A DNA stretch of 64,000 bases from an uncultured Verrucomicrobiae bacterium. GTDB lineage: Bacteria > Verrucomicrobiota > Verrucomicrobiia > Limisphaerales > JAFGQR01. This document shows, one piece after another, positions 1 to 64,000 of the stretch. The position numbers and the translations under genes were made by a program. The notes beneath the pieces were generated by a model, which had not been told where the DNA came from, ran no database searches, and was given only the letters and a program-made list of their open reading frames with translations. Location: positions 31,278 through 95,277 of the forward strand of contig CAWBHS010000100.1 of NCBI GenBank assembly GCA_963788655.1. The letters run 5' to 3'. Position 1 is the stretch's first letter. Each line of letters starts with the position of its first letter.

Positions 1-19
1 GCCCGATCAAGCTCACGTC

Positions 20-157
20 ATGGTAACCATTCAAACCGACGTTCCATCACCAGCGGAAAGCGAACGCGCCACTTGGCTAAAGCTTTCCGAAGACGCACTG
101 ACGAAAACCTGGGATAATCTCGACGACGAAGTTTTCAATGAGCTTCTCCCGAAATGA
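20..157 (+). CDS. Putative small antitoxin (45 aa) of the downstream MazF/PemK toxin
   Basis: Own translation MVTIQTDVPSPAESERATWLKLSEDALTKTWDNLDDEVFNELLPK. The acidic W..SE..L...WDN..D motif resembles short antitoxins found ahead of PemK-like toxins. Overlaps the toxin start by 20 nt. Below the ORF-track size cutoff. Confidence 0.6.
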   Translation: MVTIQTDVPSPAESERATWLKLSEDALTKTWDNLDDEVFNELLPK

Positions 158-455
158 GGTCATCCTGTTGCCGATTCCCTTCACTGACCTGACCAGCCGT
201 AAAGTCCGGCCAGCGGCTATCATTGGCTTCAGTAGTTACGCGGGCGACCTATTTGTTGCGCCAATATCTTCACAGCAGCAGAATGTGGACTTGGTGCTCC
301 AGGATTGGCAAGCAGCCGGATTAAATGTTCCGTGTGGCATCAAGTCGCAGCTTGCCACCATCGAAAACCGACTGGTCGTCAAATCGGTGGGATTCTTATC
401 GGCGAGAGATCGGGCTGCCCTCGACCATCGCCTACGCGGCTGGTTGCAGCTCTGA
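138..455 (+). CDS. Type II toxin, PemK/MazF family endoribonuclease
   Basis: N-terminal VILLPIPFTDLTSRKVRPAAII matches the PemK/MazF P(F)TD...K.RPA motif; 105 aa. Confidence 0.85.
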   Translation: MSFSRNEVILLPIPFTDLTSRKVRPAAIIGFSSYAGDLFVAPISSQQQNVDLVLQDWQAAGLNVPCGIKSQLATIENRLVVKSVGFLSARDRAALDHRLRGWLQL

Positions 456-530
456 TGACGGTGCGGTGAATCGCAGAGCGCCTGCAGATCGGCGCGTGGC
501 CAATGTGAATGCGTTGCTGCGTCTCTGGCT

Positions 531-1418
531 TCAATTGGATTCCCGGGGCACGCCGTCGGACAGCGACACCGACGCCCAGAACAGATCGTGATCGGATGCC
601 GCCTGGCTGGGAATCCTCCCCGCCTCTTGGACTTTAAATTCACCGCTCACCAACACATGGTCGATGATTCGACGGGATTGGTCGGGATACAGACGGTGGT
701 AGGTGTCGGTCACCGGAGCCGGATTTCGTATCCGCACACCGGCGTCATTTTTCAAAAGGGTCTTCCCGTAAAGAAAGGTCATGGTTGGGCTGGACTCGGT
801 GGTGTTAAAATCTCCGGTAAGAAGGTGCGCCCCAGCTTCGCTGGCCATGCGTTCGGCCAGCCGCACCGCGCTGATTTGCCGGGTCGGGCCCTGGCTTCGG
901 TGGTCGAGATGAAAATTGTAGATCGTGAACTGGCGGGCCGTTTCCCGGTCCTCCAGTCTTGCCCAGGTGGCGCTGCGAATGCCGATGTTGGTCCCTGGCT
1001 TTTCCGGTTCGGCGTTGAGGGTAAACGCACCCGAGGCCAGTACGTGCAGCCGGCTTTTCCGGATCAGAATTGGATTGGTGTTGTTGGTGGCCGCATGAAA
1101 AATGAGCGTGTAGGCCGTCAGGCCCTCTGCCAGACCGCGCTGCTGTTCGGGCGAAGCCTCTTGCAGCCCCACAATGTCCGGGGCGGCTTCTCGCAGGAGT
1201 TGAATCATGGAGGATTCGCGCACTTTCCAGACGGGCAACGCCAAATTACCGGCGCGGATTCCGTTTTCCTCCCACATGATATTGAAGGTGGCAATCTTCA
1301 AGACCGGGGTGGCCGCCACCGCCGGATCGGGCGTTCCCAGGAGCGCCACTGCCGCCCATAGAAAGAATGGGATTTTCCTAACCGAATACGCCCAGATGGA
1401 TGCCAGCAGCTTTCTCAT
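531..1418 (-). CDS. Endonuclease/exonuclease/phosphatase (EEP) family protein, secreted
   Basis: Motifs ATFNI, DIVGLQE, NFHLD, GDFN, IDHVL, SDH; N-terminal signal peptide; start overlaps the upstream stop (TGATG). Confidence 0.85.
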   Translation of the reverse strand: MRKLLASIWAYSVRKIPFFLWAAVALLGTPDPAVAATPVLKIATFNIMWEENGIRAGNLALPVWKVRESSMIQLLREAAPDIVGLQEASPEQQRGLAEGLTAYTLIFHAATNNTNPILIRKSRLHVLASGAFTLNAEPEKPGTNIGIRSATWARLEDRETARQFTIYNFHLDHRSQGPTRQISAVRLAERMASEAGAHLLTGDFNTTESSPTMTFLYGKTLLKNDAGVRIRNPAPVTDTYHRLYPDQSRRIIDHVLVSGEFKVQEAGRIPSQAASDHDLFWASVSLSDGVPRESN

Positions 1419-2926
1419 CAGTTGTTCTCCTTGGGATTACTGGATTCGTGGGCCAGGTAAAGCACCGCTGGCCCATTGAACGGCGCCGTGAACTGTCGGT
1501 GACTGCCACCGCGCACTTTGCCAGCCTCGGTTGCTTTCGCTTGTGTCGGATCAAACCACTCTACCCGCAACTCACCTTTGGCGTTGGAAAGGTCAACCAC
1601 TATTTTCCAGCCGTTGGGAGCATAGACAAGATATTCCTTGCCGGGATTGGCCAGGCAATAGCCCGTGTTCGCCAGATCGCCGCGCGGGACCGCGTGGGCG
1701 AGATCCATGCATTGCGCGTACGCCCGGGCCTGGCTGACATTCTGTCGAATCCGGCGCCACTCAGGTCCCTCGGCATCCGGGCGTTCAAAGGGCTTGTCAT
1801 AAAGATTGAAATGATAACCCCGCGTGAAGGCGCTCCAAACAAATCCGGCATCATTGCTTCCGGCCGCAACGTGGTCCATATCGACGATTCCCGGCTTCCC
1901 GGTATGATTGGGCGGGGGATTTTTCCGGCGGTAGGCACCCGAGTTCCAACTGCCCGCCACGGCAAAGCAATCGGCCGGACTGGCGAGCAAAACATCGCGG
2001 GACATCTGATGCCACTGGCCCGTGCGGGTTCTTCCACCCGGTGACATTAAGACAAGATGCTGCTTGGGCTTGCCCTGTTCGTAGTCCTTGATGAACTCGA
2101 TCATCCGGCGCTGCCAGTCCGGGGCATACAGTTCGTTGGCGATCTCCAAGAATACATTGTCCAGAGGGTTGACCGTATTGATGACTTTTCGGACGTAGGC
2201 TCTTTGCAGGGTGAGAATCCGCTCGTCGGTGGTATAAAAGAACTCGATCCCCTTGCCATCGCCGTTGTCGTCCGTGTCGATGCCGTTGACGTTATTGGCG
2301 CGGTTGAAGACGTTACCGTCCCACAGCGTCTGTCGCGGCGTCCCGCAGGCCTCGCCCTCAAGGAAGCCATAGACCTCAAAAAGCATGATCGACACGTAAA
2401 TCCCTCGTTCCTGAAGATCCTCGCAACGACTCCGCATCCGCCGGAAGAACCGTTCGTCAAATTGATTCAGATCGAATCGGTTGCCGCCGTCACGGGCTTT
2501 TCCTTTACTCGCCACGCGCTGGTAAGGCATGGGAAATGCAATCGCCTGGTTGATCGGCGCCATGGACCCGCTCCCGGTGCTCCAGATGACCCAATTGCGC
2601 AGGTAATTGAAATGGTGTTCGCTCAGGAAGTCCAGGTAGCCGTCCCAGTCGAGCTTCCGCTGCCGGCTGCGGGTGAAGGGCTTGTTGAAGGAATTATCCT
2701 GCAAATCCACAAAACTTTGATGTCCGGCGAGGTAGATTGCCTTACCGCTGCCATCCGTGAAATAACGCGGATTTTCCGGATGGACCCGGAGTAGTTTCAC
2801 GGCGGCTGACGAACCTGCTGCGGCACGAACAGCCGTCTTGTCCTGGGCAGCCGAAGGATTGAGGCTCAGGAACACAGCGGAAAAAATCACACCGGCGGTC
2901 AATGCCTGACTGACTGAGTTTGCCAT
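1418..2926 (-). CDS. Secreted glycoside-hydrolase-like (DUF4038/DUF6298-type) protein with a C-terminal putative collagen-binding-type domain
   Basis: Signal peptide; LRVHPENPRYFTDGSGKAIYLAG; EIANE acid/base-like motif; C-terminal YCLANPGKEYLVY...VEWFDP...FTAPF. Confidence 0.65.
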   Translation of the reverse strand: MANSVSQALTAGVIFSAVFLSLNPSAAQDKTAVRAAAGSSAAVKLLRVHPENPRYFTDGSGKAIYLAGHQSFVDLQDNSFNKPFTRSRQRKLDWDGYLDFLSEHHFNYLRNWVIWSTGSGSMAPINQAIAFPMPYQRVASKGKARDGGNRFDLNQFDERFFRRMRSRCEDLQERGIYVSIMLFEVYGFLEGEACGTPRQTLWDGNVFNRANNVNGIDTDDNGDGKGIEFFYTTDERILTLQRAYVRKVINTVNPLDNVFLEIANELYAPDWQRRMIEFIKDYEQGKPKQHLVLMSPGGRTRTGQWHQMSRDVLLASPADCFAVAGSWNSGAYRRKNPPPNHTGKPGIVDMDHVAAGSNDAGFVWSAFTRGYHFNLYDKPFERPDAEGPEWRRIRQNVSQARAYAQCMDLAHAVPRGDLANTGYCLANPGKEYLVYAPNGWKIVVDLSNAKGELRVEWFDPTQAKATEAGKVRGGSHRQFTAPFNGPAVLYLAHESSNPKENN

Positions 2927-3020
2927 GTTTGTTTTCGTCTTCACTTTGTTACGATGAATGGTCACCGTTGCGGCGGTAATGATCGATTAGTAGCATGGGC
3001 CACAGAATGGCGCCAGACCT

Positions 3021-3133
3021 GTAGCGCAAATTTGCAATCTGCCGCGCGCCACACCAACTCCCGCTGGCCTCGGAGCTACGGATGGCCTGCCGAATGCAAT
3101 TCGGCGATACAGCAGATTAAAAATCTGCGCTAC
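3021..3133. repeat. REP-like element with inverted ends (GTAGCGCA...TGCGCTAC)
   Basis: gtagcgcaaatttgcaatctgc ... gcagattaaaaatctgcgctac; a related copy lies at 43213-43323. Confidence 0.7.
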
Positions 3134-3265
3134 GGCAAACTGTAGCCCATCCGGCGCTCCCATCAGTAAGAACCGATTATAAAAATGTAACAGCCAACGT
3201 AAGGCTCATTCCGGCCAGTCAAAACACGCTTTTCCGAAAAAGGATGAGCCTCCTTATGTCGGCTG

Positions 3266-5638
3266 CTACGGACCGGCTGGCGTTCTTAAGACAGGCGCTA
3301 GTATCACCGCGTCAATGCCCGCACAGTAGCCGCTGGATTTGGCATTCTGGTCCACGGCTTGGAGACGCAGGATGTTCTCTCCTGGCCGGACTTCAATCGT
3401 TCCAAGCTCCACCGTCTTGGTGTCCACCTCCGGCGAGTAGGTGTCGAGGGAATCACTCAAGAGCGTGTCATTGAATTGCAGGCGAACCATGGCGTAGTCC
3501 CAAGAGGTCACCAACCGAAGTCGCAGGGCGTATCTACCAGGCTTCACAGAATCCACAAGAAGGAGATCGATAAAGTCTCCCGGCTGGCCCATTCGAATGA
3601 ACAACAAGCGTTCGGCTGAAAGCGGCGGAAAGGAGGTCACTCCCACGCGTTGCTTCGTCACGGTCACACCGTCACTTTTGGCTTTCGTCGTAAACTCTTC
3701 GGCCTCCAGGGCGCCTTCGATCCGAAAAGGATTGGGCCAGTTGCCGATCCATCCGCCAGGGTTACGACTATCGCCGTGGATGGAATAAACATCGAAACTC
3801 TGTGGATTGAACTTACCTGGTTGGGCATAACGATACGGTTGTTCCCAGGGATCAACTGGCAACTCCCTCACGTACGGCCAACGGCGTTCGGTCGCCTGCA
3901 AACGGTTGGGACAGCGCACCAGTTCTTCCAGGTTGCGCGGAGACTCGCCCAATTCCTTTTGGAATCGCTTAATGGCGGCATCCAATTTTCCAACGGTTTG
4001 CTGAGCCTGTTGCACCATGACCGCAAAACGCGCTTTCTCATCCGCCAGGTATTGCTGCATCTGGCCATAGAGGTCGTTCCACGGAACCCGACGCAGCGAA
4101 ATGCCATCCAAACGGCAGTTCAGCCCTGGTTCCTTGAAATTGTCCCCCCTGGCCAACGGATTTGAGCCAACGCATTCAAATCGAAAAACGTAGTCTCCCG
4201 CTGCCAGCTTGTGGATGCCGACCTTGTTCTCGAACCACGTTCCATACAGGAAATTCTCCGGACGATTCTCCTGCCAAGCCAGGTAGGGATCGTAGAAATC
4301 CATGGCCGGATCAAGCAGGATTTCTTCCCCCGAATTCTTGAGCGTCAGTTTCCAGATACCGCCACTGTGATACAGGCATTGAAAAACGGAAATCGAATAC
4401 GGCCATTCCTCCGCGACGTGGCAGGGGACTTCGAACCAACCGCCGACGCGGGAATTGTCCACATAAAGACCGCGCTTCAAATTGCAGACGCGGTTGCTGT
4501 GCCGCCGGACTGTTGTGCCGTCGGAAGAATTGATCTCGGACGCCATGTCCGCAGTTTCGAGAAAGATTTCAGGATTGATCCGCTCTTCAACCGGGGGAAA
4601 CCGATCCAACCGTTGGGCGATGTCTTTCTGATACCAGAACGCGACCGACGAACAGAAATCTGGTCGATATTTGAAGTCGTAGGTGGTTCGTTCGCCGGTT
4701 TCCGGATTCGTCACTTGCGCGTAACTGCGTCGTTCGATTTCCACTTTCAGCGATTTGCTGAATGTGACCGGTGCCTGGACGTGCCAACGGTAGGCAGTAA
4801 AGCGGCAGTCTTCGCCGTTGGGCTCTTTGATGGTCACGCCGGTGTTCGGATTGGCAAACAGCCGAAGATTCCAGGCATCGTTAAAAAAATCCTCGCAGCC
4901 CGTTCCCACAACGGAAGGCTCGGTTTCGCCATCAATGTAGAACCGGTCATCCGATTCGCCGAACCAACTGCCATAACTGCACTGGATGGAGAACACCGTA
5001 CCCACGTAATGTCCTTCCCCCTGACCTTGAAAAATGACATACGGCGAAAACGGTTTGGCCGGGAATTCCTGACGATAGCGGGCATGAAAATACAGCATGT
5101 CGTCCGGCAAACGCGGCAGTTCCATCCAGTCGAACTGCCAATACACGGTCAATCGGTGGTCGCCTTCGTTGGTCATCTCGATCCGTGCTTCCCGGCGGAA
5201 CGGCATCCGCCAATAGCAGTTGAGCGCCCGGCCGTACGAGGTGACTTGGATCGGCAGCGTGTTCACGTTGGCGCGCGTTCCGTTGCCGGCGGCAAAGAAA
5301 TCGCCGATCGGCGTTTCCACCGACGGCACTTTCGCGCCGTCCCAGTAAATACGGAGCACCAAGGTGCGCGGCCATCGCCGGTCCTGCCCGGCAATGGTGA
5401 ACCATATATGCCGGATTTCCCCGGGGCCTTTGAGCCTGGTCAACTCGACCGTCTCGCCGGCAGCAATATGGTAGGCGTCCGCGTTCGATTCGGGATCGAA
5501 CAGGCCGCTGGAAGCCCGCCGTGCTTTGCCTTCGATATGCCGGGTGATTTCGGCGAGGGGATCATCGGCCAGAAGTGAGCGTAGCCCCAGTGTCAAAGCA
5601 ATTGCCAAAAGCAGGAATTCCACTCGCGGAGAATTCAT
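3266..5638 (-). CDS. DUF2961 (GH172-like) protein with an internal GspG/T2SSG-like domain and carbohydrate-binding-like beta domains
   Basis: GPGEIRHIWFT, LRIYWDG..PSVETPIGDFF, WFGESDDRFYIDGE, GTGCEDFFN are DUF2961 motifs; PVDPWEQPYRYAQPGKFNPQSFDVYS...IGNW is GspG-like. A start at MNSPRVEF gives a signal peptide. Confidence 0.8.
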   Translation of the reverse strand: MNSPRVEFLLLAIALTLGLRSLLADDPLAEITRHIEGKARRASSGLFDPESNADAYHIAAGETVELTRLKGPGEIRHIWFTIAGQDRRWPRTLVLRIYWDGAKVPSVETPIGDFFAAGNGTRANVNTLPIQVTSYGRALNCYWRMPFRREARIEMTNEGDHRLTVYWQFDWMELPRLPDDMLYFHARYRQEFPAKPFSPYVIFQGQGEGHYVGTVFSIQCSYGSWFGESDDRFYIDGETEPSVVGTGCEDFFNDAWNLRLFANPNTGVTIKEPNGEDCRFTAYRWHVQAPVTFSKSLKVEIERRSYAQVTNPETGERTTYDFKYRPDFCSSVAFWYQKDIAQRLDRFPPVEERINPEIFLETADMASEINSSDGTTVRRHSNRVCNLKRGLYVDNSRVGGWFEVPCHVAEEWPYSISVFQCLYHSGGIWKLTLKNSGEEILLDPAMDFYDPYLAWQENRPENFLYGTWFENKVGIHKLAAGDYVFRFECVGSNPLARGDNFKEPGLNCRLDGISLRRVPWNDLYGQMQQYLADEKARFAVMVQQAQQTVGKLDAAIKRFQKELGESPRNLEELVRCPNRLQATERRWPYVRELPVDPWEQPYRYAQPGKFNPQSFDVYSIHGDSRNPGGWIGNWPNPFRIEGALEAEEFTTKAKSDGVTVTKQRVGVTSFPPLSAERLLFIRMGQPGDFIDLLLVDSVKPGRYALRLRLVTSWDYAMVRLQFNDTLLSDSLDTYSPEVDTKTVELGTIEVRPGENILRLQAVDQNAKSSGYCAGIDAVILAPVLRTPAGP

Positions 5639-5797
5639 GTATCGAGTTGAAATCGATCTCCGGATTGCGCTCGATGCCCAACCTGTTTTTGAGGGATCGT
5701 TGAGGTTCATTGGGGCAGAGTCGCGACCATCAGCATTTGCGGCAAGTTGGAATTTCATCTCGAAGTTCCCCTTAAGCCGTAATGCTCCAGTCAACAA

Positions 5798-5919
5798 GGG
5801 GAGCGCGCCCTCGCCGGTTGGCCGCGCGACTGAGCAGTCACTGAACAGTGAATCCCTTGGGACCTTCGAAAGTGGTTGGCGAGGCGCCAACCACAGCGCC
5901 CGAGGCGGGGGCGCTCCCC
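5798..5919. repeat. REP-like element with inverted ends (GGGGAGCGC...GCGCTCCCC)
   Basis: ggggagcgcgccctcg ... cgaggcgggggcgctcccc, intergenic. Confidence 0.55.
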
Positions 5920-6055
5920 TATCGCAATTGCGCGGATACGGTTCACGCAGCCACTCCCAAATAACCGAAACGGCTGTCCCGCGTGATCAGACAGCCGTTT
6001 CGGGAGTTTGATTGAGGTCGGCAGCCGCAACGGATGCGGACTCCGCCCCGTCCAT

Positions 6056-6965
6056 TCACCGCCCCGCCGGTTCCAAAAGAATGCGGAAGAATTGCACGTT
6101 GGACTTGGTTTCCGGTTTCAACTCGTAGGTATTGCTGGGCGGTGTGGCCTTGAGGCCTGACTCGACGGCTCGGAAACGGTGCATGTCTTCGCCGGCTTCA
6201 ATCGTGTACGTGCGCCCTTCGAAACTGGTCCAACTCAGCAGCACACCGTCCGCCTTGTGGACAACTTCGAGGTGCAGGTTGGACGCGGCATCGGTGGGAT
6301 CGGAACCCAAGGCTTCTTCGCCCTGGGCGTTGACGCCGTCCCCGTCGTTGTCGTCCGAGTAGAAGACCTCTTTGGGATCTTTGAAATACTGTTCTTCCCA
6401 GCGGTCTTGCAGGCCATCGAGATCCTGGTCGTCGCGCGTGGGCGAAACGGGATCAAACACTACTTCACCTTGTTGGGCCTCCAAAACAGCCCCCTGGATC
6501 GTCACGAAACTGGCAAACTCGGCCGGCCGCCCAATCGCCACATTGAATCCCGGCGTATCGGTGCGCAACCGGCTGAACACTACGGTGCCCAGCAAAACGC
6601 CATTGTCCAGCACGCCCGACTTGAGGATCGCGCGCGTCCATTTTGGCACCGAGGAACAAGACTTCGCCGGGATGGGATGCATCGGGCGCCTGGTAAGGAA
6701 TGTCGCTCGTTCCGTCGGACAAATACCAGACCGCGCTGTTCCGCGTGGCGCTGACGACATGCAGCAGGTCCGGATCGTAGAACACTTTGCAGGTGAAGCT
6801 CACAATCGGGTCGGTGGTGATGTCCGCCAAAATTTGGGCGGTGACGAATTCCCCGGACGACGATGCGACGCCGTAAACGCGTACCATGGCGTGGGCGGAT
6901 ACCGTTCCCAATAGACTGGCCGCCAGGATCAGGCCGCACACCGCAGGGCTTACTTTTGTTTTCAT
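6056..6965 (-). CDS. Secreted cohesin-like domain protein with Asp-rich Ca-binding repeats; frameshift near 6620
   Basis: MKTKVS signal peptide; SFTCKVFYDPDLLHVV...GEVLF...GVLLGTVVF is cohesin-like; DQDLDGLQDRWE/DNDGDG...GSDPTD repeats. Two ORFs join across one indel. Confidence 0.6.
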
Positions 6966-7012
6966 AGTTTGTCTCCGTAAAGTTTCGCTGGTTGTCAGTT
7001 GCGCACGCTCCC

Positions 7013-9584
7013 TCAAGGGGTAGTCACGCTCACGCAGTTGGTCTGGCCGAATTGCGATCCGAAGATGGCCAGATCGGCTCCATCCACGTCGCCGTCGCCA
7101 TCCAGGTCGGCAGCGCAGGCCGAAGTCGCGCCACCGCCGCCTCCGACGCTGAGGAAGTAGTGGTCGTTGAAGGTGTCCCAATAAATGTGGTTGAATCCAT
7201 CGGTGGTGCGGGCCCAAACCCGCAGGCGGAATTGATACGAGCAACTGGTCCAGGGCGTCAGGGCCCCGGTGCCATGGGCGGGCACGGAACTGGTGATGAA
7301 TGACGTGACCCCGTTCCAGGTAGGACGCGAGCTGTCATTCGCGCCGGCGTATTGGTCGGCCGCGATCACGCCGGCGTTATGGTTCCGGCCATACAGCGCG
7401 TCGAGCGTGTAGTTCCGCACAAAGCCATCCGGATGGGACGCGGTGATTTCGAACTGCACTTCTTGCTGGTCGGTGAGCAAGGGAATGAATCCGCACTCCG
7501 GGATGACGTTGCCGAAATGGTCGCGCACCGAGTCGATGGTGGCCGTCACGCCTTTGTTGTCCACATACACCGTGATCCGGCTCAGGTCGTTGGGCGGCAG
7601 CGAGACTTCAATCGGAATTCCCAGAAACAGCCAGTAGCCTTTGCAGATCAGATCATAGCGGCCGTCCGCGACCCCGTGCGTGTTCCAGATAATCTTGAGG
7701 TCGGGGTGCGCCCAATAACCGGAGTCCGGTCGATCCGTGCGCAGATAAAGTCCATTGGCGTCCGGTCCCACGTTTTCGAGCGAGGTGGTGACGGTACCGC
7801 CGGAATGGACGGTGTATTTGATCTTGGACAACGGATCGGTGATCGGTTGGAAATCCCCAGGTCCCGGCGGCGTGTTGCCGTTCCATTTGCCCGCGTAAAC
7901 CCGGTAGTAATGCACCGCCGTGTCGCTCATGCCAAACAGCCCGTGAATCCAGAGGTTGCCGCCGAAGGGCGCGTCTTTGTACTGATAAATTTTCAACGCA
8001 CTGGCGACTGCGGGCGACACATTGGCCAGCCCGGCCAGTGAACCGCCTTGCGTGATTTCCGAGGTGGGAATCTTGCCAATGTTGTTGAACAGGAAACCGC
8101 TGGTGATGGCACTGCCCAATCCCGGCAACAAACCGGTCGGGCCACCGAAAGCCCCCATGTCATTACGCGAGCCATCATGATCGTTGTAAATCGGCGCGGG
8201 GTCGCCGGCGTCGATGCAGGGCGAACCTTCCAACAGCGCGAACGGCGGACTGGCGGTGGCATCGAAGAGTGGGTCGGCCGAAATGTCGCCCAAGCCCGGC
8301 GCCGCCACGCCCGCGGATTGGGAATCATAATCATGCCATCGGTTGTTCCAGACGTCGTTGAACGAAATCTGCGGCACGGAACTGTGGCTGGCGGAAATGC
8401 CCGTGCTGTTGCCCGTGCTGATGTTGTTTTTGATGATGGCGTTGGCGCCCGCGTAGCACCAGATGCCTTCGTCGTTGTTGTCCACGATGGTGTTGTTGAT
8501 AATCTGCGCGCCGGTCGAGTTGGTCCAACCGATGTAAATCCCCGCGCCGTTGTTGCTGACCACCACGTTGTTGGCGATCAGCGGCGTCGAGTGCAGACAG
8601 ATAATCCCGTAATCCAGATAACCGTCCCCCAGGTTGCCATTGGCTTGCACAATGTTATTGCGCACGATGGCGCTGCTCTCGGTGTAAATCTGCACGCCGT
8701 TACGGTTGCCGATGATCCAGTTGTTGCCGAACAACACGTCACCGCCCCGGATGTCCACCCCGGCGTCGCTCGTGCCGGTGCCGCTGCCGGTGATTTTGAA
8801 GCCTTCGAACTGGCAATTGGTCACGTTGATCGCGCTGACTACGCTGCCCGCGCCAGTGCCGTTCAGGATGGTTTCACTGAAACCGGCGCCCATCACGCTG
8901 ACCTCGCTCCGCAGGTGCAAATCTTCCGTGTACGTGCCGGGATCGACCATTACGGTGTCACCAGGCGACGCCGCATTGATGGCGGCCTGAATGGATTCCC
9001 CGCCCGCGACAATCAAGGTGTCCTGACCGGTGACCGTGATGTTGACGCCGTTGCGCCGGAACGTGCTCAGCGGCGGGTTGGTGCCTGCGGTCTGTACCGA
9101 CGGAGGTGCAACCGCCCGTGAAGCCGGGCACGGAATAATACAAGGTGGTGCCCGGCGCGTTATCCAATGACATGGAAAAGCAAATCCGGCTGCCCTTGGC
9201 GATGCGTGTCGAGGGGAACACAAACGTCACGGGTTCGTTCTGGGGATAGGTTCCGGTAATCGTGAAGTTCGCGGTGGAGGCGGCCAGGACGGTGCCGTCG
9301 TAGGTGTTTTTTCGCACGGTCAGGGTGACGCTGTAATTGCCCGTGTCGGTGGAGGAAAACTCCAGGCGCACCGAGTCAAGGCTATTGCCCGGGTAGGTGG
9401 GAAGGTAGAAACCGCGGTCATAAAAATCACCGCCCGGCAGGCCCGTGCAGGAAAGCAAGGTTTCGGCCAGACCGGCAGCGCCACTCAACAGGAGGGCGCA
9501 GGCGACGACGAACGCCTGAACGCAGGGGTTCCGGCGGTATCGATTGAATTGGCATTGGGATTGGGGCTCAGTTTGCGATTTCAT
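7013..9584 (-). CDS. Secreted right-handed parallel beta-helix protein with a C-terminal dockerin-like motif; frameshift near 9100
   Basis: SIQAAINAASPGDTVMVDPGTY; NNxIxxN repeats; DPLF...SPCIDAGDP...DMGAFGG; C-terminal CAADLDGDGDVDGADLAIFGSQFG. The signal peptide lies in the 8958-9584 ORF. Confidence 0.75.
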
Positions 9585-9864
9585 AGTTCAACGGTGTTGA
9601 TTGGTTGTCATCCAGTTTGGAACCGGATCCGATTCGTTCGTTTGTTTCTATGGTGTAAAGAAGAAGCCGCCACCGGGGATTACAGGAAAAATGCAACGAC
9701 CGGGGTTAAATTCGAATATGATTGCAATTTGAAAGCCCACGAATAGCCTCAGTGTGCATGAGCCTGGAAATTCGTGTCGAGTTCGCGGGGCCGTCCGGTG
9801 AGGGACGCAATGCAGTAAACTCAGCAGAGTTAGGTTGGCCGCTCCGGCGCGGCTTTCGAAAGTC

Positions 9865-12800
9865 ATGGTGACTTTGCCCAAACACGTGAAACGCAATTGG
9901 CAACGCGGCTTCGCCGCCCTTTTGCTGGTGGGGGCGGCGACCGGGATGCGACTTGGGTTCTTGCAGGCGTTGGAAACGCGCGCTCCCTACCTGACATTAT
10001 ATCCGGCCGTAATCCTCGCCGCGCTCTATGGGGGCGCGTGGGGGGGATCCTGGCGACGGTGCTCTCGGCGTTGGCGGCTGGTTGCTTGTGGGTCGAGCCG
10101 GTCGGTCTGTTCAGCATCGGTGCATCGGCGGATTGGCTGGGGCTGGCCGTCTTCCTCGCCAACGGCTTGTTGCTCTCGCTGGTCGTCGAAGGGATGCATC
10201 GCACGCAGACCTGCGCCCGCCTGGCTGAGGCCGAGCTGCACTCCCCTGCCGATCGCCCACCGGCCGAAGGGATACGGGGCAATGCCGAGGAACGGTTTGC
10301 CCGGGAGAAACTAAAGGCCCGCTTTCCGGTCAAGGCCATGTTCGCCGCGGCGGTCATCATGCTTGCGGGCGTTGGCTGGATGATCTATCGGAATATGACC
10401 GCCACCGTCGAGGCCGACCACTGGGAAACTCATACTTACTTGGTGATTCAAGATCTCGATCGGCTGCTCGGTGGCTTGAACGAAGCGGAAGCTGCGGCTC
10501 ACGGGTACCGGCTCACGGGCGACGACCGAACTTTGGAAGCATATCATCAGGCCATCGGGGTGGTGGGGGAGATGTTGCCATTGCTCGAGCAAATGGTCGA
10601 AGACGATCCAGCTCAACATGAGCGCGTATTAGGGCTGGAAGGACCGATCCAGCGGAAGCTGGCGGAGTTGAACGTAGTGATCCAGATGCGGAAGACCAAC
10701 GATCCCACCGCCGCCCGAAACCTGGCCCTGGCCGCGCTGGATCCTGGGTTGATGGACGACCTGCGCCGGCAAGTGGCGAAGATCCAGGCGGAGGAAACGC
10801 AGTTGCTGGGACAGCGCGTCGGTGCGAAAAACACCGGTAACCGCCGGACCCTGCAAGCCTTGGTGGCGGGCGGTTTGCTCAGCGTCACCATCCTTGGCTT
10901 GGTATTCATGGTTCTGCGCCGGGAAAACACCCAGCGCCTCCGGGCCGAACGTGAATTGCGGCAGCACCGGGACCGCCTGGAGGAAGCCATCACTGCACGG
11001 ACGCAGGAACTGGCCCAGGCGAACCGGTTGCTCCAGACGGAGGTGGACGAACGTAAGCGTGGCGAAGCTGCCAAGTCCCGGTTAGCGGCCATTGTTGAAT
11101 CGACGGATGACGCCATCGTCTCCAAGGATCTGGATGGCACCATCCTGACTTGGAATGCCGGAGCGGAGCGGATGTTCGGCTGGCCCGCCGCGGAAATCCT
11201 CGGCCAACCAGTCACGCGCTTGATACCGCCGGAGTTGCTGGCGGAAGAGGAACAGATTCTCCAGCGATTGAAGCACGGGGAGCGCGTCCAACATTACGAA
11301 ACGGTGCGCGTGACCAGGGATGGGCGGCCATTGGAAGTATCGCTGACCATCTCGCCGTTGTGGGACCGCGAGGGGCAGTTGGTTGGGGCGTCGAAAATCA
11401 TTCGCGACATCGCCGCGCACAAACAAGCCGAAGCCGAACTGCACAAACTCAATCGGGCGCTAAGGGCGCGCAGCAAGAGCGATCAGGCCATGATGCGCGC
11501 TACCGAGGAACTGGCCTATTTGCAGGAGGTCTGTCGGATTATCGTCGAGGATTGCGGCCACGCCATGGTCTGGATCGGTTACGCGGAAGAAGACGAAGTC
11601 CGCACCGTTCGTCCCGTAGCGCAGGCGGGCTTCGAGGAAGGGTATCTCGAGACTCTGCGTATTTCCTGGGCGGACACGGACCGTGGGCGCGGCCCCACCG
11701 GCACCGCCATCCGTACCGGCCAACCTTGCGGGTGCCGCAACATGCTCACGGATCCGCTATTCGCGCCCTGGCGGGCCGAGGCGGAAAAACACGGATATGC
11801 TTCGTCGCTTGCCCTGCCGTTGCGCACCGGCGAAAAGACCATCGGCGTACTGACCATTTACTCGCGGCAGCCCGAGTCATTTACGGAAGCGGAGGAGAAA
11901 TTGCTGACCGAGTTGGCGGATGACTTGGCGCATGGCATCACCATCCTCCGGTTCCGCCGCGCCCACGCGCAGACTGAAACTGCGTTGCGGGAAAGTGAAG
12001 AACGCTTCCGCACGCTGGCCAACGCCATGCCGCAACTTGCCTGGATCGCCCGGTCGGATGGTCATATCTTCTGGTACAGATCAACGCTGGTACGAATACA
12101 CCGGCACCACGCTGGAACAGATGGAAGGTTGGGGCTGGCAGCAGGTTCATGATCCTGAGGCGCTGCCTCACGTCATCGAAGGATGGAAAACCAGCCTGGC
12201 CACCGGTGAACCCTTCGAGATGGAGTTTCCGCTGCGCGGGGCAGATGGCCGGTTCCGCCCGTTCTTGACCCGCGGCCATCCCTTAAAGGATGCGCAGGGA
12301 CGCGTCCTCCAGTGGCTCGGCACCAACACGGACATCAGTGAACGCATCGAAGCAGAGGAGCGTATTAAAAAGTTGAACGCCGAACTTGAGGAACGCGTGC
12401 AGGACCGGACCCGCGATTTGACCGCCGCCAACAAAGAACTCGAGGCCTTTTGTTACTCGGTTTCCCATGACCTGCGCGCGCCGTTGCGGACGATGGACGG
12501 TTTCAGTCAGGCGGTGTTGGAGGATTATGCCGAGCGTTTGGATGCCGAAGGCCAGGGTTACCTCCAACGCATCCGCCGGAGTTGCCAGCGCATGGGCCAA
12601 TTGATCGATGATTTACTCAACCTGTCCCGGCTGAGCCGGGCCGAACTGCACCGCCAAAGCATTGATCTCACCGCCCTGGCTCGGGAGGCCGCCCGGCAGT
12701 TGCAGCAAACGCAACCTGACCGGCACGTAACGTTCCGCATCGCCGACCACCTCACCGCGGAAGGCGACCTGAATTTGCTGCGCGCGGTGTTGTGGAACCT

Positions 12801-13155
12801 GCTCGAAAACGCTTGGAAGTTCACGGCCCGGCGGCCGGAGGCGGTGATCGAATTTGGCGTCCAGGATGGTCACGCCGCCAGTGCCGGGCAATCCGCCACG
12901 GGCACGGATTGCCCGGTGTTCTTCGTGCGGGACAACGGCGCCGGATTTGACATGGCCTACGCCGGGAAGCTGTTCCGGCCGTTCCAACGACTGCACAGGA
13001 CCAGCGAGTTTCCGGGGTCCGGCATCGGATTGGCCAATGTCCAACGCATCATTCACCGGCATGGTGGCCGGTTGTGGGCCGAAGGCGCGGTAGGTCACGG
13101 CGCGACGGTCTATTTCACGATTGAACCAACAAAGGAAGAAGCTCATGGATCCTGA
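9865..13155 (+). CDS. Membrane sensor histidine kinase (DUF4118-like TM, CHASE3, PAS, GAF, PAS, HisKA, HATPase); frameshifts near 10040 and 12078
   Basis: PYLTLYPAV TM block; HTYLVI...GYRLTGD (CHASE3); AIVESTDDAIVSKDLDG (PAS); GPTGTAIRTG (GAF); YSVSHDLRAPLR H-box; DNGAGFD and GSGIGLA G-boxes. Confidence 0.85.
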
Positions 13156-13600
13156 AAAAATCATTCTCTTGGTGGAAGACAACGCCGACGACGAGGAATT
13201 GACCTTGCGGGCGTTGCGCAAAAACCACGTCAAGAACAACGTGGTGGTGGCGCGCGACGGCGCCGAGGCGCTCGATTATCTCTTTGGCACCGGCGCCTAC
13301 ACGGGTCGCGATCCCACTGTGTTGCCGGAGGTGGTGCTGCTGGACGTCAAATTGCCGAAACTGGACGGACTGGAAGTGCTGCGCCGCATTCGGGAGGATC
13401 CGCGCACCCAATTTCTCCCGGTGGTCATGCTCACCTCCTCCACGACCGAGTCCGACTTGGTGGACAGCTACGCCCACGGCGCCAACAGTTACGTGCGCAA
13501 GCCGGTGGATTTTGTTCGGTTCATGGAATCAGTGCGGCAAGTGGGCTTGTATTGGCTGATGGTGAACGAGCCCGTGCCAAGCTTGAGGAACAAGTTGTGA
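13145..13600 (+). CDS. Single-domain response regulator (Rcp1-like)
   Basis: ILLVEDNADD, LLDVKLPKLDGLEVL, LTSS, ANSYVRKP. Confidence 0.9.
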   Translation: MDPEKIILLVEDNADDEELTLRALRKNHVKNNVVVARDGAEALDYLFGTGAYTGRDPTVLPEVVLLDVKLPKLDGLEVLRRIREDPRTQFLPVVMLTSSTTESDLVDSYAHGANSYVRKPVDFVRFMESVRQVGLYWLMVNEPVPSLRNKL

Positions 13601-15780
13601 AGCAACCGCTGCGCGTTTTGTTGGTCGAGGATTCGGAGGACGATGCCCTCCTGCTGGTGCGCCATCTGCGTCGCGCCGGCTATGCGCCGGTGTCGGAACG
13701 GGCCGCCACCCCCGCCGCGCTCACTGCGGCGCTGGCGAAAGGAGCTTGGGATTTGGTCATCAGTGACTACCGGATGCCGGAGTTCGACGGCCTCGCCGCG
13801 CTCAAGTTGGTGCAGGAACTCGGATCGGACGTGCCGTTCATTCTGGTATCGGGAGCGGTCGGCGAAGAAGTGGCGGTCGAAGCCATGAAAGCCGGGGCCC
13901 ATGATTACGTGCTGAAAGACAACCTGGCGCGGTTGAATTCCGCCGTCGAGCGGGAGTTGCGCGAGGCCGGGATTCGCCGTCAGCATCGGCAAGCGGAGCG
14001 GGAGATCCGGGATCGCGACGAGGAACTGACCACGATTTACGAGCACGCACCGTTGGTGTTGCTGCTGGTGGACCGCGAGTACCGCGTCCGCAAAACCAAC
14101 CGCTCCGCCGCCCACTTCGGCGGGGCGGAACCCGCCAGCCTCGTCGGGTTGCGCGCGGGCGAAGCCCTGCGATGCCAACATGTGCTCGATGATCCCCGGG
14201 GTTGCGGTTTCGGCCCCTCGTGCCGCGATTGTCCGGTACGCCGCGCGATTCATGAAACCCTCACCACCGGCCAGAGCCAGCAACAAGTGGAGGTCAATCT
14301 GGTGGTTTCGGACGGCAAGCGATCTCGGCAGGCCATCGGTTTGCTATCCACTGCCAAACTTATCATCCGCGGCGAAGAGTTGGTGCTGGTGACGATTCAA
14401 AATGTCACCCGGCTCAAGGAAACCGAGGCCGCCATGCGCCGAAGTGAAGCGGCGCTTCAGGAAGCGGTGGAACAACTCAACACGGCCAACGAGGAATTGC
14501 AGGCCGCCAACGAGGAACTCCAAACGGCGAATGAGCAGCTCCTGAGCACCAGCAGGGAACTCGAATCCGCCAATGAAGAACTTCGCCTCGTTAACGATAC
14601 GCTGGAACTGCGCGTTGAGGAACGGACGGTCGAATTGAACCGGCGGTTGCGGCAACTGCGCGCGCTGGCCGGGCGACTAACCCTCGCCGAGGAGCAGGAG
14701 CGCCGACGGCTGGCCCACGTCTTGCACGACGGTTTGCAACAACTGCTCGTTGGGGCGCGCTTTCATGTGGACGTCGTTTGCAGCGGGGTCGCGGATCCGA
14801 CGCTGGCCAAAGATCTCGAGAAAGTCATCGACCTGCTGACCGAATCGATCAAGGTTTCCCGCTCGCTCACGGCCGACCTTTGTCCAACGGTGCTCTCGCA
14901 GGAAGGATTGGCGGCGGCCTTCAAATGGCTGGGGGGCTGGTTCCGGGAACAGCAGGGTCTGAAAGTGGACGTGATCGTCCAGGCCGAAGCTGTCGTGCCG
15001 GCGGAGGAAATCCGTATTGCCCTGTTCCAATCCGTGCGTGAACTGCTGTTCAACGTCGTTAAACATGCCCGTGTCAAGACGGCCCGGGTGCGCTTGAGCC
15101 AGACTCCCGAAGGAATGATTTGCATTGAGGTGCGCGACCGGGGCGCCGGCTTCGACCCCGCGCAAGTTCGGGCGCGGGAGGGCACTGAAGGGGGCTTCGG
15201 CCTGTTCAGCTTGCGCGAGCGGCTGGAATCCTTCGCCGGCCGGTTGGAAGTGAACAGCGTGCCCGGCCGCGGCAGCCGTTTTACCATCATCGCGCCACTC
15301 TCGACTTCTCTGCCGGACAGCCACGCCACGACGGTCGCCCCGCCCGCTTCCCAAGCCCCAGCGTCTCCTGAGATACGCAAGATCCGCATCCTGGTGGCTG
15401 ACGATCATGCGGTGATCCGCGACGGATTGAAACGGGCCTTTCAGGACGAGCCGGACCTTGACGTGGTCGGCGAAGCCGCCGATGGGATCGAAGCAATCCA
15501 CGAAGCGCGGCGGTTGCGCCCGGACGTGGTGGTGATGGATGTTGCGATGCCGAAAATGGACGGCATCGAGGCCACCCGCCGGCTGATCGAAGAATTCCCG
15601 CAGGTGCGGGTGGTGGGGTTGTCCATGAGCACGGACGAGTCCCACCGCGCCGCCCTGCACGCCGCCGGCGCAGCGCAGTTTCTGGACAAGACCCATTCGG
15701 CCGCCAGCGTGGTGGCGGCCATCCGCAAATGTATCCGCGCGCCGCGCAAACGGAAACGCGCGAAAGCCGTAACGCGCTAG
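13597..15780 (+). CDS. Hybrid kinase: REC-PAS-coiled coil-HisKA_3-HATPase-REC (NarL-type receiver)
   Basis: LRVLLVEDSEDD; EEQERRRLAHVLHDGLQQLL; ELLFNVVKHA; DRGAGFD; GFGL; ILVADDHAVIR. GTG start overlaps the upstream stop. Confidence 0.85.
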   Translation: MKQPLRVLLVEDSEDDALLLVRHLRRAGYAPVSERAATPAALTAALAKGAWDLVISDYRMPEFDGLAALKLVQELGSDVPFILVSGAVGEEVAVEAMKAGAHDYVLKDNLARLNSAVERELREAGIRRQHRQAEREIRDRDEELTTIYEHAPLVLLLVDREYRVRKTNRSAAHFGGAEPASLVGLRAGEALRCQHVLDDPRGCGFGPSCRDCPVRRAIHETLTTGQSQQQVEVNLVVSDGKRSRQAIGLLSTAKLIIRGEELVLVTIQNVTRLKETEAAMRRSEAALQEAVEQLNTANEELQAANEELQTANEQLLSTSRELESANEELRLVNDTLELRVEERTVELNRRLRQLRALAGRLTLAEEQERRRLAHVLHDGLQQLLVGARFHVDVVCSGVADPTLAKDLEKVIDLLTESIKVSRSLTADLCPTVLSQEGLAAAFKWLGGWFREQQGLKVDVIVQAEAVVPAEEIRIALFQSVRELLFNVVKHARVKTARVRLSQTPEGMICIEVRDRGAGFDPAQVRAREGTEGGFGLFSLRERLESFAGRLEVNSVPGRGSRFTIIAPLSTSLPDSHATTVAPPASQAPASPEIRKIRILVADDHAVIRDGLKRAFQDEPDLDVVGEAADGIEAIHEARRLRPDVVVMDVAMPKMDGIEATRRLIEEFPQVRVVGLSMSTDESHRAALHAAGAAQFLDKTHSAASVVAAIRKCIRAPRKRKRAKAVTR

Positions 15781-16047
15781 CGCGAGTTTTCTTCTTCGAA
15801 AAACAGCCCGCATGGGCGGCGCCGACTTACACTATAGCGACAGTTCCCGCGAATCGCGGCAGGAGCGCGGCGTTTACGCCGCTTCACCGTCCTATCCCGC
15901 AAGCCGCTGGTTGGCCTTGGGTGCTTGAAGCGGCCTAAAGGCCGCGCGCCTATCGGTGAAAGTGTCGCGGTAGTGTTAATTGCATCCATGCAGGGTCAGC
16001 AACCTCCGGCAAAGCCAGGGGGTTCTCCACGGAGCCAATGACGACCT

Positions 16048-18117
16048 TCATGACGCCCCAGCCTGCGAAGGGGATTGCTCCGGAGTCGAACCAGTCTTCG
16101 CCTGCGCGGTGACTAAATCCATGACGGTCACAATCCCTTGCAGGTGTTGATCCGCATCGACCACGAGCAACTTGTTCGAGCCGCTGCGAATGAATTGCTT
16201 CATGGTGTCGCCCACGGAGACGTTGGCGCCGATGGTGGGCTGCGCTGCCAGACGCATTTGGTTCAAGGGCGTGTCGAGGCCGGTTTCGGGCCGCTTGAGG
16301 AATTCGTAAAAATCCTCCCGGACGACGGAGCCGACGACGCGCCCGTCACCGTCCACCACGGGATACGAACTGCGCGGATGACCTTGGGCGACCGCCAGCG
16401 CCTCGCGCACGGTGGTTGCCGGAGTGAAGGTGTGCAGGTGGCGCTCCATCAGCGCCGACACCGGTTGAGCGGCCCATTCCGCCGGGAGCTTGCGCCCCAC
16501 GGCTGCCACCATTTCGCGGGACTGAAACTTGTTTGCCGACTTCTGGAAGAACTGTCCCAGTGAGCCGGCGCCGCTGGCAATCTGCCGGAATACGCCGCCC
16601 GGAATGGACACCAGTTTCGACGGCTCGACGGCGCGCGCGTCATAATGCCAGATGCCGTCCTCCATCAGGGCTCGTTCGCCGAAGTGACCGCCCGCAGTAA
16701 CGCGTTGCATGATTTCTCCGTCCTCGCGCAGTTCCACGCAGCCCTGTTTGACGATGTAAAACGAAAAGGCGGGTTCACCGGTGTGGAAGAGCACGTCATC
16801 CTGTTCGAGGAAGATTTCCTTGATCTGTTTTGTGAAGCGCGGACTCAGGTGGTTGATGTCGCGCGGGAAAAACAAATCCAAGGTCCAGTCGAGCATCACC
16901 CGAACCTTGCGGTCGAACCGCGGTAGCTTGGCCAGATAAACACTGCGCCACAGCCACCAAGCCAGAAAGCCGGAGAAGTTGATCCCGAAAATGTTGGCCA
17001 CCGCCACGTGATGGCCGATGGAGGCCATCTCGCCCTGGCCACGAAACGTGAACGGCTGCGGCGGTTGGTCCCGCAGCAGCCGGGTCACGTTGTTGGCCAG
17101 ATGAACGCCCTGCCGCAAGGCGAATTGCGCGGTGCCGGGACAATAGCCGCCGGTGGCCAGGGGGAAGGCCGCGCAATCGCCGGCGGCCCACAACTTGGAC
17201 TGCCCTTTCACTTGGCCCGTTGGTTCGGTGAGAATGCGACCGTGCTCCGCTGCGAAGCCGTTCTGTTCGCAGAGCCGAACGATGAGCGGGTGGGGGGCGT
17301 TGCCGACAGTCGAGATGACCGTGTTGGTTTCGATGGGGGAACCATCCTCCAAATATACCCGATGAGCGGTGACGGCTTTGACCCGCTGGTTCAGCACCAG
17401 TTTGAGCCCGCGTTCCTGCAATTTCCGAGCGCTATATTCGCCCAGCTTGCGGCTCAGTGTCGGCAGCAAATGGTCACCACCGTGAACGAGATACACCTGC
17501 AAATCGTGGGCGCCAATCGACGGATAATAGACGTGAATTGAGCGGAACAAATCCAGGATGTGTCCCGCGGTTTCGACGCCGGAATAGCCGCCGCCCACCA
17601 CGACGAACGTCAGCAGGCGGCGTTTCAATTCGGGTTCCGGTTCGACGTTGGCTTCCTCAATGCGCGCCAAAATGGTTGCCCGCAGAAACATGGCGTCGCC
17701 GACGTTGCGCATGAGAAAGGAGTGCTCGGGCATGCCGGGAATGCGTTTCAAGTCCACCACCGCGCCCAACGCCAAAATGAGTTGGTCGTAACGCACGGTG
17801 AAGTTGCCGGTGAACGGGCCCGCATTCAGGATCAGGCAGCGGCCCGGCCAATCGATGGCTTCGATGTGGCCGCGGAAGACCCGGGTATTCCGGCACAATA
17901 GACGTAGCGGATTGACCACGTGCCGCGGCGAGATTGATGCCCCGGCCACTTCCGGCAACATCGGTTGGAAGACCATATAATTCTCCGCCGAGATCAGGCC
18001 GATTCGCGGTGGCGAGCTTCGGCCGAATTGGCGGCCCAGGGTTTTCGCACAATAGACGCCCGCAAATCCCCCGCCCAAAATCGCAAGGTCCAGATGGATG
18101 ACGTTGTTCTCGCTCAT
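16048..18117 (-). CDS. ndh: Type II NADH dehydrogenase-like flavoprotein fused to a cyclic-nucleotide-binding domain and a CBS pair
   Basis: GGGFAG and GGGYSGVE dinucleotide-binding motifs; AAGDCA..P.TAQFA; LFHTGEPAFSFYIVKQG...HFGERAL (cNMP); YPVVD..G.VVG and LLVVD..LQGIVT (CBS). Confidence 0.8.
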   Translation of the reverse strand: MSENNVIHLDLAILGGGFAGVYCAKTLGRQFGRSSPPRIGLISAENYMVFQPMLPEVAGASISPRHVVNPLRLLCRNTRVFRGHIEAIDWPGRCLILNAGPFTGNFTVRYDQLILALGAVVDLKRIPGMPEHSFLMRNVGDAMFLRATILARIEEANVEPEPELKRRLLTFVVVGGGYSGVETAGHILDLFRSIHVYYPSIGAHDLQVYLVHGGDHLLPTLSRKLGEYSARKLQERGLKLVLNQRVKAVTAHRVYLEDGSPIETNTVISTVGNAPHPLIVRLCEQNGFAAEHGRILTEPTGQVKGQSKLWAAGDCAAFPLATGGYCPGTAQFALRQGVHLANNVTRLLRDQPPQPFTFRGQGEMASIGHHVAVANIFGINFSGFLAWWLWRSVYLAKLPRFDRKVRVMLDWTLDLFFPRDINHLSPRFTKQIKEIFLEQDDVLFHTGEPAFSFYIVKQGCVELREDGEIMQRVTAGGHFGERALMEDGIWHYDARAVEPSKLVSIPGGVFRQIASGAGSLGQFFQKSANKFQSREMVAAVGRKLPAEWAAQPVSALMERHLHTFTPATTVREALAVAQGHPRSSYPVVDGDGRVVGSVVREDFYEFLKRPETGLDTPLNQMRLAAQPTIGANVSVGDTMKQFIRSGSNKLLVVDADQHLQGIVTVMDLVTAQAKTGSTPEQSPSQAGAS

Positions 18118-18432
18118 GAATCGTCGAATAGCCTTTGTGGTGTCGCTGTCGCCCGGCCGGGATCGCGGTTTTCCGCTGCCACGCGTTGCTTCGGTCCCCC
18201 GGCAGGGCGCTCCTTTACTTTACACCGATTCTGTAATTGCGAAATGTATCCGTCTTCGCGACCCGCAGGCCAGCCGTTCCGGGTGTCTCAAATGCACCCA
18301 AGACAGTCGCCGCTTTTGGCACGTTGCAATTGCATTTGAAGGAAAATTGCCAAGCTACGCGGGGGGTAAAGGCCTTTGCGTTCCGAATCCAGGAGCGACG
18401 CTGGGGATTACGACCGAAGGGTGCGCATCCCG

Positions 18433-18912
18433 TTACGCCACCCGCTTGCGGAACACCGGCTTGGCGTCGGCCAGATTGAGCATCGAAAGGTCGAGCCCTT
18501 CTTCGGGCGCTCGTTTCTTGGCTTTCTTGAGCTGCCGCGCGATCTGTTTACCGGCATCCAAGGCAAAGTATTTGACCGCTCCCACGCTGACGCGCGCGGG
18601 AAAGATGGTGGTCAGCAAGCAATATTCGTCCACGTTCATAATCAGCAGGCTGTTGGCTTCCCCCTGCTGATACATGCTGCTAAAATTCTTCTCACTGACC
18701 AGGTCAGCCAGGCTTTGGGTGGCGGCGAAGGAGCCGGCCGCCAGCGCCGCGAGGGTGGTGGTGTCAAAATCTCCCGTGCCGCATTCCGTGATCAAGAAAC
18801 CGCCCTTGTCAATGATGAGCGCCACGGTTGCCTCACTCTGCTCCAAGAGCTCCTGCAATGCCTCGGTGAAGGCTTGTACGTCTTCCTCGATCAGTTGGGG
18901 AAGCGTGGGCAT
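18433..18912 (-). CDS. mglB: Roadblock/LC7 protein, MglB-like (probable GAP)
   Basis: LIIDKGGFLI...TLAALAAGSFAATQSLA...FSSMYQQGE..SLLI; directly follows mglA. Confidence 0.85.
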   Translation of the reverse strand: MPTLPQLIEEDVQAFTEALQELLEQSEATVALIIDKGGFLITECGTGDFDTTTLAALAAGSFAATQSLADLVSEKNFSSMYQQGEANSLLIMNVDEYCLLTTIFPARVSVGAVKYFALDAGKQIARQLKKAKKRAPEEGLDLSMLNLADAKPVFRKRVA

Positions 18913-18913
18913 A

Positions 18914-19528
18914 TCACGCCGCTTTGCGGTTGCCGGCGTTGATGAATTTGTGGAGCAGCAGCCGGGTGATCATGTTCAGCGATTCGAAAACGCCTTCGCA
19001 TTTGTGGGCGCAGGCGGTGAACGAGGGAACCTGCTGCTCGCCGTTGTTCAACAGAAACTCGAGATACTCGACCGGCGCGACGTTGGGGAGGTCGCGCTTG
19101 TTGTACTGCACCACGTACGGGATGTCGGCCAGGTTTTGGTTCAAGGTCTTCATGTTCTCCCGGAGATTCCCGAAGCTCTTCACGTTTTCCTCCATCTTGT
19201 CGTACTGGGAGTCCGCCACGAATACCAGGCCATCGACGCCCCGCAGCACCAATTGGCGCGTGGTGTTGTAAATCACCTGGCCGGGCACGGTGTAAAGCTG
19301 GAATTTGGTTTTGAAGCCCTTGATGGCCATGGCTTCAATGGGCAGGAAATCAAAGAACAGCGTCCGGTCGGAATTGGTGGCCAGCGACACCAGCTTTCCT
19401 TTGCTGCCTTGCGCCGTTTGGACGTGTTCGTGGACCTGCACCAGGTTGGTGGTCTTTCCCCCGAGGGCGGGCCCGTAATACACGATTTTAACCTGAAGTT
19501 CCTTCGTTGCTTGGTTGATAATCGCCAT
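18914..19528 (-). CDS. mglA: MglA-family small GTPase
   Basis: KIVYYGPALGGKTTNL, DRTLFFDFLP, LYTVPGQ, VDGLVFVADS, QYNKRDL. Confidence 0.95.
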   Translation of the reverse strand: MAIINQATKELQVKIVYYGPALGGKTTNLVQVHEHVQTAQGSKGKLVSLATNSDRTLFFDFLPIEAMAIKGFKTKFQLYTVPGQVIYNTTRQLVLRGVDGLVFVADSQYDKMEENVKSFGNLRENMKTLNQNLADIPYVVQYNKRDLPNVAPVEYLEFLLNNGEQQVPSFTACAHKCEGVFESLNMITRLLLHKFINAGNRKAA

Positions 19529-19542
19529 AAGTCAATACAACA

Positions 19543-21871
19543 CTATTTGCCCCGACGGCTGAGTTCCGCGGCAATGAAATCCAGTTTGTCCTGCGGCAAT
19601 TCGTCTTGCGGCCGGCCCAGCGCGGCAAAATAGATGGCGCCGGGGTGATAGATTTGCAGCCGGCCTTTGTCGATCGTCAGCGTCACACTCTTCAATCCGC
19701 CCAATTGAAATTCCTTCGCGTATTGGCTCATCCGACCGATGATTTGCGGCAGGAAGGCCCCGACGGTTTCGGCTTTCACGCCGGGCGGCATGCAATGCGC
19801 CACCAGCAAACCATCTTGCAGGGCGATCAACGCGCCGGCCACTCCGGGCAACTCGACCGTCTTGTTGACAATGTCGTTCGGCGTCCATTTGCGTTTGTTG
19901 GGTTCGCCAAACAACTCCGCCAGGTTCGCCGGACGTTTGCCGCCTTTGCCGGACCGTGCCGACGGTTTAGGGGCGGCGTCCGGCAGGGGGGCATCCACTG
20001 GTTTGGGAGCCGCTTCGTCTGTGGCTGGGAGCGGCGTCGGCGCGGTTGTTTTCGCGGGCTCTGGTGAAACGGTCTGCGGGCTGGTACCCACGCTGAACAG
20101 ATCAGGAATTTCGTTGGGAACCGCCGGTTTGGGACCGGTTGGTTTTCTGGTTTTCTGCCGCAGGAACAACGGCGCCACAATCGGTAACGGCAGCGTTAAT
20201 CGGGCTTCCCCGTAAGGCGAATCGTAGGTTTCTGGCGGCCCGGGATTGAGCCATGAACAAATTTGATGCCACAGATATTCGATCTTGCCCTGGCGCAACG
20301 CCGGTTCAATGGCTGGGAAAGGAATTTCAATGCGCGAGGCCGTGAGAACCGTGTTGGGCGATCTCCTTCTGCACCGGTTCGGGCCAGGCGCCGAGTACCA
20401 GGTTCAAGGGCAGGCTGAGCACTCCTTTGGCTTCAATGATCTTTGGGGTGTGCTCCGTATCCGAACCGGTCGTCGGTGCCGGAACCGCGGGCGCAACGTC
20501 GGGAGGAGGAATACTGGGCACCGCCGGTGCCGCCGCTTGAGGTGGCGGCGGAACGGTTGCTTGGACAACGGGCGGAGGAGCAGCTTGAGTTACCGGCGAT
20601 GGCACGTTCGCGGGAGACGCCGGATTGGCGGTGGAAGGTGCTACCGGTTCCGCCGCGGTCGGAGGAATGACCGAAGCAGCGGGCATTGGCGTTGCCACTT
20701 CTGCCACTACGGGCGGCGGAGGTGGCGCTTCGATCTTGCCGCCTTTCCGGAAGAATTCGGTAACGTGGTTGGAATCGACGGGTTGGCCGGACGACGTGGA
20801 GCGAATGAAATCCAGAAACAAGGGCGTCACGACGTTTAACGGCAAGTCGAGCACCGTGTCGGCATTCGGCGACGGCAACGATTGCGACGGGATTGGCAGA
20901 ATGCGGGAGCGGAGACTGCCCCAGTTATATTGCAGCTTGCCCCGTTTGAGCCCCTCACAGATTTCCGGCGAGGGCAGGGCACACTTGGCAAACGGAACCT
21001 TCAGTTGGGAAATTTCAGCGCGAATGGCGTCCGGCCAGCCGACCGCGATTTCTTCCAACGCAATGAGAAAGGTCTGCGCACGCAAGGAAGAGGGTGCCGG
21101 GGACGGGGGCGGCATTGCTGGCGGCAACGGGGCGGAGGGCATCGCTGCGGCGGGCGCTTCGGGCTGGACGGGAATCGTCGGGGCAAAATTGAACGATGGC
21201 GTCGGACCAGGCCCCGCTTGCATCGGCCTGGTCGCCGATGGAACCGGAGGGGTTCCCGGAGGCGGCGCCGACGGTGGAGCAGGGGGGCGGGGTGGTGCCG
21301 GTTGAGCCGCGGGCGCTGGTGGGGTCTCGTTCTTTTCCTGCGCCTGCACCTGGGCGGAAGGTTTACCTTGCGCGTCAAAGACGTCGCCGATTTCGTCCGG
21401 CACTTCGACCGCCTGCCGCACCGGCTTGGGCGCGTAGTCTTCCGGATTCAGTTGGCGCAAAATATAGCTGAGCGGCAAATCGACCCACTGTTGGTCGTGT
21501 TCGTGGCTTTCGGCGAAGACGCCATAAGGAACGCCGCGTTTGAGTTCGCCGATGGTCACCTTGACGGCCCCTCGCGGCAACTGTTCCAGCACGCTGGCTT
21601 TGGGGATTGTGAAGTTGCACCCGGCGCATCCTGCCGGGGCAAGTTTGCCGCAGTACTCACGGGGAACCTGCTGCACGATGGCGGCGTAGGGCACCTGCAG
21701 CGGATCGAGCCCGATCGGCATCGACTCCGGATTCGGCAGCGGAGGCAGCTCGGATTGAGCGACGCCGCCAGCATCGGAATCCGCGGTTTCCGGATGCGGC
21801 AGAACAGATAACAGCGGCTCGGGCTCAGGAGCCGGAGACCTGCCAAACAGTCTTTTTAGGGCACTAAACAT
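19543..21871 (-). CDS. Pro/Ala-rich multidomain protein with three internal repeats and a C-terminal roadblock/LC7 domain; frameshift near 20347
   Basis: Removing one T (GGTTCTC to GGTCTC on the minus strand) joins 20327-21871 to 19543-20298 (QHG-LTASRIEIPF...RQGKIEY). C-terminal LPGVAGALIALQDGLLVA..P...ETVGAF is roadblock. Confidence 0.75.
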
Positions 21872-21928
21872 GGCAACCTTGAAACCAAGCGAAGCAGGTC
21901 ACAAGCCATCTCTTAAGGGGAACAGGTA

Positions 21929-21946
21929 TCGGCTTGGTTTTTGCTT
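21929..21946 (+). promoter_or_regulatory. Possible sigma-54 -24/-12 promoter for the REC-DUF4388 operon
   Basis: tcGGcttggtttttGCtt is GG-N10-GC with TTGC, about 55 nt upstream of the ATG at 21998; the -24 box is imperfect. Confidence 0.3.
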
Positions 21947-21997
21947 AATTGTTTATCCGGTACTGACGATGATGACGGTAAGTAGTAGCGCATTGAC

Positions 21998-23078
21998 ATG
22001 CCATTGAATCCGAAAATCCTGCTGCTCGACGATGATCTAGGCATTCTGGATCTCTATCGCGAGATGCTCAGCCAGCACCTGCCCAGTTTGCCGGAGGTGC
22101 GAACGGCCTCCAATGCCTCGCGGGCCCTGGCGCTGCTGGAATCGGATGCCTTTGATCTGATGGTCGCGGATTTGAACATGCCCAAGATGGACGGGCTACA
22201 AACGCTCTCCATCGCCCGCCGTAAATACCCGCAAATGCGCCTGGTGGTATTGACCGGCATTCGCGACGAACAGTTCCGCACCCGGGCCTACGCCATGGGC
22301 GTGGACCAGTACTGGATCAAACCCGAATCCGACCAGGAATTGGGCTTGTTCATGGAGTCCATCGAGTCGCTGCTGAGCCGCGAGGACCAGGGCGGCTTCC
22401 GGGGTGTGCAAAGCAAAAGCCTCGTGGACATCATTCAATTGGAGTGCCTGTCGCAAAGCACCACGACGCTGAAAATCATCAACGGGGTCGTGGAAGGGCG
22501 AATTTGGATCCAGAGCGGCGAGGTGACCGACGCCGAAGCCTTGGGCCTGACCGCGGAACCGGCCTTCCAACGCATCTTGTCCTGGAAAGCCGGCAGCTTC
22601 GAAATTCTCCCCGGCGATCCCCATCGCTCGCGTACCATTTTTACGTCGTACCAAGGACTGCTGCTCAACACCGCGCAAGCCCTTGATGAAGAAGCCTCGC
22701 AAATGCCCACCCTGCGCCCCACCTCGACGGATCCGGTTCCGGACGCGGCCATGCGCCTGGCGGAACTGTCCGAATTCCCGGGCGTCGAGTTTGTGCTGGC
22801 TGGCGGGGCCGACAAGGACAGCAAAGAGAACTATTGGGGCTTGGAACATCCCAAGCCCCTGGCCGATTGGGCGCACGCGACGTTGCAACGCTTCAACGAT
22901 TTGGGCGAACAATTGCAAGTCGGGCAACTCCAACAAATCATCGGCACCGGTCCGCAACGCAAAGTGGCACTGGCCAACTCCGGTCAGTCCCAATTGTGTG
23001 TCGGTTTCACCCCGGCGCTGCCGGCGGACGTCGGTGCGCGAAACCATGAAAACCATCCTCACCAAATGGGCTTCCTAG
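21998..23078 (+). CDS. Response regulator receiver + DUF4388 (PATAN-like) + degenerate roadblock-like C-terminus; frameshift near 23030
   Basis: KILLLDDD, DLNMPKMDG; GFRGVQSKSLVDIIQLECLS...GRIWIQSGEVTDA...ILSWKAGSF. The C-terminus plausibly continues as VRETMKTILTKWAS* in the 22683-23078 frame. Confidence 0.7.
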
Positions 23079-23392
23079 GCTTGTTTCCCAAATCCAAATA
23101 CTCCCGGCTGCTGCATTTGCCGGCCGGCAGTTTCACCCTCGACCGGGAAGGCCGCGTGATGTCCTCCACGTTGCCCAGTTCCTTTCCCAAGGCGCACATG
23201 AGTCAGATCGCCCAAAAGGTGCTGGCTACGTTCGCCTCCGCGCAAGCGGCGCAAATGCCGTTGGCCGAAATCATCATTTCCTACGCCGCGCTGCGCATCC
23301 TGGCGCGCGAATTGCGGGGTGGAGCGATTGTGTATTTGATGCCTCAGGCCCTGAACCAACCGGTAAAACCGTTGAAAACTGCTCTCAACTGA
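23066..23392 (+). CDS. Small roadblock/longin-like protein
   Basis: MGFLGLF...GSFTLDREGRVMSSTLP...IAQKVLATF...AEIIISYAALRILARELRGGAIVYL; the beta-beta-helix-beta pattern resembles roadblock. Confidence 0.55.
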   Translation: MGFLGLFPKSKYSRLLHLPAGSFTLDREGRVMSSTLPSSFPKAHMSQIAQKVLATFASAQAAQMPLAEIIISYAALRILARELRGGAIVYLMPQALNQPVKPLKTALN

Positions 23393-23404
23393 CGTGGTGT
23401 TCCC

Positions 23405-23815
23405 ATGACCAAAAACCATCTCGAAGATCTCATCATCCGCATGGAAAGCTATCTGGAGTGCTGGAAGCAATACAATGCTTTCATGAACATGGCGCGCTCC
23501 AAGAAATTCACCAACGAGGACGAAAACCAATTCCTGGAAATCAAGAGTATGCTCACCCAGGAACTGGAACTGATTCTCTCGCGGGTCGATTGCGGCCCGG
23601 TGAGCCGCGACGACGTCCACTCCTTGCTTTCCTCCGGCCCGTCCATCCGTTTTCTGAGCGAGATGAACGAGAACGCCCTGCGCAACCTCGAAAACCATTG
23701 GCACAAGATTTTCATTGGCTGGCAGTGCATTCTGGGTCAACTCAAAGTCAAGCAGCAGCAAGTCTCTTCCAATGCAGGCGTAGGCGCCTGGTTCCGTGGC
23801 AAGAAAGCCGCCTGA
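23405..23815 (+). CDS. Hypothetical alpha-helical protein (136 aa)
   Basis: Clean ORF with native codon usage, 12 nt after the previous stop; no family recognised. Confidence 0.7.
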   Translation: MTKNHLEDLIIRMESYLECWKQYNAFMNMARSKKFTNEDENQFLEIKSMLTQELELILSRVDCGPVSRDDVHSLLSSGPSIRFLSEMNENALRNLENHWHKIFIGWQCILGQLKVKQQQVSSNAGVGAWFRGKKAA

Positions 23816-23917
23816 ATCGGGCGCATCAGAGGACAAATTTAAGCCGCCAGTTTTCTCGCTGGCCTTGCCGAAGTTCGTGAAGCGTTTGACTTGTGCGGAG
23901 CCTGCGCCCCGTCTTTC

Positions 23918-23990
23918 GTGCTCTTGCTCCTACTCTTGCTCTTGCTCTCGATTCGTCGCAGAAGAGCAAGCGTAAGAGCATGAGCATGAA
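23918..23990. repeat. Hexamer-periodic hairpin repeat (CTCTTG)n ... (AGAGCA)n
   Basis: gctcttgctcctactcttgctcttgctctc ... gaagagcaagcgtaagagcatgagcatga. Confidence 0.6.
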
Positions 23991-24100
23991 CCTGGCGGAA
24001 ATCCCGCGACCCGTTTCGATTCAACAGCAGTGGGGCTGAGGAAAGGTTGCGAACGCTCCAGGCCCTTCTTGCCCCCGTCACATCCCTTCCCCCTTCATTG

Positions 24101-24136
24101 TTCACGCTTCAACCCTTCACGCTTCAACCCTTCAAC
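24101..24136. repeat. Short tandem repeat, about 2.4 copies of TTCACGCTTCAACCC
   Basis: ttcacgcttcaacccttcacgcttcaacccttcaac. Confidence 0.65.
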
Positions 24137-24199
24137 TCGCCTTCCTCATTTCGCCATTTCCGGCTTGTCAATCCGCTCGCTTTGGCGTCTAACCAGCCC

Positions 24200-24988
24200 G
24201 TGCCCGATTGGATCACTATTATTTTGCTGGGACTCATTGAAGGAATCACCGAATTCCTGCCCGTTTCCTCGACCGGCCACTTGCTACTGGCCGAAGGATG
24301 GTTGCCGCGTCAAAGCGACCTGTTCAACATCGTCATTCAATGCGGCGCCGTGATTGCCGTGCTGCCGCTGTTCCCCGAACGCTGCCGACAGGTGCTCTTT
24401 GGCTGGCGCGATCCGGGCGCCCGCAACTATCTGTTGAAACTGGGGCTGTGCTTTTTTCTGACCGGCGTTGGCGGATTGATCCTCGACAAATTGAACTTCG
24501 AACTGCCCGAAACTGTTTATCCGGTTGCGCTGGCCCTCCTGGTTGGCGGCGTCCTGTTCCTGGTCATCGAGCGTTGGCTTAAAGGCAAAACCCTTCACGA
24601 CGAAATCCCCTGGAGCATTGCGGCGCTGGTGGCAGGCGGTCAATTGCTGGCGGCGGTCTTTCCCGGCTTGTCCCGCTCCGGCGCCACCATCCTCTTGATG
24701 CTGGCATTTGGCATCAGCCGTCCGGCCGCCACGGAATTCTCTTTTCTCGTCGGCGTGCCCACGCTGCTCGCCGCCGGTGGACTGAAGATTTTTAAAGCCC
24801 TCCATCATCCGCCGCCCGGCGCCATTCCCGAAGATTGGGTGATGGTTGCCCTGGGGACCATCGTGTCGGCCCTCGTTTCGTTTGTGGCGGTCAAGTGGCT
24901 CTTGCGCTACGTGCAAACGCACACGTTTGTTGCCTTCGGTTGGTACCGCATCATTCTGGGAGGAATCATCCTGGCGCTCATGCGCTGA
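24200..24988 (+). CDS. uppP: Undecaprenyl-diphosphate phosphatase
   Basis: LGLIEGITEFLPVSSTGHL, PGLSRSGAT, ATEFSF, FGWYRI; GTG start. Confidence 0.95.
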   Translation: MPDWITIILLGLIEGITEFLPVSSTGHLLLAEGWLPRQSDLFNIVIQCGAVIAVLPLFPERCRQVLFGWRDPGARNYLLKLGLCFFLTGVGGLILDKLNFELPETVYPVALALLVGGVLFLVIERWLKGKTLHDEIPWSIAALVAGGQLLAAVFPGLSRSGATILLMLAFGISRPAATEFSFLVGVPTLLAAGGLKIFKALHHPPPGAIPEDWVMVALGTIVSALVSFVAVKWLLRYVQTHTFVAFGWYRIILGGIILALMR

Positions 24989-25146
24989 TCAAACTCATTG
25001 ACCCGTACGAAAGGACATCAAGTCGGTGGAACCACAGCCAGAGTTGTTAAACCGTCGAACGATTAAAGGATTGAACCGGCGGAGAATTTGCATGGCCCTG
25101 GTAATTCCATCCAACCTCGCCAGAACTTGAATCGTCACGCCCACGG

Positions 25147-28100
25147 CTACCGCGGCACCCGATACACCGTCATCTCACCCTTGGCCCCGAGCACGGCGAA
25201 TTGGCCGGGGTTGCTGGTCGCGCACACCGCGATGGGATGTTGTCCCGTCAGTTCAAGACGCGTGACTTGGTGAACCCCGGCCGAATCCACCTCGATCAAC
25301 CACAGTTGAAAACGGGAAAGCAGCACCAGCGGACCACCCGGCACGAAGGTGCCTTGAGGTGAGGCGAGGTCGCGATCCAGTCCGATCAAGTCGGTTGCGC
25401 CGACCCAATGCATGGCCGCGCCGTGTTCGAGCATGACGGCCACACCGGGCCGTGTGTGAGGCAGCGTGGGCAGCAAACCCACCACCTGGCCTGGTAACTC
25501 GACGCGCGTCAGTCCGCCATCGCTGCGCGTGAGGACCAGGCGGTTGCCCAACGCGATGGCGGCGTTATTGCCAATCGCCTTGAGGCACAGGCGGCTTCGC
25601 TCAGTGCGGTCGGCTTCAGCCAACAGGTCGCTCGTCACGTCCATCGTGCGTCTCAAGGTGCCGCGTTGGTCGTGGCACGAAAGAACCGCCCGTCCTACGG
25701 CCACGTGAACGGACCACACGGTTTCTTCTCCAAAGGCAATGGGAAAATCATGTTCGGGTAACCAATCAGGTGTTCCCGCAACGCAATCCCTTCCAAAGAA
25801 CAAATCGGAAGCCGGGAAATGTTTTGGCTCCAGCCGCACCCCGCTGGCGATGGCCAGTGCCACTTCACGGCCTTGTTCGCGCGTGGGCTCGAACACCAAC
25901 GCCGCATTCCTCACCAGCACCGCGGAGCAGTTCCACGAAACGCTCTGAATTTCGCCCTCCCAAATTCCGCGCACCATGGTCAGCCGTTTGGCGGTCACGC
26001 CCAGCGCAAAGAACCCATGCCATTCGCTGCGCAGTTGCAGCCACTCCATCTGCCGGGGCAATTCAAAGCGCCGCTCTACCACGGGTCGGTTACCGGTCGT
26101 GGGCTTGGGGGTGACGCGGTGGGCCCGCAACTCCCGGTCCCGTCGTGCCAAGAGGTAGCGGTTCGAGTCCCGCACCAGTAACCGGTCCTGTGGTGCGAGA
26201 CGAACCAAACACTCCATCAATTGCCCCGTTTCGTCGCTGGACACCGTTGGTTGGCCAAGCTGCCGGGCAATCAACACGCGTGAGAAATCCGCCGCGCTAT
26301 GGCGCACCCGGTCGTCCGGATAATGACGCGCCGGACCACCCAATGTCGTCAGCAGCGGCAACACCAGCGCCGTCGGTATTGGCTCGCAAGTCAACTGGGC
26401 GAGACGCTCCAAGGCCGTTTCGTGCCGGCCCAAACGGGCGAACCGTTGAAAGGCCGCGCCAAGACAGCCCGCCGCCTGCCGCGAAGCCGGCCATGCGCCC
26501 AGCAACAGGTCGAGCGATTCATCGGCGGCGTGCAAACGCGCCTCCACCAATGTCGCCGCCCCGAGGATATCATCTTGCGCCAACCGTTCGTTCACGACTC
26601 GACGCACCGCGTCCTCCGCCGCGGCGCGATTGCCAAGGCGCTCGTGCAAGTCCGCGACCTCCAGCCAACGCCCAAGTTTTTCGTAGCGTTCTATCGCTTC
26701 GGTGAAGAAGCCTCCGTCGGCCAGGCAGCGGGCGGCTTGCAGCGGATTTTGAGATGCTCCTCGTACAGCAGGGCGGCTTCACGGAAATGCTTCCCCTGCT
26801 TGAGCGCGTTCGCGGCGGAGACGAGGTCACCCAGTAATTCGGCGTAAATGTACGCCGCGCGGCGGTGCCGGCCGAGCTGCATTTCGCGATCCGCCATTTC
26901 GCGATAACGGAGACGAAGGAGGTTTTGCACGTTCGGCGGAACGTTCCAGAAATCCGCCGCGCGCCCCCCCAATCGGCTCAAATCGAAATTCGGCAGGCGC
27001 GAACCGAGCCCCGTCCCCGGCGGCGCCAACCCTCGGTGAGGGAAGGCATTCATGGGAATCGCATGCCGCAACGCCGCCTCCGGATCGGTGTCGAACAGAT
27101 GCAACAAACGGTGAATTTCCCGGTTGCGGATCCGTTCACCTTGTTCGTTCAGACGGCGCAACTGGCGGTTGGCCCAATCTTCGAAGTCGTTCACCCACGT
27201 CCGCCGTCGGCCTGGGTGCGAGATCCGGAGACGGCCCCCGCGATGGGTGGGCCGTGCCTCGCTGGCGAACTCGATCGGCATCGACGGCTCGCCAATTTCC
27301 CGAGCCGGAAGGTCGCGGATAACCAGGGTGCCGAGCGGACTGAGGTTGATTTTCTGCCAGCCGTTGTTTCGGCCACGCATCGCCAGGCCATCCGGCGTGG
27401 CCGCGATAGCCTCGAAGAAGTAGTGCAGGTGCCACGTTGGCGTGGCGGGTTGGTCAAACGGTGCCTCGTTCGGACTCCAATGGAGATGGTGCGACGCACC
27501 AGCGGAAAGGTTGAAGTAATAGCCGTCCCGTCTGCCCTCGTCCGGGTTGTTCGTCTGCGGCACGAACAGGCGATGACCGGACTGGTACACGCGCACCAGG
27601 CTGAAATCCAGATCGACGTCCATGGCATAGTTTAACGGGGTGCGCTCGCCGGTTACCGGAACAATCAGTTCGCCACTTCGGCTGAGCAGCCACGGGCCTT
27701 CCATTCCCTGGCGGTCGAATATCGTGACGATGTCATTGAACACGATCGAGCTGGGCAACGTCACCGGTTCGAACTTCACGTTCTGCCCATCCCAGGCTGC
27801 GAAATAGAAACCAGTCTGACCGCGAAAGAAACGGCCGTTGAGCCATTGATGCGGATTCACTGCGCGACCGAGTGGGCGTCCATCGTTCAAGGCGTGCGCT
27901 CGCACATCCGGATCCCGCAGCAGCAAAATTACCTCGCCGCACCCATGCACCGCCCTCACGTTCGCCCCGGAAACCAGGTGCGTGGCCCGCAGCGGGCCGT
28001 CGGGCAACGGGAACGAGAACAGCAGCACCGGGCCTTGGTGGCCCTGGCGCTTGACCACGTGGACCGTGGACTCGACGCAATCCATCCAGATGGTTTGGCC

Positions 28101-28259
28101 GCCGGGCAGTTCCTTGGTGAGGAGGCGACCACCGGAGCGCTCATCGCGAAATTGCACCAGTCGCCGATCCTTCAACACGGCATAAACCAGACCTGTTTCA
28201 GTCTTGGTGTGGAGCGCGACGACGCCCTTGAGGGGGAGCAGAAATGGAAACGGTGACAT
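25147..28259 (-). CDS. TPR-containing protein resembling bpX components of MoxR-vWA-beta-propeller ternary systems; possibly chimeric or a remnant; frameshift near 26750
   Basis: REIHRLLHLFDTDPEAALRHAIP...YREMADRE...RRAAYIYAELLGD...G.HFREAALLY. Adding one A restores EHLKNPLQAARCLADGG and joins the 25147-26649 ORF. Confidence 0.55.
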
Positions 28260-28668
28260 CCCAAAAATTGCCGGCAGGTTGGCGTCCGATTCAATTTTGA
28301 TCGGCGCAACCCCCTCCCGGGTGCATCCGTGCAGAAGTTTAAACCGAACTTGAAAGCGGGCAAGCCCCAGCTAGCGCCGTCGGGCGTGAACCAATAAGCC
28401 GCGAGTAAGTATCCCGAGGATGCGAATTTAGCTTGCCAGCAGCCGGAATGCTCCCGTAAAAAGTGCGCCGCTGGCGGGCGGAGTCACGTCGGGTGCATGA
28501 GCAAGAATACCGCCGCCGGCAACAAGTGGCACCTTCTACGGCGCGCCGGCTGGCCATTACAGCAGTTCGCGCTTGAATTGGCTTCGCCCTTGAATACAAT
28601 GGCGAAGTCGTGAACGGCAGGATGCAACGAAGTGGTTGTTGCCCCCTGTCATCAGCCGGCATCAGGTT

Positions 28669-28744
28669 GCCTCGGTAGCTCAATTGGCAGAGCAGTTGAC
28701 TCTTAATCAATTGGTTGTGGGTTCGAGTCCCTCCCGGGGTACCA
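28669..28744 (+). tRNA. tRNA-Lys (anticodon CTT)
   Basis: 76-nt cloverleaf with acceptor GCCTCGG/CCGGGGT and encoded ACCA; D-arm GCTC/GAGC; anticodon loop CTCTTAA; T-loop TTCGAGT. Confidence 0.95.
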
Positions 28745-28991
28745 CCAGATTCCAAGTGGTGAATCGAATGTCCTCGCTCGTGCGGCTGGCTACCCGCTTA
28801 ACAACAGCCGCGGATGCCCACGCAGCAGCGATCGATCAACCTGCTTACGGACTTCGGCCGAGGTGGCCAATCCCAATCGGAAGCGTTTGCCGAGCAAAAT
28901 GGCGAAGACATGGAACTGAAAAGGTAAACCGATGAGCTTGATCCACAGCAACGCTCCCACCGCCCACGGCCGGCCCGTGTTTAGCCTCAGC

Positions 28992-29516
28992 CTACTTGTT
29001 ATCCAGATGGTTCAGTTCGTCGGCGAGGAACTTGGCCACGTCCTTGAACTTGGGCACATTGTTGGGGTTGAGTTTCATCAGGGCGTTGTGCGCCTCCAAA
29101 CTGGTCCGGGCAAGCTCTTTGGGATCCGCCGGCGCAACTTTTTGCTCCAATGGTTCCAGGTGCTGAAGGCCGTCGTAGCGGCCTTGGAGAAACGTAAAAT
29201 ACTCGGTTACCCCCAGCGTATCGATCAATTCGCGCACCCGCTGGTTGGGATTGAGCAACTCGATCGACGTGGCGGACTGGTCGGCGGCCGTTTGTGCGGC
29301 ATTGATGCCCATACGAGCGAGGACGCCGAGAAAAGTGCTGTCCATCAGCACGCACTCGCTCAAGTCCAGGACAAAGCGGGCATGGCCTTTCTTGCGAAGC
29401 AGGTTCACCACGTCTTTGAATTCAATGCTGGAATGCAGCCCGGCGCGTCCGGCGATCTTGATGCAGACGGATTCATCGCCCACCCAGACCGACATGTTGG
29501 TCAGCGTTTCACTCAT
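28992..29516 (-). CDS. STAS-domain anti-sigma factor antagonist
   Basis: FVLDLSECVLMDSTFLGVL; LLNPNQRVRELIDTLG. Confidence 0.85.
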   Translation of the reverse strand: MSETLTNMSVWVGDESVCIKIAGRAGLHSSIEFKDVVNLLRKKGHARFVLDLSECVLMDSTFLGVLARMGINAAQTAADQSATSIELLNPNQRVRELIDTLGVTEYFTFLQGRYDGLQHLEPLEQKVAPADPKELARTSLEAHNALMKLNPNNVPKFKDVAKFLADELNHLDNK

Positions 29517-29604
29517 GCGCCTGGGTCAATTGCTTTTTGACTCAAAGTCATTGGACGCAATATGAGGCACGGCGTTGGAAGCCGTCAAGCCGGGGCGTGA
29601 AATG

Positions 29605-29735
29605 GAATGCCCAAGGCCCTATGTCCCAATCCCAGAGAATGACCAATTGCCAATGAATGACCAGCCGACCAGTGAAAAACTGTTCAATCTCCGACTGGTG
29701 CGTGGAGTATGGGTGTTCTCTGGTCATTGGGCACA
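29605..29735. repeat. Degenerate 7-nt-periodic inverted repeat (AATGACC/GGTCATT family)
   Basis: cccaatcccagagaatgaccaa ... gttctctggtcattggg. Confidence 0.55.
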
Positions 29736-29810
29736 GGGTGGATCGAGCCGTCCAGACGCATGATTCCCTGCTCAACGTCTCCTCATTCGGATGGTCTATG
29801 AAACGATGCC

Positions 29811-31022
29811 TCAGGCGTCGGGCCGCAGAATTTGCACGAGCGTTTGTTGGAGGACAAGCGCTTCGTCCAGGCTGCGTGAAACCAATTGCCGATTGCACTC
29901 CAGCAGCAATTCCATGGCGCGGACCAATTCCGCGGAGGTGTAATTGCGGGCCTGTCCCAAGGCCCGGTGCAGCATAAACGGGTGCATGGACAGTGGATTA
30001 AACCGTTTGTCGTCCGGGAAGCAGTCCGCCGGTACGCGACCGAGCTGGCTTTTGAATTGCGGATACCCGGCCTCCGCGCGCACCCAACCTTCGCGCATCA
30101 TTTCCTTGAGGAAGAGCATCGCCCGCACTTTGCTGATCAACCCATACAGCAAGCCAATCTCCGAACGGCTGCGGTCGAATTGCAGGTTCCAGAGTTCGTT
30201 GTCCAGGGTCTGCAAAACCTTGGGCAAGTCCCGGGCACCCAACGCGTCGGCCAGGGCAAACGCCCGCGCTTGCTTGTTCCGCGTGACGATGGCGCGCACA
30301 TCGGCGGTCGCAATCGCGGCGCGCTCGCCGACATACAGGCTGAGCTTTTCCACTTCCGTGGCCAGTTGCTGCCGGTTCGGCCCGACGTTGTTCACCAACT
30401 CGGCCAGGGCTTCCTCGTTGATGTCCTTCTTTCGGGTCCGCAACGCGCGCCGCGTCCAGGCTTCGGCTTCCAAGGCCCAATCCTTGTCATCCAGCGACCA
30501 AGCCGTATGCGTTTCCACGGTCCCGAGCTTCTCAATGGTTTTGTAGAAACTGCGGCGCTTGTCGGTCTTGCCGGCGCTGATGAGCAACCGCACGTTCTCC
30601 CAGGAAAACTGTTTGAGTTCCTCGGCCAACTCGCCCAGCGCCTGGGTGACAGCTTGGGAGGTGGCTGTCCGTTCTTCGCCGAGGAAATTGCAGCTTTGAA
30701 ACCAGATCGCTTTGCCGGTGCCGAAAAACGGGAGCGTTTGGAGGGATTCGCGGAGACGCCCCAGGGCTTTCAGGGCTTCATTGGTATTGCCGGCTTGAGC
30801 GTCGATGATTTCATGGTCCATGCCCCCCAACGCTTCCGACCATTGCTGAAATACAAGGCGCGCCCGTTGTTTGACGGCGAAATCGTCCGTGCCCTGAACC
30901 AGGAGCAACCGGGTTTCCTCCGCGCCTTCGGGGGTCGGGGACGCCGGCGATTTTGCGCTCGCTGGCCCTCGCCGGGACGGGCGCTTAATCGACGTCGCTG
31001 CTGCCGGTTTCGTTGATCTCAT
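29811..31022 (-). CDS. holA: DNA polymerase III delta subunit
   Basis: LLLVQGTDDF, LQTLPFFG, LATEVEKLSLYVG, AFALADALG. The start is uncertain; the nearest ATG (31022) overlaps the DUF151 gene. Confidence 0.85.
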   Translation of the reverse strand: MRSTKPAAATSIKRPSRRGPASAKSPASPTPEGAEETRLLLVQGTDDFAVKQRARLVFQQWSEALGGMDHEIIDAQAGNTNEALKALGRLRESLQTLPFFGTGKAIWFQSCNFLGEERTATSQAVTQALGELAEELKQFSWENVRLLISAGKTDKRRSFYKTIEKLGTVETHTAWSLDDKDWALEAEAWTRRALRTRKKDINEEALAELVNNVGPNRQQLATEVEKLSLYVGERAAIATADVRAIVTRNKQARAFALADALGARDLPKVLQTLDNELWNLQFDRSRSEIGLLYGLISKVRAMLFLKEMMREGWVRAEAGYPQFKSQLGRVPADCFPDDKRFNPLSMHPFMLHRALGQARNYTSAELVRAMELLLECNRQLVSRSLDEALVLQQTLVQILRPDA

Positions 31023-31440
31023 CAAGCCATTTGGACATGTCTTCCACCTGACTGAAGAGTGAGGTGGTGACAAAAACCGGCTTCTTCTGCGCCGTGGCCA
31101 GGGCCAGGCAGTCACTGGGGCGGGCGTCGATTTCCACCAGTTTCTGGCCCAACTCGTTGGCCTGTTTAAGAATCAGCCGGGCAAAATAGGTGCCGTTGCG
31201 CAGTTCGGTGATGACGACGCGCTCGATGGTGATGCCAAAGCCTTTGAAAACGTTGTTCATCAAGTCGTGCGTCAAGGGTCGTTCCTTGGGCATGTCCCGC
31301 AGAAACATGCCAATGATGGCCCCCATGTTGTGTTCGACCTGAATCACAAACACCTTCTCGTCATTGCCGACAAAAATGGCGCACCCGCTATTCGCCGGCA
31401 GAATCCCCCGGATTTCAATGGGCACGACTTCGTTCTTCAT
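30985..31440 (-). CDS. Bifunctional nuclease family protein (DUF151)
   Basis: ERPLTHDL, VVITEL..GTYFARL, IDARPSDCLALA. Confidence 0.9.
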   Translation of the reverse strand: MKNEVVPIEIRGILPANSGCAIFVGNDEKVFVIQVEHNMGAIIGMFLRDMPKERPLTHDLMNNVFKGFGITIERVVITELRNGTYFARLILKQANELGQKLVEIDARPSDCLALATAQKKPVFVTTSLFSQVEDMSKWLDEINETGSSDVD

Positions 31441-31569
31441 AGATACAGTTTATTGCGGCCCGGCCAAAACACAAGTCCCTCTACATTGCGAGAAGATTGA
31501 TCCGGGCAACCCCGACTCTGCCTCGGGGATTTGCGGAGGGGAAGGACAAAGTTTTGGGTTCAACCGTCA

Positions 31570-31733
31570 AAAGGTTGAAGGGTTGAAGCGGCGGAGAAAT
31601 ACCGACGGCGAGGTGATGAGGTGGAATCCTGCGCCAGTGGATAATCAACCTGCTGCCAGGCAGTTTTCACGGGTCGCCCAATTCTTCTGCCGCTTCACCT
31701 CTTCACGCATCAACGCTTCACCCCTTCAACTTT
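31570..31733. repeat. Degenerate 8-nt-periodic inverted repeat (GGTTGAAG/CTTCAACC family)
   Basis: aaggttgaagggttgaagcggcggagaa ... ttcttctgccgcttcacctcttcacgcatcaacgcttcaccccttcaactt. Confidence 0.6.
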
Positions 31734-31781
31734 CCAAATCATGATTGCCAATCCGAGTCCGTGCTCCGCATCATGCCGCCG

Positions 31782-32264
31782 ATGAATTTTCGGGACAAGA
31801 TCATTGCCTGGGACGACCTGCCGCAATGGCGCGCCGCCCGGCGGGCCAATCGGCAAACCTTGGTGGTGACCAACGGGTGCTTCGATATTCTGCACGTAGG
31901 CCACGTCACGTATTTGGCGGCGGCGCGCCATCTGGGTGATGCGCTGCTGGTGGGCTTGACGAACGATCAGCACGTGCGGGCTCTCAAGGGACCGGGTCGT
32001 CCGGTGAATTCCGAACTCGACCGCGCCGCAGTGCTCGCGGCGTTGGCCAGTGTGGATGGGGTTTGCATTTTTCCCGACGAAAATGCCATTCGCTTCCTGG
32101 AACGCGCCGAACCGGACATCTACGCCAAGGGCGGCGATTACACCATTGACACGATCAACCAGGAAGAACGGCGCTTCATCGAGAGCCGGGGTGGGAAGAT
32201 TGTCATTCTGCCGGGCACACCTGGAAAATCGACGACCGCCCTGTTGGCAGGGTTGGATCAATGA
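31782..32264 (+). CDS. rfaE2: D-glycero-beta-D-manno-heptose 1-phosphate adenylyltransferase (RfaE domain II-like)
   Basis: VVTNGCFDILHVGHVTYL, KGPGRPVN, KGGDY, GKSTT. Confidence 0.9.
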   Translation: MNFRDKIIAWDDLPQWRAARRANRQTLVVTNGCFDILHVGHVTYLAAARHLGDALLVGLTNDQHVRALKGPGRPVNSELDRAAVLAALASVDGVCIFPDENAIRFLERAEPDIYAKGGDYTIDTINQEERRFIESRGGKIVILPGTPGKSTTALLAGLDQ

Positions 32265-32278
32265 GCGGTCGCCCAATC

Positions 32279-32812
32279 CTACGACGATCCCGACATGCTG
32301 TCGGTCCAGCCTAAAATATCGACCCGTTCCTTGGCTTCCCGGTCGGGATTGGGACCGCACCGGGGATTGAACCAACTGTCCAGGCTGCGGACCACGCAAT
32401 AATCAATCGGGGTCTGATGTTGTTCGTCGTCGCCGAAGCGGGCTTTCAAGGCGGTATCGAGCACGCGGCCCACGCACTCTTGGATTTCCTGCCGGTGGCA
32501 TTTGCGGAAGGCCATGATCACGGCTGACTTGGGATGGGATTGCGGAAACAAGTCGCCCAGCACCGGGTTCGTATCGACCCATTCTTCCATTTCGTCCGAG
32601 CCCACGGCACCTTTGGCGGTGCAATACACTTCCAGGATCATGAGTTCGGCCACCGGGAAATCGTGGAACTGGGCGGTTTTGCCCGGCCAATCTACCGTGT
32701 CCACCGCGTCCCGGGCCCAAAACATCAAGGCCTGACTACCGATCAGTTCCTTCGAACCCGGCATCAAGTCGGATTTGTCTTTGTCCCGTTTCACTTGGTT
32801 TGACCCGTGCAT
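32279..32812 (-). CDS. Hypothetical protein
   Basis: 177-aa ORF with plausible codon usage, convergent on rfaE2; no family recognised. Confidence 0.6.
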   Translation of the reverse strand: MHGSNQVKRDKDKSDLMPGSKELIGSQALMFWARDAVDTVDWPGKTAQFHDFPVAELMILEVYCTAKGAVGSDEMEEWVDTNPVLGDLFPQSHPKSAVIMAFRKCHRQEIQECVGRVLDTALKARFGDDEQHQTPIDYCVVRSLDSWFNPRCGPNPDREAKERVDILGWTDSMSGSS

Positions 32813-32981
32813 GCTTCCATCGATTGACTTGGGGAAGGGTTACCGGGGCAACCCTCCCATTGGAATCGAGATTCGCATCCTGGCTCGGGTTCGGCAATTC
32901 TAAAAAATTTTGGTCGAAATTCTCCCGCGAAACATTAGCCTCGCGCTCCGAACCAATCATGACGTGCATCGAATCAATCCA

Positions 32982-34448
32982 ATGAAACCTCGAATTCATT
33001 TCCTCGGTCCCATGGTGGCCGCCTTATTCCTCGGCAGTTTGGGATTGTCCGCGGCTGACAACGATCAATCCGCTGCGCCGGAAAAGAAGAAGGAAACGCC
33101 GCCGACGCACACGGTCAAACCCGGCGCATTGAAGTTCAAGACCGAACTGAACGCCACCGTCGAAGCCACCGAAATGTCGCCCATCAGCCTGACTCCCGAG
33201 GCCTGGATGGATTTGTCCATCATCGACGTGGTGCCTCATGGGAAAAAGGTCACCAAAGGCGAAACGCTGATCCAACTCGACACCGAGAAGCTCGAGAAGC
33301 AGATCGAAGAATTGGAGCAACAGCAGCCCGCCACGAAAGTGGCCTTGGAACTTGCGGAAGCGGAGCTGGAGAATCTCGATAAAACCACACCGCTCAAATT
33401 GGAGGCTGCCAAACGGTCCAACCGCGTGTCCGGCGAGGATTACGATTACTTCGAGAAAACCGGGCGGGCGCAACGGGAAAAAGGTGTGCGCTTCGGCGTG
33501 AAACGAGCCGAGAACTATCTGGAAAATGCCCAGGAGGAATTGAATCAACTCAAAAAAATGTACGAAGCGGATGACCTGACCGAGGAGACGGAAGAGATCA
33601 TCCTGAAACGGCAGAAGTTCGAGGTCGAATCGGCGGAGCGCAGTCTGGAATCGGTCCGTCTCAACGCCGAGCAAAGCTTGACCCGCAGCATTCCGCGCGA
33701 GCACGAAAGTCTGTTGTCCCAGAAACGCGACCAGGAGTTGGCGCTGGAACTTGCCGAGCAAACCCTGAACCGGAACCTGACCAAGAAACGGCTCGAGGTT
33801 GCCAAACTCAAGCGGGATCGAGAAACCGCCGACCAGAAACTCGCGGAGCTGAAGAAAGATCTGAAGTTGTTGCGGGTGCGCGCTCCGCGAGACGGCATCG
33901 TGTACTACGGCAGTTGTGATCAAGGGAAATGGACGACCGGGCCTGCGGTTTCCAAGAAGCTGGTGCCCGGCGGCAAACTGGCGCCGCGCGAAGTGGTGAT
34001 GACGGTGGTCAATCCCGAGTTGGTTCGCCTGCGGGCAGTCGCCCCGGAAAATGCCCTCGCCCGGTTGAAGGCTGGGTTGAGCGGTACCGCTTCCCCGGTA
34101 TCCGCGCCCGGCAAGCAATTGGATGTCAAACTCCAAACGATCAATTACGTGCCGTTGGTGACCGGAGGATTCGATACCTCGATTGCTTTGGAAAAACATG
34201 AAGGTATTCGCCTGCTACCCGGCATGACGTGTCAGGTCACGTTCAAACAAACGGGTGACGGCGAACAGTTGCTGGCTCCGAAAGAATCGGTTTTTGAAGA
34301 GGCCGGCGACAGTTATGTGTATCTGTATCGGAAGGAAGGTAAGCCCGAGAAACGCGCCGTCAAAACCGGCGACGCGGACGACAAAATGGTGGAAGTGCGG
34401 GAGGGCTTGACTCAAGGCGACCAGATTTTGCTCAAGAAACCGGAATAG
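32982..34448 (+). CDS. HlyD/efflux periplasmic adaptor with a long coiled coil
   Basis: Signal peptide; VPHGKKVTKGETLIQLD; VRAPRDGIVYYG; VKTG...VEVREGL..GD. Confidence 0.8.
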   Translation: MKPRIHFLGPMVAALFLGSLGLSAADNDQSAAPEKKKETPPTHTVKPGALKFKTELNATVEATEMSPISLTPEAWMDLSIIDVVPHGKKVTKGETLIQLDTEKLEKQIEELEQQQPATKVALELAEAELENLDKTTPLKLEAAKRSNRVSGEDYDYFEKTGRAQREKGVRFGVKRAENYLENAQEELNQLKKMYEADDLTEETEEIILKRQKFEVESAERSLESVRLNAEQSLTRSIPREHESLLSQKRDQELALELAEQTLNRNLTKKRLEVAKLKRDRETADQKLAELKKDLKLLRVRAPRDGIVYYGSCDQGKWTTGPAVSKKLVPGGKLAPREVVMTVVNPELVRLRAVAPENALARLKAGLSGTASPVSAPGKQLDVKLQTINYVPLVTGGFDTSIALEKHEGIRLLPGMTCQVTFKQTGDGEQLLAPKESVFEEAGDSYVYLYRKEGKPEKRAVKTGDADDKMVEVREGLTQGDQILLKKPE

Positions 34449-34455
34449 GCTGTTC

Positions 34456-35741
34456 ATGCAATTTCTTCCTCTTGCTGGCTGGTTTCGCACGGCGTTTTTC
34501 AGTCGAGAGCATCCTCCGGCTGCCGGGGCGGCGCATCGTGACATTCCGTCGTTGCGGCCGGTCAGAAATCTCTTGGGCGTGCGTCTGGTCCAATGGGTTG
34601 GATGTTTGTTGCTGATTGGCGCGGTGGGTTATTTGCCAGCGGCGAGTCCAGTTGAGCGGGAAATCCCTTCGCCGAGAAAAACTGGAACAATCCATTGCCC
34701 GCGGCATCGCGTTTCTTCTCGAACATCAAAACGGCGATGGCTCCTGGGGCTCCGCCCATCGAACCAAGGAGCTGAATATCTATGCGCCGGTGCCGGGAGC
34801 GCACCACGCCTTTCGGAGCGCAGTGACGGCGCTGGTGGTGGAGGCGCTGATTGAAACTCACGCCGCGGCAACTGATCCGGTCGCGCGCACTGCCCTCGAT
34901 CGTGGCGAGGCCTGGCTCCTGGAACATTTGCCGAAATTGCGACGCGCCAATGCGGTGGCCATTTACAACGTATGGGGGCATGCCTACGGCATTCAGGCGC
35001 TGGCAGCCATGTTTCGGGAAGCCTCCGGGAGCACCAATCGCCAGGATCAGATCAAGCAAGTCATCCGCACCCAAATCGATTTGTTGAAACGCTACGAATC
35101 GGTCGATGGCGGCTGGGGTTATTACGACTTCGAGGTCGGCGCCAAACGACCGGCCAGTTGGACGTTGTCCTTTGTTTCAGCCACCGTGCTGATTGCGTTT
35201 CATGATGCCGAAGCGACGGGGGTTGAACTTCCACAGGACGTCATCAAACGAGCCCTGGCCTCGATCCATCGGCAGCGCAAGCCGGACGGCAGTTATCTCT
35301 ACGGCGAGTACCTGAAGTGGCGTCCCATGCTCCCCGTCAACCGGCCACCCGGCAGCGAAGGACGTTCGCAAGCCTGTAACCTGGCATTGCGACTTTGGGG
35401 CGATAAAGCGGATCACCGACGAAGTCCTGACTGCCTGGCTTGACCGCTTAGTTGAGCGCAACGAATGGTTGTCGTTTGGCCGCAAGCGCCCGGTCCCGCA
35501 CGAATCCTGGTTCCAGGTGGCCGGCTACTTTTATTACTACGGCCACTACTACGCCGCGTTGTGCCTGGAGCAGTTGCCGAAAGAAAAAGCGACGCACTAC
35601 GCCCGGCAACTGGCGGCGATTCTCGTCCCATTACAGGAGAAGGATGGTTCCTGGTGGGATTTTCCCTTCTACGATTATCATCAACCCTACGGGACCGCAT
35701 TTGCGTTGATGAGCTTGCAACGGTGCCGCGTTGGGAAATGA
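34456..35741 (+). CDS. Prenyltransferase/squalene-oxidase-repeat (alpha/alpha barrel) protein; frameshifts near 34665 and 35410
   Basis: RGIAFLLEHQNGDGSWG, DGGWGYY, QRKPDGSY, LQEKDGSWWD; three ORF pieces join. Confidence 0.7.
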
Positions 35742-35990
35742 CCAATGCAGCAATGACCAAGGCCCAGAGAATGATCCAAGGTCCCAAGGCTCAATGGGCA
35801 GCGGAAACAAAGCTCCAGTTTGACTCGCTCCAATGAGCCGGCGCGCATGGAGTGACGCGTCCGACCCGTCACCGAATCCGGAGCGCGGCTGGGTCGATGA
35901 CCAGCCGCATCATGTTGCAATTGTCCAGCGCGTTGGGTTTTGGGATGTGGTCATTCTCTGGGCCTTGGTCATTGGTGCTTGGTTATTAAT
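35737..35990. repeat. 7-nt-periodic inverted repeat (AATGACC family) with an internal REP-like insert
   Basis: aatgaccaaggcccagagaatga ... tcattctctgggccttggtcatt is a perfect inverted pair, between convergent genes. Confidence 0.7.
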
Positions 35991-36014
35991 CCTCGGTGGT
36001 CCTCGAACAGGCTT

Positions 36015-38113
36015 TCAAAACTGATTCAAAATGTACTCCGCCACCCGGTCGGTCCAACTGACCTTGATCGGTTCTTTGAGTTCGCGTGACTTGGCAAAGT
36101 CCACCTCGAACAGACGCCGGCGCAGTTGCTCGACGGTTTCGGATCGGAGGTGCCCAGGTTGACCTCCTGATTGAATTGCATGCTGAGCCGGTTGAAATTG
36201 GCCGAGCCCACGCACACCCAACCATCGACAATCAGCGCCTTGACGTGCGTCATCCCGGGATAGATGAACACTCGCACGCCATTGCTCAACAGATAATTCG
36301 CCGTCACGTAATTGCTGCTGTCCGCGCTCCCAAAATCACTCTCGCTCGGCAGCACGATCCGCACGTCCACCCCGCGGCGGCGCGCTTCGGCCAAGGCGCT
36401 GACGATCTTGTTGTCATACAGATACGGATTTTCCAGATAGACGCATTGTTGTGCGCGGTCCAAGGCTTCCATGACCGCGCTGCGAATTTGCCGGCTGCCA
36501 GTGCGGGTGTACAGCCGGCGCAGCTTGGGCCAGTCGGGACAATGCCCGTCGGAACGCGGGGGACGTCGGCCAAACAACACCTGTTCCGCAAACGCGGCGT
36601 CGCCCAGCAGGCCGGCGTGAGCCCAAGCTTTCTCAAAGTCCCGTTCGAAATGCGCCACCACCGGACCTTCGACTTCCACCATCAGGTCGTGCCATTCGTA
36701 GCGATACTCGCGGCCAATATTCATACCTCCGAGATAGGCATAGCGACCATCGATGATGAACACCTTCGAATGTTCGCAACTGAACCACGGATTGAGAAAC
36801 GGCCGCACCCGCACTTGAGCATCGTGTTCCAGATACGCGGCAATGGACTTCGGCGGTTCGAACTCCGCCGGCATGAGCGTTGCCGGCGCGACGTTGCCCG
36901 CGGCTTGCGAGGCCATCCGGTCCAGGATGACGCGTACGTCGATTTCCTTCGACCGTTGTTTGAGCAGGTCGGCAATTTCCACGGCCACGTCGTCCCGGTC
37001 AAAAATACAGACCAGAATATGAATGCTCTTCTGGGCTTCGGCCAAACGGTGCTGGAACGTGGGAAAGAATTCTTCCCCATTAATGAGGTATTGCATCGAG
37101 CCGCAATCGGTGGGGCTTCCCAGCACGTGATCCAGGCGTTGCTCCCACGCGGAAGCATCCATTGCCGCTCGGTCGATTACGGGTGGAACCGGCGCCTCAA
37201 AGGAGGGCAATCCCAAACTGAACAGTCCGGTGATACTGCGAAAGCCTACGTTCAACAGCCGGCCGGCAGCGGACACGGGATTCTTGAGCAAAGCGACGCC
37301 GTGGCTTTCGAATAGGGTCGAACCGAGCATTTTGGCTGAGGTCAATAATTCCGGCCCGCCCTTGGGATCGCTTGCAATCCGCGGCGCATACAATAACACA
37401 CAACGACGTTTGGCCACGTCGAGCAAAATGAAACGAATGATCCGCCCGGGTGGTGCGTCCACGAGCAAAAAGAAATTTTGACCACTGGCGGTCGCTTTCA
37501 ATGAGGTTTCCAACACCTGCGACATGGTCGTGGCAAACTCCTGGGCGTTGTAACGGTGGACCATGGTGACTTCGGGCGGGACGGCGTCGGGTTTGACGGC
37601 GTGAAGGTTGCCGCCATCGTCCCGGTACAGCACGCGTTCGGTATCGAGCAATTGCAGAAACGTGCCCTGCCAAGGGATTGGGCCGGTCAACCGTTCGGTG
37701 GCGGCTTGCGCCATCTGCGTCCACTGGTTCTGTCCCTGGACCGTAACTTCGTGCCAAAATCCGTGCGGGCTGGGCAGGCGGGGTGGACTTTTGTCATAGT
37801 TCAACTCGGCCAGACGGTAAGTATAATCGCGTCCTTCCAGCCGCGCTTTCTTCCATTCAGCTTTGAACACCACCGGCCGACCATCGATGGCGTAGTAAAT
37901 ACGAACGTTGTTGCCCCGGATAAAAGCCCGTGGTGCGGGATACGTGTGCGCACTCTCCAGTTCCTCAACCGTTCGCGCTTTATTCGCCGGCGAAGCGGCG
38001 CGGCCGGTTACTCCGATAAGGGCCAACGTCATTGCCAGGGCCATGGACCAGCGTCCCTTCCCCTGCCGCCAGACACGCGGTTGCTTGCTGGGGCCGGTGA
38101 GCGAGTTCACCAT
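36015..38113 (-). CDS. Phospholipase D / cardiolipin synthase-like protein with a long N-terminal extension; frameshift near 36140
   Basis: Two HKD motifs (EHSKVFIIDG...GGMNIG; THVKALIVDG..VGSANF) and LENPY. The C-terminus continues as ETVEQLRRRLFEVDF in another frame. Confidence 0.8.
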
Positions 38114-38304
38114 TGATACACTCCTCGACCACGGTTGCCTGTTGCGCAACCGCGCGGCGAAGTCCGGCTTGCTGGTCTGGATTCTGACTGCACGACGGTG
38201 AGCAGCGTAGAAACCGCCCCGTGTCTGTGTCAAACGAGTTTACCGGGGCCGCTCACGGCCAACGGGAAACGTAGCGACAGTTTGCCTGCTGAACAGGCGA
38301 ACGG

Positions 38305-38450
38305 GCCATTGACGAAGGCCCCATGTTCAATACCCAATGTGCAGTGAATGACCGATGACCATTTGACCAACAGATGACTGCTCTGGCTCGGCTTGGAGCT
38401 TGGGAATTTGGGCATTCTTTGGTCCTTGGACCATGGACCTTGGTCATTCA
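38305..38450. repeat. 7-nt-periodic inverted repeat (AATGACC family)
   Basis: gaatgaccgatgaccatttgaccaa ... ttgggcattctttggtccttggaccatggaccttggtcatt. Confidence 0.55.
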
Positions 38451-38573
38451 CCACGAGTTCCCAGCCTGTCATTCGATCAGCAGACCCGAGCGATCCTCCG
38501 CCACCGCTCACCCGCCCGGTGACTTTACATTGCCTCGGCGGGCAACAACGGTTCAAATGGCGCGCACGTTGTT

Positions 38574-40208
38574 ATGCTTGGCGAATTGTTCATCCGCAAC
38601 TTGGGCCTGATCATCGTTGCCGCGGCGGTGTTCTCCGTCGTCGCCCGGTGGCTGCGCCTGCCCACGATTGTCGCCTACCTGCTCGCCGGCTTGGTGCTCG
38701 GGCCAGCAACCGGTCTGGTGCAACTGACCCCGTCCCTGGAACTAATCTCCGAGATCGGCATCGTGCTGTTGTTGTTCCTGGTGGGGCTGGAATTGAGTTT
38801 CGACAAACTCAAGGGCATGGGGCACGCGGTGCTGGTGGCCGGCGCGGCGCAGGTTGGCCTAACGGCGGTGGCCGGTTTTCTGATCTCCAAGTTGCTCGGA
38901 CTGGGCGCCACGGAGTCTTTGTTCCTGGCCCTGGCTTTCACGTTCAGCAGCACCGTTGTGGCGGTCAAACTCCTGGCTGAGAAACAGGAATTCAACAGCC
39001 TGCACGGCCGCCTGACGGTGGGCATTCTGTTGTTTCAAGATCTGGCGGTCATTGTCCTGCTGACGCTGATGGCCGGCTTTCAACCCAACGCGGCGCTCGA
39101 TTTGAAGAGCGTCAGCCTAAACCTGATCAAGGCGCTGGGTGGTATGAGCGCCCTGGTGGTATTGGCGATCGCTGCGTCGCGCTTCTGGTTGCCGCGTCCG
39201 TTTGCCTGGGCCTCGCGATCGCCGGGCACGCTGCTCATCTGGAGTCTTTGTTGGTGTTTCTTCGTGGTTGCCGGCGCGCATTGGTTGCACTTGTCCCCGG
39301 AAACCGGCGCGTTCCTGGCCGGCCTCAGCCTGGCCCAGCTTCCCTATAACCACGATCTTCGGCGGCGCGTGCATCCGTTGATGAACTTTTTTGTCGCGGT
39401 CTTTTTTGTTTCGCTGGGAATCAAGATGCAATTGGGCGCCGCGGTCGCGCAATGGCGCACGGCGGTGGCGTTTATCACCTTCGTGTTGGTTGGCAAATTT
39501 GTCATCATAATGTGGACGCTCGCCCGGCTGCGGTTCGGCGAACGCACCGCATTCCATTCCGCCCTGACGCTATCGCAGATCAGCGAATTCTCCTTCATCC
39601 TGGCGGCCGCCGGAGCCAGCGGCGGGTGGATCGATGCCTCGGCACTGTCGCTGGTGGGCCTGGCGGGATTGGTGACGTTCTCGGTGTCCGCCTGTTTGAT
39701 TATTTACAGCGAACCAGTCTTCCGGTTGGCCCACCGGCTGAGGTTATTGCGGCCCTTTGCCGCGCGGCCCGAACCGGAACCGCCTCCTACAGAAATCCCG
39801 CACCATGACCACGTCATCGTGGTGGGTATGAATACCCTGGGACGATTGATTGCCGTCCGCCTGCACGAACTGGGCGAGCCAGTGCTGGCCATTGACACGG
39901 ACCCGGTCAAGCTGGCCGGGCTGCCCTGCGAAACTCTGCACGGCAATGTGGAGTATCTGTCGGTGCTGGAGGAAGCCGGTTTGCCACGCGCCAAACTGCT
40001 CGTCTCCGCGCTACGCATTGAGCCCACCAACGATCTGTTGGCCTACCGGTGTCGCAGTTACAATATTCCGTGCAGCATTCAGGTGGTGGACCTTTCCGTG
40101 ACGGACCGGTTGCTGGAAATGGATGTCAACTACCTCATGATTCCCAAGGTCGATGGGATCAAGTTGCAAACCCGGGAACTGGTGCAACAAGGCTTTCTCA
40201 AATCATGA
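38574..40208 (+). CDS. CPA2 cation:proton antiporter with a TrkA-N (RCK) domain
   Basis: EIGIVLLLFLVGLE, FSSTVVAVK, GILLFQD, SQISEFSF, HVIVVG...IDTDP. Confidence 0.9.
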   Translation: MLGELFIRNLGLIIVAAAVFSVVARWLRLPTIVAYLLAGLVLGPATGLVQLTPSLELISEIGIVLLLFLVGLELSFDKLKGMGHAVLVAGAAQVGLTAVAGFLISKLLGLGATESLFLALAFTFSSTVVAVKLLAEKQEFNSLHGRLTVGILLFQDLAVIVLLTLMAGFQPNAALDLKSVSLNLIKALGGMSALVVLAIAASRFWLPRPFAWASRSPGTLLIWSLCWCFFVVAGAHWLHLSPETGAFLAGLSLAQLPYNHDLRRRVHPLMNFFVAVFFVSLGIKMQLGAAVAQWRTAVAFITFVLVGKFVIIMWTLARLRFGERTAFHSALTLSQISEFSFILAAAGASGGWIDASALSLVGLAGLVTFSVSACLIIYSEPVFRLAHRLRLLRPFAARPEPEPPPTEIPHHDHVIVVGMNTLGRLIAVRLHELGEPVLAIDTDPVKLAGLPCETLHGNVEYLSVLEEAGLPRAKLLVSALRIEPTNDLLAYRCRSYNIPCSIQVVDLSVTDRLLEMDVNYLMIPKVDGIKLQTRELVQQGFLKS

Positions 40209-41768
40209 GTGGCCTGGCGCTCATCCTGGTCGTGGCCGCAGTCGGTTATGGTCTGGCCAGATGGCTGCGGTTGCCGGTGATTCCGTTGCTCTTGTTCGCT
40301 GGCCTTGGCCTGGCGGTGTCGGGTTGGCTGCCGCGCCAGGATTTTACCGAAGACGCGTTCATCCTCGGGCTGGCGTTCCTGGTGTTTTCCGCCGGTATGG
40401 AGCTCAATCCCGAACGTTTCGGCAAACAGATCAAGGCGGTGCTTTGGGTTGGTCTGGCCCAGTTCATCCTCGTTGGTGGTTTCGGCCTGGCAGTCGCTTG
40501 GTTCTTGGGTTTTGAAGGCGTGGACGCCGTGTACTTGGGCATTGCGCTGTCCACCAGTTCGACATTGGTGGTCGTCAGTCACCTCAAACAGCAGCAACAG
40601 ATGTTTGAACCGTTTGCCCGACTGGTCATCGGCGTGCTGCTGGTCCAGGATTTGTTGATGATCCTGATCATCGTGGTGCTGGCCCGTTGGAGCGCCGGTG
40701 GGTGGGCGATCGCGATGAACCTGGGCGGGGTCCTGGCGTTGGCCGGGCTGGCTGGGGGGTTTCAGCGATGGTTGGTGCCTGCGCTCCTGATCCGGCGGCA
40801 ATTGGACGAGGAAACCTTGTTGCTGGTCGTGCTGGCGCTGTTGTTCACGTTTGTGGAACTGGCGTGGCAACTACACATCCCGCCGGTGGCGGCGGCTTTC
40901 CTCGCCGGTTTTGCGCTCGCTAATTTCCCGGCCAACGGCGTCGTACGCGGGCTATTGCTTTCATTGAACGACTTCTTCCTGGCGATCTTCTTTACCACCC
41001 TCGGCAGCCTGATCCTGTTGCCAGACCCGTGGCTGATCCTTAAAACCGTGGTGCTGGCCGGAATGGTGTTACTGGTGACGCCGCCATTGGTGGCCTGGCT
41101 CGCCGAATGGCAAGGACTCACCTCGCGCCCGGCGCTGGAGAGCGGCTTGCTCCTCGCGCAAACCAGCGAATTTGCGTTGGTCCTTGGCTTGGCCGGCAGC
41201 CAGATGGCAGCCCACATTTCGCGGGAGGCATTTTCCGTGATCGGCATGGTGGCGGTGGTCACCATGACGCTGACGCCGTTTGTGGCGACGGACCGTTTCA
41301 CCACGTTCTTGCTGCCGTTCTATCGACCGCGCCGCCTGCTTCAGGGGGAAGAGTCACGCCAGGATCACGTGCTGATGTTGGGCTTCGGCGCCGGCGGGAT
41401 GTGGGTGATCAAGCCGCTCCGCCAACAAGGACATGATGTGCTCATTGTGGATGACGATCCGGCAGTGATCGCGCAATTGCAGAAAATGAACATCCCCTGT
41501 ATCCGGGGCGATGGCGCCGACGAGAAAGTGTTGGACCGCGTCGGTGCCCGGCGGGCCAAGTTGATTCTGGCGTCCATGCGTCGGGTGGAAGAAGCGGTGC
41601 GGGTGCTCCAGGTACGTACCCGGCGTGCCGGTTGTCGTGCGAGTTTTCGAGGAAGCGGAAGCCGACCGGGTGCGCCAACTTGGTGGCATCCCGGTGCTCA
41701 ATTCCATCGCGGCCGCTGACACCTTCATGGAATGGTTTCAAAAGGTCATGCGCCGCGAACCCTCATAG
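40205..41768 (+). CDS. Second CPA2 cation:proton antiporter with an RCK domain; frameshift near 41612
   Basis: GLAFLVFSAGMEL, STSSTLVV, GVLLVQD, AQTSEF, LGFGAGG. Removing one G gives VLQYVPGVPVVVRVFE...REPS*. Confidence 0.85.
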
Positions 41769-41948
41769 CCCGGACACTTCATGCCCCCCCCGTAGCCGCC
41801 GACGTGAGGAGGTGGACCCGATTCGCCCTAACCATGGTCGGCCTTTTCAAGTCGGCCCTTGTCCATTGTCCGGCGATTGTTCAATCCCGACTTCGAAAAC
41901 GTCGCCGTCGTGTCAACGTTTCAATTCCTCAGCTCTTCAACCCTTGGG

Positions 41949-42962
41949 CTAATCTTTCACTTTGATGCGCCCTTCCCGATGATCTTTCAATTTCTTGAGG
42001 TCGGCATCGACCATCAACTTGACCAATTCGGCGAAGGTGGTCTTGGGTTCCCAGCCCAATTGCCGTTTGGCTTTTGACGCATCCCCAATCAGGAGATCGA
42101 CTTCGGCGGGACGAAAGTAGCTCGAATCAATCTGGACATGCTTTTGCCAGTCCAGGCCCACGTAACTGAACGCGGCTTCCAGAAACTCACGGACACTGTG
42201 CGTCTCGTTGGTGGCGACCACATAATCGTCCGGTTGATCCTGCTGGAGCATCAACCACATGGCTTCGACGTATTCCTTGGCGTAACCCCAGTCGCGTTTG
42301 GCGTCCAGGTTGCCGAGGTAGAGTTTGTCCTGGAGGCCCGCCAGAATGTGCGCCACCGCCCGCGTGATTTTGCGGGTGACAAACGTCTCGCCCCGGCGCG
42401 GAGATTCATGGTTGAACAGGATGCCGTTGCTGGCGTGCAAACCATACGATTCCCGGTAATTGACCGTGATCCAGTAGCCATAGACTTTGGCGCAACCATA
42501 CGGACTTCGCGGGTAAAATGGCGTGCGCTCCGTTTGCGGCGTCTCCTGCACCTTGCCAAACATTTCACTGGACGAAGCCTGGTAGAACCGAGGGCGAATG
42601 CCGGTTTCGCGAATGGCCTCGAGCAGACGCACCACGCCGGTGGCGGTGATGTCGGCCGTGTATTCCGCGCTGTCGAAGCTCACGCGCACGTGGCTTTGGG
42701 CGGCCAGGTTATAAACCTCTTCCGGCGCAATTTTGCCAATCAACCGGGCCAGCGCGCTGGCGTCGCTCAAATCGCCGTAGTGCAGCTTGAGCGCCAGGCC
42801 GTTGGCATGCGGGTCGGCGTAAATATGATCCAACCGTCCCGTATTAAACGTGCTGGCGCGCCGGATAATGCCATGGACCTCATAGCCCTTGGACAACAGC
42901 AACTCCGCCAGGTAAGAACCATCCTGGCCCGTTATGCCCGTAATCAGTGCCTTTTTTGCCAT
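41949..42962 (-). CDS. gmd: GDP-mannose 4,6-dehydratase
   Basis: [46 protein letters not shown]. Confidence 0.97.
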
Positions 42963-43095
42963 ATTTTTCTGCGGAACGCCGGTCCGCCGGCAGCTTCCAC
43001 TCAATCTGCCGATTGTTAGCGAAAAACGTTCCACGCCGGGCAAGGAAACGAGGATTGGAGCCGAATGTTGGGTGAGGGGATTAGCTGGCGGCCCT

Positions 43096-43323
43096 CGAAC
43101 CTCGCGAAGCGTATGGAGTGCGTGGAGCTTGCTCCCACTTTCGGTTCACGCGGGTACGCAGGAACAATTACCGTGTGCGCCATCAACTGGCCCGCCGCCG
43201 CTACCGCCGGGCGTGGCGCAGAATTCTATTCTGCTGTATCGCCAATTTCCAATCGGCAGGGCGTCCGCAGGTCCGGGCGCGTCGGAAGTTACCCCCGCCC
43301 AGCGAACTGCAAGTCCGCGCTAC
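43096..43323. repeat. Two REP-like elements (GGAGTGCG..GAGCTTGCTCC family and GTAGCGCAGA family)
   Basis: 43096-43142 is nearly identical to 49769-49815; 43213-43323 is related to 3021-3133. Confidence 0.65.
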
Positions 43324-43405
43324 GGTTTGTGGCGCAATTAAAAATCCTGAAGTTCGTCGGTGAGATTGACGTCGGAGTATTAATCTTACAAGCTCAACCG
43401 AAATC

Positions 43406-46400
43406 ATGAAAATTGTGTTCTGCCTAATCCCAGCGACTGTGGCGCGTCGTTTTGATGTCGTCGCTTCAGTGTCGGCCAATCCCACAGCACTCCGAGTCCG
43501 ACCCCGCTGTCCCGGCGTAACGGTGGGGAAAGGCAACCGCTCGGTCGGGCGCGACCAATCCTTCGGCAGATCGATCCGTGCCGGTTTCTGCGCTGGCCTG
43601 TCAGTTCTCGCGTTGGCAGTTGCCGGTAGTGCCTCCGGAGCCGGTTCATTCGACCAGGGTTGGGTGGACCTGATGCTGGCCAATCGGGTGGCGTTGCAAG
43701 CCAACCTTCAGGTGCAGGAATCTCCTTGGTCCACCACCGGACCGTTGCCGGCCAAGGCTTTTGCCGACGCCCTGTTTCCGGAACAAGGCGTGGATCTCGC
43801 CGCTCAGCAAGGCGGCAGAAAATGCTGGCAATCCAAGCAGTATCCCAACGGCGTGCCGCACGCCTTGCAGTCCGGCGACGGCACCTCAACGTATTTCTAT
43901 CGCACGGTGGTCGCCAAGAACGCCGGCAAGTTGCGAATTGGCCTCGGTAGTGACGACGGAATCGAGTTCTGGTTTAATGGAAAAAAGGTGTTGTCCAAAG
44001 ATGTTCCCCGCGTGATCGCTCCGGAACAGGATTCCGTGGAAGTGGCGCTGCGTCCGGGCACCAACGAAGTGCTGCTCAAGATCTACAATCGCACCGGCGG
44101 CTGCGGTTTTTATTACAGCACCGGCGACTCGGCCGCGGGCACCCTGACGCAGGTGGCCGGAAAGTATCCCCTGGAAACCAGCCTGTTTTCCCGTTATGCC
44201 GATGCCGAGCGTTGGTTCCAAAACGCCGACAACACGAGCATTGAACACACCGCCATCACGGCCTTGCTGCAACGGTTGCAGGGCGTGGAAGCCGAGCAAC
44301 AGAAACTTCAGTCACTGGTCGCGGCGAAGACGCCACCAAACAGTCCGGAGTGGCTGACGTTGTTGGGTGAGCTTGCGACTTTGGCCAATGGTTTTGATCG
44401 CGCCCGCGCCGAAGTGGAGTCGATCAATCCTACCTCCTTGCGCTTGGCGGTGGAAGACTTGGCCCAAGCGTTTCCCGATACCTACCGGGGCGGCACCGAT
44501 TTTTTGAAGGCCCTGGCCGCGTTTGAAAAAGAATTGCCGGCGGTAAAGGACGCCTTGGCCCACGGCGATCGGAAAGCCCTCGGCGCCTTCGCTCGCTTTA
44601 AAGCCCTCGAACAGTCTGCCTTGCTGGCCAATCCGCTCTTGAACTTCGATCGGCTGCTGCTGGTCAAACGCGCCGCCAATCGGCTGGGTCTGCCGCAGAA
44701 CTGGCAGGGCAACTGTGCGTTGGCACGCGACGGCTATGACAACGAAATTGCCGTTCTTTCGCCCGTCCGCTCCGATGGCAAACTGAACACCCTCTATCGG
44801 CCCGATGGCGGCAAATTCGTGGGCGACGTGGACTTGAATTTCGATGCGGACAAACTGCTCTTCTCGTCGTTGGGCACGCACAATCGCTGGCACATTTTCG
44901 AGATGAACGCCAACGGCGAGCAAGTCCACCAACTCACCCCTGATGAACCGGATGTGGATTGCTACGATCCCTGCTACTTGCCCGATGGCCGGATCATCTT
45001 TGGCTCGACGGCGGTTTTTCAAGGCGTGCCGTGCGTTGGCGGCGGCAACACGGTGGCCAACCTCTACCGCATGGATGCCGACGGTAGTCATATTCGCCAG
45101 CTTTGCTTCGACCAGGATCATGACTGGTGTCCGACCGTGCTGAACGATGGCCGCGTGCTCTACTCGCGCTGGGAGTATTCCGATTCGCCGCATTACTTCA
45201 CGCGGCTGTTGTTCCGCATGAATCCCGACGGCACCGGCCAGATGGAGTATTACGGCAGCGGTTCGTATTGGCCGAACTCGATTTTTTACGCCCGTCCCGT
45301 TCCTGGAAAATCCACCGAAGTGGTCGCCGTCATCTCCGGCCACCACGGCGTGCCGCGCATGGGCGAACTGGTGTTGTTCGATCCGGCCAAAGGGCGGTTC
45401 GAGAGTTCGGGCTCGGTGCAACGCATTCCCGGGTACCATCATCCGGTGGATCCGATCATCCGCGACACCTTGGTCGAAGGTTCCTGGCCGAAATTCCTGC
45501 ACCCGTATCCGCTGAGCGACAAATATTTTCTTGTCTCGATGCAACCCACGCCGCAGTCGCTGTGGGGGATTTACCTGGTGGACGTTTTCGACAATGCCAC
45601 GTTGGTCTGCGAGCAGCCGGGCTACGCGATGTTGGAACCGGTACCGTTCCGGCCCACGCCGCGTCCGCCGGTGATCGAGGACAAGGTGAATCCCAATAGC
45701 CGCGAAGGGATCGTTTATCTTTCGGATGTTTACGCGGGTGCCGGATTGGCTGGCGTGCCGCGCGGCAGTGTCAAGAAGCTGCGCATTCTCGAACCGCACT
45801 ATGCCTATCCGCAAATGGGCGGGCACATCAACATCGGCGTGGACGGCCCGTGGGACGTGCATCGGATTGTCGGCACCGTGCCGGTGGAATCGGACGGCTC
45901 GGCGGCGTTCAAAGTGCCGGCCAACACGCCCCTGGCCGTGCAACCGCTTGACGCCGACGGGCGGGCGCTCCAGGTCATGCGGAGTTGGTTCACCGCGATG
46001 CCGGGCGAAACGTTGTCCTGCACCGGTTGCCACGAATCGCAAAATTCCGCCGCGGCCAGTGGCGCCACTCTGGCGGCCAAGAAGCCGCCGGTGGACATTA
46101 AGCCCTGGTATGGACCGGCACGCGGTTTCAGTTTCACCCGCGAGGTGCAACCGGTCTTGGACAAATATTGCGTGGGTTGCCACGATGGCCAGTCGCGTCC
46201 GGACGGCCAGTCGATTCCGGATTTCACGGCCAAGGCCCAGAATGGTTGGCGCAATTTCACCCCGTCATATCTGGCGTTGCACCCCTACGTGCGGCGGCCC
46301 GGCCCGGAAAGCGATTACCATCTGCAGGCGCCGCTGGAATGGCATGCCAGCACCAGTCAACTGGTGCAAATGCTCGAGAAAGGCCACCACAACGTGAAGC

Positions 46401-47532
46401 TCGATGCCGAGGCCTGGGACCGGTTGAACACCTGGATTGATCTGAACGTGCCGGACCATGGCACCTGGCACGAACACCGGAACATCGCCAGCAATTTCCG
46501 GCAGCGCCGCGTGGAACTGCGCGCCAAATACGCCAATCGTCCGGAAGACCTGGAGGACATTCCCGAAATCAAACACGAGCCGGTCCAATTCGTTAAACCC
46601 GCTCCCCTGCCCGAGCGCAATGCCGCGAAGCCGCAGTTGGTGGGCTGGCCGTTTGATGCGGCTGAAGCGCAACGTCGGCAGGCTGCCGTCGGTGTGCCGG
46701 TGAAAACGAAAGTGGAATTGGCGAACAACGTTTCGATGGAACTGACTCTGATTCCCGCCGGCCAGTTTGTGATGGGCGATGCGGACGGTGAAAGGGATGA
46801 GTATCCGCCATCGGTCGTGAAGATCGACCAGCCGTTCTATCTCGGCGTGCACGAAGTCACGGTCGAGCAGTTCGCCGCGTTTGATTCCAGCCACGACAAC
46901 GGCGTGCATCAGCGTCTTCAACAAAGACCAGAGCACGCGCGGCGAGCCGGCCAATCATGCGCGCCAGCCGGTGATCCGGGTTTCATGGGAACAAGCGATG
47001 GCGTTCTGCAAGTGGATGTCGCACCGAATCGGCAAGCGGGTCAGCTCTGCCCACCGAGGCCCAATGGGAATATGCCTGCCGCGCCGGCACCGACACGCCG
47101 TTGAATTACGGCGCCGCCACGGTGGACTTCGGCAAGCTGGCCAACCTGGCCGATCAACGCTTGCTCGCGATTTGCCGGGGCGATTCGCCCAAATGGATTC
47201 CGGCGGTGAACACCGTGAACGATGGCGCGGTCGTCCTCGACAACGTGGGCCGTTATGCCCCCAACGCCTGGGGCCTCTGTGACATGCACGGTAACGTCGC
47301 GGAATGGACACTCACCACCTATCGCCCCTATCCTTACGCCGCCGATGGGCGGGATAACGGTTTGGCTGAGGGGAACAAAGTTGTGCGCGGCGGTTCCTTC
47401 TACGACCGTCCCGAACGCGCCCGTTCGGCTTTCCGGCTCAGTTTCCCACCGTGGCAGCGCGTGTTTGACGTGGGCTTCCGCGTAGTGGTTACCGAGGAAC
47501 CGTCGCTGGCCCAAGTTTCCGCGGCCCGCTGA
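43406..47532 (+). CDS. HzsA-related beta-propeller protein with two c-type heme motifs and a C-terminal SUMF1/FGE domain; frameshifts near 46905 and 47047
   Basis: DPCYLPDGRIIF, LYSRWEY, MNPDGT, GTVPVESDGSA..VPANTP; CTGCH and CVGCH; IPAGQFVMG, PVIRVSW, LPTEAQWEYACRAG, NAWGLCDMHGNVAEW, VGFRVV. Confidence 0.8.
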
Positions 47533-47617
47533 ACGGGCGCTCGACGTCCTTGACGAACAGCAGTCTTCAAAACCCACAACCACAACCAAAACAATCTGCA
47601 CTGGAAATACGACCCGT

Positions 47618-48314
47618 ATGAAAATGAACCGACGCCAACATCTGCAACTGATGGCCACCGCCGCCGGGGCTGCTGCCTTGAGCGGGGGCACGGCCATCGC
47701 CCAAGTCACTTCTATGAGCACCAAGAAAATCAAACTTCCCCAGGTACAAGAACCAGGACTTCTACCAGAACGGAGAGTTCCAGGCCGAGAAAGCCAAAGC
47801 CGCCTACTTCGACCTGATGGCCCGGCACGGCTACAATATGCACATCGAAAACGCCAAGAAATGGGCGACCGATTTTTGGGTCACCGATTTCAACCTTGGC
47901 GATTTTGTCAACGTGGGCATGGGCGGTGTCTTTTGGGTGAATTTTCAGGAATTCAACTATTTCGCCCACGAGATTTATCTGTTGCCGGGCCAGATGATTG
48001 TGGAACACGCGCACGTGGCCACGGACAAAGCCCGCCCCAAGATGGAAAGCTGGCACGCACGCCACGGTAGCGTCTATTGCTTCGGCGAAACCGGTGGCGA
48101 CATCCCGGCGGGCGTGGCATTGCCGGCGAGCCAGGAGAAATTCATCACCGTGAAGCAATGCACCGAAGTAGCCCCGGGCGACATCCTCACGCTCAATCGG
48201 GTGACCGCCAAACACTTCATGATGGGCGGGCCCAGCGGCGGCATCGTCAGCGAATACGCTTCCTTCCATGACAATGACGGCCTGCGGTTCACCAATCCCC
48301 AAGTGAAGTTCTAA
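47618..48314 (+). CDS. D-lyxose/D-mannose ketol-isomerase family cupin with a putative Tat leader; frameshift near 47740
   Basis: LLPGQMIVEHAH...KMESW...HFMMGG..G.IVSEYASFHD...FTNP. Leader MNRRQHLQLMATAAGAAALSGGTAIA joins as KLP-RYKNQDFY. Confidence 0.7.
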
Positions 48315-48331
48315 ATTCCAACCATAACAAC

Positions 48332-48652
48332 ATGACCAAAGAATTTCATCACATCGGCATCCCGACCACCCAACGACGCCCGGACGAGATCTATCTCGAG
48401 AGCGTCAAGCTCTACATCACCGACGCCACCAAAAGTCCGCATCGCATCGAATGGATTCGCGCCGAAGCCGACTGCCCGTTTCCGGAGGTAATGAAGACCA
48501 CCGCGCACGTGGCCTACACCGTGGACAAAATGGAAGACGCGCTCGCCGGGCAGAACGTGATCTGGCCGCCGTTCGAACCACTGCCCGGCATCCGGGCGGC
48601 ATTCATTCTGGACGGCGACGCCCCAGTCGAATTTCTTGAGTTCACGAAGTGA
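48332..48652 (+). CDS. Glyoxalase/VOC-fold protein
   Basis: FHHIGIPT, HVAYTVD, DGDAPVEFLE. Confidence 0.75.
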   Translation: MTKEFHHIGIPTTQRRPDEIYLESVKLYITDATKSPHRIEWIRAEADCPFPEVMKTTAHVAYTVDKMEDALAGQNVIWPPFEPLPGIRAAFILDGDAPVEFLEFTK

Positions 48653-48683
48653 TTCAGTCTGATTGCCAGCACCACTTAAGACC

Positions 48684-49679
48684 ATGAAGAAATTCATCAA
48701 CGATCCGGCCAACCTGACCCGCGAACTACTCGATGGATTCGCCATCGCGCATAGCGATTTGGTGACGGTGAACTCGGATAAAATCGTCAGCCGGGTCCAG
48801 CCCAAGCCCGCCAACAAAGTGGCCGTGGTCACGTTGGGAGGCGCGGGACACGAACCGGCCCTCAGCGGCTTCGTCGGCGAAGGTATGCTCGATTATAGCG
48901 TGGTGGGTGACATTTTCGCCGCACCCGGACCGCCCAAAGTCCTCGAAGCACTGCGTTTGGCCAAACGTGACGCGGGTATTTTGCTCGTTGTGCTGAATCA
49001 CGCCGGAGACGTCCTGAGCGCCAACATGGCCATGGAGATGGCCAATCAGGAAAGCATTCGCTATCAGTTGCTGCTGACGCACGAAGACATCGCTCCCGGT
49101 GCCACGGCCCCGGCCGAAGACCGGCGCGGCTTGGTGGGCTGCATTCCGCTCTATAAGATTGCCGGTGCCGCCGCCGAAGCGGGCAAAAGCCTTGCGGAAG
49201 TTCACGCCCTGGCCAGCCGTTTCAACGACAACATGGCCACGCTGGCCGTGGCGATGAAGACCGCCACGCATCCAGCGAGCGGCCAGGCCATTTTCGAATT
49301 GGCCGACGACGAAATGGAAATCGGCATGGGGCAGCATGGCGAAGCGGGGACTGGCCCCAGCAAAATCATGACCGCGGATCAGACTGCCGAGCTGATGCTC
49401 ACCCGCCTCCTCGAAGCCGTTAAAGCCAAGGCGGGTGATCGGATTCTGCTCGTGATCAACGGCAGCGGTGCCACGACGTTGATGGAACTTTACATCGTGT
49501 TGCGCGGTTGCAAGACCTTCCTCGACACGAAGGGGATTTCCCTCGCGGCGACCTATTGCGGCGAATGGCTGACCGTCCAGGAAATGGCCGGCTTCCAGAT
49601 GTGTGTCGCCAAGCTGGATGACGAACTATTGCACTACTGGAAAGCCCCGTGCCAAACCCCAGCCCTCACCGTCAAGTGA
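48684..49679 (+). CDS. dhaK: Dihydroxyacetone kinase family, DhaK subunit
   Basis: MKKFINDP, GGAGHEPA..GFVGEGML, EIGMGQHGEAG, NGSGAT..ELY. Confidence 0.92.
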   Translation: MKKFINDPANLTRELLDGFAIAHSDLVTVNSDKIVSRVQPKPANKVAVVTLGGAGHEPALSGFVGEGMLDYSVVGDIFAAPGPPKVLEALRLAKRDAGILLVVLNHAGDVLSANMAMEMANQESIRYQLLLTHEDIAPGATAPAEDRRGLVGCIPLYKIAGAAAEAGKSLAEVHALASRFNDNMATLAVAMKTATHPASGQAIFELADDEMEIGMGQHGEAGTGPSKIMTADQTAELMLTRLLEAVKAKAGDRILLVINGSGATTLMELYIVLRGCKTFLDTKGISLAATYCGEWLTVQEMAGFQMCVAKLDDELLHYWKAPCQTPALTVK

Positions 49680-49687
49680 AGCTGCTG

Positions 49688-50315
49688 GTAGGACAGGCGT
49701 CTCGCCTGTCCCGAATGGTCAAAAGCCGTCCAGTCCTTTCTTATACACGCTGAATGCCCAGTGTCCCCCGAACCTCGCGCAGCGTTTGGAGTGCGCGGAG
49801 CTTGCTCCCGCTTTCGTCAGATTACGGTATGCGCGCAAGGAGTCGCCAACCTCCAGCAAAGCCTGGGGCCTGAATCGATGAACGGTTCCAAGCCAGAACT
49901 GGTTAGCCGGCGCGCAGACGAATTGCAGCCATATTGGCAAGCGGGCGTCGTCTTCCCCCTCACCCCAACCCTCTCCCTTGGGGAGAGGGACACATCGGCG
50001 CTCTCTCAGAACAGCGGCCACGCTCTTATGCTTCTTCGCCGAGGCTCATATTCAAAAGCCGGTGGCGATGGTCGCGATTTTCTCAAAGAACAAGGCACGT
50101 TCGCCGGCTGTTCCCTCTCCTTGGGGAGAGGGCCAGGGTGAGGGGAACCGTCGGCGCCTACTGTTCGAGGACTTTCGCAATTCGCGAGATTATCAAACTC
50201 TGGAAGTCCGCCGGCAAAGCCTGCGGTTTGCTTTGGAGCCAATGAACTGTCCGGGAAAGGTCGGCTCGCCTGGCCGGAACCGAAAGCGCCGGCAAGCCGG
50301 AAGCACTCCAAACGC
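49688..50315. repeat. Nested cluster of three REP-like families between dhaK and dhaL
   Basis: Hairpin gtaggacaggcgtctcgcctgtcc; outer pair gcgtttggagtgc (49782) / gcactccaaacgc (50315); inner pair cccctcaccccaaccctctccc (49955) / gggagagggccagggtgagggg (50145). Confidence 0.7.
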
Positions 50316-50381
50316 GGGCGCGACGGGTTTCCCGCCATTCGAAAATGTGCGTTGTCGTACTTTTCTTTAATTCCCAATCCC

Positions 50382-51026
50382 ATGCCCGAAACCCTCGCCT
50401 ATCTCCAAATCTGCCGGATGCTCAACACCGCTGCGGACCAAATTCGCCAGCACCACGAAATGCTCTCCCGACTGGACAGCGCCGTGGGCGACGGCGATCA
50501 CGGCACCACCATTCTTCGCACCATGGACACGGTGACCAGAGCGATCGCCGAAAATACTGGCACTGATCTCAAGGCTTTGTTCACAAAGATCGCCTGGGAC
50601 GTGATGAGTTGTGACGGCGGTTCGACCGGTCCGTTGCTCGGTTCGTTGTTTCTGGGTATGAGTGAAGCCGTCGCCGGCAAGCATGAACTCGATTGTGCCG
50701 GCATGGTCGCGATGTTTGAAAGCGGCATCAACAAGCTGGCCAAACAAAGCCGCGCCCAGATCGGCGACAAGACGATGATGGACGCCTTCCTCCCCGCCTT
50801 GGACGCTCTCAAAGCGGCGGCGCCCGCGGGCAGCATCCGTTCCGCACTCCAGCAAGCGACCGTCGCCGCCGCGAAAGGGGCCGAAGACACCAAACAGTTC
50901 CGCGCCAAATTCGGCCGCGCCCGCCACCTGGGCGACCGCGTGCTCGGTCATCCGGATCCGGGAGCGGTTTCGGTTTCGTTGCTCTTCAAGGGATTCAGCG
51001 AAGGGTGTGAAACCAAGACGGTATGA
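50382..51026 (+). CDS. dhaL: Dihydroxyacetone kinase family, DhaL subunit
   Basis: LDSAVGDGDHG, GGSTGPLLG, GDKTMMD, GRA..LG.R..GHPDPGA. Confidence 0.92.
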   Translation: MPETLAYLQICRMLNTAADQIRQHHEMLSRLDSAVGDGDHGTTILRTMDTVTRAIAENTGTDLKALFTKIAWDVMSCDGGSTGPLLGSLFLGMSEAVAGKHELDCAGMVAMFESGINKLAKQSRAQIGDKTMMDAFLPALDALKAAAPAGSIRSALQQATVAAAKGAEDTKQFRAKFGRARHLGDRVLGHPDPGAVSVSLLFKGFSEGCETKTV

Positions 51027-51068
51027 ATCCATTTCAAAACAAAAACCAATTGCGAAAAATTCAAACCT

Positions 51069-51953
51069 ATGGCTGACAACGACACCAACAAGGACGCCGC
51101 CGATTACGGACTGGGCATTCCCGTGAAACAACAAACGTTCTTCCTGAAGGGACTGGACCACGTGGATTGGGGAATGAAGGACCGGCTGAGCCGGATTTTT
51201 AATCCCAAGTCCGGCCACACGGTCATGCTGGCGTTCGATCACGGTTACATCATGGGGCCCACCTCGGGACTCGAACGGATGGACCTGACCATGCCACCGC
51301 TCATCGAGCACGCCGATTGTATCATGTGTACGCGGGGCGCATTGCGCAGCATCGTTCCACCCACCTCGAACAAACCGGTGTCGTTGCGCTATTCCGCGGG
51401 CACGACCGTGCTGACCGATTTGAACGACGAATGTCTCCTGGACATCGAAGACGCCATTCGCGTGAACGCCTCGGCCCTGGCGGTCATGGCCGCCATCGGC
51501 AGCAAGTTCGAAGCGAAGACTATTGCCAACTTGGTGCGGACCGCTGATCTGGGTAACAAATACGGTATCCCAACTTTGGGTGTGACGGCCGTCGGCAAGG
51601 AACTAACGCGCGATGCCCGTTACCTGTCGTTAGCCTGCCGGGTCTGCGCTGAAAATGGGGCGACCTTTGTGAAAACTTATTTCTGCGAAACGGACTTTGA
51701 GAAAGTCACCGCCTCTTGTCCGGTGCCCATCGTTATTGCCGGCGGCAAGAAGCTGCCGGAAAATCAGGCGTTGGAATTTGCCTTCAAAGCCCTTCAACAA
51801 GGCGCGGCCGGCGTCGATATGGGCCGCAACGTATTCCAGGCAGAACACCCGGTCGCCATGATTCAGGCAATTCGCGCGGTGGTTCATGACGAACGTTCTC
51901 CGCAAGAGGCGTTTGAGATCTATCAAACCCTCAAAGGGGCAAAATACGTGTAA
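51069..51953 (+). CDS. lsrF: LsrF-like thiolase/class I aldolase
   Basis: DWGMKDRLSRIFNPKSGHTVMLAFDHG, VKTY, VIAGGKK, GVDMGRNVFQ. Confidence 0.88.
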   Translation: MADNDTNKDAADYGLGIPVKQQTFFLKGLDHVDWGMKDRLSRIFNPKSGHTVMLAFDHGYIMGPTSGLERMDLTMPPLIEHADCIMCTRGALRSIVPPTSNKPVSLRYSAGTTVLTDLNDECLLDIEDAIRVNASALAVMAAIGSKFEAKTIANLVRTADLGNKYGIPTLGVTAVGKELTRDARYLSLACRVCAENGATFVKTYFCETDFEKVTASCPVPIVIAGGKKLPENQALEFAFKALQQGAAGVDMGRNVFQAEHPVAMIQAIRAVVHDERSPQEAFEIYQTLKGAKYV

Positions 51954-51954
51954 G

Positions 51955-52481
51955 GTGCTGCCGGCGTCCCGCCGGCAGAAACGAATGGCAAGGCCACGGA
52001 CGAATGAAAGAGCACGGTTGGGATGAGAATGACCAATGCCTCAATGAGCCAAGCACCAGAGAATGGCCAAGTTCCAAGGTCCAAATGAAGCGCGATCCGC
52101 TGCTCACCCAGCAACTGGTCATTGAGGAATTGGACATTCTTTGGGTTGTTGGTCATTGGGCCTTGTTCGGTCGGGCCGTTCCAAACTGCCGGCAAGATGC
52201 CGGCAGCACGCTGCTGCAACGTGCTGCCGGCGTCTCGCCGGCAGAAACGAATGCAAGTGTCACGGACGAATGAAAGAGCACGGTCGGGATGGGAATGACC
52301 AAGCCTCAATGAGCAAGCCCCAGAGAATGGCCAAGAATTCCAAGGCCCAAATGAAGTGTGATCCGCTGCTCACCCGGCAACTGGCATTGAGGTATTGGTC
52401 ATTCTGTGGTCATTGTGTCATTGGTCATTGGGCCTTGTTTGGCCGGGCCGTTCCAAACTGCCGGCAAGCTGCGGGCAGCAC
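51955..52481. repeat. Two tandem copies (51955-52209, 52221-52481) of a composite MITE/REPIN-like element of about 260 bp
   Basis: Each starts gtgctgccggcgtc(c/t)cgccggcag, ends ctgccggcaag(a/c)tgc(c/g)ggcagcac, and has an AATGACC-family core. Confidence 0.85.
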
Positions 52482-52515
52482 ACTCCGCCCCTTGCGAGCG
52501 GTTCGGTTTGGTGGA

Positions 52516-53874
52516 ATGTTTTTCGCGCAAACAAATGCTATCGACATTTCATCGGATGCGGCTGGCCCGGGCAGCAGGGCTGGTTGCCTTATGGGCTTCC
52601 TGACGCCGCTGGCACTGCTGGCTCGCGTGGGCGAAGTGGAAACGCGGGACGGCCAGAGTTATACCGGTCATATTCGGCTGGCGACCAATTGCATCTTTAT
52701 CGCCAACGCTGGCGAGGGCCAAATGACCCAAGTGGACCTGACGAATTTGCACGCCATGATTTTTCTCGATGACGGCGTGGCCCTCTTGCCAGCCGAACCT
52801 GAACCGCCCCCGTCTCAACTGCCCAAACCATGGCTTAGCCAGGACATCGGGGCCGTGCCGCGTCCGGGCAATGCCTCCTTTGAAAAGGACGTGTATCACT
52901 TGCGCGGCGTCGGTTCGGGCGCGCATGGGAGCAGCGACGCGTTTCAGTTCGTGTACAAAACGGTGGTCGGCGACAGCGAAATGGTTGCCTGCATCAATCA
53001 CGTGCAATACACCGGTTCGCGAGCGCAGGCCGGGATTATGATCCGCAGTGACCTCAACGCCGACGCGCCCAATGTGTGCTTGGGTGTGACCCCGCGCCAG
53101 CGCGGTTGGATGCAATGGCGCAACGCCACTGGTGCCGACACCTTCACCCTGGCCCAACCGGACTTGCGTGCTCCATCCTGGATCCGATTGAAACGCCTGG
53201 GCGATACCTTTACCGGCTACAAATCATGGGACGGCAAGCGATGGCGACTGGCGGGCGAAACCCGTGTCGAAATGGACAAAACCACCTATGTCGGCCTGGC
53301 GGTTGCCAGTGGCAACGGGGATCAACTGAGCCACGCCACCTTCAATGAAGTGCAGGAAGCTCCGTCCGTCCGGCTGACTTCCTTCCGGCCCCGCGTTAGC
53401 CTGCGTAGTGGTTCGACGGTGGTGGCGGGCATTCAGTCCGCGGACGACGGCGCGGTGAGTGTTTATTCGTTGTTGCGGCACCCGCCCATTGCCACGCCGC
53501 AGGTGGCCAGCCTGCAATTTCGATGGCTGCCCGACCGGTTGGCCGCCAAGATGAACCTGGGACGTCCCGGCGTGCTGCTCACCACGGGCGAGTTCATTGA
53601 TGGCGACTTTCGGAGCCTCGAGCACGACCGGGTGACGATCAGTTCGGTGCTGTTCGGGCTTCGGTCCTACGACGTGAATCACGAAGTCATCGCGGTCGCT
53701 ATGGGCACTCCGGATCCCGCGCGGCAACGTTTTCGGATCAAGACCTTGAGCGGCTCGACCTTGTGGGGCAACGATTTGTCGTTGGGCTGGAATGAAGTGG
53801 CCTTCCAGGAACCACTGTTGGGCACCTGGCGTCTGCCGCTGACCGACCTTAAGGAGATCGAGCAGATCCCGTAG
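52516..53874 (+). CDS. Hypothetical secreted protein with a ConA/DUF1349-like beta-sandwich
   Basis: PWLSQDIG...G.G....G.SDAFQFVY..V.GD...AQAGIMIR...WIRLKRLGDTFTGY.S.DG..W...VGLAV. The start is uncertain; the signal peptide may be frameshifted from ATG 52535. Confidence 0.65.
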   Translation: MFFAQTNAIDISSDAAGPGSRAGCLMGFLTPLALLARVGEVETRDGQSYTGHIRLATNCIFIANAGEGQMTQVDLTNLHAMIFLDDGVALLPAEPEPPPSQLPKPWLSQDIGAVPRPGNASFEKDVYHLRGVGSGAHGSSDAFQFVYKTVVGDSEMVACINHVQYTGSRAQAGIMIRSDLNADAPNVCLGVTPRQRGWMQWRNATGADTFTLAQPDLRAPSWIRLKRLGDTFTGYKSWDGKRWRLAGETRVEMDKTTYVGLAVASGNGDQLSHATFNEVQEAPSVRLTSFRPRVSLRSGSTVVAGIQSADDGAVSVYSLLRHPPIATPQVASLQFRWLPDRLAAKMNLGRPGVLLTTGEFIDGDFRSLEHDRVTISSVLFGLRSYDVNHEVIAVAMGTPDPARQRFRIKTLSGSTLWGNDLSLGWNEVAFQEPLLGTWRLPLTDLKEIEQIP

Positions 53875-54059
53875 CGAATTGGAGAATTCGCGTGGCATCA
53901 ATGCCATGCTCGACTGACGACAGGAAAATGGGTGGTTGGAACATGGCTTTTGATTTTACTGTCATCAATCGTCACGGGCTCCCTCTTGGGCAAGGCTATT
54001 CACTGCCGGGCCGTTGACCAACATCAACCGCAATATGCCGGGTACGGCAACCGCCCGAT

Positions 54060-57000
54060 TCAGCGGACGGCTGGCGCTTCGGAACGGTTCAGCGCCTTCA
54101 CTAACGCACGCGTTTCCTCCTCGTTCCAATTCCCGGCAATCGCGATTCTGCCACCGGTGATCGGCTCGTTGACGAATGGCGCAGTCAGGATTTTACCGTC
54201 AAAGACCAAGGCCAACTGCCGGTGAACATTGGCGGCAGTGATCTGCGCGAACCGTTCGGCGCCCGACTCCGTCAGCTCGAGGTTGATTCGCAGTTGCCCG
54301 GTTATTGGATCCTTTGAGACGTTAGCTTCGGCTACGGCAGTTTCGTCCATCAAGATGGCCTTCAACACTCGAAGTTTGTGATCGGGGTTCCTGGGGTCCG
54401 GCAATAGATCTGCCGGTTGACTTGGATCGTCGCTCACCAAACGGAAGTAGAATCGGTTGGTGGTCAGCGTCATTTGATTTGTTCCTGGGTCGGCCAGCAG
54501 ATACGGCGACTGAACTCGCCTCGAAGAGCCGGTGGAAGGGGCTGCGCCTGGTTGGTTTTGCTTGTTGATTCGTTCCAGTTCCGTCCGGAGATTTTCCAAC
54601 TGCCGATTAGCCGGCTCCAGCTTTTGCGCCATCCGGACAATCGCCAGCGCCTCGGTGATCCGATTTTGATTCACGAGCAAGGAGATGTAGCGGTAGATTG
54701 CTTCCGGGGAGCGCGGACAAAGCGCCAGCGCCTGCCGAAAAGCAAAGTCAGCGGCTTCGGCCATGCGCTGCTGTTCCACAACATTGTTCTTGGCGTTGGC
54801 CGCCAGGTTATCGGGGAAGACATACTGCATATAGACAATTGCAATCGCGGTGCGCAGCTTTGAAAACATCTGGCAGCAATATTCATTGCCGACGAACTTA
54901 GGGTCGCCTTTGAAACCGGCCAGGTCTTTTCGACCAAACACTCGCTCGGCAAAATCGCACACTTCGCTCACTGAGGTGTCCGGCGTCAGCCAGTTGCCGA
55001 TCATGGGGGCGATGTAGCGGGTCCAATACTCGCGGTCGCGCTGCACCACTTCGTTGCTCAACCATGCAGTCGGCCTGTGTGGCAGTCTCAAAATCAATCC
55101 GTGCGGCTCCAAACTCGGACTCATCCAACCAATTCGGTAACTATCTTCTACGTAGAATTCTCGATCCGGATTCTCCGCGAACAGCAGATGGGAGAGTTTC
55201 GAATTGATTTCTAAGAGGCGGCTCTGATTCTTGGAATGCCTATCGACCATCCTGGCACCGGCTCGAGACTTGAGTTTCCCTTCTGTCCTTCGTCCTTCTG
55301 CCTCCGTCCTTTGGTCACTGAATTTAGGCTGCTTGCCGGCAATGAGCTGGCGCAGGAAATCCGTGAAGGCACGGCCCTTCAAAATATTGCCCGCCTTCCA
55401 TTCGTCGATCGAGGGCAGGTTGATTTTTTCATCATAAATCTGGCGCAGATAGTCCATGTAGGCAGGGTCGGTAAGTGCATTTTGGCTCACCGTAAAGAAT
55501 GGGTTCTCTTGTGCCGGTACCTGACTGAAAGCCATAACCAGAAACCTTCCGGAGTCGGCGCCACCCAAGTAAATGCTTCCGGGTGTTATTGCGCCGATAA
55601 TATCCTCGGCATAAGCAGTGAGATACTTTGGCTCTCCTTGGGCGTAGGCCTCGTAAACACCGTACGTTTCCACGAGGGTTTCAAAGGCCGGAATGGCGAG
55701 CGCCTCATTGGTGCCGCCATACGCCAGGGGCTTGGTGGCGGAGTTGGGCGTAAATGTTTGTGAGCCCCGACCAGTCGCCGCGGGCTGCCGCGGCGAAGTA
55801 ATCCTCAATTTCCTCCGGCAGCTTGTGGTGCTCAGCGGCAGCTAGCTCATGGGCTTGTTGGGCTTTAGCGGCAAAGAATTTCTGAATACGTTGCGGCAGC
55901 GGCTTCGGGAGCAGTTCAGCCGCCGACAGTCCCTCTGGTGGCGCCGTTGTGTTCGTGTCCTTCTCGGTTGCCGGCGCTGCGGCGTGCAGAATGGCCAGCG
56001 GGGTCACCGTCAGGACCATCAGCCCAACCGCCAGCGCCAATGTCCAGCGGGTCACTGACCGGCGGCAACGAGAGTGGTCCAGGATGGCCAGCAGCCGTTC
56101 TTCCAACGTCGCCCGCCGGGCCATGGCTACTGCGGCGCCCGTGGCGAAGCGAAGACCCCGCAAACGGGTGGCGAGCTGAAGTAATTCATCGGCGTATTCC
56201 GAGGCCTTGGCACCGGTCGTCAACACCAAGTCGTCGCAGGATTGCTCGCGCTCGAACCGCATCCGCCCGACGACCAACCATGCCAACGGATTGAACCAAT
56301 GCAGCGCTCGCGCCACGCGAGCTAAGGTCTGGGTCAGGCAATCCCAACGTTTGATGTGAGCCAATTCATGGAGCAGCACCATTCGCCGCCGCTCGACTGG
56401 CCAGGTGTCCGCTTCCACCGGTAAAAGCAGCTTGGGAAGCCACGTGCCCCAAGTCATGGGCATCGTCGTTTGACCGCTCTGAAACAACGTCACTCGCCGC
56501 CGCAAACGCAATGTCTCCTGTGCTTCCTGCAATTGCCTCAGCCAGTCCGGCGAAGTGACTCGCTTTGCCTGCCGCCGGATTCGTCGCAAAGCCAGCGCGC
56601 CCACCAGTGAAGGGAGCAGCATCAAGGTGACGCCAATCGCCCACAAACAGCCAAACGCTTCCGGCCAGGAAATGTTCCCTGCCGGCGGATTAAACGCGGC
56701 TTCCAAGCCGTCATGCGTTCGATCCAGTGTTCCCGGCAGCACATCGCCAAGACCTTGACTGACTGCCAAAGAGGATTGTTGGTCAAGCACAGTCCGCTCG
56801 GACAAGGCCAACTCTGGCGGCAGACTGCTCTCGAACGGCCCGTTCCCTGATCCGCGCGCCGCATTGTTTGCGTGGGCGAGGCGCCAAGCTGGAAGAACTG
56901 GCAGCCGCCATTGCGGGAGGATGAGCGTCAAGACGGGCAACAAAAGCAGACCCGTCACCGCCAGGCACCACACCAGGTGCCGGACGGCGGCGGATGATCG

Positions 57001-57132
57001 TCGCAATCCCCACACCCACAATGTTGCCACCACCAGCAACAGGACACCTTTGAGTGCCATATCCAAACCCAGCTCCAGTCCCCCGCTTGGGGAGATGAGG
57101 TTGAGCAAGCTTTCCATGAACGTGGTTTTCAT
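54060..57132 (-). CDS. BlaR1-like M56 metallopeptidase fused to a DUF2723-type soluble region, a TPR and a SecDF P1-head-like domain; frameshift near 55727
   Basis: SAAVRHLVW, PMTWG, HELAHIKRWD, WFNPLAW, EREQSCDD. Removing one C joins QA-LAYGGTNE. C-terminus INLELTESGAERFAQITAANVHRQLALVFDGKILTAP. Confidence 0.75.
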
Positions 57133-57522
57133 TTATCGGTCCTCCTTGCGGCTTTGTTCGATCAGGGTTTGCAGACGTTTTACTTGTTCCGTGGTCAATC
57201 GTTCCCCGGAAGCGCCCATCAATGCCGCGACGGCCTTTTCCAACGAGTCATCGTAGAACGTTCGCACCACTCGTTTCAGCGCGTGCAACCCGGCATTCTC
57301 CCGGCGATGAGTGGGGGCGTAAATGTATTTGCCGCCGGCGTCCTTGTGCTTGAGATGCCCCTTGTCTTCCAGGATGCGCAACAACGCCCGCACGGCTGAG
57401 TAACTTGGGGGATCGGGTAATCCCGCCTGGATTTCCGCCGCTGACGCCTGGCCCTTTCGATAAACGACATCCATGATCTGCCGTTCGCGCCGGCTCAACC
57501 GGCTGTGCGGTTCCTGTGCCAT
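57133..57522 (-). CDS. BlaI/MecI/CopY family transcriptional repressor
   Basis: LSRRERQIMDVVY, PSYSAVRALLRILEDKGHL; abuts the M56 gene. Confidence 0.92.
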   Translation of the reverse strand: MAQEPHSRLSRRERQIMDVVYRKGQASAAEIQAGLPDPPSYSAVRALLRILEDKGHLKHKDAGGKYIYAPTHRRENAGLHALKRVVRTFYDDSLEKAVAALMGASGERLTTEQVKRLQTLIEQSRKEDR

Positions 57523-57524
57523 AG

Positions 57525-57585
57525 TGCTAACTTCTTAGCATGATGGTGCCGCCGGGGTCAAGCGGTAATTGTTAAAAAATTAGCA
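57525..57585. promoter_or_regulatory. Two palindromic operators (TGCTAA-N4-TTAGCA) flanking a minus-strand -35 box (TTGACC)
   Basis: tgctaa-cttc-ttagca at 57525-57540 and tgttaa-aaaa-ttagca at 57570-57585; ggtcaa at 57556-57561. Confidence 0.7.
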
Positions 57586-57777
57586 TGTGACCGCACGGCA
57601 ACTGAACAACCATCCGCCGAGCGACGAGGTGGTCATCCAAAAGAAAACGCCTCCCAGCCATGCAAATTCGGCGATTGGTCTGGCGAAAGACGTAATCAGG
57701 GAAGTGAGGGTTCGACGGAATCTCGTCCTGCCAGAGTTCGCTTGCGGCACTGTTACGCTGCGTCGATCTGCTACTTG

Positions 57778-60028
57778 TCACTTGATCTCGTTAGCGTTGC
57801 GCGATGGCCATATCGATGTCAGTTCGCAGACGGTCATTGACAGGATCTTGGGATGGCCGCCTTCGGAAGAAAGTTCCAGACTCGCACGGCCCGGGCGCGG
57901 CAGGAAGCACGAACTCATGGAGACTTTGCCCTCGTTGGCAAAGACCTCGATGGAACATCCGATCGATGAGGATGCGCAAAGTGATTTCGTCATTCGGTGT
58001 GTCGATTGCGGCTTCGCGGCCCAGACAAGTCAGGGTCCTTTTTTCGGCGGAATAGGCTATGGTTTCATCACGCCACTTGAGGCCGAACGACCGGGCATCC
58101 GCCAGCGCCACCCGCAATTGAAGGTCGAACAGGTCGCCGGAAAGTTGCCCGAGAAGGTTGGCGCCGGCTTCCACGGTCAGGTTGTTCCGGGTGTAGTCCT
58201 TTTTGTAAATGCTCTGGATCTCTTTGACCGGCATTCGGCAAATTCTCAGCCCTTCCGGGAAGGAACGCAGGGTCAAGTCGCAGGGGAACGTCAATTGTTG
58301 GTTGAACGGCATCTCGGGATATTTGCCGTCCCGCATCCACGCGATCTGCACGCGCCGGTCAGGCTGGCCCGGAATGTCACCCCAGGATTGCGTCGCGTAA
58401 AAGTTGGCGCCGAGGTCGCAAGGCAATTGGCCGGTTTGCGAGGTGAACTTGGTGCCGTCGAACTCGCCCACCGAATATTTGCCGTTGCCGCGGACCAGTA
58501 CCCACTTGAGGTGATTGCGGTCGCCATCCACCGGCAATTGAAAAAGATCGGGGCATTCGAAACATTCCGGAATGGGATGCTTCTGGTCAGTCCAAGTCAG
58601 CAGATTGGTTGAATTCAAGATGTGGTAGTGGGCGTCCGCATAGAGCACCATGACCCACTTGTGCCCTGGCGGATACCAAAACACCTTTGGGTCGCGTTCG
58701 GCGCGGATCATGTACGGATTGTTCGCATACTTGGCCCAGGTCAACCCATCGTCCACGCTGTAAGAGATGCACTGGCTGCGGTTGTCGAAACCGCTCCAAA
58801 AGGCCACCAGCGGCGGCTTCTTTGGATCCGTTGACAGCCCCGATACATTCAAGAGGTCATAGACGATGCTGCCGGACTGGACGCCGGTGCCAAACCGTTT
58901 CTCCTCCCAGAAAGCTGGCTGCAATTCGGTCCAATGGACCAAGTCTCGACTAACAAAGTGGAGCCAGCAACGCGCCCAGCGCTGAGCGAACAAGTGGTAT
59001 TGACCGTTGTGGTAAATGAGGCCGTTCACATCATTGATCCAACCTTCTTCCTGACGGCCGGGATTCAGCTTGCGAACCGTCCACTGCCGGGCCGTCACGT
59101 GAAACTGGGGGCGGTATTGTTCGCGGTAAAGATCGGCGGGCGGCGGAAGCAGGGAAGGCTTTTTCAAATAGGTCGGCTTGCGTGCGGCCACGCGCTGAGC
59201 GCCGCCGCTGAGGCATTCAATCTCGGTATCGGAGAGCGCCCGCTGCCATAAAGCGACGTGGTCGATTTGTCCTTTCCAGCCGGTCTTGATGTGGCCATTG
59301 ACCGATTCCGCGCCAATCAAGCAAGGCACCGTGTTGCCCTCGCGCAGCGGACCGTGGGGAAAGTCCTCATCCATCAACACTCCATCCACAAACATTTGCA
59401 GCCGCGACCCATCATAGCGGCAGATGACGGTGTGCCAATCGGTGGCGCCGATCTTGGCAACGGGCACCTTGGTCCGCCACCCCCCCGAGTGGTCTCGGGT
59501 CCCCAATTCGAAGCCAATTTCAGACGACAGGGAATAGAGATTATAGACGAGTTGGTCATGACCGCCGTGCTTGCTGAAGAGCGGCAATTCCCAGGTGGCG
59601 GCTGGACTACGCAGTCGCACGCTCACCGTCAACGCGGAACCTGTGACGTTCAACACGCCGTTAGCTCCTTGCCCGGCGTCGAAATAGCCGCTATCAAATT
59701 CGGCGACGATACCGTCATTGCCGCCGGCCAGCGATTCCTGGAGCTCCTTTCCCGTGAGTTGCTTTCCGAGCGTGACATTTCCCACCGCCGTAAGACCGTT
59801 CTTGCCGACGGAATCGTTGAGATCCGCCATCTGCCAAACCGCAACGGCAGTTCGAAAAATGTCGCCGGGTGATGGTGCCGGTTGTCCCGCGGACGCTAAG
59901 GTAACTGCGAGCAATAGGCCAATCGTCAAACTTGAATGAGGCACCTTGCCGGAGCAGGGGGCTGAGGTATTTGCAACCCGTTTCCTTTCGAATGGCCGCT
60001 CGTTGCGGGTGGTCTGAAGTTTGAACAT
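57778..60028 (-). CDS. GH32 beta-fructosidase/levanase with an N-terminal LamG/ConA-like domain; frameshift near 57953
   Basis: YRPQFH, WINDVNG, ERDPKV, CFECPDLF, FYATQSW. The C-terminus continues as CSIEVFANEG in the 57778-57993 frame. Confidence 0.88.
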
Positions 60029-60159
60029 TGAGCGAGAATACCGCCTGGCCATTGTCCGTCCAGATGGAAAGGGAGGTGAATACGGTGAAGCGGGAAATTC
60101 ACGTAATCCGGAAGCCACGCACCGAGGCCGATTGCAGCACGGACATTCTCGTCTGCATT

Positions 60160-60470
60160 GGGCGTCGCGCGGACCCTGGCAAGCCCCCTTGGCGGGCAGG
60201 GCGTCGATTTTTTCGGTGACAACTCCAGCACTTGTTGATATAAGAACACCAATGCTGAGAATGCCTGATTTTGGGTTGAGGCTGAAATCCCTTGCCGAGC
60301 CACGTCGGAGAGGTAGGCCTCCAGTATTTATTCGCTGGTCGCCGGGGCGGGCACTTGAGGATGGAAGCGAATGGAACGCCGGAGCCAACCGCAATCGGAT
60401 TGCTCCATGGAAAAGGACAGATGCTTCAACCGGGTTACCGCCTGCATCCGTGGTATCGTCTCAGCCTCAC
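60160..60470 (-). pseudogene. intI: Truncated integron integrase (N-terminal domain only)
   Basis: MQAVTRLKHLSFSMEQSDCGWLRRSIRF...SE*ILEAYLSDVARQGISASTQNQAFSALVFLYQQVL. In-frame TAA at 60328-60330, a frameshift near 60210, and no catalytic domain. Confidence 0.8.
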
Positions 60471-60496
60471 CCTGGTTTTTCCTTAATGCCCTGTTG

Positions 60497-60973
60497 TCAA
60501 CAACTTGGCCGGTTCACTATGTGTTCACTGGTCGCATAATAATAGTTCGACCAATAAATGACGATGCCCTCGAAAGGCAATCCGTGGGTCGCGTTAAACC
60601 AGTCCAGCATATCCTGGGGCGTGTTGAAGCCATCGGCGCGGGCAAATTTAAATGGATGCTCCAACGGTCGGCCGTTCAAGCTGATGCCCTCATGGGTGAT
60701 ACGGATCGACGCCACAAATTCCACCCTGGTTTCACGCAACACCCGTTGCTTGCTTCGATACGGGGCGCCGGTCCAACCCCGTAAACTGAGCCGGTCTCCC
60801 GGCTTTGGCATTCGCTTCGGAACGGGCCGCACAGTCTGGCATTTCTCACCCGAAAGCACCAGCCCAGCGAACTGCGGCTTAAACATACGCACGAAGGTCG
60901 AACCAGGCGACGCACCGAACCGCCGATCCGCTTGGCCGTTCGGTGCTGGCGTTTCGTGTTGTGGCTTTTTCAT
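60497..60973 (-). CDS. ASCH/PUA-like protein, cassette 1, antisense to the array
   Basis: FKPQFAGLVLSGEKCQTVR...KPGDRL (ASCH G.K..T.R motif); FARADGF....M..WF. Alternative start at MFKPQF (60886). Confidence 0.7.
   Translation of the reverse strand: MKKPQHETPAPNGQADRRFGASPGSTFVRMFKPQFAGLVLSGEKCQTVRPVPKRMPKPGDRLSLRGWTGAPYRSKQRVLRETRVEFVASIRITHEGISLNGRPLEHPFKFARADGFNTPQDMLDWFNATHGLPFEGIVIYWSNYYYATSEHIVNRPSC
60505..60551 (+). other. Putative attI site
   Basis: GTTCACT direct repeats at 60512 and 60523, then gcataataata-G/TTCGAC (60545-60551). This core is the exact complement of the next attC R'' box, GTCGAAC. Confidence 0.7.
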
Positions 60974-61006
60974 GGTTCGCGGCAGTCGGTGGTCTTGGCG
61001 TTAGCC
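60897..61006 (+). other. attC site 1
   Basis: R'' GTCGAAC ... R' GTTAGCC; internal palindrome caccgaaccgccg / gcggcagtcggtg. Confidence 0.8.
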
Positions 61007-61020
61007 CACATTCGCACACC

Positions 61021-61473
61021 ATGCGCCATCTGACCGTCATTCTTTGCTCGCTCGTTGCGGGGGTGCTGTTTCTCGCGGGGTGTTCTGACGGCGTTTCGGT
61101 TCGAGTCACCGATCAGAAGACGGGCCGACCCGTTTCGGGCGCTCTCGTTCATCGAGACCGACCAGCATCACGGTTCGATAAGATCACGAACCCTGTTGGC
61201 ACCACTTACCATCCGCTCACCACGGCAGATTCGCGCTGGACCGACACAAACGGCACATGCGTCCTCACAAAGTTGGAGCGGACAGACACTTTACGCATTT
61301 TCGTTGCGACTGCCGCGCCCCTGTCCCTGACCGTCGGAGACCGCGTGCTGTCGCTTTCGCCAGGCACGAACACGTTCACGTCCTTTGTCTATTCGGTGTG
61401 GCAGGAGGCAGGTTCACCGAAGATTTTGGTGGAGCAGCCATCTTGGGATTGGCAGAAAGAGAGACGACGATAA
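61021..61473 (+). CDS. Cassette 2: putative lipoprotein with a beta-sandwich (carboxypeptidase-regulatory-like) fold
   Basis: Lipobox LAGC; VRVTDQKTGRPVSGALV...TDTNG. Confidence 0.65.
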   Translation: MRHLTVILCSLVAGVLFLAGCSDGVSVRVTDQKTGRPVSGALVHRDRPASRFDKITNPVGTTYHPLTTADSRWTDTNGTCVLTKLERTDTLRIFVATAAPLSLTVGDRVLSLSPGTNTFTSFVYSVWQEAGSPKILVEQPSWDWQKERRR

Positions 61474-61477
61474 CGAG

Positions 61478-61603
61478 GGCTAACCAGATCACTGGAGCGA
61501 ACAGCCGCCCCGCTTCTCCGCTTGACGCTGAGGGGCAGTTCGGGTGCGCCTCGTGCGCTCCACCGTCACTGTCGGCGGCTGTCGCTCAGTTCGGTCGTTG
61601 GGC
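61478..61603 (+). other. attC site 2
   Basis: R'' GGCTAAC ... R' GTTGGGC; gagcgaacagccgcc / ggcggctgtcgctc. Confidence 0.85.
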
Positions 61604-61612
61604 GGAGTAATT

Positions 61613-61960
61613 GTGAGACGCATTCCGATAATCTTGATCGCCTTCCTGATAGGGATCGCTCTGGAGTTGATGCTACTGATGATTGGTGGCTTCGATCTTC
61701 GGATTGGAGGCGACGGCCCTGCGAGCCTTGTTTTGTTCATCACACATCTTCCAGCGATGTACCTTTGCAGCGCTCTTCCATTGAAGCTCCAGACAGACTT
61801 GGCCGTGATCATTGCAATGACATGCTTGCTCTCCATTGCGGCATTCATGATTATCAGTCTCCTGAGAATGCGACGATCAGAACCGCGACCGAAGGCCCAA
61901 CAAGTGCGATTGACCGAACAGCCCACCCGCCTGGCAGCGGACATTGATCATGAAAATTGA
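61613..61960 (+). CDS. Cassette 3: small hypothetical membrane protein (about 3 TM)
   Basis: GGAG then a GTG start; hydrophobic segments; the ORF runs into attC3. Confidence 0.6.
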   Translation: MRRIPIILIAFLIGIALELMLLMIGGFDLRIGGDGPASLVLFITHLPAMYLCSALPLKLQTDLAVIIAMTCLLSIAAFMIISLLRMRRSEPRPKAQQVRLTEQPTRLAADIDHEN

Positions 61961-62020
61961 GACTCACATTTGCAGTCGAGGCTGGCGCTTCCGGGGCTGT
62001 CGGTCATCTCGGCGTTCGGC
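61895..62020 (+). other. attC site 3
   Basis: R'' GCCCAAC ... R' GTTCGGC; tgaccgaacagccc / gggctgtcggtca. Confidence 0.8.
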
Positions 62021-62034
62021 AACATGAGGAAAGT

Positions 62035-62724
62035 ATGCGAGTTCTCACTTTATTTCTGATATTCGTTGGCCAAGCTGCATTAGCGAGCGATGCAAGTCTG
62101 GCCGTTGAGGATTTGAAGAACCACGTTGATGACCTGACGCTGGTTGTTATCGGACGCCCCGGCTTTTCACTTCCGAAGGTTGGAGACCGTCCTTGCTTTA
62201 CGAAGTTACATTCCGGCAAAGCCGCGTTCGGAACTCAAAATGATGCTTGGTTTGGAGGCGCGCCGTCCGCGTCCGATATAAAGATCACGCGCAAAGAAAT
62301 GCTGGCCGTTGTTCAAGCGTTTGAGGAAAAGTTGCTTCAACGATCTGTTCGCCGCATCATCGCACTCGACGAGCTTAAGAGATCGGCGCCAGGTTATCCA
62401 ACCCATGTGTTTGAAGGGGGTAAAGAAGGACTGACTGCGGGTGCTGTCGCGGTCGGCTATACCGCTGCGGACTCAAGAATTGTCTATTACCTGGTACGGT
62501 TCGACGATCGGGACGAGGCGATACAGATGCTGACGAAACTCCAAGGCGATGTGAATAAGTCTGAGTCGGCTGCTACCGTGATTGGGAATGTTATTTGGAG
62601 ACTCAAAGAAAGAAATGCCGAACCAGACGGCGCAGCGAACGTGAGCCAGCCGTTCAGCTCGCAAGAAAAAACGAACGTCATCGGCGGCTGGCTCCCGTCG
62701 CTGGCCTTTGCGTTAGGCGCATGA
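62035..62724 (+). CDS. Cassette 4: hypothetical secreted protein
   Basis: GAGG RBS; MRVLTLFLIFVGQAALA signal peptide; the ORF reads through attC4. Confidence 0.6.
   Translation: MRVLTLFLIFVGQAALASDASLAVEDLKNHVDDLTLVVIGRPGFSLPKVGDRPCFTKLHSGKAAFGTQNDAWFGGAPSASDIKITRKEMLAVVQAFEEKLLQRSVRRIIALDELKRSAPGYPTHVFEGGKEGLTAGAVAVGYTAADSRIVYYLVRFDDRDEAIQMLTKLQGDVNKSESAATVIGNVIWRLKERNAEPDGAANVSQPFSSQEKTNVIGGWLPSLAFALGA
62617..62718 (+). other. attC site 4
   Basis: R'' GCCGAAC ... R' GTTAGGC; cagcgaacgtgagccagccg / cggctggctcccgtcgctg. Confidence 0.85.
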
Positions 62725-63567
62725 CGCTGCACTTCACCGAGCCGCCGTCGAAGGAGGGAATTCCCGCGGACAGTGGAACGAACTCTGTCCCAAGCCCGAT
62801 GAGCGCCTTGAGTCGCATTGCCCTGATCGCGGCCCTGGGCCTGGCATTCGCAGCGACACTCGTTGCGTCCTGGCCGTTAACGGGCTGGCTCAAGCAGGTG
62901 ATCAAGATTCCCCGGAGCGGCTATGTTTCGTACAATGAGATTGTGGCAGAGATGCTGAGCAGAACGGCGCTAATCGTTGTCTGGTCATTGCCGTTGTTGG
63001 TCCTACCTCAGCTCCGTGACATCGGCTCGTTTCGGCTCCCACGCACTTGGACGCCTTTACTGTTGTTTCCCATTCTTGCTCTCAACATCTACTTCTTTGG
63101 CCGCTTTCCCGTTTCCATTCCCTTGCTGGCTCACTTTACCCTCGCTTGCGATGGAGTATTACCAGCGGTCGTCGAGGAGCTAGTGTTTCGCGGCTATGCT
63201 TTTCGGCGCTTTCCCAAAGCGCATCCGCGACTGGTGGTTCTCACCTCCTCGGCGTGTTTTACACTTGTCCATTTGGTGAATGTCGGCACCGGCTCTGTTG
63301 CCTCGGGTACTTGCCACTTTCCCATTTGTATTCGCTTGTGGCTTGAGCTTCGGAGTCATCCGCATGGCATCGGGCAGTCTCGCCTGGTGCATGCTTGCGC
63401 ATGGAGCCGTCAACGCCTCGTCAGCACTGGCAATGACAGGTGGCCCCCGCGAGCAGATGCTCCCCTTTGTCACGGCGATCGTCGGCATTGGAGCGGTGAC
63501 GACGTTCTTCTTACACCCGAAACTCCGAAGTCGCCCACTTACGCCTGACGCACCGAAATGCGCCTAA
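62721..63567 (+). CDS. Cassette 5: CPBP (CAAX/Abi-family) intramembrane metalloprotease; frameshift near 63310
   Basis: VVEELVFRGY, FTLVH, and CMLAHGAVN in the 63280-63567 frame; stop inside R'' of attC5. Alternative start at 62799. Confidence 0.75.
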
Positions 63568-63688
63568 CAAAACGGATGCACACGAACCGCCGCCCCGCCT
63601 CTCAGTTTCGATCCTCCGGATTCTTCGGACACTGGATTCGCAGCCAGCGTCCACTCCCGGCGGCGGTCGGTGATCCGTGTCGTTAGGC
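63562..63688 (+). other. attC site 5
   Basis: R'' GCCTAAC ... R' GTTAGGC; cggatgcacacgaaccgccg / cggcggtcggtgatccg. Confidence 0.88.
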
Positions 63689-63692
63689 GACT

Positions 63693-63980
63693 ATGGACGT
63701 CACACCACCAACTTGGTCGCTGAAGGCTGACAGATGCAGCTATTGCGAGGTTGGTGAGTTGGTCTTTTCGCAGTGTCCAGCCTGTGCTGTGGTTGTGTTT
63801 GTTTGCGGTGAGTGCGGCACTGTTTACGAGATTCAGGACGGCAGGAGAGGCAGAGAGGTTGGTGACACCAGTGGCGCGACACGTTGCCACGCTTGTTCAG
63901 TCCCGTATCAGCATGAGTTTCCGCCTGCCACAGCAGCAGTCATTCAGAGCCTTGGTTTTTCAGTTGGAGATTACAGATGA
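63693..63980 (+). CDS. Cassette 6: small Cys-rich zinc-ribbon protein
   Basis: Four CxxC pairs (CSYC, CPAC, CGEC, CHAC) in 95 aa. Confidence 0.7.
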   Translation: MDVTPPTWSLKADRCSYCEVGELVFSQCPACAVVVFVCGECGTVYEIQDGRRGREVGDTSGATRCHACSVPYQHEFPPATAAVIQSLGFSVGDYR

Positions 63981-63993
63981 GACACGATTTGTC

Positions 63994-64000
63994 GCCTAAC
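63994..64000 (+). other. Start (R'') of attC site 6, cut off by the window edge
   Basis: gtcgcctaac is complementary to gttaggcgac at 63682. Confidence 0.75.

Follow-up and report, generated by a model that had tools for sequence, protein, structure and literature searches.

A remnant chromosomal integron in a Verrucomicrobiota genome, with a broken integrase gene but a well-preserved insertion site and array of at least six cassettes

Does the right-hand end of the window (the whole analysed stretch of DNA, 64,000 nucleotides) carry an integron, and, if its integrase gene is broken, might its cassettes still be moved? The window belonged to a Verrucomicrobiota MAG of 8.96 Mb in 115 contigs, 86% complete and with 5.6% contamination. 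A sequence-only reading had proposed a dead integrase, an intact attI and a register-matched cassette array, either frozen or mobilized in trans. The region was found to be a genuine but ordinary integron remnant, in which the integrase gene is broken while the insertion site and no fewer than six cassettes are well preserved.

Integrase remnant and attI region

The left part of the element and its flank were as follows.

57791..60052, minus strand: flanking gene with a LamG-type lectin domain and a GH32 glycoside hydrolase (PF00251, E 2e-46; PF13385, E 1e-16)
60079..60468, minus strand: intI pseudogene (TIGR02249, PF13495, tblastn and blastn against IntI_C69)
60469..60547, plus strand: attI region, bounded by the start of intI and by the G/TT crossover in core GTTCGAC (60545-60551)

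The intI remnant kept only the N-terminal SAM-like domain, corresponding to residues 3-127 of IntI_C69, a 314-aa paralogue on another contig (C69). Its peptide matched TIGR02249 (positions 8-82 of 315, 43.7 bits, E 2e-11) and PF13495 (E 1.7e-13), and was 59% identical to IntI_C69 over 130 columns in tblastn. A blastn alignment of the remnant with the C69 DNA (81% identity, 364 nt) showed the individual defects. The codon TAA was read directly at 60328-60330, where the intact paralogue has CAA; a 1-nt deletion was located in the A-run near 60208-60215, and the start codon of C69 reads CAG in the window. Residues 128-314, which include all catalytic residues, were not found when the 3.1 kb searched was queried with IntI_C69 in tblastn. 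The nonsense codon, the frameshift and the missing catalytic domain noticed earlier were thus all confirmed. The peptide first placed at 60160-60470 was correctly recognised as an IntI remnant, while its extent was given somewhat short, the true span being 60079-60468. The GH32 gene lay outside the integron and began 27 nt past the last recognisable intI residue, which marks the endpoint of the intI deletion. No functional integron integrase adjoined the array in the window, which in this respect falls short of a complete integron.

The attI region, in which the direct repeat GTTCACT was read twice (at about 60514 and 60525), aligned with its counterparts in three other platforms, that of the intact intI on C69 and those of the remnants on C46 and C44. 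The similarity of the four platforms ended directly after GTT, where different first cassettes began, and contig C69 stopped at GTTCG. By this comparison, an attI with a G/TT crossover would lie between intI and the first cassette. The description of attI as intact holds in the sense that the region is conserved relative to the copy beside the intact paralogue, and was not upheld beyond that. The first cassettes may be expressed through a promoter in the attI/intI region; a promoter scan returned 3 promoter-like sites against 1.8 +/- 1.5 expected, which is not above chance.

Cassettes and their register

The cassettes are given below, each with its left core and its own R'' box.

60546..61000, plus strand: cassette 1, ending with attC1; GTTCGAC at 60545, GTCGAAC at 60897
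61001..61597, plus strand: cassette 2, 150-aa ORF at 61021-61473, ending with attC2; GTTAGCC at 61000, GGCTAAC at 61478
61598..62014, plus strand: cassette 3, 115-aa membrane-protein-like ORF from GTG 61613 to 61960, ending with attC3; GTTGGGC at 61597, GCCCAAC at 61895
62015..62712, plus strand: cassette 4, 229-aa secreted-protein-like ORF at 62035-62724, with attC4; GTTCGGC at 62014, GCCGAAC at 62617
62713..63682, plus strand: cassette 5, CPBP/Rce1-like intramembrane protease gene, ending with attC5; GTTAGGCGCAT at 62712, ATGCGCCTAAC at 63558
63683..64000, plus strand: cassette 6, 95-aa Cys-rich ORF at 63693-63980, its attC cut by the contig end; GTTAGGCGAC at 63682, GTCGCCTAAC at 63991

The claim that each left core is the reverse complement of the cassette's own R'' was verified for all six pairs, and the 5' ends of the cassettes (TTxxxx) were complementary to their own R'' in 6 of 6. 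Genome-wide, perfect 7/7 register was found in 17 of 36 consecutive site pairs, against an average of 3.45 when the pairings were shuffled (2000 shuffles, none above 9), while R' and R'' within one site matched perfectly in 6 of 69 sites. Because of this shuffled baseline and the rarity of within-site matches, the complete register in the window is far beyond chance, and it is supported that the cassettes keep the register expected for integrated circles. As had been remarked, several cores departed from GTTRRRY, namely three of the six (GTTCGAC, GTTAGCC and GTTCGGC); the last is the most frequent R' in the genome (14 of 69 sites).

Five of the six ORFs were co-oriented with the array. The ORF of cassette 1 (158 aa, 60497-60973) was on the minus strand and thus reverse-oriented, its final 16 codons crossed the junction into attI, and no family was found for it in Pfam, NCBIfam or PADLOC. 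The product of cassette 2 is a putative lipoprotein, judged by eye from an N-terminal ...LAGC motif. A copy of cassette 3 was present in another array (C67:24261-24574, 93.3% identity over 314 nt in blastn), with homology starting at window position 61600, just inside the cassette junction. The ORF of cassette 4 spanned all of attC4, and its stop overlapped the ATG of cassette 5 (ATGA). The CPBP gene of cassette 5 was split between two frames (62721-63548 and 63280-63567), with PF02517 positions 6-56 in one and 58-92 in the other, and is therefore frameshifted; the CPBP families of NCBIfam gave weak matches.

The attC sites

A covariance model, R1, was built on 41 attC sites, all located on contigs other than the window's; it is lineage-specific and distinct from IntegronFinder's own attC model. 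The sites and their R1 scores were:

60897-61006, plus strand: attC1, 110 bp; 58.4 bits, E 6.6e-12
61478-61603, plus strand: attC2, 126 bp; 104 bits, E 1.3e-22
61895-62020, plus strand: attC3, 126 bp; 87.5 bits, E 1e-18
62617-62718, plus strand: attC4, 102 bp; 36.6 bits, E 8.9e-7
63562-63688, plus strand: attC5, 127 bp; 110 bits, E 5.1e-24
63991-64000: attC6, cut, only the first 10 nt, R'' GTCGCCTAAC

The lengths of the five complete sites agreed with the range of 102-127 bp given before, and attC6 is incomplete because the contig, and with it the window, ends there. R1 found all five complete sites at exactly the deduced boundaries (E 5e-24 to 9e-7), and no other match in the 64-kb window was better than E 0.11. 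The weakest site, attC4, was absent from the genome's own site list at E<=1e-3. Both outcomes on which the sequence-only reading had staked itself went in its favour, with the sites passing a covariance model, although the lineage-specific one rather than that of IntegronFinder, and the 60160-60470 peptide aligning with IntI.

All five complete sites had an R'' ending in AAC, an R' starting with GTT and imperfect inverted repeats L'' and L', and among the 41 genome sites both AAC and GTT were invariant. On the 41-site alignment, 79.5% of cells were paired in the named structure, against 27-52% when the partners were slid, and 16 of 25 stem pairs changed on both sides, so that covariation supports the stem. 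Predicted folds placed the R/L hairpin of the bottom strand in the minimum-energy or centroid structure of four of the five sites, with the bulged, unpaired bases on the '' (R''-L'') arm and with the A of CGAAC (bottom-strand T) unpaired and almost invariant; the minimum-energy structure of attC1 was other than the canonical fold. Fold z-scores were modest (-1.2 to -4.4, three of five weaker than -3). An Rfam search gave no family at E<=1 except a chance snoRNA match. The five window sites differed from one another (mean column identity 66%). Their interiors had been called dissimilar, which was not confirmed, since each site, interior included, has a full-length relative with 82-89% identity elsewhere in the genome.

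Integrases and attC sites in the genome and the order

The proposed search for an intact intI was successful. It was identified on contig C69 (C69:40021-40965) as an open 314-aa frame, scoring 274.8 bits on TIGR02249 (cut-off 265) and aligning over residues 9-304 (E 6e-47) with VchIntIA, whose structure is solved (2A3V), the integron-specific insertion included. In total, eight intI loci of two types were found in the MAG, one intact (C69) and seven broken; three further remnants had different truncation endpoints. The flanks of the window and C69 loci had no shared similarity.

The attC family numbered 88-94 sites in 42 clusters genome-wide. Half of the clusters (21/42) were single sites, the 21 multi-site clusters were each uniformly oriented, the largest held 8 sites (nhmmer), and many arrays lay at contig ends. 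R1 sites adjoined IntI genes above the TIGR02249 cut-off on C49 and C59 of this genome, in two relatives and, judged by coordinates, in five more. Of 30 genera sampled from the same order, 19 had matches to the family, and the one genome of the same genus gave 4 R1 matches. A heterogeneous origin of the array, as had been supposed, was therefore not supported, since its attC sites belong to one lineage-typical family.

Origin of the locus and possible mobility

Very probably, the locus is a decayed chromosomal integron with attC sites of the lineage's own family, whose cassettes were inserted as circles and might still be mobile in trans. The anatomy of the array, the membership of its sites in the family, the decay of intI, the C69 paralogue with the same attI and the cassette in two arrays were directly observed. 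The element would once have been a complete chromosomal integron, with intI on the minus strand, attI adjoining and cassettes running rightwards. The integrase would have been lost through a 3' deletion of residues 128-314, together with a premature stop, a 1-nt deletion and the abolished start codon, leaving attI and at least six cassettes, each ending in an attC of the lineage's type (R'' ending in AAC, an L''/L' stem, bulges on the '' arm and R' beginning with GTT). A left end complementary to the cassette's own R'' is the signature of a circle inserted by G/TT crossover. Mobilization in trans, one of the two states first proposed, was upheld as plausible, since the genome also encodes an intact IntI of the same type, and the C69 integrase could plausibly excise and reinsert the window cassettes. 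So could an integrase of the second type, should one of its copies be functional. The presence of the intact intI in the same cell is assumed, as it sits on a separate 41-kb contig ending at attI.

The array might instead be a fossil on which no integrase acts, the cassettes being ordinary chromosomal genes that decay or evolve in place and the sites not being used by C69. This is a tenable though doubtful alternative. The four independent defects of the intI remnant and its 19% DNA divergence from the intact copy agree with it, and with just 81% DNA identity between the remnant and its intact paralogue the intI copies are old; the frameshifted CPBP gene, and a general loss of integrase activity suggested by the seven broken loci of eight, point the same way. 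However, the core complementarity was perfect in all six cassettes, the attC stems are still paired, attI is conserved as far as the crossover point, cassette 3 recurs in a second array with homology from the junction onward, and the genome still encodes an intact integrase of the same type. It is also conceivable, but unlikely, that the genome holds a distributed integron, in which the single surviving integrase on C69 serves about 90 attC sites over about 40 loci and at least four decayed platform copies with conserved attI act as extra docking sites. The loss of intI with attI kept would then have been selected (one master, many slave platforms) and not be mere decay.

A chimeric contig, consensus errors or a strain mixture could in principle produce a truncated intI, frameshifts or the co-occurrence of an intact intI, and near-identical duplicate loci (e.g. 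C44/C46, C13/C51 and C44/C62/C45) add to the fragmentation and contamination of the MAG and the arrays at contig ends. Such an artefact is nevertheless improbable. The 69 substitutions or gaps in 364 nt between the remnant and C69 make the remnant a paralogue and not a misassembled copy, the two loci differ in their flanks, three other remnants are truncated at different endpoints, and, with the attC family and integron integrases both widespread among related genomes in the order, the integron is one of this lineage's own. That the sites are lineage-specific intergenic palindromic repeats (REP/MITE-like) beside an unrelated tyrosine-recombinase fragment is close to refuted. The scattered single-site clusters and the lack of a matching Rfam family would suit it, but the top NCBIfam match of the peptide is an integron integrase, and the protein to which it is 59% identical passes TIGR02249 and aligns with VchIntIA. 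Moreover, every multi-site cluster has a uniform orientation, the sites bracket single ORFs with a spacing like that of cassettes, the rule of the own left core is obeyed, and sites abut integron integrases both here and in seven related genomes.

Comparison with known integrons

Xanthomonas is a case of an inactivated chromosomal intI. Pseudogenes made up nearly one third of the intI genes in Nemergut et al. 2008 (PMC2426708), where 20% of the bacteria carried more than one. As there, internal stops, frameshifts and deletions kill intI while the array persists; the present case differs in phylum and in that seven of eight intI loci, of two types, are broken in one MAG.

By the IntegronFinder definitions quoted in Cury 2016 (PMC4889954), the window element would be a CALIN (at least two attC with no integron integrase within 4 kb) plus an N-terminal intI pseudogene. 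Five complete sites and one cut site were present, and the nearest intI was the remnant without a C-terminal domain. Like a CALIN, the window has at least five co-oriented attC and no functional intI within 4 kb, and IntI is encoded elsewhere in the genome, as for half of all CALINs in that study. CALINs may arise when intI is lost to mutation or deletion, one of the origins proposed there and in Ghaly 2021 (PMC8618304). The window differs in keeping a recognisable attI and the N-terminal third of intI. The pseudogene screen of Cury et al. used the C-terminal domain and found pseudogenes near only 15 of 279 CALINs (PMC4889954), so a remnant of the window's type would escape it.

The Vibrio cholerae superintegron (IntIA, PDB 2A3V) and other sedentary chromosomal integrons share with this element the chromosomal location, one homogeneous lineage-typical attC family, cassettes mostly without known function and an intI divergent from the array. 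IntI_C69 aligned with IntIA over its whole length, although at low identity. Here, however, the cassettes are spread over 42 clusters with several platform copies, in place of one large array. The criterion quoted in Cury 2016 (PMC4889954) is either an array of more than 19 attC sites or occurrence in every genome of the species, and the part of the array inside the window, which holds at least six cassettes before the contig end cuts it, stays below the former. The integrons of the lineage had been called little studied, which is partly fair: no dedicated study of Verrucomicrobia or Verrucomicrobiota integrons was found in a literature search, yet they are already listed in Cury 2016 (PMC4889954) and Ghaly 2021 (PMC8618304). 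Dead integrases, CALINs and Verrucomicrobia integrons have all been published already.

Annotation of the window

The known workings of integrons are left unchanged by these findings, and the value of the window lies in its correct annotation, since tools that seek the C-terminal domain of the integrase would call its array a bare CALIN. For integron biologists it is of moderate interest that one lineage-specific attC family extends across a Verrucomicrobiota order, and that a single genome carries an unusually large load of sites, beside eight intI loci of two types with one of them intact. As a natural system, this genome would suit the questions whether many arrays are served by one integrase and whether attI is kept after intI is lost. 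Where the integron remnant lies, the ORF caller gives an 867-aa frame that is spurious, and six small genes marked hypothetical.

Remnant of the integrase gene

The integron platform at the right end of the window had decayed and still carried recombination sites of sound structure. Elsewhere in the assembly lay the gene for an intact integrase, IntI_C69 (314 aa), of the type seen in the window's remnant. The following features were located at the left boundary of the integron.

start 60052, minus strand, LamG/GH32 gene, flank of the intI remnant
60079-60468, minus strand, intI remnant
about 60469-60547, attI, followed rightward by six cassettes

The peptide at 60160-60470, taken for IntI in a sequence-only reading, was indeed an integrase fragment, as the minus-strand frame from 60447 matched positions 8-82 of the integron integrase model TIGR02249 and also PF13495. 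Compared with its intact paralogue, the remnant covered residues 3-127 with 59% identity (window 60468-60079), and a search of 3.1 kb revealed no intI sequence beyond these residues. The DNA of the two copies was 81% identical over 364 nt, and in this alignment both lesions proposed earlier could be located, the nonsense codon (CAA to TAA at 60328-60330) and the frameshift, a 1-nt deletion within an A run. There was also a 3-nt in-frame difference, and the start ATG of the C69 gene was CAG in the remnant. With the LamG/GH32 gene beginning at 60052, intI must have lost its 3' two thirds to a deletion. An 867-aa open frame (57791-60394, minus strand) was a read-through into the true LamG/GH32 gene, its upstream 114 codons being the intI remnant read out of frame. 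An allelic relationship between C69 and the window, each contributed by a different strain, was rejected, since the flanks lacked similarity and the shared part was just 81% identical.

Core register and attC sites

All the cores quoted from the sequence were present at their positions. In an array R' is a hybrid, with G from the left cassette and TTxxxx from the right cassette, so the meaningful test is whether the left end of a cassette is complementary to its own R''. This was true for all six cassettes in the window, as had been claimed. Elsewhere in the genome, 17 of 36 consecutive site pairs gave perfect core pairs, whereas 2000 shuffles of the pairings averaged 3.45 and never exceeded 9, and R' and R'' within a single site agreed perfectly in just 6 of 69 sites. 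Some of the 19 imperfect consecutive pairs probably have an undetected site in between.

An nhmmer profile seeded with the five complete window sites found 76, then 88 sites in the genome. For a covariance model, 41 full-length sites (nhmmer score >=40, near-complete model coverage, in fetched regions) were aligned, none of them on contig C100, which holds the window, a choice made to avoid circularity. From this alignment RNAalifold recovered just the L stem, of 9 pairs and with one bulged A, so an R/L structure of 25 pairs was written by hand and tested with slid and shuffled controls. In this structure 79.5% of cells were paired, versus 27-52% when the 3' partners were slid, 16 pairs had changes on both sides, and 0 of 500 shuffles equalled the observed pairing or covariation. 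The resulting lineage-specific model (R1), which was the one applied and not IntegronFinder's own, matched each of the five complete window sites over its full length, all on the plus strand, with 110, 104, 87.5, 58.4 and 36.6 bits. The sole other R1 match in the 64 kb, at 5956-6012 and far from the array (14.9 bits, E 0.11), was probably a chance hairpin.

When the bottom strands were folded as DNA, the expected hairpin appeared in four of the five sites (MFE or centroid) with predicted unpaired bases on the '' arm, while attC1 preferred an internal hairpin. The extrahelical bases anticipated for these sites were thus predicted in four folds, and fold z-scores were modest (-1.2 to -4.4). No attC call came from Rfam for 59500-64000 at E<=1, the sole match being a chance snoRNA (E 0.52). 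Promoter and terminator counts in 59900-64000 were not above those of shuffles, and no cassette promoter Pc is claimed.

Distribution of the attC family

With 115 contigs, 86% completeness and 5.6% contamination, the source genome of 8.96 Mb is a metagenome-assembled genome (MAG). Four sequencing runs were listed, with about 0.05 of the sampled words in each. The window spans positions 31278-95277 of contig C100 and shares its final base with the contig, and no continuation of the array was found when 63700-64000 was compared with the other contigs. The array (52-60% GC) and its flanks (54-63% GC) gave no usable contrast in the composition profile.

R1 matches at E<=1e-3 in the genome numbered 94, a rough count with 150 of 7174 candidates scored. 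The 88 nhmmer sites fell into 42 clusters by a 4-kb rule, of which 21 held two or more sites, all 21 uniformly oriented, and 5 adjoined intI or a remnant. No recognisable intI lay within 4 kb of 21 isolated attC-like sites or of 16 multi-site clusters, many of them mid-contig. Seven clusters touched contig ends, so the assembly was probably broken by attC repeats.

The heterogeneous origin once suggested for the array was not borne out, because each window site, interior included, had an 82-89% identical relative elsewhere in the genome. On sequence comparison, the array draws on several sub-types of one attC family. Within the same order, R1 matches at E<=1e-4 occurred in 19 of 30 sampled genera and IntI above the cut-off in 11 of 30, several R1 matches adjoining an integrase. 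By far the most matches were in the source genome (88 in the order-wide run), and the next genome had 16.

Integrase loci and attI

Three loci in the genome, on contigs C69, C49 and C59 (C59a), were above the TIGR02249 cut-off, and the proposed search for an intact intI was successful in one of them, the open frame of C69. The gene of C49 was interrupted by TAG and that of C59a by TAA, while a fourth locus, C59b, was split by an insertion. Three further remnants of the window type were revealed by tblastn with IntI_C69, giving, with that of the window, a total of eight loci of two types (36-39% mutual identity), one intact.

C69:40024-40947, intact intI
C62, intI remnant, residues 36-121 plus 274-313
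C46, intI remnant, residues 3-85
C44, intI remnant, residues 3-73

IntI_C69 scored 274.8 bits on TIGR02249 (cut-off 265) and, over residues 9-304, could be aligned with the solved structure of the Vibrio cholerae integrase (2A3V), integron-specific insertion included. Residues that we take by eye, on the basis of known motifs, to be the catalytic ones (R, K, H-x-x-R, H and Y) were visible in this alignment. The nearest public relatives of IntI_C69 came from two Verrucomicrobiota MAGs, with 64% and 60% identity.

The window's attI region could be aligned with its counterparts on C69, C46 and C44. All four part immediately after GTT, and contig C69 stops at GTTCG; the pattern is the one expected if different first cassettes had entered the same attI.

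Cassettes

Five of the six cassettes had ORFs co-oriented with the array. The sole ORF of cassette 1 (60497-60973, minus strand) was antisense, ran 16 codons past the attI junction before its stop and had no family match; it may be spurious, or may have its own promoter. Within 62617-62724, the ORF of cassette 4 spans all of attC4 and stops at a TGA that shares bases with the start codon of cassette 5 (ATGA), so the neighbouring cassette supplies the last three codons of this ORF. A family could be assigned to cassette 5 only, a CPBP/Rce1-like protease split between two frames. The frame changes at 63280-63320, after position 56 and before position 58 of the Pfam model, and this could be either a true frameshift or a MAG consensus error. 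Searches of the cassette proteins with PADLOC and NCBIfam gave no defence or named family bar weak CPBP matches. A 93% identical copy of cassette 3 was found in an array on contig C67 with homology beginning at the junction, which is evidence that cassettes moved as units in this lineage.

Possible mobility of the array

IntI_C69 might still excise the window cassettes as circles, with pairs of attC sites recombining as folded bottom strands (attC x attC), and would then reinsert them at an attI. A frozen array, no longer acted on by any integrase, is about equally probable, and both the frameshifted gene in cassette 5 and the old divergence of the intI remnant point in that direction. Use of cassettes in trans has a precedent as a suggestion, for passages of Cury et al. 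2016 (PMC4889954) propose that integrases possibly use the cassettes of CALINs, the attC clusters lacking an integron-integrase that are defined there. The same passages report integrons in Verrucomicrobia, more than one IntI in 36 genomes, and intI pseudogenes, recognised via the C-terminal domain, near 15 of 279 CALINs. Verrucomicrobiota are among the integron-bearing phyla in a part of Ghaly et al. 2021 (PMC8618304), where intI loss by mutation, insertion or deletion is a route to CALINs, and pseudogenes made up nearly one third of intI genes in Nemergut et al. 2008 (PMC2426708). Since dead intI genes, CALINs and Verrucomicrobiota integrons are all in print, the window array is of an already known type, and what is chiefly of interest is the picture across the genome.

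Insertions and other recombinases

The insert in C59b (C59:67904-68189, locus L018; about 284 bp) lay between the codons for RLRV and KDVD, was bracketed by 12-14-nt inverted repeats and was filled by an 87-aa ORF, GIY-YIG-like as its sequence reads. The intI of C49, 88-90% identical to that of C59b, had three extra bases at the exact spot of this insert (C49:288885-288889, locus L017), which created the TAG stop and may be an excision footprint. An ORF on contig C60, 62% identical to the 87-aa ORF, was likewise bracketed by short inverted repeats.

A 355-aa tyrosine recombinase, which with TIGR02249 scores of 90-96 bits is no integron integrase, was present in at least three near-identical copies.

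C44:24352-25185, recombinase copy
C62:26022-26855, recombinase copy
C45:1536-2311, recombinase copy

The frame downstream of this recombinase presumably resembles the N-terminus of an IS91-family transposase. Two of the copies directly adjoined an attC-like site (C62:25673-25797 and C45:2592-2713).

Follow-up and report, generated by a model that had tools for sequence, protein, structure and literature searches.

Integron cassettes are usually viewed as promoterless genes that are read from the Pc promoter, while attC is treated as a recombination site that follows the gene and codes for nothing. The first cassette of an integron array at the right end of the 64-kb stretch of DNA analysed here (the window) raises the question of whether a cassette gene can be built in another manner. 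The ASCH family to which its open reading frame (ORF) belongs breaks three habits: the gene lies on the opposite strand, its start seems to fall in the loop of attC, and where it ends depends on the neighbour. Having examined the polarity of the array, the fold of the protein and the layout of its relatives, we consider it fairly likely that the ORF represents a widespread cassette family with a YqfB-like ASCH gene on the bottom strand, which would start in the attC loop and has no stop of its own.

The integron and its first cassette

The array occupies 60.2–64 kb of the window on the + strand and is chromosomal. To its left lies an intI remnant (60217–60447, − strand), a pseudogene retaining only the N-terminal SAM-like part, as evidenced by TIGR02249, of which positions 5–82 of 315 were matched (E 4.4e-10) with one internal TAA, and by the translation, in which a stop is present and similarity is then lost; PF13495 gave a weak match (E 1.4e-4). 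The attI region that follows (60448–60545, + strand) ends at the crossover G60545 and is 80–83% identical to three further attI regions of the same genome (C69, C46 and C44), which could be aligned up to 60549–60551 before divergence or a contig end. The 7-bp core site GTTCGAC (60545–60551, + strand) is the reverse complement, at 7/7 positions, of the R'' box (GTCGAAC, 60897–60903) of attC1, the cassette's own attC. This match marks the 5' boundary of the cassette, and from the position of the core the crossover was placed between G60545 and T60546; by inspection, the complementarity of core site and R'' box also holds for cassettes 2–6. A Pc-like promoter match, TTCACT-16-CATAAT (60513–60540, + strand), is aimed into the array. 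It was included in the 2 sites found by a consensus promoter scan, in which 0.3 were expected, and the stretch is conserved across the four attI copies; we regard it as a candidate promoter.

Beyond attC1, the array contains attC2 (61478–61603), attC3 (61895–62020), attC4 (62617–62718) and attC5 (63562–63688), all on the + strand, and a sixth R'' box at the end of the window, which is also the end of the contig. The ORFs between these sites are on the + strand. A phage-borne array had tentatively been proposed as the source of the cassette, an idea that was not supported for the window, where chromosomal genes (holA-like, BacA, GDP-mannose dehydratase and two-component systems) were found across the 64 kb.

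The attC sites were located with R1, a covariance model (Infernal) built from 17 other attC sites, with attC1 outside the training set. A fold-based detector missed attC1 and attC4 and mis-bounded attC3; it was dropped and replaced by an arm-alignment detector that was checked against the Infernal model. Since arm alignment gave 4 matches scoring ≥18 in the 57 kb of the window that are not part of the integron, its single calls were not trusted without array context. R1 placed all five attC sites of the array on the + strand. Among these, attC1 (60897–61006; R' GTTAGCC at 61000–61006) was matched over its full length with 68.3 bits (E 8.4e-16) and gave no match at E≤1 on the − strand, where the trained sites scored just 15–18 bits. 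It possesses the R''-L''...L'-R' arms, and extra-helical bases, a G and an A, are located on its R''-L'' arm; in all five sites the extra unpaired bases are on the 5' arm of the + strand. According to the extrahelical-base rule for the top strand (Nivina 2016, PMC5027507), the top strand of the array is therefore the + strand, and the ORF runs counter to both its own attC and the array, as the preliminary description had it. A misread polarity, in which either the ORF would be a sense gene of a − strand array or the real gene would be the + strand ORF at 60558–61004, is in our judgement highly improbable. By inspection, the R'' and R' heptamer rules are symmetric between the strands, and the + strand ORF resembles a typical cassette gene in that it begins 12 nt past the junction and terminates within the R' core; yet Pfam gave no match to this ORF and stops interrupt its frame in 12 of 24 relatives, and it was discarded as the real gene. 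A − strand array was likewise rejected on the strand of the attC model matches and the side of the bulges, and it is also at odds with the location of intI and attI to the left and with the + strand ORFs of the five other cassettes.

Cassette 1 spans 455 nt (60546–61000, + strand), with G|TT at 60545/6 and at 61000/1, and is the attI-proximal cassette, earlier suggested to be the latest acquisition, of an array whose intI has decayed to a stub. Its longest ASCH-like ORF (158 aa, 60973–60497, − strand) has its ATG at 60973–60971, inside attC1. Codons 1–26 overlap attC1, with G24-S25-T26 positioned over the R'' box, and this N-terminal extension (60896–60973) is coded by the attC1 loop and the R''-L'' arm. 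The conserved ASCH core, F27–W141 (60551–60895), was delimited by alignment, carries the motif G42-x-K44-x-x-T47-x-R49 and occupies all of the interval between the R'' box and the 5' core site. The codon of W141 lies at 60553–60551; the complement of the core site encodes the last base of this codon, S142 and N143, the last of these corresponding to GTT at 60547–60545. The ORF has no stop within the cassette, and its last 15 codons (residues 144–158, YYYATSEHIVNRPSC) and the TGA (60499–60497), together 60497–60544, are coded by attI, the tail being on the complement of the Pc-like match. Located upstream of the intI remnant, this TGA still belongs to attI, so the ORF does not extend past attI as had been described; all other anatomical features of the preliminary description were present, and two coordinates were corrected. 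Cassette 1 adjoins attI and the intI remnant and has four further attC sites downstream of its own; it is an integron cassette, but not of the typical form, in which the ORF runs with attC and Pc and both starts and stops within the cassette or attC; its own ORF is antisense, starts in attC and stops in attI. An open antisense frame alone is not rare, as one was observed in 13 of 42 cassettes from the integron arrays of this GC-rich genome; the ASCH ORF exceeds chance in that it has 396 homologues (E≤0.001), a recognizable fold and a layout found family-wide.

Fold of the protein and recurrence of the layout

Searches of PDB sequences with the protein and with a family profile gave chance-level matches only (RNase J2, E 0.48; uL3, E ~0.1), and a fold search was therefore needed. 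The AF2 model had a mean pLDDT of 85, with values >90 over residues 26–141, 53–58 over residues 1–20 and ~58 in the tail. Foldseek ranks 1–11 were all ASCH proteins (YqfB, ZmASCH, PH0355), the best match being YqfB 9kyh_B (E 4.3e-4, probability 1.00, TM 0.76 on target), and the modelled structure is an ASCH domain with a PUA-like β-barrel. Within the alignment of 40 sequences, G42, K44 and R49 are invariant, with T47 conserved at ≥90%. The G-x-K-x-x-T-x-R spacing equals that of Lys21/Thr24/Arg26 in YqfB (PMC6972931), and the aligned sequences contain the GKTR octapeptide of YqfB-type ASCH amidohydrolases with its catalytic Lys, Thr and Arg (PMC6972931; bioRxiv 10.64898/2026.02.27.708502). R49 is followed by P50, which by motif register stands at the position of YqfB Asp27; D114, H130 and Y72 are invariant in the alignment, and the further residues conserved throughout YqfB-like proteins are Asp27, His70, Glu74 and Tyr89. 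Fold and motif thus agree with the earlier assignment of the gene as ASCH-like, for which Pfam PF04266 alone was below its gathering threshold on the window copy (14.2 vs 21.2 bits, E 0.074); the same model matched 18 of 40 relatives at E≤0.01 (best 7.2e-6). The conserved motif suggests that the protein might be an amidohydrolase acting on N4-acylated cytidine or a similar modified base. PADLOC, which covers known anti-phage defence proteins, assigned 0 families to the ASCH protein and four other cassette proteins, and in PHROGs the only match to the ASCH protein was phrog_8581 (E 3.2e-12), a family annotated as function unknown.

The layout was compared among 24 non-identical cassette copies from other arrays, which are related by descent and hence not independent (by eye, they have ~17 distinct attC loops). 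In these copies the ASCH gene was antisense to every detected attC. At 23 other loci, 47 of 47 attC model matches were opposite to the gene strand, and 39 of 39 bulged bases, in 19 attC sites, were on the gene-proximal arm. The motif TGG-NNN-AAC was present in 37 loci, and at 26/37 loci the upstream GTTNNNC box was the reverse complement of the downstream heptamer (≥6/7, mostly 7/7), with co-varying heptamer pairs such as GTTCGGC/GCCGAAC, GTTCTGC/GCAGAAC and GTTGTGC/GCACAAC. The cassette copies are under purifying selection, as evidenced by dN/dS values of 0.03–0.34 between them (11 pairs), and the cassette state is therefore compatible with function; in the window copy the frame is unbroken and no invariant residue of the family has been lost.

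The proposal that the neighbouring site sets the C-terminus was supported by the relatives. Close homologues continue after W-x-N with unrelated tails of 2–91 aa (86 of 117), and the last base of the W codon is also the first base of the neighbour's attC at 10 of 23 loci. Alignment revealed no counterpart of the window copy's tail in the homologues, whose called lengths range from 114 to 215 aa vs a core of ~115 aa.

A second family shares the inverted design, namely an MT-A70 methyltransferase cassette of the same genome (G000:C17:39831-40493). It was the 1 with a Pfam match among the 12 other fully open antisense frames in the arrays of this genome; the remaining open antisense frames may be shadow frames. 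Because the layout recurs in the ASCH relatives and in MT-A70, we consider it to be a class rather than an accident, which upholds the original claim of an inverted class of cassette. Our literature search found no description of a cassette with a domain-only body, a start in the attC loop and no stop.

With regard to the distribution of the family, the same cassette type is located behind attI in the window and behind various attC sites elsewhere, and two copies (L093 and L005) appear to have decayed or to have left the cassette state. A single origin of the cassette form was not supported, since the tree requires at least 8 changes on well-supported branches, in an alignment of 117 columns with 27 of 70 forks unresolved and labels derived from simple motifs.

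Start, expression and origin of the gene

According to the reading we favour, a single ASCH-fold gene of the GxKxxTxR type would occupy the whole cassette, antisense to its own attC and to Pc. Translation would begin at an ATG in the variable loop of that attC, with A-rich codons usually following it and the Shine-Dalgarno-like GGAGG sometimes ahead of it, and the next 20–30 codons, corresponding to the R''-L'' arm, would form a disordered N-terminal leader. The folded domain begins 0–4 nt past the R'' box and ends at a Trp codon overlapping the 5' core site. With no stop in the cassette, translation would cross the junction (W-x-N, with N encoded by AAC of the core) and enter the neighbour, that is attI in the window and the attC of the previous cassette elsewhere, where it would usually stop within 2–25 codons and leave a variable, disordered tail.

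The claim that attC supplies the start finds comparative support. The frame stays open into attC over ≥20 codons ahead of F27 in 24/24 copies (6/24 and 17/24 in the other two frames), and an in-frame ATG is present in the attC loop, 15–35 codons upstream of F27, in 23/24 (0/24 and 1/24 in the other frames). The attC loops differ in sequence yet the ATG is retained; L101 and L109, which have near-identical cores and different attC interiors, both possess it, and GGAGG precedes it in L108 and L109. We regard it as unlikely that the layout is real and the start lies just outside attC, at the GTG of V28 (60892–60890) or the ATG of M30 (60886–60884), two − strand codons identified in a codon survey; the upstream ATG and the attC-coded leader would then be an untranslated 5' region kept for attC structure or by descent. 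Either start would yield a nearly complete domain, and of 32 copies, 26 have ATG as the M30 codon and 21 have GTG as the V28 codon. It also fits such a start that the ATG at 60973 is not preceded by a Shine-Dalgarno-like motif, that the leader is predicted to be disordered and varies freely in sequence, and that free-standing relatives have short N-termini, starting 2–12 codons ahead of FVRM. Some copies, however, have neither start, as in L080, where the codons are CTC and GTC, and the sole ATG of L014 abuts the R'' box. A start at M30, a residue replaced by L, I or V in 17 of 111 proteins, would cut half of strand β1 (T26–F31 in the AF2 model), and F27-V28-R29 is conserved at the protein level. 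An open frame and an ATG that are both specific to one frame are hard to square with an untranslated leader. Folding of the attC1 region as mRNA was uninformative on access to the start codon, since it was no more stable than shuffles (z = 0.06).

A sigma-70-like promoter was not found on the − strand within attC1 or directly past it; promoters of Verrucomicrobia are poorly defined. The sole − strand promoter match (60564–60536) is inside the 3' end of the ORF. A search of sequencing runs listed no RNA run with the stretch; four DNA runs contained a fraction of 0.07–0.10 of the sampled words. Antisense interference is likely at this locus, as the ASCH gene faces the Pc-like promoter head-on. 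The window gene could accordingly be pictured as a silent stored passenger, antisense to Pc and next to a decayed integrase, with its conservation due to expression elsewhere. This picture would suit an intI remnant reduced to 78 of 315 model positions and a stop, the Pc-like promoter facing the gene with no bottom-strand promoter found in the scan, and the frameshift in an Rce1-like cassette of the same array. We nevertheless rate it as improbable, given that the window copy is intact with all invariant residues kept and that cassette-borne copies are under purifying selection. Moreover, a gene of this family would be antisense to Pc at any array position, which means that it must be expressed by some other route. 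On the favoured reading, the in-attC ATG would be used and the gene would be transcribed from a bottom-strand promoter.

A still more general class of "whole-circle" cassettes, in which a phage-derived nucleic-acid-modification gene (ASCH, MT-A70) is carried on the recombinogenic bottom strand with attC as coding sequence, appears doubtful to us. Under this scheme the start would again be in the attC loop, and the excised circle would translate both attC arms, with the frame closing beside its own ATG; integration would sever the gene from its own stop and give a different C-terminal tail at each insertion site. Expression would not need Pc; the state of recombination or a promoter within attC could govern it. 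When the circular form was evaluated for 18 cassettes, stop and ATG overlapped as ATGA in 7, and in 8 more they were no further than 10 nt apart; stops may simply cluster beside the ATG because the loop is A/T-rich and the arms are GC-rich, and selection is not claimed. If the scheme were true, attC could carry translation signals, and cassette birth would be free of the "gene followed by attC" rule.

Homologues with a start of their own and no attC had been named beforehand as evidence against an attC-associated gene. This objection is half borne out: 36 of 37 free-standing loci have their own start and stop without attC, yet the attC-bound form coexists with them. The free-standing homologues adjoin DUF5131, RecT, Gam and holin genes, i.e., phage-like neighbourhoods, and one IMG/VR record combines an integron-type integrase and an attC array bearing an inverted ASCH cassette with a terminase and a tail fibre gene. 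The cassette gene probably came from phage early-region genes, where its free-standing relatives lie. That cassette and phage-type copies are mixed on the tree, and that MT-A70 forms a second family, suggests an exchange of genes between integrons and the early regions of phages.

Should translation start at the in-attC ATG, the attC sequence would be under protein-coding and translation-signal constraint besides the structural one, and gene callers will mis-annotate such cassettes. The ASCH and MT-A70 cassettes represent a concrete system for studying cassette birth.

Comparison with known systems

Reverse-oriented ORFs occur in toxin-antitoxin cassettes of Vibrio superintegrons. Such cassettes, and others with promoters of their own (PMC8876359), resemble the ASCH cassette in having a Pc-independent gene together with normal attC polarity; they differ in that the cassette body holds a complete gene with promoter, start and stop, whereas the ASCH body holds the folded domain only. 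ORF-11 and ORF-18 of attI1 in class 1 integrons, like the ASCH ORF, cross the attI-cassette junction and have an end that depends on the insert, the stop of ORF-11 being supplied by the cassette core site (PMC8876359). They are short top-strand leader peptides that aid translation of the first cassette, in contrast to the ASCH ORF, which is a full putative enzyme on the bottom strand that crosses the junction the other way round and terminates in attI. In superintegrons of Vibrionaceae, antisense promoters of cassettes lacking a gene have been reported to interfere with upstream genes (Blanco 2024, PMC11014356). Transcription of the bottom strand thus does arise inside cassettes, but these code for no protein, while the ASCH cassette codes for a conserved protein and no promoter was found in it.

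Some phage genomes carry attC arrays and integron integrases, and phage CALINs with DNA methyltransferases have been described (Qi 2023, PMC9892861). The IMG/VR record with the inverted ASCH cassette is of this kind, whereas the array of the window is chromosomal; PMC9892861 makes no mention of ASCH, and in its two occurrences there the word "orientation" does not refer to ORFs that start in attC. At the protein level, the closest comparison is with the YqfB-type ASCH amidohydrolases (E. coli YqfB; 9kyh/9kyf) and other ASCH proteins, which have the ASCH β-barrel and the octapeptide in common with the cassette protein. Relative to YqfB, the cassette protein has ~16% identity, no significant sequence match to a PDB chain and Pro50 at the Asp27 register. 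ASCH proteins have been reported as erasers of tRNA ac4C, and the cassette protein represents an uncharacterised branch of these enzymes, lately tied to the removal of N4-acetylcytidine.

The first cassette and its junction with attI

The window is the final 64 kb of a 95-kb contig, reaching the contig end, in a genome of 8.96 Mb. Chromosomal genes dominate it (DNA polymerase III delta-like, BacA, GDP-mannose dehydratase, two-component systems, Na/H exchangers and Dak1), and just left of the integron lie a lectin-domain GH32 gene and what reads in translation as a BlaR1/BlaI-like pair. The integron starts at about 60.2 kb; its intI stub (60217–60447, minus strand; TIGR02249 positions 5–82 of 315, E 4.4e-10) contains one TAA stop and loses similarity beyond the SAM-like N-terminus. 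The genome is unusually rich in integrons, with at least three intI loci better than the stub, all three over the TIGR02249 cut-off and two with an in-frame stop, and at least ten clusters of at least three co-oriented attC-like sites spread over eight contigs. The attI regions of its contigs C69, C46 and C44 are near-identical. In cassette 5 of the window (62799–63567, plus strand), an Rce1/CPBP-like protease gene lies in two frames (Pfam profile positions 6–56 versus 58–92), which indicates a frameshift near 63.28–63.30 kb; the gene may have decayed, or the sequence may contain an error.

A covariance model was trained on 17 attC sites (four in the window, 13 in two further arrays of this genome), excluding attC1 and every site adjoining an ASCH gene. 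It placed attC1 at 60897–61006 (68.3 bits, E 8.4e-16) and further sites at 61478–61603, 61895–62020, 62617–62718 and 63562–63688, all on the plus strand. On the minus strand the same five sites scored 15–18 bits or gave no match, demonstrating that the model discriminates strands. In a separate arm-alignment test, all unpaired extra bases fell on the plus-strand 5' arm, which bears the AAC. Nivina et al. (2016, PMC5027507) report that the extra-helical bases of wild-type sites occupy the AAC arm when the top strand folds and the other arm when the bottom strand does, so the plus strand is the top strand. The five ORFs of cassettes 2–6, all on the plus strand, and the position of intI to the left both agree with this. 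A strong local hairpin inside attC1 (60912–60946, plus strand; GCACCGAAC...GTTCGGTGC) rivals the canonical attC fold in minimum-energy predictions, and the arm-test score of attC1 is below those of its neighbours; by these models the site may be weakened as a recombination substrate.

The core GTTCGAC at 60545–60551 sets the crossover at G60545|T60546, one base left of the position given by a quick reading, and is the exact reverse complement of the attC1 R'' box GTCGAAC (60897–60903), as the cassette rule has it. Cassette 1 on the plus strand therefore spans 60546–61000 (455 nt). Positions 60187–60551 share 80–83% identity with three other attI regions of the genome, two of which align to 60551 and then part into differing first cassettes; the third hits its contig end at 60549. 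The shared similarity ending at 60551 is independent confirmation of the junction. A promoter-like TTCACT-16-CATAAT (60513–60540, plus strand) lies within attI, 5 nt before the crossover and directed into the array; conserved across four attI copies, it is a candidate Pc sited in attI rather than in intI.

The ASCH ORF runs on the minus strand from ATG 60973 to TGA 60499–60497 (158 aa). Codons 1–26 overlap attC1, with G24-S25-T26 as the R'' box and F27 beginning one base past it; W141 (60553–60551) shares one base with the core, S142-N143 make up the rest of the core, and residues 144–158 are attI. The preliminary description of an ORF that starts in attC1, crosses the recombination point and runs antisense to the array is hence correct by coordinates. 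It had the ORF end beyond attI; the TGA in fact falls within attI, with some 50 nt left before the intI stub. A plus-strand ORF at 60558–61004 was rejected as a shadow frame, having no Pfam match and a frame that holds stops in 12 of 24 relatives.

The ASCH protein and its layout in relatives

At E≤0.001 the protein matches 396 homologues, and close homologues among named genomes are carried mostly by Verrucomicrobiota. In an alignment of 40 sequences, conservation begins at F-V-R-(M/L)-F-K-P-Q-F-A and lasts through G-(I/V)-V-I-x-W; this core lies between flanks that are unrelated. The AlphaFold2 model built from it has a mean pLDDT of 85, with residues 26–141 above 90, residues 1–20 and 151–158 at 53–58, and strand beta-1 at T26–F31. 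The ASCH-like assignment made earlier holds, as evidenced by Foldseek against PDB, in which the top matches were all ASCH (E. coli YqfB 9kyh_B, E 4.3e-4, probability 1.00, TM 0.76 on the target; also ZmASCH and PH0355), by the octapeptide, and by Pfam ASCH, sub-threshold in the window copy (E 0.074) and matched by 18 of 40 relatives. The conserved G42-x-K44-x-x-T47-x-R49, a 'GKTR' form of the ASCH octapeptide, has the spacing of Lys21, Thr24 and Arg26 of YqfB, which are reported as essential (PMC6972931). In a 2026 preprint, each of the 19 ASCH proteins assayed is reported to remove ac4C from tRNA (bioRxiv 10.64898/2026.02.27.708502). For the window protein, substrate, activity and biological role are presumptive.

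DNA was fetched for relatives at 68 genome loci, 80 metagenome loci (the best 80 of 311) and 38 IMG/VR loci. Among the matches listed, 117 of 120 proteins had the C-terminal motif: 86 continued from W-x-N into unrelated tails of 2–91 aa, 14 stopped within two residues and 17 were otherwise, bearing out the proposal that the neighbouring site sets the C-terminus. Both end motifs were present in 74 of 149 DNA sequences (genome and metagenome collections plus the window), half of which (37) had TGG-NNN-AAC; 26 of these 37 carried, mostly 0–4 nt ahead of the F/H-V-R codons, a GTTNNNC box whose reverse complement is the heptamer downstream. Such pairs vary by lineage and co-vary, which is the hallmark of a functional R''/R' pair. 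Nineteen of these loci have a recognisable stem, and there all 39 bulged bases sat on the arm nearer the gene, with none opposite. The covariance model found 47 attC sites in 23 loci, every one on the strand opposite the gene; a site ended just upstream of the ASCH gene in 19 loci, and in 10 a site began precisely on the final base of the W codon, so that there the gene reads directly into the previous cassette's attC. By this comparison the inverted layout is a family trait of ASCH cassettes.

Where translation would begin

In a comparison of 24 non-identical cassette copies, which share ancestry, all 24 kept the gene frame open over 20 or more codons ahead of F27, and 23 had an in-frame ATG 15–35 codons upstream; in the exception, locus L014, the ATG immediately follows the R'' box. 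Of the remaining frames, one was open in 6 copies and one in 17, with such an ATG in 0 and 1. The ATG always lies in the variable attC loop, just past the distal arm, usually followed by A-rich codons (MKK, MKT, MKS etc.), and is preceded by GGAGG in L108 and L109. These loops are mostly unalignable between lineages (about 17 kinds, counted by eye); L101 and L109, with near-identical cores (dN 0.02), have differing attC interiors and an in-frame ATG in both. As for a start at the domain itself, 17 of 111 proteins have L, I or V in place of the M of MFKPQF, just 21 of 32 copies at the DNA level use GTG for the V, and some copies, e.g. L080, have no start near the domain. Since free-standing relatives start 2–12 codons ahead of FVRM, F-V-R is protein sequence, and in a cassette copy the start would have to fall within attC. 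The in-loop ATG in 23 of 24 copies, against 0 and 1 in the other frames, is good comparative evidence, short of proof, for the earlier idea that attC supplies the start. In the window copy, ATG 60973 has no Shine-Dalgarno-like motif, two alternative starts lie just outside attC1, and a consensus scan of the stretch found no sigma-70-like bottom-strand promoter upstream; we infer from the relatives that its in-attC start would be used.

When the ASCH frame is extended into its own attC, as in an excised circle or beside a like site, a stop is met close to the ATG. Among 18 cassettes evaluated (two others were not evaluable), the stop overlapped the ATG as ATGA in seven, the window copy included, fell within 10 nt in eight and elsewhere in three. 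An A/T-rich loop alone may explain this, selection not being needed.

Phage-type relatives and a second inverted family

Eleven cassette–cassette pairs gave dN/dS of 0.03–0.34 (one more was saturated), demonstrating that the protein is maintained in cassette form. Among 73 distinct cores, 28 were cassette-type, eight had AAC without a matched box and 37 had their own stop; 36 of these 37 loci had no attC-like site within 230 nt. Sampled own-stop loci adjoin DUF5131, RecT, PDDEXK protein, Mu Gam-like and holin genes, by gene content a phage early-region setting. The tree interleaves both forms, with well-supported branches forcing at least eight changes; given a short alignment that leaves many forks open, our conclusion goes no further than that the cassette form does not make up one neat clade. 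Gene traffic between phage-type and cassette contexts is likely, and it may have run either way. The copy at L005:2482–2835, in a RecT/PDDEXK phage-type neighbourhood, keeps a box-encoded 'LLCHVRM' leader and has its own stop, and that at L093:2028–2381 has a matched box and a core reading AAT instead of AAC. Both look like former cassettes and may record moves between the two states.

The suggestion of a phage-borne array did not stand for the window, which holds chromosomal genes. Elsewhere, 6 of the 38 IMG/VR loci had cassette-type copies. The 44,065-base record behind one of them (L165; stretches L221–L223) bears at its left end an integron-type integrase (306.7 bits, above the cut-off), phage-type genes (primase, terminase large subunit [phrog_15, E 1.6e-74], head protease/portal-like, tail fibre and ParB), and nine attC sites at its right end, the inverted ASCH cassette among them. 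Its first ~128 bases are repeated at about 42998–43125, diverging just past a GCCCAAC heptamer. A circular map, of a phage or phage-plasmid with one complete integron, would account for this; no end overlap was found in the record, however, and IMG/VR gives it as linear. Integrons and CALINs carried by phages, in some cases with methyltransferases, have been reported (PMC9892861).

Across the genome, an antisense frame is open from attC past the 5' boundary in 13 of 42 cassettes examined, so chance alone often yields such a frame in DNA this GC-rich. One of the 12 outside the window is, by its profile match, clearly a real gene: an MT-A70 methyltransferase at C17:39831–40493 (L211; L220:3332–3994, plus strand; E 4.4e-31), profile positions 1–172 matching residues 27–192. 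It is antisense to its array, in which the covariance model found six attC sites, with its ATG inside its own attC, its domain starting right past that attC and its end inside the neighbour's attC. Its 958 homologues split into two forms as for ASCH, one with short N-termini (e.g. MKFRT) and short ends, the other with long leaders ending in G-S-A-F/G-S-G-F-like box-encoded residues, x-N and variable tails. The inverted class is therefore real in at least two families; overall, the first observation was confirmed and its interpretation borne out in part: the inverted class was supported, the attC start was supported by comparison, and the phage-borne array was not supported for the window. Six further whole-cassette antisense frames with an ATG in attC, MK-type starts and no Pfam match (C9:105362–105832, C17:40477–40845, C17:39496–39834, C49:290865–291359, C59:2987–3469 and C59:60347–60649) could be members of the class or mere shadow frames.

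In the literature searched (subscription journals outside its coverage), we found no description of ASCH cassettes, nor of a cassette gene with a bottom-strand attC start and no stop of its own. The design is of note for its wide recurrence and its presence in a second family, and it lends itself to direct testing. The antisense ASCH cassette is an integron cassette, a known kind of element, in a new form.
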